Program-made: the position numbers and the translations under genes | DNA from: a virus | Virus genome (UHGV): UHGV-0258254 | DNA: 10,034 bases | Strand: one strand, 5' to 3' | Shown: piece by piece, positions 1 to 10,034 of the stretch | Position numbering within the stretch: the first letter of the stretch is position 1 | Layout: every line of letters starts with the position of its first letter | The notes under the pieces: model-generated | What the model was told of the DNA's origin: nothing | Databases searched by the model: none | The model's input: only the letters and a program-made list of their open reading frames with translations

Positions 1-164
1 CTTCCATCACACCGCCAAAGAATGCGCTGACAGGCTCCCAGTATTTACGGATAAGCAACGCCCCGGCGACAATTGCAGCCACCACGGCCACAACCGGCCA
101 GCTAATCGCCCCGATGGCCGTTATAACGGCACTACCAACCGTCGTGAAGATTGCACCCATTGCG
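1..164. repeat. Direct repeat copy A1 of tape-measure internal sequence (partner 568-731, a few mismatches)
   Basis: Read by eye: 1-164 aligns base-for-base with 568-731 except a handful of substitutions (e.g. catcac vs caccac; ggccgttataacggcactacc vs ggcggtcataacagcactgcc). The repeat may extend beyond the window start. Confidence 0.85.
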
Positions 165-442
165 GCCAGCTCAGCCGCCGCCGTGCTGATGACCGCCGCC
201 TCAAGCGGAAAGCTGGACAAACTGACCGCTGCGTTTAAAGCCTCAGACGGGAAGACCGCCGAGCTGGTAAATATCATGCAGGACAACCTCGGCGGCGACT
301 TTAAGGAGTTTCAGTCCGCTTATGAGGCGGTGGGGACTGACCTGTTTGACCAGCAGGAAGGCGCACTGCGTAAGCTCACGCAGACGGTCACAAAGTATGT
401 GTTAAAACTCGACGGCTGGATCCAGAAAAACAAATCACTGGC
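164..442. repeat. Inverted repeat copy B1 (279 bp) of tape-measure internal sequence; partner 849-1127 in opposite orientation, about 98 percent identical
   Basis: The plus strand at 164-442 is the reverse complement of 849-1127 with about 4 mismatches. The plus-strand translation gives SSAAAVLMTAASSGKLDKL...DGWIQKNKSLA, the same peptide the minus-strand T gene encodes at 849-1127 (with S/T and V/A substitutions). Confidence 0.85.
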
Positions 443-2452
443 TTTGACCGGGGCAATCAGGTTTTTAAACCACTGCCACGCGGCCTGTAACTTTTCACCC
501 AGCCAGTCAAACAGCGGCTTAAGTGGCGTGAACAGCTCCCCCACCGGCGCAAATGCCGCTTTCAGCCCTTCCACCACACCGCCAAAGAATGCGCTGACAG
601 GCTCCCAGTATTTACGGATAAGCAACGCCCCGGCGACAATTGCAGCCACCACGGCCACAACCGGCCAGCTAATCGCCCCGATGGCGGTCATAACAGCACT
701 GCCAACCGTCGTGAAGATTGCCCCCATTGCGCCTGCTGCCGCGATGATGGCATTGATGCCGGTGATAACCGGCCAGGCTACAAGACCAATGGCACCGATG
801 ACACCAATCAGCGCCAGTGCACCACCGACAATGAGGCCGATGGTTGATGCCAGTGATTTGTTTTTCTGGATCCAGCCGTCGAGTTTTAACACATACTTTG
901 TGGCCGTCTGCGTGAGCTTACGCAGCGCGCCTTCCTGCTGGTCAAACAGGTCAGTCCCCACCGCCTCATAAGCGGACTGAAACTCTTTAAAGTCACCGCC
1001 TAGGTTGTCCTGCATGATATTTACCAGCTCGGCGGTCTTCCCGTCTGAGGCTTTAAACGCAGCGGTCAGTTTGTCCAGCTTTCCGGTTGAGGCGGCAGTC
1101 ATCAGCACGGCGGCGGCTGAGCTGGCCTCCTCCCCGAAAATAGTTTTCATGTATTCAGCCTGCTGGGCAGTACCGAGCCGGTTTTTCTCAAAACTGGCCT
1201 GCATTTCTTTCAGAATGGTAAATATTGGCCGGGTGTTTCCCTTGCTGTCTGAGGTTTTCACACCAAGCTCTTTGAGTGCATCCCATGCTTTTCCCGTCGG
1301 TGCCTGCAGGCGGCTTAACACGGCACGGCTTCCCGTCCCCGCCATTGAGCCTGTGATTTTTGCATCATGCAGCGCCCCGACCATTGCGGCGGTTTCTTCA
1401 ATGCTGACACCGGCATTTTTTGCCACAGGTGCGGCATAGGTCAGCGCATCGCTCATGCCGTCAAAATCGGCGGCGGTTTTGTTCATCGTCATGGAGAGAA
1501 CATCCCCGATATGAGCGACCTTATCGTTTGAAAGCTGAAAGGCGGATTTCATCCCCATCAGCAGGGCGGCGTTTTCTTCCATCGTGCGGCGGTTCGCCAG
1601 CGCCATATTCAGCGTGACCGGCGTTGCCGCCTGAATGGCATCAACATCCCCACCCGCTTTCGCGATGATTATCTGTGCACCGGCCGCATCATCCGCCGAG
1701 GCGGCGGTATTGTCGCCGAGCTGGCGCGCCTGTTTGCGTAGTGCGGTCATTTCGGCGGAGTCTTTTGCCACTCCGAGCACGGCCTGCAATTCTGAGTTTT
1801 TCTGCGCAAACTCATAACCGGGCATCAGCAACTTAACTCCGGCCATCGTTCCCGCCGCCGCAATCCCCACACCGGCAGCGCCCACTGAGGCCATATTTCC
1901 GGCCAGTTCCTTGCCTGCCTGATAACGCTGTTTTACTGCGTTAAGTTTTGCCTGTTGCGCACTGACACGCGCCAGCGCGTCACGCTGACGGTTAAGCTGT
2001 GCGGTGGTTTCACTGATACGGTTTTTCAGTCCCTGCTCATCATGTGCAAGATTGCGGGTATTAATTCCCACAACGGCCAGTTCCCGCTGCTGGCGTTTAA
2101 CGGAATCCGTCAGGCGGTTATATTTCGCCTGTAAGTCCTCCGCCGCACGCTTTGCGGATTCCAGCACTTTCGCCTGAGCACGTGTCGGACGTTCGGTGTT
2201 TTTAAACTGTGTGGCAAGGGCTTCGGCCTCCTGCCGTGCCTTTTCAAGTGCATGACCAGTCACGGCGAGCTGTGCACTGGTCTTGCGAAATCCCTCAATA
2301 CGGGATGCCTGACCGTTCAGCTCACGCAGTGATTTTTGTGTTTCCCGGATATCCCCCGACAGCGATTTGCTCGCTGTGCGGATGGATTTAAACGGGCGGG
2401 ATGCCTGGTCAACAGCCCTGAGCAATACCTGTAATTTTACATTGTTACTCAT
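320..2452 (-). CDS. T: Phage tail tape measure protein (P2 gpT-like); 3' end disrupted by rearrangement, C-terminal ~40 codons (320-442) are antisense of an inverted T fragment
   Basis: 710-aa ORF immediately downstream of E/E' with its start overlapping the E' stop. It has a long coiled-coil-like Q/A/R/L-rich N-terminal region and a Gly/Ala/Ile-rich hydrophobic segment typical of tape measure proteins. Its position after the frameshifted chaperone pair matches P2 order. The region below 442 is not authentic T sequence. Confidence 0.8.
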   Translation of the reverse strand: MSNNVKLQVLLRAVDQASRPFKSIRTASKSLSGDIRETQKSLRELNGQASRIEGFRKTSAQLAVTGHALEKARQEAEALATQFKNTERPTRAQAKVLESAKRAAEDLQAKYNRLTDSVKRQQRELAVVGINTRNLAHDEQGLKNRISETTAQLNRQRDALARVSAQQAKLNAVKQRYQAGKELAGNMASVGAAGVGIAAAGTMAGVKLLMPGYEFAQKNSELQAVLGVAKDSAEMTALRKQARQLGDNTAASADDAAGAQIIIAKAGGDVDAIQAATPVTLNMALANRRTMEENAALLMGMKSAFQLSNDKVAHIGDVLSMTMNKTAADFDGMSDALTYAAPVAKNAGVSIEETAAMVGALHDAKITGSMAGTGSRAVLSRLQAPTGKAWDALKELGVKTSDSKGNTRPIFTILKEMQASFEKNRLGTAQQAEYMKTIFGEEASSAAAVLMTAASTGKLDKLTAAFKASDGKTAELVNIMQDNLGGDFKEFQSAYEAVGTDLFDQQEGALRKLTQTATKYVLKLDGWIQKNKSLASTIGLIVGGALALIGVIGAIGLVAWPVITGINAIIAAAGAMGAIFTTVGSAVMTAIGAISWPVVAVVAAIVAGALLIRKYWEPVSAFFGGVVEGLKAAFAPVGELFTPLKPLFDWLGEKLQAAWQWFKNLIAPVKASDLFFWIQPSSFNTYFVTVCVSLRSAPSCWSNRSVPTAS

Positions 2453-2872
2453 TCGTGTTTCCGCTTCGCCGGAGCGCCTTTTCGCGCCATGTGATGAGTT
2501 CGGTCAGGCTCATGGGATACAGTTCTGATGGCGGCCAGTGAAATATCACTGCCACATCCGCCATCAGGTCATCGACCGAGAGATTTTTCGGAAACGTCAC
2601 TGCACCGAGTTCGGCGACAAAAAACCGACCACCTTACCGGCCAGCGCCACAAGGTCAGGCAGTTCCAGCGCGGCGACCTCCTGCTCGGTCAGCATCGGCG
2701 CCGTCATGCGCGGCAGCACTTTAATCAGTGCATCGACTTCGGAGTTCGCGACCGCTGCCAGACTGACACCGCGCAGCGTCCCGGCATTGGGTTTCATCAG
2801 CGTGACCTGTTCGATAACCTGCTCACCACGTTTGACCGGATTTTCCAGGGTAATGACATTTTCTTTATTCAT
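2445..2872 (-). CDS. Tail assembly chaperone gpE+E', product of programmed -1 ribosomal frameshift (predicted 142 aa)
   Basis: I translated the -1 frame by hand from the slippery site: VAELGAVTFPKNLSVDDLMADVAVIFHWPPSELYPMSLTELITWREKALRRSGNTNE, ending at TAA 2445-2447, which overlaps the T start (ATG 2450-2452). 85 + 57 = 142 aa, the size I recall for P2 E+E'. Confidence 0.8.
2597..2872 (-). CDS. E: Tail assembly chaperone gpE (91 aa)
   Basis: 91-aa ORF between tail tube FII and tape measure T, ending GFLSPNSVQ with an in-frame T TTT TTG slippery heptamer. Size and position match P2 gpE. Confidence 0.88.
   Translation of the reverse strand: MNKENVITLENPVKRGEQVIEQVTLMKPNAGTLRGVSLAAVANSEVDALIKVLPRMTAPMLTEQEVAALELPDLVALAGKVVGFLSPNSVQ
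2618..2624 (-). other. -1 programmed frameshift slippery heptamer T TTT TTG (X XXY YYZ) in gene E
   Basis: Minus-strand codons are ggT TTT TTG (G83 F84 L85 of E); the plus strand reads caaaaaa at 2618-2624. Confidence 0.8.
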
Positions 2873-2900
2873 GGTTTTCTCACTTCTGAATCAGGGTTAA

Positions 2901-2921
2901 CCGGTCAGCCTGGCTGACCGG
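2901..2921. repeat. Perfect 21-bp palindrome ccggtcagcc-t-ggctgaccgg in the FII-E intergenic region (potential RNA hairpin)
   Basis: Seen directly: a 10-bp arm, one central base, and the exact reverse-complement arm. It lies between the FII stop (2929) and the E start (2872). No U-tract follows on the transcribed (minus) strand. Confidence 0.7.
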
Positions 2922-2928
2922 ATGAAAA

Positions 2929-3447
2929 TCACAGGCCGATATTACGGCGGTGTTGCTCCAGCCGGTCGACGCCGTTCACCTTCTCAATCATGTTGATGGT
3001 GTCGATTTCGACCAGCTCCTTACCGTCCATCGTCAGCCGGAAATAGGTGCAGACCACGGAGATTTTCGACTCGGTGTCTTCTCCCTGTTTCCCCTCGCCG
3101 GTGTCGATTTCTTTCTGACGTCCACGCATGACCACTTCGACGGCCACCGTTTCGCCGGTATCGTCACGCTGGTAAGAGCCTGCAAAACGAATCGGCACAG
3201 CATCCACACCGGTTGCGGCGTAAAGCTCCCAGATAACCGAATCCGGGAAGCCACCGAGTGACCACTCCATTGACAGCGCATCGTCATCAAGGCCGAGGTC
3301 TACCGGTGCGCTGCCGTTCATCCCCGCACCGCGATAGTTTTCGAGCTTACGGGTCAGTTTTGGTAGCGTGACGGACTTCGCGACGCCCTGATAGCTGTAG
3401 CCGTTCAGAAAGACGTTCATTAACTTGAGTTTGCGCGGCATTGCCAT
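2929..3447 (-). CDS. FII: Tail tube protein (P2 gpFII-like), 172 aa
   Basis: 172-aa ORF directly downstream of the sheath gene. The sequence MAMPRKLKLMNVFLNGYSYQGVAKSVTLPKL... and its size match what I recall of P2 FII. The sheath-tube-E/E'-T order is conserved. Confidence 0.9.
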   Translation of the reverse strand: MAMPRKLKLMNVFLNGYSYQGVAKSVTLPKLTRKLENYRGAGMNGSAPVDLGLDDDALSMEWSLGGFPDSVIWELYAATGVDAVPIRFAGSYQRDDTGETVAVEVVMRGRQKEIDTGEGKQGEDTESKISVVCTYFRLTMDGKELVEIDTINMIEKVNGVDRLEQHRRNIGL

Positions 3448-3459
3448 CGGTCAGGCTCC

Positions 3460-4650
3460 TTAATTGCTGTTAACCGAGGTGACCAGATTTGCCAGGTATT
3501 TATCGGTAATACGCTGGCGCAGGGTCAGGTTTTCAAGAGGAGGCACCGGGGTATAGTCGTAGTCGATATACAGTTTTCCGGCCTTAAGGGTTTCCGCATC
3601 GTTGGATTCTTCGCTGAACCAGCAGGTCGCATCCACGATATAGCCGTTTGTTTTCAGCTCACGGAATTTGGCATTGATGCCGTCAACGATGTCGCGAATC
3701 AGCGTTGCGGTGATGGGCTTGTCCACCGCCCACATGTGCGCCTCAGCCATCGTGTCGGCCAGCACCTGCGCGGTGCGGGTGTAGTTTTCAAAGAGGAACA
3801 GCGGGTCATCAGAGCAGGTACGGTTACCCCAGAATCGGAAACCGTCGCGGCGAATCAGCGTAGTGACGCCTGACTCGTTAAGCAGGTCAGCATCGGTGCC
3901 GGACTCCTGCAAATCCCAGAATACAGATGCGCTGATGCCGGTAACACCGTTCACCCCGACATTGGACAGCGTTTTATGCCAGCCCTGCTCCTGGTCGATT
4001 CTGGCACGCAGACCCAGCGCACGGGCGGTGGCATACGCGGTGGCGGTGGTGCTGGTGACCGTATCCCATGCGAGGAAATCCGGCCAGATGACCATCAGCT
4101 CACGCTGGCTGAAATTCTGGCGGTAGGCTTTCACCTCGGAAATGGTTTTACAGCCCCATGCGCTGATATACCCGAAAGCGCGCAGCTTCTGACAGACTGA
4201 TGCCAGTGCTACAGCCACCTCTTTGGTATCCAGTCCCGGCACACCAAGAATACGCGGTTTAACACCGGTTACCGACTCCGCCGCCAGCAGGGCTTTCAGT
4301 CCGGTGTACTGACCGTTTTCGTCAGTGGTGCCGATGATATTGGAAACGGTCTGCGCAAGTTTCGTTTCTTCGTCGTCGCCGGTGCCGTCCTCCACGCGCA
4401 CAACAACGGTGACCGGTTTTGACTGGTCGGCGATAGCCTGCAACGATGCCGCCAGCGTGCCTTTTTTACCGGCCTTTGCAATTGCGCTCTGCACATTGGT
4501 AATCAGCACCGGTTTATTGAGGGGGAAGGTTTCCGCATCCGCATCGCTGGCCGTGCAGACCATGCCAACAATGGCAGTGGATACGGTGGAAATGACGCGG
4601 GTGCCGTCGTTAATCTCCAGCACCTGCACGCCGTGATGATAGTCACTCAT
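3460..4650 (-). CDS. FI: Contractile tail sheath protein (P2 gpFI-like), 396 aa
   Basis: 396-aa ORF matching the size of P2 FI, upstream of the tube gene. A GGAG ribosome-binding site sits about 9 nt upstream of the ATG on the minus strand. Confidence 0.9.
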   Translation of the reverse strand: MSDYHHGVQVLEINDGTRVISTVSTAIVGMVCTASDADAETFPLNKPVLITNVQSAIAKAGKKGTLAASLQAIADQSKPVTVVVRVEDGTGDDEETKLAQTVSNIIGTTDENGQYTGLKALLAAESVTGVKPRILGVPGLDTKEVAVALASVCQKLRAFGYISAWGCKTISEVKAYRQNFSQRELMVIWPDFLAWDTVTSTTATAYATARALGLRARIDQEQGWHKTLSNVGVNGVTGISASVFWDLQESGTDADLLNESGVTTLIRRDGFRFWGNRTCSDDPLFLFENYTRTAQVLADTMAEAHMWAVDKPITATLIRDIVDGINAKFRELKTNGYIVDATCWFSEESNDAETLKAGKLYIDYDYTPVPPLENLTLRQRITDKYLANLVTSVNSN

Positions 4651-4709
4651 CCGTTTAACTCCGTGGTTAATGGGTGAGTGGTATTTTCAGTTGTGCCGGA
4701 GATGTCAGG

Positions 4710-5303
4710 CTATTTGTCCCGGTTGGCTAAGGGATGACACAATTTATTCTTTGTCGCTGATGAGGGGAATTTCTTATAGAGCGTGGACAGGCCAATATCA
4801 AAAATCAGCGCCACGCGTTGACGAGATTCCCCCGCAGCCAGCAACCGTCCGACCTGCTCCCACTCACTCGCGGTGAGTTTCGGACGTCTGCCACCAATAC
4901 GACCTTTGGCTCTGGCCGCTTCCAGTCCGGCGCGTGTCCGCTCGACAATGAGTTCTCGCTCCATTTCAGCCAGGGCACCCATCACATGAAAGAAAAAACG
5001 CCCCATCGGCGTGCTGGTATCAATAGCATCCGTCAGACTGCGAAAATTAACGCCGCGTTCGCGCAGTTCCTCAACCAGAATGACCAGATGCCGCATACTA
5101 CGCCCCAGCCTGTCCAGCTTCCAGACTACCAGAGTGTCACCTGCTGATAATGTTCTGAGCAGTTTTTTCAGTCCCGGTCTGTCGGACTTCGTGCCGCTGA
5201 TTTTATCCTCAAAAATCCGCTCGCATCCTGCGCACTCCAGCGCGTTACGCTGCAATTCCGTGTTCTGGTCATTTGTTGACACGCGTACATAGCCAATAAG
5301 CAT
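4710..5303 (-). CDS. Site-specific DNA invertase, serine recombinase of the Hin/Gin/Pin/Cin/Min family (about 197 aa; likely start at the second in-frame Met, MLIGYVRVST)
   Basis: The N-terminus MLIGYVRVSTNDQNTELQRNAL carries the catalytic Ser motif. VVWKLDRLGRS, SPMGRFFFHVMGALAEMERELIVERT and the C-terminal HTH ending STLYKKFPSS are near-identical to what I recall of Gin and Hin. It lies next to a crossover site. The ORF track extends it two codons further upstream, to 5309. Confidence 0.93.
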   Translation of the reverse strand: MLIGYVRVSTNDQNTELQRNALECAGCERIFEDKISGTKSDRPGLKKLLRTLSAGDTLVVWKLDRLGRSMRHLVILVEELRERGVNFRSLTDAIDTSTPMGRFFFHVMGALAEMERELIVERTRAGLEAARAKGRIGGRRPKLTASEWEQVGRLLAAGESRQRVALIFDIGLSTLYKKFPSSATKNKLCHPLANRDK

Positions 5304-5358
5304 GAGCATCCCCCTGAATAAAAACCGGAGATGATGCCAGTTGCCCGTTATCTCTGCA

Positions 5359-5384
5359 TTTTCATAAACGTTGGTTTAGGAGAA
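5359..5384. other. Invertase crossover site 1 (hix/gix-like 26-bp site), plus strand ttttcataaacgTTggtttaggagaa
   Basis: Its reverse complement TTCTCCTAAACC-AA-CGTTTATGAAAA fits the Hin/Gin half-site pattern TTnTCnnAAACC flanking a central AA dinucleotide. It is in inverted orientation to the site at 7227-7252. The inner half ggtttaggagaa matches the inner half of site 2 at 11 of 12 positions. Confidence 0.75.
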
Positions 5385-5882
5385 GGCTCAGCATTGCCTG
5401 TTGGCGTACCTGTTCCGTGGCCCTCAGCCACTCCGCCAACAGGCTGGCTAAAATGCAACGGAGCAGCTTTTTCTGCTGAAGAATACCCAGAACTGGCAAA
5501 GGCTTACCCGACAAATAAATTGCCTGATTTACGTGGTGAGTTTATTCGTGGCTGGGATGACGGACGTGGTATGGATACGGGGAGGGCAATATTATCAGCT
5601 CAGGGCGATGCCATACGTAATATCTATGGTGAGTTCAAGACTGTAAACACCGAAAATTATTCAATATGGGAATCAGTAGGCTCGTTTAAGGGGGCAGTGG
5701 TGCCTTTGAATCCCTCAACGAACAATAGTTATTTCTCCTTAATCAGAAGTATGGTGACTGAAAGAACAGATGGCGCTGTTTACCCAAAAGTGATTGGTCT
5801 TGATGCTTCAAGAATTGTTCCAACTGCAAACGAAAACCGTCCTCGTAACATTGCCTTTAATTATATCGTGAGAGCTGCCTGA
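5385..5882 (+). CDS. Silent alternative tail-fibre C-terminal cassette (about 165 codons, no own start; expressed only after inversion fuses it to the constant N-terminal part of H)
   Basis: The frame is continuous through the crossover site (…NVGLGE|GSALPVGV…) and has the same phase as the LGLGE codons at the site inside H. It encodes a receptor-binding tail-collar-like domain (PWPSATPPTGWLKCNGAAFSAEEYPELAKAYP…LPDLRGEFIRGWDDGRG). The ATG at 5331 in the ORF track lies outside the segment and is probably fortuitous. Confidence 0.7.
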   Translation, partial: GSALPVGVPVPWPSATPPTGWLKCNGAAFSAEEYPELAKAYPTNKLPDLRGEFIRGWDDGRGMDTGRAILSAQGDAIRNIYGEFKTVNTENYSIWESVGSFKGAVVPLNPSTNNSYFSLIRSMVTERTDGAVYPKVIGLDASRIVPTANENRPRNIAFNYIVRAA

Positions 5883-6484
5883 TGAATAAAGCCGTATTAA
5901 ATAACGAACTCATTGCCATAAAAGCGGGAGACATTACCATTTATAATTATGATGGTGAAACGCGGGAATATATTTCCACATCAACTGAATATCTTGCGGT
6001 TGGCGTCGGTATCCCGGCATGTTCTTGTTTAGATGCACCAGTTACACATAAAGCTGGTTATGCAATCTGCCGTTCTGCAGATTTTAACTCATGGGAATAT
6101 GTGCCAGACCATCGCGGTGAAGTTGTCTATAACACCGAAACGGGAGAATCAAAAGAAATCACAGCTCCGGGTGATTACCCTGAAAATACAACCACTATCG
6201 TCCCGTTAACGCCATACGATAAATGGGATGGTGAGAAATGGGTGACAGATACTGAGGCACAGCATAGTGCCGCAGTAGACGCGGCAGAAGCACAGCGCCA
6301 GTCACTGATTGATGCAGCAATGGCTTCCATCAGTCTGATTCAGCTGAAATTGCAGGCCGCACGTAAACTGACGCAGGCAGAAACAACCAGACTTAACGCC
6401 GTGCTGGATTACATTGACGCGGTGACGGCAACAGATACCAGCACCGCGCAGGATGTCATCTGGCCTGAACTGCCGGAGGCGTAG
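5882..6484 (+). CDS. Tail fibre assembly chaperone (Tfa/gpG/Mu U-like), cognate to the silent fibre cassette, 200 aa
   Basis: Its start overlaps the stop of the upstream cassette (ATGA). The C-terminal motif LNAVLDYIDAVTATDTSTAQDVIWPELP is the conserved Tfa C-terminal signature, and the gene sits directly after a fibre C-terminus. Confidence 0.75.
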   Translation: MNKAVLNNELIAIKAGDITIYNYDGETREYISTSTEYLAVGVGIPACSCLDAPVTHKAGYAICRSADFNSWEYVPDHRGEVVYNTETGESKEITAPGDYPENTTTIVPLTPYDKWDGEKWVTDTEAQHSAAVDAAEAQRQSLIDAAMASISLIQLKLQAARKLTQAETTRLNAVLDYIDAVTATDTSTAQDVIWPELPEA

Positions 6485-6875
6485 GCCATTCAATATCTGG
6501 AGCACTGGAGGTATCAACCAGTTCCAGTGCGTCCAGATAATCCAGCCACAAATTATATTGCGCCAGTTCCTCACCTTTCAGACGACCAATAGCCGCTTTA
6601 CCAGGCCATTGCCTGCTGTTCATGTGCTCGTTGGCTTCATTAATAAGTTTTCCTTTTTTCAACTCTGCCAATGCAATAAGGTTTTCTTTTGATAAAGGTG
6701 GTTGCTCTGTCAAAACCGGATATCCCTCCTGATTGCTGACTATTTTCATGCCATTATCCTGACCATCCAGTAGTGACAGCCATTCATCCGTGGTTATCTC
6801 AACAGCATCTGAAGGTGCTTTATTTAAATCGGTAAAAAAACCATTTTCTTTTTGTGAATAGAAGTATCTGTCCAT
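6456..6875 (-). CDS. Tail fibre assembly chaperone (Tfa/gpG-like), cognate to the currently expressed fibre, 139 aa
   Basis: It lies immediately downstream of the fibre gene on the minus strand. The C-terminal motif NLWLDYLDALELVDTSSAPDIEWPTPP is the Tfa signature. Its 3' end overlaps the alternative Tfa convergently at 6456-6484. Confidence 0.8.
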   Translation of the reverse strand: MDRYFYSQKENGFFTDLNKAPSDAVEITTDEWLSLLDGQDNGMKIVSNQEGYPVLTEQPPLSKENLIALAELKKGKLINEANEHMNSRQWPGKAAIGRLKGEELAQYNLWLDYLDALELVDTSSAPDIEWPTPPAVQAR

Positions 6876-6878
6876 TTA

Positions 6879-8066
6879 TCAATCTCCAAAAGCAATCCAG
6901 TAAGCAAAAGGATTTATTCCTTGCTCAGTCACAGATGACATCAGGGAAAATTGCGATGGTGAAACAGGTAATGCTGCAAAACTAACCATTGTTGACACAC
7001 CTGACCGTGCATTATCGTACGATGCAACAACACAATAATTGGTATTGCTGAAAGATATCGGCAGGGTGATATTTACAGGTGAGCCTAATGGCCCTGATGC
7101 TGATATTCCCATTTGAATGATGGTTCCATCAGGCAATTTTCTCCAGCGATTAGAACTCGGATTTCTTTTCCAGGATGACATATCCGGTATCTGATTTTCT
7201 CCTGTGCCCACATCCCTTTTCGCCGCTTCTCCCAAACCAAGGTATGCGAGAAGACCAGCTACATCCTTTCCACTCAAATGAGTCAGCGTCTCATCCAGTG
7301 GCTGCTTACCTGACAGCGCATTGTTAATGGTGGCGCTGAATTTCGGGTCATTGTTGATAGCTGCGGCAATTTCTTTCAGTGTGTCCAGCGTGTCAGGGGC
7401 ACCGTTAATCAGAGCGGTAATAGCGGCCTGTACAAACGCAGTGGTCGCAATCCGCGTGGTGTTATTTCCTGCGGCAGGCGTCGGCGCTTTTGGCTCTCCG
7501 GTAAATGTCGGATTATGTTTCTGTGCATACTGGGTATGAGGGTCCTGTGCGGCAATGTGGTTTCTCATCTGGTCATCCACATACAGCCTTAATTCCAGGA
7601 CTTCATCATCCACGTATTTACGGGTCGCCAGTACCACCGACGGGTCGATTTTCAGCGTAATAGCTTCGGTATTCGTGACAACCAGAATCATGCGGATAGT
7701 CTGGGTACGACCGCTGCCTTCCTGCAACTGCGGTTTGTACGTTTCCGGGCAGTTCGCCACCGCAATGAGTACGCCTTCATCATCATAAAGCCCAATCTCA
7801 CGGATCCAGAATCCGCCCTCGTTCTCAGGGATGATTTGCTCCGCAATAATCTGGCTCTGGTTGTTCGGGTCAACACTCAGAAGATTCAGCGGCGCGATAC
7901 GTTTCTGGTTAATCAGTTTTGTCTGTGCCGGGTCTGGTGTCGGCAAGACACCATTCGCATCACCAACGGCCATTTGCGTCAGATTCAGCTTACTGCCGAG
8001 CATCGTCGCGTTAGCCAGCCGTGCTGCGCCCTGATTAGTCAGAATGGCGTAGTATTTCACTGTCAT
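6879..8066 (-). CDS. H: Tail fibre protein (P2 gpH-like N-terminal constant region fused to the currently in-phase variable C-terminal cassette), 395 aa
   Basis: The N-terminus MTVKYYAILTNQGAARLANA…MAVGDANG…GGFWIREIGLYDDEGVLIAVAN…GSGRTQTIRM resembles the P2 H / Mu S fibre N-terminal domain, and TAFVQAAITALINGAPDTLDTLKEIAAAINNDPKF is a conserved fibre motif. The crossover site lies within the codons for LAYLGLGE (about residue 280). The gene sits downstream of I, as in P2. Confidence 0.85.
   Translation of the reverse strand: MTVKYYAILTNQGAARLANATMLGSKLNLTQMAVGDANGVLPTPDPAQTKLINQKRIAPLNLLSVDPNNQSQIIAEQIIPENEGGFWIREIGLYDDEGVLIAVANCPETYKPQLQEGSGRTQTIRMILVVTNTEAITLKIDPSVVLATRKYVDDEVLELRLYVDDQMRNHIAAQDPHTQYAQKHNPTFTGEPKAPTPAAGNNTTRIATTAFVQAAITALINGAPDTLDTLKEIAAAINNDPKFSATINNALSGKQPLDETLTHLSGKDVAGLLAYLGLGEAAKRDVGTGENQIPDMSSWKRNPSSNRWRKLPDGTIIQMGISASGPLGSPVNITLPISFSNTNYCVVASYDNARSGVSTMVSFAALPVSPSQFSLMSSVTEQGINPFAYWIAFGD
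7227..7252. other. Invertase crossover site 2 (hix/gix-like), plus strand TTCTCCCAAACC-AA-GGTATGCGAGAA, inside the tail fibre gene
   Basis: The left half TTCTCCCAAACC fits the Hin/Gin half-site pattern and the core is AA. It matches the reverse complement of site 1 at about 20 of 26 positions. Both sites encode G-L-G-E in the same phase. Confidence 0.75.
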
Positions 8067-8674
8067 GCGTTTACTCTCAGGTTATCAATTAAATGAATGG
8101 CCGAGGCCGGGAAATAATCCCCTCCGACAATAATGGCCTCCGGGGTGTAGGGATAAACCGTCAGGGCGTCGCCGTGATAGCATCCCGCACCGGCAAAAAT
8201 GTTGCCGGTTGTACTTAAACTGATAGCCAGTCCCGTCAGATGGCGGCTTGCAGGTTTTGCATCAGCAACGAGACGCTCCAGCTCCTGATACATTTCCTCG
8301 GTAATACCCTGCTCAAGCACGCCAACAACGATGCGGAACGTCCCCGGCTCCTCGTTGAGCTGCCACCACTCCCTCACCTCAATCAGATAGCCGAGCGGCT
8401 CCACCACACGGCGAATCGCACCAATAGTGCCCTTATGGCAGTGAATGAAATACGCATCGCGGATAACAGCGCGTTTTGTCGCTTCCGGCCACTTATCATC
8501 CCAGCGGTCAACCGAAAATGACCACGCCAGCCACGGCAGCAGATTTGCCGGGCAGGTGTCCGGGTTCCACAGCTCACGAATACTGACCGGCGTTTTTTCA
8601 ATTTCCGCACAGGCTTTTGCGGCGGCGACTTCAAGCGGTGATGAGCCGGTCGGCAGCAGTCGCGAATCACTCAT
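8063..8674 (-). CDS. I: Baseplate wedge / tail protein (P2 gpI-like), 203 aa
   Basis: It sits between J and H as in P2. Its start overlaps the J stop by 8 nt and its stop overlaps the H start (ATGA). The sequence MSDSRLLPTGSSPLEVAAAKA… is recognisable as gpI-like. Confidence 0.85.
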   Translation of the reverse strand: MSDSRLLPTGSSPLEVAAAKACAEIEKTPVSIRELWNPDTCPANLLPWLAWSFSVDRWDDKWPEATKRAVIRDAYFIHCHKGTIGAIRRVVEPLGYLIEVREWWQLNEEPGTFRIVVGVLEQGITEEMYQELERLVADAKPASRHLTGLAISLSTTGNIFAGAGCYHGDALTVYPYTPEAIIVGGDYFPASAIHLIDNLRVNA

Positions 8675-9575
8675 CCGAGCCTCCGGTCACGACGCTGTAT
8701 TCGGTGCAGAAAGACGCCTGCGTACTGTTGAGCACAATGTCGGCCAGTGGTGCGGCCAGCTCGACACGCTGCACGCCTTCCACATGCAAAGCGGCATAAA
8801 TGGCAGACAGACGGATGTCGCGCCCCAGCCGGTGCTGTGCCGTGATATACGCTTCCAGTTTTTTCACGGCGGCAGCGCGGATGGGTTCGCTTTCGGGACC
8901 AGGGTAAAGATACAGCGTGGCGTTTATCTGGTATTCAACGATGGCGGCAGACTGCACGGTCACGCGGTCGGCCACCGGCCTGACGTCCTCGCCATTAAGG
9001 GCGTTACGCACCACGGCCAGCAGGTCTTCGGATGCGACGCCGTTATTTTCACGTGACAGCACAGAGATGGTGACACAGGCAGGAGACGGGCTGGTGACAG
9101 AGATATCCGCGACACGCCCGTCGGCACTGCGACCATGATACTGATAGGCACCCACCGACCCGGCGACGCTTAAGCCCTCAAACGCCTGCTGAATACGCAG
9201 ACGATAATCGGTGTCAGACTCCATCACTGCCGGTGTCGGCGGGATAGTCGAATCATCTGCCGGGGTGATAATCAGGCGCGTGGTGTTGTAATTGGCACCA
9301 ATCACATCAAGGTCATTACCGGCAGCACAGGCCAGCATCACCGCCCGTGCAGCCTCATTCACACGCTGACGCCAGATAAGCTCACGATAAGCATTTTCCT
9401 CCAGCAGTTTGACGAGAGGCTCAGATTCCAGCGTCAGGGTACGGGCGACCGCCTCCTGCTGGTCTTCCGGGTAAAGGGAAATCAGTGTCGCCTTGCGTTC
9501 AGCGAGAATGGTTTCAAAGTCCAGCTCCTCGACCACATCCGGTGCGGGTAGCTGGTTCAGGTCGATAATCGGCAT
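8667..9575 (-). CDS. J: Baseplate assembly protein (P2 gpJ-like), 302 aa
   Basis: 302 aa, the size I recall for P2 gpJ. It lies immediately downstream of W. The sequence MPIIDLNQLPAPDVVEELDFETILAERKA… is recognisable. Confidence 0.9.
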   Translation of the reverse strand: MPIIDLNQLPAPDVVEELDFETILAERKATLISLYPEDQQEAVARTLTLESEPLVKLLEENAYRELIWRQRVNEAARAVMLACAAGNDLDVIGANYNTTRLIITPADDSTIPPTPAVMESDTDYRLRIQQAFEGLSVAGSVGAYQYHGRSADGRVADISVTSPSPACVTISVLSRENNGVASEDLLAVVRNALNGEDVRPVADRVTVQSAAIVEYQINATLYLYPGPESEPIRAAAVKKLEAYITAQHRLGRDIRLSAIYAALHVEGVQRVELAAPLADIVLNSTQASFCTEYSVVTGGSDE

Positions 9576-9579
9576 GGTT

Positions 9580-9927
9580 TCAACTCACAGGGATGGTTAA
9601 CGAAAGTGGCTGGCCGGTGTCGTTGTGCTGGCCGGTTAACGTGACCGTCATTCGCCCGTCAAAGCTGCGCGCCGTGGTGACGGATGACAGGGTGACGCGG
9701 GGTTCCCATTTCAGCACCGCCATGTAACAGGCGACCTTAATCTGCAACTCAAGCGCCGGGGTCTGCGGCTGGTCAATCATTGATGCCAGCAACGAGCCGT
9801 AATCACGACGCATCACCCGTGAGCCGACCGGTGTACGCAGGATATCGCCGATACTCTGGCTGATATGCTCAAGGTCAGTGACAGTCAGGCCATCACTGCG
9901 ATTCATTCCGAGATAACGCGCTGTCAT
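9580..9927 (-). CDS. W: Baseplate assembly protein (P2 gpW-like), 115 aa
   Basis: 115 aa beginning MTARYLGMNRSDGLTVTDLEHISQSIGDILRTPVGSRVMRRDYGS…, which I recognise as P2 gpW. Its start ATG overlaps the V stop (ATGA). Confidence 0.92.
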   Translation of the reverse strand: MTARYLGMNRSDGLTVTDLEHISQSIGDILRTPVGSRVMRRDYGSLLASMIDQPQTPALELQIKVACYMAVLKWEPRVTLSSVTTARSFDGRMTVTLTGQHNDTGQPLSLTIPVS

Positions 9928-10034
9928 AGAGGTCCCCCTGTTGTGCCGCCACTGTCGCCGGGGTGTTTATGGGTATGCAGTACCTTACCGTTTGATGAGA
10001 GTTCACCGCCGGTGTGTTCAATGTTGCCGCGCAT
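9924..10034 (-). CDS. V: Baseplate central spike protein (P2 gpV-like), C-terminal 36 codons only; the N-terminus lies beyond the window end
   Basis: Hand translation of the minus strand from the window end gives …MRGNIEHTGGELSSNGKVLHTHKHPGDSGGTTGGPL* in the frame that ends with a TGA overlapping the W start. Its position upstream of W matches P2. Confidence 0.8.
   Translation of the reverse strand: MRGNIEHTGGELSSNGKVLHTHKHPGDSGGTTGGPL

Follow-up and report, generated by a model that had tools for sequence, protein, structure and literature searches.

A tape measure gene of a P2-like prophage broken by inverted and direct fragments of a second allele: probably a chimeric join at a sequence end

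The closest described counterpart of the gene analyzed here is gpT of P2 (Peduovirus; PF10145), and the closest described rearrangements are tandem inversion duplications (TID), DUP-TRP/INV-DUP structures and MMBIR/FoSTeS events. In these events a strand snaps back at a short inverted microhomology and then regains its original polarity behind the point of departure, and a direct duplication flanks the inverted piece. The TID model for Salmonella is reportedly that of Kugelberg and Roth. TID/MMBIR-type events are an in-vivo route to a double template switch, and the TIDs described are kilobases long and arise under selection for gene dosage. Inverted chimeras are also made in vitro, as snap-back or strand-split artefacts of library preparation, as products of phi29 MDA, or as foldback chimeras in long reads. 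Those of MDA, as Lasken and Stockwell are said to have found in 2007, are for the most part inverted joins that lack the stretch in between. Library preparation is documented as a source of local inverted chimeric reads (PMC10908179). In the excerpts of two further sources, inverted chimeric reads are also reported for library preparation or long-read sequencing (PMC13141652, PMC12870357). These sources name three in-vitro routes: fill-in during end repair of single strands that have snapped back, amplification by strand displacement, and long reads that are chimeric (PMC10908179; PMC13141652, PMC12870357). In a genome-wide study of Salmonella, no spontaneous inversion that was verified experimentally had less than 12 bp of junction homology, and below 7-9 bp a junction was indistinguishable from an in-vitro chimera (PMC3411829).

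The window (the whole stretch of DNA analyzed, 10,034 nt) comprised the minus-strand tail and baseplate module of a P2-like (Peduovirus) prophage. Its genes followed the order W, J, I, H, tail-fibre assembly, an invertible tail-fibre segment with a serine recombinase, FI, FII, E/E', and T, which is like the W-J-I-H-G...FI-FII-E/E'-T order of P2. Many E. coli prophages shared 97-99% identity with the window, as did phages such as fiAA91-ss and L-413C. T was identified by the Pfam domain PhageMin_Tail (PF10145; aa 239-440, E=1.9e-45) and by its place directly downstream of E/E' in the P2-type tail module, and it was collinear with the annotated T of fiAA91-ss and of E. coli prophages. Over its first 671 codons it shared 99-100% identity with T of P2-like prophages. 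All relatives examined, whether annotated or gene-called, have a T of 815 aa with U, D, and ogr behind it. The window T departed from this arrangement. The minus-strand ORF 320..2452 encodes 710 aa; it matched intact T through aa 671 (...WQWFKNLIAPVKA), then continued with 39 antisense-derived residues and stopped at 320-322, and no 815-aa T followed by U, D, and ogr was present in the window. A preliminary description of this DNA had read T as authentic down to about 443, followed by some 40 antisense codons and a stop at 320, and had set the 710 aa against roughly 815 aa in P2. Our results agree on each of these points, and the alignment to intact T genes that it proposed for defining the missing C-terminal region showed that the ORF lacks the last ~144 codons and has the 39 nonsense codons in their place. 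Look-ups of the H, FI, and J proteins led only to relatives with a normal 815-aa T. The FI and J proteins are widespread and were found in thousands of blocks.

Positions 164-442 were the reverse complement of 849-1127 over 279 nt, with 272/279 identical (97.5%), 7 substitutions, and 0 gaps, which bears out the figure of about 98% given in the preliminary description. The repeat could be extended without gaps to 164-449 and 842-1127 at 97%, and its arms are separated by a spacer of 406 nt (443-848). As the remaining inverted repeats within the window were at most 24 nt long, at 71-83% identity, a repeat of 279 nt is far beyond chance. Another repeat, absent from the preliminary description, was found at the left edge, where 1-164 directly repeats 568-731 with 96% identity. 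This piece is T-sense and shares its frame with 568-731 (offset 567 = 3 x 189). T in the window therefore runs in sense (2452->443), in antisense (442->164), and again in sense (164->1), a zig-zag with two junctions. The features of the locus are as follows.

443..2452, minus strand: resident T, codons 1-671 ('allele 1'), collinear with intact 815-aa T genes, Pfam PF10145
439..442: junction 1, position 3001 of the intact-T locus L001 joined to inverted T at its position 3411, TGGC
164..442, plus strand: inverted fragment of a second T allele; the plus strand is T-sense, aa ~442-534, and the minus-strand reading gives 39 nonsense codons
320..322, minus strand: stop codon of the 710-aa T ORF, within the inverted fragment
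164: junction 2, inverted T (L001 3689) joined to sense T at 3293, 1-nt G
1..164, minus strand: sense, in-frame fragment of a second T allele (aa ~574-628), truncated at the window edge, copy of 568-731
849..1127, minus strand: resident counterpart of the inverted fragment (T aa 442-534), 100% identical to the related loci L001, L005, and L010
568..731, minus strand: resident counterpart of the direct fragment (T aa ~574-628), 96% identical to 1-164

The junctions were resolved by aligning three sequences, the window, intact T, and the reverse complement of T, and coordinates of intact T are those of L001 (T = 5014→2567). Window 439-2452 (resident T) corresponded to 3001-5014 in sense, window 164-442 (inverted piece) to 3689→3411 in inverted orientation, and window 1-171 (left-edge piece) to 3130-3299 in sense. 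Followed in the T-sense direction, the path goes down to 3001, back 410 nt, through 279 nt reversed, across a 396-nt jump, and forward from 3293. The first 164 nt resume T in sense and in frame (their translation reads AAMGAIFTTVGSAVITAIGAISWPVV...), so the 3' end of T may sit past the window edge, and the change would then be an insertion and not a replacement. If T does continue left of the window, the lesion would be a 572-nt insertion at 3001/3000, made of 279 nt inverted and 293 nt directly duplicated.

Both junctions were non-homologous, with microhomologies of 4 nt (TGGC, 439-442) and 1 nt (G, 164). A de Bruijn-graph mis-join through a shared k-mer was rejected as the sole cause, because the strands share only these 4 nt and 1 nt; an artefact of this kind requires a chimeric molecule. 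All three pieces lay inside 700 nt of one gene, which favours a polymerase template switch over random ligation. The sense-antisense-sense order, with microhomology TGGC/GCCA at junction 1 and G at junction 2, is that of TID/MMBIR events, and the locus shares with TID, DUP-TRP/INV-DUP, and MMBIR/FoSTeS the snap-back at a short inverted microhomology with polarity regained behind the departure point, and the direct duplication flanking the inverted piece. Unlike the TIDs described, the putative T event is confined to 572 nt, disrupts a gene, and draws on two alleles. The copies were also not identical, as those of one molecule would be at formation in TID/MMBIR; they differed at 13 natural polymorphic sites and matched different alleles. 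Copies that match different extant alleles need either two templates or later recombination.

The left-hand pieces differed from their resident counterparts at 13 positions, all substitutions and no indels. Ten of the 13 fell at codon position 3 of the T frame and 9 were synonymous (binomial p for >=10/13 at one codon position ~0.002); for 164-442 against 849-1127 the share at position 3 was 5/7. The inverted piece (164-442) matched T of E. coli 1217KP (L014) at 100% identity and the LS45 group at 99.6%. The LS45 group was thus near-best for this piece and was also the best match of 1-164, at 98.8%, and the remaining sites of 1-164, positions 7 and 122, are present in other natural alleles. 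The resident copy gave a different picture: 849-1127 was 100% identical to L001, L005, and L010, 849-2452 was 99.8-100% identical to the same loci (1128-2452 alone 99.8-99.9%), and the window from 439 was collinear with L001 3001-3962 at 99.2% identity. As 164-442 and 849-1127 are each 100% identical to different extant alleles, and as their differences are position-3-biased natural polymorphisms, the left 442 nt derive from a second, functional-type P2-like T allele. Sequencing error was rejected as the source of the copy differences because of the position-3 bias and because every variant is found in other natural alleles. The preliminary description had taken the inverted piece to be a duplication of the gene's own coding sequence. 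Its reading of T as interrupted after ~671 codons stands; the own-sequence origin does not, given the foreign-allele match.

Foreign-allele pieces imply that a mixed template, with a second T allele, was present in the sample. E. coli records with more than one T copy made up at most ~14% of the matching records (1,835 places in 1,607 records), and the 3' thirds of T were heavily mosaic among relatives. Resident copy and foreign pieces first differ at base 574, and 443-496 of the window shows no difference from 1217KP. Judged from these bases, the allele switch need not coincide with junction 1, and the zig-zag could have arisen inside one molecule of the foreign allele. The foreign zig-zag could then have been joined to the resident allele via shared sequence, by homologous recombination in vivo or by assembly.

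The arrangement was a singleton among ~1,800 T copies. Among the 1,623 complete E. coli genomes with a T match, none had a place covering at least 80% of window 1-620. None of the 97 phage records had the arrangement, and their coverage of 1-2500 was at most 90%, made up of 439-2500 and the repeated piece. Junction 30-mers (for junction 2 in metagenome contigs, a 23-mer) gave 0 matches in viral, genome, and metagenome contig collections, and an exact look-up of the 710-aa product found none on record. The T-bearing related loci retrieved had no inverted repeat of at least 100 nt in T or close to it. A natural internal repeat of T that predisposes it to rearrangement was rejected on this result. 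The sole inverted repeat of at least 100 nt, in L011, lay in the invertible tail-fibre region of a locus without T.

The arms of the repeat are 97.5% identical and belong to the same gene, as would be expected of a self-duplication of resident T whose copies later diverged in a decaying prophage. Decay would, however, strike the codon positions equally, whereas 10/13 differences were at position 3 and 9 were synonymous, and random divergence cannot yield 100% identity of each copy to an independent extant allele. Post-duplication divergence of a self copy was rejected on these two grounds, and we consider such an origin highly improbable. The least credible proposal of all, to which we give practically no weight, is a programmed element, be it a diversity-generating retroelement, a phase switch of T driven by an invertase or by RecA, or a cruciform with a regulatory role. 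Such an element would be in keeping with the long inverted repeat within the gene and with the serine recombinase encoded 4 kb away, but the arrangement is conserved in no relative. The seven repeat differences (G/A, C/T, T/C, A/G, T/G, G/C, A/G) showed no restriction to adenine, whichever strand was read and whichever copy was taken as template, and the window had no reverse transcriptase ORF (its sizeable ORFs fit the P2 tail and baseplate order, and six were Pfam-confirmed). A diversity-generating retroelement, which the preliminary description had already dismissed from the mismatches, is rejected for both reasons. The core AAACCNNGGTTT is typical of Gin/Cin/Hin-type crossover sites. It matched the window only at 5366-5377 and 7234-7245, with one mismatch each, and these sites flank the tail-fibre segment; near 164, 442, 849, or 1127 there was no match. 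Action of the neighbouring serine recombinase was rejected because the T junctions lack a crossover-type site. Inversion of 443-848 between the 279-nt arms, which the preliminary description suggested could be mediated by RecA, would put T in antisense even earlier, and neither orientation would give an intact T. No functional element is indicated.

The reading towards which we lean is that the left 442 nt are a chimeric molecule or an assembly join at the sequence end, and probably not the organism's T. A strand copying T in the sense direction would have left its template at 3001. Its 3' end, GCCA, would have primed on TGGC 410 nt upstream on a sense strand by snap-back, and the snapped-back strand would have copied 279 nt in reverse. 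At a second switch, with 1-nt homology, sense synthesis would have resumed 396 nt away, on an antisense template 292 nt behind the departure point. Both copied pieces carry the sequence of a second P2-like T allele, which must have been in the same sample, in a second prophage or a second strain. The likely setting is in vitro, as a snap-back or strand-displacement chimera from library preparation or amplification or as a chimeric long read, and the chimera would have entered the consensus at a sequence end, where two near-identical T genes break assembly. We infer that the switching took place in the tube or the assembler rather than in the cell. Several observations favour an artefact: the 4-nt and 1-nt junction homologies lie in the range that in Salmonella is indistinguishable from in-vitro chimeras, the arrangement is a singleton, a second allele is expected where near-identical prophage genes confound assembly, and no part of the anomaly is more than 442 nt from the window edge, a putative contig end. 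The window length is compatible with a whole contig. Like in-vitro inverted chimeras, the T pieces join opposite strands at sites a few hundred nt apart in one locus, with microhomology of 0 to a few nt, and occur as a singleton. Classic foldback reads differ in that they turn at a fragment end and form a perfect palindrome, whereas the T turn skips 410 nt. T also differs from in-vitro inverted chimeras in its two serial junctions and in that the copied pieces carry an allele unlike the adjoining gene. Other points stand against an artefact. Two junctions 279 nt apart would need a doubly chimeric molecule or two successive chimeric reads, and assemblers usually prune the low-coverage paths of such chimeras. 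The bases carry no error signature, as the differences are all natural polymorphisms without indels. An identical double template switch can also happen in vivo.

Such an in-vivo event is a possibility we take seriously, though we hold it to be the less probable. It would be a one-off rearrangement, a double template switch between two co-resident P2-like phages in a double lysogen or after superinfection. In the cell, a T-sense strand would snap back at the 4-nt inverted microhomology, copy 279 nt of the other phage's T in reverse, and return to the other phage's template 292 nt behind its departure point. The product would be a hybrid prophage whose T carries a 572-nt insertion and encodes 710 aa, predicted to be unable to build its own tail. 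In a variant, a single phage would have undergone the event, and what lies to the right of ~443-573 would have been exchanged afterwards by homologous recombination. The sense-antisense-sense order with direct duplication of T 3001-3293 is what a snap-back and return switch predict, the third piece is in sense and in frame, as fits a gene continuing past the window, and the confinement of all pieces to 700 nt of one gene points to a template switch and not to random ligation. Co-resident P2-like T genes are fairly common, and the mosaic 3' thirds of T make later recombination plausible. The sequence shows neither indels nor private errors, and disrupted tail modules are not foreign to these prophages, since P2-like tail modules broken by IS66 or IS21 insertions exist in complete genomes. 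Nevertheless, the rearrangement was absent from every other genome or contig searched, and its 4-nt and 1-nt homologies are below those of the verified Salmonella spontaneous inversions. It needs two phages per cell and two illegitimate switches, and the zero decay of the inverted piece against an extant allele would make the event very recent. That a natural copy-choice recombinant was packaged with a helper phage's tails and fixed as a tail-defective hybrid prophage is a proposal we advance only tentatively. The preliminary description had named a second P2-like prophage and an assembly chimera among its alternatives, and both are favoured by the evidence above.

Whether artefact or one-off scar, the arrangement is ordinary and is not a biological device, and it implies no new mechanism or function. 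If the chimeric join that we favour is correct, sequence ends in near-identical co-resident prophage genes may carry chimeric tails, and such tails mimic gene truncations and long inverted repeats. A genuine arrangement would amount to one inactivating scar in a single P2-like prophage, which is then predicted to make no tails of its own. It would also be a rare natural event of the tandem-inversion-duplication type between two phage genomes, resolved to the base pair, and would illustrate microhomology-mediated double template switching between co-resident phages.

The rearranged end of the tape-measure gene T carries a plus-strand open reading frame of 285 aa (114-971). Within it, the inverted T fragment (164-442) is read in the frame that T itself uses, which yields T aa ~442-534, and both flanks of this fragment are antisense sequence without stops. 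This open reading frame is a by-product of the T rearrangement, and a gene caller could take it for a real gene.

Two overlapping open reading frames were found next to the start of T:

2597-2872, minus strand: E, upstream of T
2445-2600, minus strand: E', overlapping E and the T start

Together (2445-2872, minus strand) they form the usual P2 E/E+E' chaperone pair, with a putative frameshift. Positions 4710-7345 of the window make up a Mu G / P1 C type invertible tail-fibre segment. The features in it or overlapping it are:

4710-5309, minus strand: serine recombinase (Pfam Resolvase and HTH_7)
5331-5882, plus strand (opposite to the recombinase): alternative C-terminal part of the fibre, carrying a Collar domain
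5366-5377 and 7234-7245: candidate crossover cores
5882-6484 (plus strand) and 6456-6875 (minus strand): two tail-fibre assembly genes in opposing orientations
6879-8066, minus strand: H, the expressed fibre gene, with a terminal Gp53-like_C domain

A related draft contig (L011, GCA_046043755.1) terminates within the invertible tail-fibre segment, in a 135 nt inverted repeat (99% identity, arms at 10707-10841 and 12682-12816), which shows that inverted repeats are common break points for contigs of this P2-like prophage family. A sheath (FI) protein identical to that of the window was present in 3,689 collection blocks, and in 855 of these the longest carrying contig was just 5-10 kb; public draft assemblies thus very often split P2-like tail modules. 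In complete genomes, genuine tail-module disruptions typically take the form of IS insertions, and some otherwise near-identical prophages carried IS21-family or IS66-family elements in the tail module (12998-15300 in the related locus L005; also the complete-genome matches H74 and H81).

Close relatives show strong mosaicism in the 3' third of T. Over the 406 nt of 443-848 there were 6-24 differences, even where the locus matched 849-2452 at 99.8-100% identity. This mosaicism indicates that P2-like T genes recombine often.

Follow-up and report, generated by a model that had tools for sequence, protein, structure and literature searches.

What is to be made of a prophage gene that ends, at the very edge of a sequence, in pieces of itself copied forwards and backwards? 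The window (the whole stretch of 10,034 nucleotides that was analysed) comprises the tail module of a P2-like prophage of E. coli; the tape-measure gene T lies on the minus strand and starts at position 2452, and FI, FII, E and E′ are upstream of it in P2 order. From 443 to 10034 the module is pristine and fully open, and 98.7–99.4% identical to intact prophages; the scrambled part lies at the extreme edge of the given sequence. An earlier, sequence-only reading had noticed repeated T pieces at this edge and considered them to be either an old rearrangement or material from a second, related prophage.

A comparison with a P2 reference, which that reading had called for, breaks gene T into three pieces that coincide with the repeats it had claimed. 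In the BLAST alignment, T nt 1–2014 correspond to window positions 2452–439, T nt 1326–1604 to 164–442 in the opposite orientation, and T nt 1711–1885 to 178–1. Over 443–2452 the window is collinear with P2 T nt 1–2010 at 97% identity. Read along the T sense, the sequence is collinear from nt 1 to 2010, runs backwards from nt 1604 to 1326, restarts at nt 1722 and then leaves the window. The features are the following.

1–164, minus strand: A′, second copy of T nt 1722–1885 (T residues 574–627, a hydrophobic segment), T-sense, allele 2, exiting at the window edge.
1–277, minus strand: second open frame in the same phase as T, with ATG at 277–275 and about 37 junk residues followed by T residues 574–627.
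164: junction 1, where the inverted filler, at T nt 1326, meets T nt 1722 and the two sides have one nucleotide (G/C) in common.
165–442, plus strand: B′, inverted filler, copy of T nt 1327–1604, allele 2, antisense to the interrupted T.
320–2452, minus strand: truncated tape-measure ORF of 710 aa, of which residues 1–670 are T.
439–442: junction 2, T nt 2010–2014 (allele 1, sense) joined to T nt 1604 (allele 2, antisense).
443–567, minus strand: D, T nt 1886–2010, the last collinear stretch of the main T, single copy in the window.
568–731, minus strand: A, native copy of T nt 1722–1885 in the main T, from the repeat and the P2 comparison.
849–1127, minus strand: B, native copy of T nt 1326–1604 in the main T, identical to relatives L084 and L089.

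The direct repeat is as it had been described: 1–164 and 568–731 differ by six substitutions without gaps, at a spacing of 567. The inverted repeat consists of 164–442 and the reverse complement of 849–1127, with seven substitutions, and forms a 279-nt pair around a 406-nt spacer; it was initially called as 164–449 and 842–1127 and was cut back to 442 on account of mismatches at 443, 445 and 446, a limit that is also backed by the resumption of P2 collinearity at 439. Direct and inverted copies abut at base 164. Bases 1–442 therefore form a mosaic of direct (A) and inverted (B) parts of T, and both repeat mapping and the P2 alignment bear out the fusion that had been proposed at about this position. 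Repeats of such length and similarity are no product of chance. As judged from the sequence, positions 1–442 are thereby shown to be the scrambled 3′ end of a P2-type T and not a gene module. The two partners at junction 2 have four nucleotides, TGGC, in common, and both joins fall within about 700 bp of the same gene. Relative to an intact T, the scramble amounts to a 567-bp in-frame insertion made up of a duplicate of nt 1722–2010 and the inverted filler, and produced by two switches of strand or template at microhomologies of 4 nt and 1 nt; within the window, the last 438 nt of T are replaced by the inverted piece and the second copy of nt 1722–1885.

Gene T has 2448 nt in P2 as in every relative, and every complete T called in relatives from the protein look-up has 815 aa. 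Instead of some 815 aa with an intact C-terminal region, the window holds an ORF of 710 aa, 670 of them T-derived, which matches PF10145 PhageMin_Tail (Pfam, E = 1.9e-45), is missing about 145 C-terminal residues of the 815-aa T protein, and closes with 40 residues (ASDLFFWIQPSSFNTYFVTVCVSLRSAPSCWSNRSVPTAS) that are the antisense reading of B′. The hydrophobic T-like frame that had been anticipated on the minus strand of 1–164 does translate to T residues 574–627 (AMGAIFTTVGSAVITAIGAISWPVVAVVAAIVAGALLIRKYWEPVSAFFGGVME) and is still open as it leaves the window; on the same strand, stops at 322–320 and 313–311 precede it. Should T nt 1886–2448 lie upstream of the window, this second frame would encode a C-terminal piece of T. 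The plus-strand frame of B′ corresponds to T residues 443–534. Separately, a plus-strand ORF of 285 aa occupies 114–971.

The sequence-only reading had also seen an anomaly in tail genes U and D, which P2 order predicts after T and for which it found no room. This point has to be given up. With its start at 2452 and a length of 2448 nt, an unbroken T would stop at base 5 of the window, so that U and D would lie off the window in any case and their absence from it is no anomaly.

The two sets of T pieces are too divergent for a collapse of identical reads (six plus seven substitutions), as had been argued, and the differences between them bear the marks of natural variation. Ten of the 13 fall on third codon positions (P = 0.0016 under neutrality) and nine are synonymous; every one of the 13 is also found as a polymorphism in a set of 109 relatives. 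The variants are 7T, 119C, 122T, 128G, 134A and 155A in A′, and 194C, 205G, 290C, 296C, 305G, 365A and 388T in B′. B′ is 100% identical, with 0 mismatches, to T of E. coli 1217KP (L112), and A′ differs from T of E. coli 1217KP and 702/18 by 2–3 mismatches. The first copy has 0–2 mismatches to L084 and L089 over 732–2452; in a haplotype analysis that set allele breakpoints against the structural junctions, it departs from L084 over 497–644, inside 443–731, with a right limit that is tentative. Among 1,583 E. coli genomes none matches the block 443–731 exactly, and the best match carries three mismatches. On this pattern of substitutions, the extra copy (A′ plus B′) is a different natural P2-like T allele. 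Of the two origins entertained earlier, a second, related source stands, in the form of this second P2-like allele, and the codon-3 bias, the known polymorphisms and the identity to 1217KP all speak for it. The old rearrangement is a misfit, since divergence in situ would neither cluster at synonymous sites nor reproduce existing alleles. P2-like T alleles are heavily recombined in nature. T genes were found at 1,820 places in 1,583 genomes; more than one is present in about 13% of the complete E. coli genomes that carry P2, so that two alleles in one sample are common. The tip of the window has neither indels nor private variants, which indicates high-quality sequence and not a single noisy long read.

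Neither junction has a match in 5,426 complete E. coli genomes, and exact-pattern searches for both in GTDB species genomes, JGI metagenomes and IMG/VR returned 0 matches; the junction-2 peptide has none in 5.8 billion protein clusters, and neither junction occurs in about 150 relatives fetched. Each of 110 relative loci (110/110) gives one collinear P2-T match, and none carries A or B twice; later relative loci spanning T have an 815-aa T call, and the IMG/VR contigs that end inside T (L035 and L048) end collinearly. Uniqueness of this kind is what a chimeric join predicts, and the absence elsewhere also fits a recent real event. An exact protein look-up found no protein on record identical to the 710-aa ORF; the exact H, J, FI and E proteins were either too common or led to relatives only, and the rare o200 protein (24 of 31 blocks, 10 places listed) led to contigs of which the closest listed have 1–30 mismatches per segment against the window. 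The best match to the window among phage records reaches 97.8%, and a plasmid search gave no match.

Several explanations of this arrangement can be weighed against one another. An old duplication and inversion of one T gene in situ, with copies that have since diverged by 3–4%, would explain that the copies differ and nothing more, and is highly improbable: copies of a broken gene would evolve neutrally, which is at odds with the third-position and synonymous excess; every difference pre-exists in other phages, B′ being exactly an extant allele; and 3–4% divergence in place cannot be reconciled with all other window genes being intact. A programmed element, be it a serine-invertase segment, the repeats of a diversity-generating retroelement (DGR) or natural internal repeats of the tape measure, could draw on a Hin/Gin-type invertase gene 4.3 kb away and on the inverted repeat pair with its spacer, yet we find it scarcely credible. 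The junctions have no cix/gix-like crossover sites (none of the 26-bp Din-family (Hin/Gin/Cin) type at 164, 442, 849 or 1127), and inversion of 443–848 restores no T frame. The substitutions (T/C, C/G, T/C, G/A, A/G, A/C) have no adenine-specific pattern as in a DGR TR/VR pair, no reverse transcriptase is found among the window ORFs, and neither repeat occurs in any relative whose locus spans T. Invertase-mediated inversion was rejected for the lack of crossover sites and also because it would leave the duplication unexplained, and natural internal TMP repeats because all relatives are without them; a synthetic or planted duplication was set aside because the differences are natural polymorphisms. 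The only two good crossover sites flank the tail-fibre segment, at 5359–5384 and 7227–7252. For the scramble there are two readings, both ordinary: a sequence that is chimeric or mis-assembled, and a sporadic rearrangement that broke the gene. The former, a chimeric or assembly artefact whose switches took place outside any phage or host lineage, has in our estimate about an even chance of being correct. They would have occurred while the DNA was being handled for sequencing, or in the course of assembly, and the sample, either a polylysogen or a mixed population, would have contained two P2-like T alleles. In a stretch where these alleles do not differ, the allele-1 contig would have been linked to a molecule or read of allele 2 that was chimeric and inverted locally, and the product, with T cut at residue 670 and followed by 40 junk residues, would be without function. 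Alleles of a repeated element in scrambled order are the usual signature of chimeric or mis-assembled sequence. What points to an artefact here is the scrambling of two distinct natural alleles within one 1.1-kb stretch, the singleton status of the arrangement next to the single collinear T of T-spanning relatives, the otherwise pristine tail module with the disorder at the sequence edge, and the inverted joins of segments a few hundred nucleotides apart at short complementarity, as in in-vitro strand-displacement chimeras. Chimeras join non-adjacent or inverted segments with no or short microhomology, and the window has 4 nt at one join and 1 nt at the other.

Published figures for in-vitro chimeras cut both ways, as 85% are inverted, 76.8% are primed at ≥2 nt and proximal segments are favoured (PMC1855051), but a rate of about 1 per 22 kb (PMC1855051) makes two independent events 278 nt apart improbable. 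Microhomology of 1–4 nt is beyond a k-mer graph alone, so that an artefact requires chimeric molecules; a pure k-mer graph mis-join was rejected because the microhomology is too short. A missed-adapter or fold-back long read was rejected as well, since the joins do not lie at a symmetric point and natural SNPs, not errors, separate the copies. The quality of the tip sequence also weighs against an artefact. The window starts 6 nt past a copy-specific SNP (position 7), which is unlike the end of a de Bruijn contig; the edge may therefore be a slice boundary, and the contig may continue. The passage from sense to antisense and back to sense is also exactly what in vivo replicative template switching yields (PMC2621351). 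A real rearrangement in vivo is a possible explanation to which we give somewhat less than an even chance: an illegitimate double template switch between two P2-like genomes that shared one cell through polylysogeny, superinfection or a mixed lytic cycle. At T nt 2010, an intermediate of phage 1 replication or repair would have moved to nt 1604 on the opposite strand of phage 2 (GCCA/TGGC) and been extended backwards as far as nt 1326. A second switch, at 1 nt of microhomology, would have taken it to nt 1722 on the sense strand, and copying would have gone on from there into the 3′ end of T, U, D and ogr. The outcome would be a tail-defective hybrid prophage with T split into T(1–670) plus junk and junk plus T(574–815), from which recombination between the 164–289-nt direct repeats would remove 567 bp and leave an intact hybrid T. 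The window shows two switches, the second of which regains the strand and direction that had been left, a short inverted filler templated close by, and microhomology of 4 nt at one join and 1 nt at the other; these are hallmarks of microhomology-mediated template switching (PMC2621351). A′ is in T phase and open to the edge, as expected if T nt 1886–2448, U and D follow; the sequence is of high quality with natural variants only, P2-like polylysogeny is common, and natural T alleles are themselves heavily recombined. At least two junctions at 1–5 nt microhomology, a nearby inverted insertion and the regained original strand are all found here, as in MMBIR/FoSTeS events, whereas the expectation that all segments derive from the same molecule or locus does not hold, the filler and the resumed copy belonging to another allele. 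Such an event would need an inter-molecular illegitimate exchange and a hybrid that survived with a defective T in a prophage free of decay elsewhere, and no second instance, lineage or relative was seen in the collections searched.

It is important to point out that the biological weight of either outcome is small; neither opens a new question. If the scramble is an artefact, it is a caution for annotation, as neither the 710-aa ‘T’ nor the plus-strand ORF at 114–971 would be a gene and it would be wrong to score the prophage as defective. A real rearrangement would add one more route to a broken prophage gene and a small case of microhomology-mediated exchange between related phages, a non-homologous exchange between temperate phages caught in the act.

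Among known systems, bacteriophage P2 gene T (gpT, the tail tape measure of 815 aa with PF10145, in the F operon FI-FII-E-E′-T-U-D) is the reference for the intact state; the window agrees with it in collinearity, upstream gene order and domain, and differs in that its ORF stops after 670 T residues and 40 junk residues, with U and D off the window. MDA inverted chimeras (Lasken & Stockwell 2007, PMC1855051) resemble the window in that both of its joins are inverted and connect segments about 400 nt apart at the same locus, one of them with 4 nt of complementarity. Unlike these chimeras, the window has two junctions within 278 nt, one with only 1 nt of complementarity, and involves two alleles. 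It also differs from MMBIR (Hastings, Ira & Lupski 2009, PMC2621351) in its scale, which is hundreds of base pairs in a prophage gene and not kilobases to megabases, and in that filler and resumed copy come from an allele other than the strand that was left, so that two molecules are needed. With MMBIR it shares a duplication combined with an inverted templated insertion, microhomologies of 1–4 nt and the resumption of the original direction.

The only true anomaly in the window is a mosaic that replaces, within it, the last 438 nt of T, the P2-type tail tape-measure gene. The window holds the tail–baseplate module of an Escherichia coli prophage of P2-like (Peduovirus-type) kind, coded mostly on the minus strand, with ORFs matching W, J, I, H, G, then an invertible tail-fibre segment and a serine invertase, then FI, FII, E/E′ and T. 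From 443 to 10034 it is collinear end to end with intact prophages of E. coli genomes, both complete and draft (98.7–99.4% identity), and coordinates in the P2 locus L001 (T at 3567–6014) minus 3562 give window coordinates.

Features of the tail module
2452, minus strand: start of gene T
2445–2600, minus strand: GpE-family frame, overlapping E in an arrangement like P2 E/E′
2597–2872, minus strand: E
4710–5309, minus strand: serine invertase (Resolvase + HTH_7)
5331–5882 and 5882–6484, plus strand: alternative fibre C-terminus and chaperone
5359–5384 and 7227–7252: cix/gix-like crossover sites, 26 bp, inverted to each other
6456–6875, strand opposite the alternative fibre set: G
6879–8066, strand opposite the alternative fibre set: expressed H

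In P2, the E+E′ product arises via a −1 frameshift. The invertible host-range segment, within 4710–7252, is a known switch of the Mu G / P1 C type; 5368–7240 is flipped at 99.9% identity in three loci (L126, L128, L129) and stands as separate contigs of ~2 kb in three draft assemblies (L132–L134). The closest full-length relative of 443–10034, GCA_008373455.1 (L089/L127), differs at 71 positions (99.26% identity), grouped in blocks 514–722, 3136–4147 and 8648–9951 with long identical stretches between them, which is the ordinary recombinational mosaicism of P2-like prophages. Block 443–731, adjoining the inner junction of the mosaic, is nowhere matched exactly among 1,583 E. coli genomes; the best match, in strain NC22, has 3 mismatches. 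In a close relative, GCA_043234815.1 (L084/L125), an inserted IS21-family element (rve transposase and IstB; L084 12998–15300) separates the invertase gene from the invertible segment, and ISCro1 or ISEc12 is present within this module in other relatives; such insertions exemplify the usual decay route of these prophages.

Both repeats described in the sequence-only reading are present: 568–731 recurs directly at 1–164 with 6 substitutions and no gaps, and the reverse complement of 849–1127 stands at 164–442 with 7 substitutions. A BLAST search with P2 T hits the window in three pieces: 2452–439 (T nt 1–2014), 164–442 in opposite orientation (nt 1326–1604) and 178–1 (nt 1711–1885, the exact repeat being nt 1722–1885). 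The repeat finder extends the inverted repeat to 449, mostly through mismatches, with P2 collinearity back from 439. In gene sense, T runs from nt 1 to 2010, backwards from 1604 to 1326, then forwards from 1722 to 1885 at the window end. The inner join (junction 2, 439–442) has 4 nt, TGGC/GCCA, common to both partners, and the outer (junction 1, 164) one shared base. Relative to intact T, the net change is a 567-bp insertion: a 278-nt inverted filler followed by a second copy of nt 1722–2010.

Because 567 is a multiple of three, the T frame passes junction 2 into 40 junk codons; it then meets stops at 322–320 and 313–311, and the same phase reopens. From an ATG at 277–275 the reopened frame encodes junk and then T residues 574–627, leaving the window as the truncated T-like frame that had been anticipated at its edge. 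T as called has 710 aa against the normal 815. A plus-strand ORF of 285 aa (114–971) spans the mosaic, partly as a sense reading of the inverted piece (T residues 443–534); with no match in Pfam, it is not a gene but a side effect of the scramble. The lack of U and D, earlier taken as anomalous, is no anomaly: an intact T, 2448 nt long from its start at 2452, would reach only to window base 5, and every protein-look-up relative whose locus extends far enough has T (815 aa), U (159 aa), D (387 aa) and ogr in that order, so U and D would lie upstream of the window regardless.

Of the 13 substitutions that separate the copies, ten affect the third codon position of T (neutral probability of at least 10 of 13, 0.0016), and nine are synonymous, the other four being conservative (V/M, M/I, T/S, A/V). 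All 13 sites are polymorphic among 109 relatives, against which neither copy holds a private variant. E. coli strain 1217KP has a T that is 100% identical to the inverted piece, and the 1–164 copy differs from that allele family at 2–3 sites; the main T gene at 732–2452 has 0–2 mismatches to another family, L084/L089. Two functional T genes are thus the sources of the pieces. The differences are natural T alleles rather than sequencing errors; the suggestion of a second, related prophage is thereby supported, whereas an old rearrangement, with divergence in place after duplication, is ruled out by the codon bias and by variants already present in other alleles.

The scrambled arrangement is a singleton. 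Of the complete E. coli genomes (5,426), none covers either junction; exact junction patterns, short and long, have 0 matches in GTDB species genomes, JGI metagenomes and IMG/VR; the arrangement was not found in plasmid or phage records, nor the junction-2 peptide in 5.8 billion protein clusters. P2 T gives a single collinear match in each of 110 relative loci, none of which has either repeated segment twice, and later-fetched loci spanning T have it called at 815 aa.

Several candidate mechanisms were rejected: the phage invertase, as its 26-bp crossover sites lie only at 5359–5384 and 7227–7252 and inversion leaves the duplication unexplained; a diversity-generating retroelement, with neither adenine bias nor reverse transcriptase; natural internal tape-measure repeats, which no relative has; a pure graph mis-join; and a fold-back read. 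The chances that the scramble is an artefact are about even: two alleles of one repeated element are mixed and out of order, more than one T occurs in about 13% of P2-carrying genomes, the structure is unique and at the sequence edge, and the remaining prophage is pristine. A real in vivo inter-phage event is plausible, if a little short of even; its sequence is clean, the original strand is regained, and two junctions 278 nt apart are improbable as independent in vitro events, which occur about once per 22 kb (PMC1855051). Furthermore, the window edge lies 6 nt beyond a copy-specific SNP, unlike the end of a k-mer contig, so that this one may well extend further.

Each join links opposite strands of segments ~400 nt apart within T, and the final direction is the original one; the mosaic is probably the product of two strand or template switches. 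Two known processes match this geometry. In one, displaced 3′ ends misprime in vitro: a study of amplified E. coli DNA found 85% of the chimeras to be inverted, with proximal segments favoured and 76.8% primed with at least 2 nt of complementarity (PMC1855051). The other, in vivo, is microhomology-mediated template switching while DNA is replicated or repaired; it gives complex events with inverted duplications and 2–5 bp of microhomology, after which processive synthesis resumes (PMC2621351). The scramble is a one-off, non-functional form of a well-known gene and, with either origin, belongs to a known kind.

Follow-up and report, generated by a model that had tools for sequence, protein, structure and literature searches.

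A Gin/Pin-class inversion module at the tail-fibre locus of a P2-like prophage

The module at positions 4710-8066 of the window (the whole stretch analysed, 10,034 nt of the viral genome UHGV-0258254) is, with a probability of roughly 0.93, a two-state site-specific inversion switch of the Gin/Cin/Pin/Hin class that governs the receptor-binding end of the tail fibre of an E. coli P2-like prophage. The parts of such a switch are present (Table 1), the reading frame is conserved, the enzyme and the sites are of known families, and a reciprocal exchange at the site centre is observed in closely related prophages. An earlier reading made from the letters alone (the sequence-only reading) had proposed an invertase, two inverted sites and two convergent cassettes, and each was found where it had been placed. 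The switch is of a standard type that has already been described, and we found no feature setting this copy apart in kind.

Table 1. Features of the module and its flanks (positions in the window).
Feature	Position	Strand	Basis
P2 FI tail sheath gene, module flank	3460..4650	-	Pfam sheath domains
DNA invertase gene, serine recombinase, Gin/Cin/Pin/Hin family, 197 aa	4710..5303	-	Pfam, Gin structure, RefSeq
Predicted Fis-dependent recombinational enhancer, invertase gene nt 19-90	5214..5285	-	Homology to annotated cin enhancer
Invertase-proximal 26-bp crossover site, pix/gix-like, crossover at central TT (5371-5372)	5359..5384	+	Consensus search, family alignment
Silent alternative fibre C-terminus (Sv'), Collar domain	5385..5882	+	Pfam Collar 8e-16
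Silent alternative tail-fibre assembly chaperone (Tfa'), 200 aa	5882..6484	+	Pfam Caudo_TAP 4.5e-30
Currently expressed tail-fibre assembly chaperone (Tfa), 139 aa	6456..6875	-	Pfam Caudo_TAP 2.3e-26
Currently expressed variable fibre C-terminus (Sv), Gp53-like_C	6879..7226	-	Pfam 2.6e-12, residues 310-394 of 395-aa fibre
Distal 26-bp crossover site, in fibre ORF, encodes ..LLAYLGLGE.., crossover 7239-7240	7227..7252	-	Consensus search, flip
Constant N-terminal fibre part (Sc), outside invertible segment	7253..8066	-	Pfam Phage_tail_fib N-terminal 1.2e-62
P2 gpI-like baseplate protein, upstream of fibre gene	8063..8674	-	Pfam Tail_P2_I 3e-56

The surrounding DNA is a P2-like tail gene cluster, as judged by its gene order, its identity to P2 and its Pfam Tail_P2_I, Baseplate_J and sheath domains. 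Nucleotide identity to P2 (blastn) was 97.3% over window positions 439-4730 (FI-FII-E-T) and 94.4% over 8238-9867 (W-J-I). P2 homology stops at 8238, within the gpI-like gene, and on the other side the 3' end of the invertase gene reaches into the P2 pF late-promoter region (about 4651-4747). Classical P2 carries a fixed H-G pair plus Z/fun at this position. Between flanks 94-97% identical to P2, the module replaces this H-G-Z/fun region, in agreement with the previous assignment to the H/G position of a P2-like backbone. The junction between invertase and P2 sheath gene was present in 581 of 5,426 complete E. coli genomes (about 11%). Note that the tape-measure gene in the window appears to be disrupted at its 3' end.

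The invertase has the build of a small serine recombinase, with an N-terminal catalytic domain (Pfam Resolvase, residues 5-137, 8e-53) and a C-terminal helix-turn-helix (HTH_7, residues 140-183, 5.5e-13). Its residues 1-182 match the crystal structure of Mu Gin (PDB 3UJ3; E=4e-94), and the protein is 85.9% identical to e14 PinE, 78.0% to P1 Cin and 77.0% to Mu Gin. The earlier assignment of this ORF to the serine recombinases of the Gin/Pin family is borne out by these data. In alignments, the catalytic Ser9, within YVRVSTNDQ, and residues R7, D64, R65 and R68 are kept, and are identical in Gin, Cin and PinE. Translation was assigned to start at 5303 (MLIGYVRVS), in agreement with RefSeq for identical genes, with the starts of Gin, Cin and PinE, and with a GGGGG ribosome-binding run. 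An upstream ATG at 5309 was rejected because it sits too near this run. In three related loci (L001-L003), RefSeq places the protein WP_000905108.1 at this same position.

The invertase-proximal crossover site reads TTTTCATAAACGTTGGTTTAGGAGAA on the plus strand, and the distal site reads TTCTCGCATACCTTGGTTTGGGAGAA on the minus strand. The two are inverted relative to each other, share 20 of 26 bases and both carry a central TT when read from outside to inside. In a consensus search allowing up to 3 mismatches only these two positions matched, with 0.00 matches expected (200 shuffles). With no exact run longer than 7 nt, the pair was overlooked by a generic inverted-repeat search. As anticipated, the sites align to known crossover sites: P1 cixL/cixR, Mu gixL/gixR and both sites of e14 are members of the same 26-bp family. 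For P1, the crossover is recorded at the central dinucleotide. The sequence-only reading had fitted all half-sites to TTnTCnnAAACC. This fit is perfect for the two inner half-sites, but each outer half-site is one base off. The inner half-sites differ from each other by a single base (GGTTTAGGAGAA vs GGTTTGGGAGAA). The crossover points lie 1868 bp apart, and a gap of 55 nt separates the proximal site from the invertase start.

Looser and half-site scans of the 10-kb window revealed no third crossover site at up to 5 mismatches over the 20 specified positions, nor any extra half-site. The module is therefore a two-state switch, as had been concluded before from the presence of only two sites. 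Multi-segment shufflons with more than two fibre variants, such as Min of p15B or a P2-like prophage with three repeats in enteropathogenic E. coli (EPEC), do occur, and two of the related loci (L039 and L044) have 3-4 sites (see also PMC4272514). However, besides lacking a further site, the window holds just two fibre C-termini and two chaperones, and we regard the chance of a shufflon here as negligible.

In the segment, Pfam searches and the ORF list identified the two fibre C-termini, Gp53-like_C on the minus and Collar on the plus strand, and the two convergent Tfa chaperones that had been noted previously. Each C-terminus is followed by its own Caudo_TAP chaperone, the chaperone ORFs overlap by 29 bp (6456-6484), and the invertase gene lies just outside the segment. 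Downstream of the site, the silent C-terminus lacks both a start codon and a promoter of its own. Since the distal crossover site lies inside the fibre ORF, the constant N-terminal part can be joined in frame to either C-terminus. Upon in-silico inversion of 5372-7239 the frame remained uninterrupted, yielding a fibre of 445 aa instead of 395 aa. In loci L001 and L002 this flipped-state fibre corresponds to an annotated tail protein CDS of 1338 bp (445 aa).

Comparison between strains shows that the segment has undergone inversion in closely related prophages, with a reciprocal exchange at the centre of the sites. Window positions 5371-7243 align in reverse to L001 and L002 at 99.9% identity, whereas both flanks are collinear, and the constant part of the fibre is collinear in both orientation states. 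In L001 the inner half-sites, told apart by one base, have traded places, which confines the exchange to 5371-5376, six bases that include the central TT. A 900-bp probe spanning the computed flipped junction matched in one piece in E. coli strains 2196 (100% identity) and 2018-02-2CC (99.9%). At probe coverage of at least 80%, 26 genomes carried the flipped and 15 the unflipped junction. The inverted orientation, on whose existence the sequence-only reading had made its proposal depend, is thus documented by comparative genomics, in near-identical prophages with reciprocally exchanged half-sites. For two of the P2-like prophages of EPEC E2348/69, as well as for e14, sequencing and PCR have demonstrated inversion (PMC4272514).

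The same RefSeq proteins (WP_000905108.1, WP_000376436.1 and WP_032277171.1) are found in both orientation states, which argues for recent, repeated flipping. This speaks against the module being a frozen relic, in which the invertase or the sites are inactive in the prophage and the orientations of different strains represent old fixed states. Such a relic would be in line with the single orientation visible in the window, with a sigma-70-like promoter scan that gave no passing candidate for the invertase, and with the damaged-looking tape-measure gene, which suggests a decaying prophage. However, the invertase ORF is unbroken and retains every catalytic residue, both sites are intact, and prophages with a 99.9% identical segment have the opposite orientation. 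We consider a relic very unlikely, and presume that the invertase has a promoter and that the switch would be active in the source strain.

Could the inversion be real but caused by something other than the cis-encoded invertase? Homologous recombination at the inverted repeats is contradicted by their shortness, a longest exact run of 7 nt with 20 of 26 bases shared being far too little for RecA, and by the exchange at the site centre, as expected of a serine invertase. The other candidate is a Pin-family enzyme acting in trans. E. coli genomes often hold several Pin-type invertases; a probe taking in the invertase gene and the fibre cassettes matched 3,624 of 5,426 genomes, in up to 12 places each, and PinQ, which prophage Qin encodes, acts in trans to invert the segment of e14 (PMC12529663). 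However, the action of such relatives would supplement the cis enzyme rather than replace it. In nearly all of 79 related IMG/VR loci, moreover, the site lies 81 nt upstream of the invertase start, and this fixed offset suggests that gene and site function together. Inversion without a part for the cis invertase is, in our estimate, extremely improbable.

These observations are best explained by the following mechanism of switching by the cis-encoded invertase. The fibre gene, on the minus strand, belongs to the late V-W-J-I-H operon. The first 271 codons of this gene (8066-7253) are fixed and followed by the 26-bp site, from which translation continues into whatever adjoins: in the present orientation the 116-aa Gp53-like tip, then the 139-aa chaperone. 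Invertase dimers would bind both inverted sites and cut each at the central TT; one subunit pair would then rotate by 180 degrees before the DNA is religated. Inversion of 5372-7239 would put the 166-aa Collar-type tip and the 200-aa chaperone into frame. Each particle released from a lysogen population would bear one or the other fibre, and the two kinds should differ in the receptors to which they adsorb, with a corresponding effect on host range. Host Fis would probably activate synapsis from an enhancer that it binds within the first ~90 nt of the invertase coding sequence.

The 5' part of the invertase gene likely contains such a Fis-dependent enhancer, as predicted by homology to P1 cin. 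The sequence-only reading had suggested one there, and this suggestion gains indirect support from the following. The P1 record annotates an 'enhancer of Cin-mediated C-segment inversion' at the same position, cin nt 19-90. Identity to cin is 77.8% in the predicted enhancer, compared to 67.6% in the remaining invertase gene, and conserved patches are visible in this region across 24 diverged invertase genes. Two G-N13-C 15-mers (5268-5282 and 5219-5233) are candidate Fis sites conserved in nearly all of these genes; their distance of 49 bp centre to centre, in a frame chosen by us, approximately matches the 47 bp described between the Fis site centres of the hin enhancer. Synonymous-site entropy is lower in invertase codons 7-30 (0.63 vs 0.89 bits; Mann-Whitney p=0.03), a modest signal obtained with related sequences and in codons that also cover the translation start. 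In Hin, K47/R48/K51 and Q151/R154/L155 are reported to contact the enhancer and Fis (PMC3798978). Their counterparts in the invertase are K46, K47 and R50, as well as Q-x-x-R-L in EWEQVGRLL (aligned with Gin and Cin).

The architecture had been likened to the Mu G, P1 C and e14 P segments, and comparison with all three confirmed the resemblance. The module's closest relative is the Pin/P segment of e14 in E. coli K-12 (pinE, stfP-tfaP / tfaE-stfE), which shares the convergent layout of two sites and two cassettes, including the 29-bp overlap of the chaperone genes. The invertase gene is 83% identical to pinE at the DNA level, and the spacing between site and start is 55 nt in the window and 54 nt in e14. 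The pinE-proximal site is one base off the window's proximal site and identical to that of L001. The silent fibre tip is 57% identical to StfE and its chaperone 91.5% to TfaE, while the currently expressed chaperone is 55% identical to TfaP; over both fibre tips, identity to e14 is only 33-57%. In contrast to the P2 backbone here, e14 is a lambdoid remnant. The segment measures 1868 bp here and 1797 bp in e14 (PMC12529663), and the invertase C-terminus is 13 aa longer than that of PinE, running into P2 pF promoter DNA.

Mu Gin and P1 Cin share the enzyme family, the 26-bp site family and crossover at the central dinucleotide, and in both phages a constant Sc is fused to Sv or Sv', each with its own chaperone (U/U'). 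P1 also resembles the module in having its enhancer annotated inside the 5' end of cin. However, the Mu G (3 kb) and P1 C (4.2 kb) segments are larger, that of P1 has long inverted repeats, cin points towards the segment with cixL overlapping its 3' end, and the Mu and P1 backbones are unrelated to the P2-like one. Salmonella Hin has in common with the module the enzyme family, the 26-bp hix sites and, probably, the Fis/enhancer mechanism, the contact residues of which are kept in the invertase (PMC3798978); it differs in that hin lies inside its own H segment and flips a flagellin promoter rather than a coding cassette.

Kin with the same backbone are found in Peduovirus: the EPEC E2348/69 prophages, Escherichia phage pro483, 'P2' of O157:H43 T22, and S164. 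In these P2-like phages and prophages the invertase likewise has the fibre/chaperone genes on one side and the FI sheath gene on the other, at the P2 Z/fun hotspot, which is described as a frequent carrier of a DNA invertase (bioRxiv 10.1101/2024.10.15.618418). Phage pro483, with an annotated 'DNA invertase', is 92.5% identical over 72% of the probe, and E. coli strains 12867 and OkiPb01691 have the module at 99.4-99.5% identity. The P2-like kin vary in their combination of fibre tips, some having three repeats and four states. The novelty implied by the sequence-only reading was overstated, invertase-bearing P2-like prophages being common and already documented (PMC4272514; bioRxiv 10.1101/2024.10.15.618418; phage pro483 and others).

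The switch may serve the host too. After Pin-mediated inversion, the e14 StfE2 chimera blocks adsorption of phage T2 (PMC12529663). The silent cassette is related to stfE-tfaE, and one fibre state might act in a similar way. The proximal site being almost identical to that of e14, segments of the e14 type at other places in the genome might be flipped by the invertase too. The prophage would then belong to a cross-talking, invertase-controlled anti-phage system, although we regard this as improbable. Should the tape-measure gene really be damaged, the prophage would yield no infective particles and host-range switching would be moot; such a role on the host side would then be the main reason for keeping the module.

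Beyond correct annotation the significance of the module is small. The junction is common, and experiments have already shown that P2-like prophages undergo inversion. For phage or tailocin engineering it offers a ready-made two-receptor switch on a P2 chassis. In assembly and typing, the 1.87-kb segment will show up in either orientation. In annotation, the silent C-terminus (5385-5882) should be labelled neither a separate gene nor a pseudogene, and the prophage has two forms of its fibre protein.

The ORFs of the tail gene cluster all lie on the minus strand (see table), and the interval between the sheath and gpI-type genes holds five ORFs (the invertase, the Collar-domain ORF, two Caudo_TAP tail-fibre assembly chaperones and the fibre). 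Invertase, fibre and chaperones gave no NCBIfam match above the curated cut-offs. Window positions 439-4730 are 97.3% identical to phage P2 (pF promoter region, FI, FII, E and T) and positions 8238-9867 are 94.4% identical (W, J and the 5' part of I). The intervening 3.5 kb stands in place of the 3' end of P2 I together with H, G and Z/fun. These flanking identities bear out the sequence-only reading, which had placed a switch at the H/G position of a P2-like backbone.

Features of the tail gene cluster, with window positions and basis of assignment
Feature	Position	Strand	Basis
Tape-measure protein	320-2452	-	Pfam
E/E'	2445-2872	-	Position and 97% DNA identity to P2
Tube gene FII	2929-3447	-	Position and 97% DNA identity to P2
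Sheath protein	3460-4650	-	Pfam
Invertase	4710-5303	-	Pfam Resolvase and HTH_7
Collar-domain ORF	5331-5882	+	Pfam
Caudo_TAP ORF (silent chaperone)	5882-6484	+	Pfam
Caudo_TAP ORF (expressed chaperone)	6456-6875	-	Pfam
Tail fibre, N-terminal domain and Gp53-like C-terminal domain	6879-8066	-	Pfam
P2 gpI-type protein	8063-8674	-	Pfam
Baseplate J protein	8667-9575	-	Pfam
gpW	9580-9927	-	Position and match to P2 W

In direct reading, the left crossover site (5359-5384, plus strand) is TTTTCATAAACG-TT-GGTTTAGGAGAA and the right site (7252-7227, minus strand) is TTCTCGCATACC-TT-GGTTTGGGAGAA. Because the two sites share no exact run longer than 7 nt, the seed of a generic repeat search was too long to pick up the pair, and detection needed the family consensus. 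Searched with up to 3 mismatches, the consensus matched at just these two places in the window and nowhere in 200 shuffles, in agreement with the two inverted gix-like 26-bp sites that had been proposed. Comparison sites were taken from annotated records (P1 cixL/cixR, the Mu G-segment boundaries and e14), and alignment showed one 26-bp pattern common to the window, P1, Mu and e14 sites. A single base separates the left site from the pinE-proximal site of the cryptic prophage e14, TTTTCATAAACGTTGGTTTGGGAGAA. According to the P1 record, crossover takes place at the two central bases, equivalent to 5371-5372 and 7239-7240. No third site was found in the window by a half-site search or a looser scan; the count of two thus stands, and a multi-site shufflon was considered and rejected.

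The assignment of 4710-5303 as a serine invertase was confirmed. In addition to its Resolvase and HTH_7 domains, the 197-residue product matches the crystal structure of Mu Gin over residues 1-182 (E=4e-94), and its global identity is 85.9% to PinE, 78.0% to Cin and 77.0% to Gin. Gin Ser9 has its counterpart in the serine of YVRVSTNDQ. These homologues, and the RefSeq annotation of identical genes, support a start at 5303. At the 3' end, the gene runs into P2 DNA of the pF activator-site region, which supplies its final codons and stop codon and explains a 13-residue C-terminal extension relative to PinE. The left boundary of the module falls within the invertase gene, with P2 homology starting at 4730. 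The gene end (4710-4747) is homologous to the activator-binding region of the P2 pF late promoter upstream of FI. The TTGTG...TTAGCCAACCGG part of the activator site is kept, so that the invertase gene overlaps at its end with the sheath operon's late promoter. A promoter scan upstream of the invertase revealed no sigma-70-like promoter, overall counts being no better than in shuffles, and the site-to-start spacer, aligned with e14 and Mu, is conserved without clear hexamers. Between the proximal site and the start, the minus strand has at 5323-5342 a weak hairpin resembling a terminator, with TTTTTATT after it. The spacer, conserved in e14 and to some extent in Mu, might shield the invertase from read-through of the late operon, or it might belong to the promoter region of the gene.

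The inverted orientation was sought in other genomes. When the segment 5372-7239 was reverse-complemented in silico, the fibre ORF remained open, changing from 395 to 445 residues; the crossover site translates as ..AYLGLGE.. in either orientation. A 900-bp probe with the predicted flipped junction at its centre matched E. coli strains 2196 (100.0%) and 2018-02-2CC (99.9%), as a single piece in each. The flipped-junction probe was found at ≥80% coverage in 26 complete genomes and the unflipped probe in 15. In the two flipped strains, the same flanking genes are annotated, the whole cassette pair is reversed and the fibre CDS is 1338 bp. By blastn, the flanks of the window are collinear with the flipped loci (2790-5385 and 7226-10034), whereas 5371-7243 matches in reverse at 99.9%. 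The predicted alternative state is thus present, as a difference between strains. The inner half-sites differ by a single base (A or G at position 19), and these bases lie on opposite sides in the flipped locus. Together with the differences between the outer half-sites, this swap confines the exchange to 5371-5376, central TT included. Compared across strains, the pattern is the signature of reciprocal site-specific recombination. Homologous (RecA-mediated) recombination, whose signature does not fit an exchange so confined, was rejected as the origin of the inversion; nor does this exchange fit the signature of an assembly accident.

The P1 record annotates an enhancer of Cin-mediated inversion at cin nt 19-90, equivalent to window positions 5214-5285. 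This stretch is 77.8% identical to cin, compared to 67.6% for the rest of the invertase gene, and the same contrast is seen with gin and pinE. A rule-based hunt for Fis sites was ambiguous, with several frames possible, and the case for an enhancer was instead built on homology to the annotated cin element and on reduced variation at synonymous sites. Reduction of 79 related IMG/VR loci to genes of <97% identity left 24 sequences, including the window, pinE, gin and cin. Synonymous-site entropy in this set was 0.63 bits at codons 7-30 and 0.89 bits elsewhere (Mann-Whitney p=0.03). The lowest values were at codons 1-12 and 25-30; note that the sequences compared are relatives of one another and that the first codons are also under translation-initiation constraint. 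The alignment contains two nearly invariant patches with G-N13-C 15-mers (gene nt 22-36 and 71-85), which in the chosen frame are spaced 49 bp centre to centre, approximately the hin value. An AT-rich TTTTT run at gene nt 89-93 lies outside the spacing that hin would predict. Contacts of Hin with the enhancer and Fis are reported to involve K47/R48/K51 and Q151/R154/L155, residues conserved in Fis-dependent invertases only (McLean et al., PMC3798978). The window invertase has K46, K47, R50 and Q..RL at the aligned positions. Inversion is thus likely to be Fis-dependent.

In sequence identity, the module is mosaic and related to the P segment of e14. The invertase gene is 83% identical to pinE at the nucleotide level; the silent chaperone is 91.5% identical to TfaE, the silent tip 57% to StfE and the expressed chaperone 55% to TfaP. 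The silent cassette (5363-6536) shares ~92-93% DNA identity with the side-tail-fibre stf-tfa genes of siphoviruses HK97 and HK106, a clear instance of fibre-module exchange between unrelated phage types. The convergent chaperone genes share their last 29 bp (6456-6484), exactly as e14 tfaP and tfaE do (3018-3046 of the e14 record, L004), and their homologous 3' ends form an 18-nt inverted repeat (6403-6420/6529-6546). Classical P2 lacks an invertase and carries in gene H (2858-2883 of L086, the P2 record) a relic crossover-like sequence, TTATCGAATATCTCGGTTTACAGGAA, with 4 mismatches in 26 bases to the Mu gix site TTATCCAAAACCTCGGTTTACAGGAA. This relic suggests that the P2 fibre gene descended from an invertible ancestor.

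At the left end of the window, positions 1-438 are a mosaic of scrambled pieces of the tape-measure gene. A diverged copy of 568-742 in direct orientation occupies 1-178 (96% over 1-164), 164-442 is the reverse complement of 849-1127 (97%), and collinearity with P2 and the best E. coli match starts only at 439. As a result, the tape-measure ORF is truncated, ending early (710 versus 815 residues) with a foreign C-terminus. The arrangement was contiguous in 0 of 5,426 complete E. coli genomes. Most likely it is a contig-end chimera between two P2-like prophages; alternatively, a private rearrangement would leave the prophage defective.

Both the observation of the cassette and its interpretation as an invertible fibre switch were correct, and this type of switch is already known. 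The cassette is a textbook example of a Gin/Pin-type host-range switch, here carried by a P2 backbone, with near-identical copies in RefSeq genomes. The best whole-module matches, E. coli strains 12867 and OkiPb01691, are 99.4-99.5% identical, and a probe across the junction of invertase 3' end and P2 sheath region was contiguous in 581 of the 5,426 complete genomes. A DNA invertase is annotated at the same place in the P2-like phages pro483, S164 and 'P2' of O157:H43 T22. Inversion was detected in e14 and in two P2-like prophages of EPEC E2348/69, one two-state and the other with three repeats (Goldberg et al., PMC4272514). A 2024 preprint describes a DNA invertase as 'often' present in the P2 Z/fun hotspot, with neighbouring genes inverted (bioRxiv 10.1101/2024.10.15.618418). 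Nearly all of the 79 IMG/VR loci have a site 81 nt upstream of the invertase start. Exactly two sites were found in 57 loci and three or four in two; most of the loci with a single site are truncated at a contig end. The two exceptions, L039 and L044, have three and four crossover-like sites, some downstream of the invertase gene, and probably represent multi-state forms of the switch.

A chimeric fibre of e14, StfE2, has been reported to protect the host against other phages (PMC12529663). By analogy, a fibre state of the present prophage could conceivably do the same, which we consider very unlikely; if true, such host protection would raise the interest of an otherwise known switch.

Follow-up and report, generated by a model that had tools for sequence, protein, structure and literature searches.

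Inversion of DNA in P2-like prophages of E. coli was shown experimentally in 2014, and EPEC E2348/69 carries a simple two-variant locus in such a prophage, as found by sequencing and PCR (PMC4272514). The locus described here lies in a stretch of 10,034 nucleotides of the UHGV virus genome UHGV-0258254 (the window), and it resembles that of EPEC E2348/69 in phage type and, by the published description, in mechanism. Very likely, the tail-fibre operon of this P2-like E. coli prophage (a Peduovirus) is switched by site-specific inversion of the Pin/Gin type, an ordinary and well-known kind of phage DNA switch with a textbook mechanism that is already documented in P2-like prophages of E. coli (PMC4272514). 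Phage pro483, which aligns with 78% of the region at an identity of 93.5%, also has an annotated DNA invertase, as do other Peduoviruses, whereas the cassette content of the invertible loci varies from one P2-like prophage to another.

Like in the case of the G segment of phage Mu with its invertase Gin (and also the C segment of P1 with Cin), a constant fibre part is followed by a segment with the order site, tip, tfa, tfa', tip', site, and the invertase gene, which is not part of the segment, has the same direction as the fibre gene H. A constant N-terminal fibre part and two alternative C-terminal tips, each with its own Tfa, are characteristic of the S/S' switches of Mu and P1, and all of this is found here. 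The invertase is 79% identical to Mu Gin, the invertase-proximal 26-bp site aligns in register with Mu gixR, and the distance from the site to the ATG of the invertase is 67 bp in Mu and 68 bp here, as measured from the site centre. Differences are the length of the segment (about 3 kb in Mu, 1.87 kb here), the tips, for which no similarity to S or S' of Mu was detected, and the phage itself, which is P2-like and not Mu-like.

The P segment of e14 in E. coli K-12, inverted by Pin, shares with the locus the gene order (fibre, tfa, tfa', tip', invertase), the convergent tfa genes with the same overlap of 29 bp and the 14-bp core TTGGTTTGGGAGAA, and its pin-proximal site differs from the corresponding site here by one base. 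The invertase is 86% identical to PinE, the 200-aa Tfa 91.5% to TfaE (dN/dS 0.16), the silent tip 57% to StfE, and the 139-aa Tfa 55% to TfaP. In contrast, e14 is a defective prophage, whereas the tail operon here is of P2 type and the N-terminal domain of its H is intact; moreover, the expressed tip is just 31% identical to StfP, and about 70 residues in the centre of the Collar tip have been exchanged for others.

The surrounding genes form a P2-like tail module, with the gene order W-J-I-H-G / FI-FII-E-E'-T and similarity to P2. From 4730 to 439, which covers the pF promoter through T, the window shares 97% identity with P2; it also encodes Tail_P2_I and sheath domains, and its relatives carry a full P2-type late region. 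P2 itself was considered as a relic of this switch and rejected as such, because nothing like the crossover core is found in its gene H, with up to two mismatches allowed.

Crossover sites, fibre tips and chaperones

In the proposed mechanism (features in Table 1), dimers of the serine invertase would bind the two 26-bp sites and cut at the central TT/AA with a 2-bp stagger, one subunit pair would turn by 180 degrees, and religation would leave about 1.87 kb inverted. The inversion step probably requires host Fis on an enhancer within the invertase gene, at its 5' end, as homology with Gin and Hin suggests. The constant 280 residues of H would be joined to the 115-aa gp53-like tip and followed by the 139-aa Tfa in the present state, and to the 165-aa Collar-type tip and followed by the 200-aa Tfa in the flipped state. 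As the codon phase of the site inside H is fixed, the late operon would read the constant part of H fused to either tip, and a population of lysogens should therefore release virions with two adsorption specificities.

Table 1. Features of the invertible tail-fibre locus (positions in the window)
Feature	Position	Strand	Details
Serine DNA invertase, Gin/Pin/Cin/Hin family, 197 aa	4710..5303	-	Pfam Resolvase 8e-53 and HTH_7 5.5e-13
Candidate Fis-bound recombinational enhancer, 5' end of invertase gene	5196..5258	-	Motifs near 5251, 5226, 5203
Invertase-proximal 26-bp crossover site	5359..5384	+	TTTTCATAAACG-TT-GGTTTAGGAGAA, central dinucleotide 5371-5372
Silent alternative H C-terminal cassette, G-L-G-E + 165 aa, Collar-type tip, read only once inverted	5373..5882	+	Pfam Collar 8e-16
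Silent 200-aa tail-fibre assembly chaperone, cognate to Collar tip	5882..6484	+	Pfam Caudo_TAP 4.5e-30
Expressed 139-aa tail-fibre assembly chaperone	6456..6875	-	Pfam Caudo_TAP 2.3e-26
Expressed H tip, G-L-G-E + 115 aa, gp53-like C-terminal domain	6879..7238	-	Pfam Gp53-like_C 2.6e-12, residues 310-394
Crossover site within H	7227..7252	+	TTCTCCCAAACC-AA-GGTATGCGAGAA, central dinucleotide 7239-7240
Constant N-terminal part of H (residues 1-276 and codon split by crossover)	7239..8066	-	Pfam Phage_tail_fib N-terminal 1.2e-62

The longest and strongest inverted repeat between 4600 and 8100 is 5359-5385 / 7226-7252 (27 nt, 78%). Exactly two copies of the 14-nt core TTGGTTTRGGAGAA are present in the whole window, in opposite orientation, with 0.07 copies expected and none of 200 shuffles reaching two, and also with up to two mismatches allowed there are only these two core sites. 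The two 26-bp sites are in inverted orientation and have the same central dinucleotide, the AA of the site within H being TT on the opposite strand, and at each site this TT forms positions 2-3 of the codon that precedes G-L-G-E. As had been claimed in the initial annotation, G-L-G-E is encoded in the same phase at both sites (5373-5384 on the plus strand, 7238-7227 on the minus strand); of the longer LAYLGLGE that had been assigned to 7227-7240, the G-L-G-E is indeed there, but this span covers just the 14-nt core (L-G-L-G-E).

At present, H is an ORF of 395 aa (6879-8066, minus strand), in which the expressed tip is continuous with the constant part, and it is followed by the ORF of the 139-aa Tfa; the plus strand has the cassette ORF (5331-5882) and the ORF of the 200-aa Tfa. 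The prediction of an in-frame 445-aa fibre with the 200-aa Tfa behind it was confirmed when 5372-7239 was flipped in silico: without any frameshift or stop, an uninterrupted H ORF of 280 constant and 165 new residues is formed, and the Tfa follows directly with the stop/start overlap ATGA. The two products have a common prefix of 280 aa, and their tips of 115 and 165 aa are unrelated, as expected, with no BLASTP similarity to each other at E<=1e-3 and with different families (gp53-like C for the expressed tip, Collar for the silent one). It may well be that the two tips differ in receptor specificity.

The silent cassette is not a decayed pseudogene: beside the Collar domain, it has PDB sequence matches to solved fibre structures (short tail fibre 9cuy, 1e-24; T4 gp37 tip 2xgf, 2.5e-16) and aligns with the C-terminal ends of PHROG tail-fibre profiles. 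With the low dN/dS of its Tfa, the silent genes are under purifying selection. The fold support for the tips comes from Pfam, PHROG and PDB sequence matches; AlphaFold2 single-sequence models of both tips were uninformative (mean pLDDT 34.9 and 41.4), the PDB sequence search gave no relative of the 200-aa Tfa, and NCBIfam gave no matches for the fibre and Tfa proteins. The two Tfa proteins, of 139 and 200 aa, were correctly described as having a C-terminal motif in common, with about 37% identity across the C-terminal 65 residues, which agrees with a published model of Tfa as a modular protein, whose N-domain is variable and binds the fibre and whose C-domain is conserved and trimerises (PMC9608196).

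The cassette ORF has ATG codons of its own at 5331 and 5334, which are preceded by GGAG (5327-5330) at a poor Shine-Dalgarno spacing of 0-3 nt, and RefSeq annotates this ORF as a stand-alone 183-aa protein. It is highly unlikely that the off-phase cassette is not fully silent and that divergent transcription from the invertase leader yields a free, baseplate-less receptor-binding tip together with its Tfa; if true, these could mask receptors or exclude superinfection for the host.

Invertase and candidate enhancer

Invertases of the Gin/Hin/Cin/Pin (Din) type have about 190 aa, an N-terminal catalytic domain with a nucleophilic Ser9/10, and a C-terminal helix-turn-helix. The protein encoded here has the features of these small serine recombinases: beside the Pfam domains, it aligns over its full length with Gin in the PDB (3uj3/4m6f, E=4e-94), matches the PHROG family phrog_125 DNA invertase (7e-101), and has the catalytic Ser9 conserved in MLIGYVRVSTNDQ. 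An alternative ATG is at 5309, and in NCBIfam other serine recombinases were matched, at sub-threshold scores only.

In Din systems, Fis binds a recombinational enhancer in cis, whose native place is the 5' part of the invertase gene, about 100 bp from one site. At the corresponding place, G-N6-W-N6-C motifs with an outer pair 48 bp apart align in position with Mu gin, and the region is about 80% identical to Mu at the nucleotide level, but this motif is degenerate (12 loose matches in 330 bp) and the conservation is confounded by coding-sequence homology. The region may be considered a candidate Fis enhancer. In Mu, Fis has three sites within the coding sequence of gin, some 550 bp upstream of where mom starts (PMC3378877). 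Din inversion needs Fis, HU and negative supercoiling and proceeds by a single 180-degree subunit rotation (PMC3798978, PMC3575834), and by analogy the same requirements and the same rotation may apply here. Both the Fis dependence and the switching rate of this locus are what we infer.

Orientations in public genomes and their meaning

Both orientations occur in nature. The flipped 3451-bp sequence is found collinear and with 100% coverage in 10 complete-genome E. coli records (best 99.9%), the present orientation in three. In strains 12867 and 12089, the flanks of 2228 and 2367 bp are the same and the 1856-bp middle of one is the exact reverse complement of that of the other, while the window and strain 2018-02-2CC are 99.9% identical and differ by a clean inversion of 5371-7243. 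The exact 395-aa protein is encoded on 31 public contigs and the predicted 445-aa product is a real one, found verbatim on 38; both junctions of constant H with a tip are present at 100% identity in complete genomes. In the natural flipped relatives, the exchange point lies within the 7-bp TTGGTTT (5371-5377 / 7234-7240). Comparison of these sister genomes shows that the segment inverts in nature, with exchange at the site centre.

It is very unlikely that the locus is a frozen relic, in which the invertase or the sites have died and only the 395-aa fibre is still made. The inner half-sites are one base apart (A at 5378, G in the partner site), the outer half-sites are only loosely symmetric, and a sigma-70 and terminator scan of 4600-7300 gave no excess over shuffles and no convincing sigma-70 promoter for the invertase, all of which could be taken for decay. 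However, the same A/G polymorphism is present in CP159877 and CP159875, a pair that differs by a clean inversion, the ORF of the invertase is intact, keeps the catalytic Ser and has a dN/dS of 0.10 versus pinE, and the closest relative of the window over the segment (99.9%) has the opposite orientation.

As the evidence on orientation comes from assemblies, the two states might also reflect assembly errors or RecA-dependent recombination between inverted repeats, and this is extremely unlikely: the shared core has just 14-15 bp, which is too short for assembler confusion or efficient homologous recombination, the breakpoints are precisely in the 7 bp that hold the central dinucleotide, a Gin-family invertase is encoded 68 bp away, and both states are found in many independent complete genomes. 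A multi-site shufflon (Min or EPEC type), in which the fibre has three or more variants, has a precedent in another EPEC P2-like prophage with three repeats and four variants (PMC4272514), but is barely conceivable here and was rejected, because only two core sites are present in the 10-kb window, even at two mismatches; there are also only two cassettes of tip and Tfa. No evidence was found that contradicts a two-state inversion switch.

Outside annotation, the significance of the switch is slight. The RefSeq CDSs for a 183-aa "phage tail protein" and a 133-aa "gp53-like domain-containing protein" are the off-phase cassettes of one fibre gene, and the "phage tail proteins" of 395 and 445 aa are two phases of the same allele. 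For phage typing or therapy that involves prophages of this kind, it would be a mistake to take the orientation found in an assembly for a fixed genotype of host range. The locus illustrates, cleanly and in nature, how a P2-like prophage hedges its bets on host range.

Inversion and its two products

The longest inverted repeat found in a search of 4600-8100 lies at 5359-5385 and 7226-7252, exactly as in the initial annotation, and it resolves into two 26-bp crossover sites (see table). The 14-nt core TTGGTTTRGGAGAA is present in two copies of opposite orientation (chance expectation 0.07). Both sites indeed code for G-L-G-E in one codon phase, the central TT being positions 2-3 of the preceding codon, and in silico inversion of 5372-7239 gives the identical product sequence with either base of the central dinucleotide as boundary. 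The predicted alternative form of the tail-fibre gene H is thereby obtained as an uninterrupted frame of 445 aa (280 shared and 165 new residues), and the gene for the 200-aa assembly chaperone (Tfa) comes after it with an ATGA stop/start overlap; in the present orientation, the 139-aa Tfa is encoded 3 bp downstream of the 395-aa H.

Both orientations occur in nature. The in silico inverted 3451-bp region has one collinear match with 100% coverage in 10 complete-genome records, the best with 99.9% identity, and three records carry the present orientation. An exact copy of the 395-aa protein is encoded on 31 public contigs, the predicted 445-aa protein likewise exists exactly, on 38, and both junctions of the constant part of H with a tip are present at 100% identity in complete genomes. 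Between strains 12867 and 12089, flanks of 2228 and 2367 bp are identical and the 1856-bp middle is exactly reverse-complemented; as a polymorphic A/G base of the inner half-site travels with the segment, the exchange is confined to TTGGTTT (5371-5377 / 7234-7240), a stretch that includes the central dinucleotide. Strain 2018-02-2CC has an opposite-strand match to 5371-7243 with two mismatches and still collinear flanks. When AP042551 and AP042644 are compared, strain OkiPb01691 has G in both inner half-sites, whereas its sister strain OkiPb01707, like the window, has A in the Collar-side half-site, and this single-base polymorphism is evidently tolerated.

The inversion finding is correct, but it is already known. 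In EPEC E2348/69, whole-genome sequencing together with PCR has demonstrated that tail-fibre segments of P2-like prophages invert in a phase-variable manner, and this strain carries a simple locus with two variants as well as a shufflon with three repeats (PMC4272514). Systematic surveys of programmed inversions list tail-fibre genes among the enriched families (PMC9881135), and sequenced Peduoviruses such as pro483 have an annotated DNA invertase at the same position.

Genomic setting

The window is a minus-strand tail module of a P2-like E. coli prophage, with the segment and its invertase placed between FI and I, and it is 97% identical to phage P2 across 4730-439 (pF promoter through gene T). 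In P2, the non-essential Z/fun gene lies between G and FI, and the extra DNA occupies that place. The tip-coding stretches (5600-7200) have a G+C content of about 39-40% versus 52-60% in the P2-like backbone, which is consistent with horizontally exchanged cassettes.

Coordinates of the tail module genes, the invertase and the crossover sites
Feature	Position	Strand	Description
T	320-2452	-	tail module gene
E/E'	2445-2872	-	tail module gene
FII	2929-3447	-	tail module gene
FI sheath	3460-4650	-	tail module gene
Invertase	4710-5303		197-aa ORF, Resolvase and HTH_7 domains
Crossover site	5359-5384		26 bp, TTTTCATAAACG-TT-GGTTTAGGAGAA
Crossover site	7227-7252		26 bp, TTCTCCCAAACC-AA-GGTATGCGAGAA
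I	8063-8674	-	tail module gene
J	8667-9575	-	tail module gene
W	9580-9927	-	tail module gene

At the left end, 1-438 repeats internal tape-measure sequence in scrambled form, with 568-731 copied directly at 1-164 (96%) and 842-1127 copied in inverted orientation at 164-449 (97%). With the tape-measure gene scrambled in its 3' portion (1-1127), the T ORF is out of frame at its end, and collinearity with relatives and P2 starts only at 439. The arrangement is absent from 5426 complete E. coli genomes and probably reflects misassembly at a contig end or, alternatively, a private rearrangement; as the copies are not identical, a second P2-like prophage was possibly involved in the misassembly.

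The invertase and its relatives in e14 and Mu

The invertase belongs to the PHROG DNA-invertase family. In a full-length alignment to the sequences of the Mu Gin crystal structures (E=4e-94) its catalytic Ser9 is kept, and the protein is 86% identical to PinE of e14 and 79% to Gin; an NCBIfam search yielded no names for it or for the fibre and Tfa proteins. By analogy to Gin and Hin (PMC3798978; PMC3575834), invertase dimers would bind each site and then form a tetramer activated by Fis and the enhancer, and phosphoserine-linked double-strand cuts with a 2-bp stagger at the site centre would be followed by one 180-degree subunit rotation and religation. Three Fis sites lie inside the coding region of Mu gin (PMC3378877), and three Fis-core-like motifs, at positions aligning with Mu gin, are found here in the 5' part of the invertase gene at ~5251, ~5226 and ~5203, the outer two 48 bp apart. 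The motif is degenerate, and this stretch is a candidate enhancer.

The last ~11 invertase codons (…LCHPLANRDK*; 4710-4742) lie in sequence almost identical to P2 at the pF late-promoter region, with the annotated activator-binding site included. The gene therefore borders on the FI operon promoter and overlaps it; the C-terminal tail is a junction product, longer than that of Gin or PinE. Between crossover site and invertase start, a terminator-like hairpin with a T run (5323-5342, minus strand), partly conserved at the equivalent place in Mu, could reduce how much transcription of the fibre operon continues into the invertase gene. A promoter and terminator scan performed no better than shuffles.

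The Mu G segment has the identical gene order (constant S, site, Sv, U, U', S'v, site, gin), gixR aligns in register with the invertase-proximal site, and the centre of this site and the invertase ATG are 68 bp apart here and 67 bp apart in Mu. The closest relative is the e14 P segment, in which the pin-proximal site has a single-base difference from the one here, the other site has the identical 14-bp core, TfaE, StfE and TfaP are 91.5%, 57% and 55% identical to their counterparts, and tfaP and tfaE overlap by 29 bp exactly as the tfa pair does here. The Collar-type tip (5385-5879) is a mosaic relative to e14 stfE (6120-6656 in the e14 sequence compared): the initial ~90 residues and the closing RPRNIAFNYIVRAA strand match StfE almost exactly, whereas the central ~70 residues are unrelated and presumably represent a receptor-contacting insert.

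Fibre tips and chaperones

The silent cassette is without decay; its ORFs are intact, and the silent tfa has a dN/dS of 0.16 against e14 tfaE. Upstream of the crossover site, its frame is open for a further 18 codons (5327-5384), with an ATGATG start right behind GGAG, and e14 StfE has a similar leader. RefSeq lists the cassette and its flipped counterpart as separate proteins in their own right (183 or 133 aa), which most likely reflects misannotation of an off-phase cassette.

Both chaperones are Caudo_TAP proteins, and the C-terminal motif reported as shared was recovered, with the common part limited to the last ~65 residues (37% identity). This motif and the differing N-domains fit the modular Tfa model, in which the N-domain varies and binds the fibre while the C-domain is conserved and trimerises (PMC9608196). 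The 3' ends of the convergent tfa genes share 29 bp (6456-6484), leaving no space for a terminator between them, and the conserved motif yields an 18-nt inverted repeat (6403-6420 / 6529-6546).

The constant part of H has a P2-type N-terminal tail-fibre domain. The expressed tip has a gp53-like C-terminal domain (Pfam, 2.6e-12), and the silent tip has a Collar domain (8e-16). Among solved structures, the silent tip matches a short tail fibre (9cuy, 1e-24) and the tip of T4 gp37 (2xgf, 2.5e-16), and the match extends to the terminal NIAFNYIVR strand. AlphaFold models built from the single sequences had very low confidence for both tips. As had been claimed, no similarity between the tips is detectable, and their membership of unrelated families suggests different receptors for the two.
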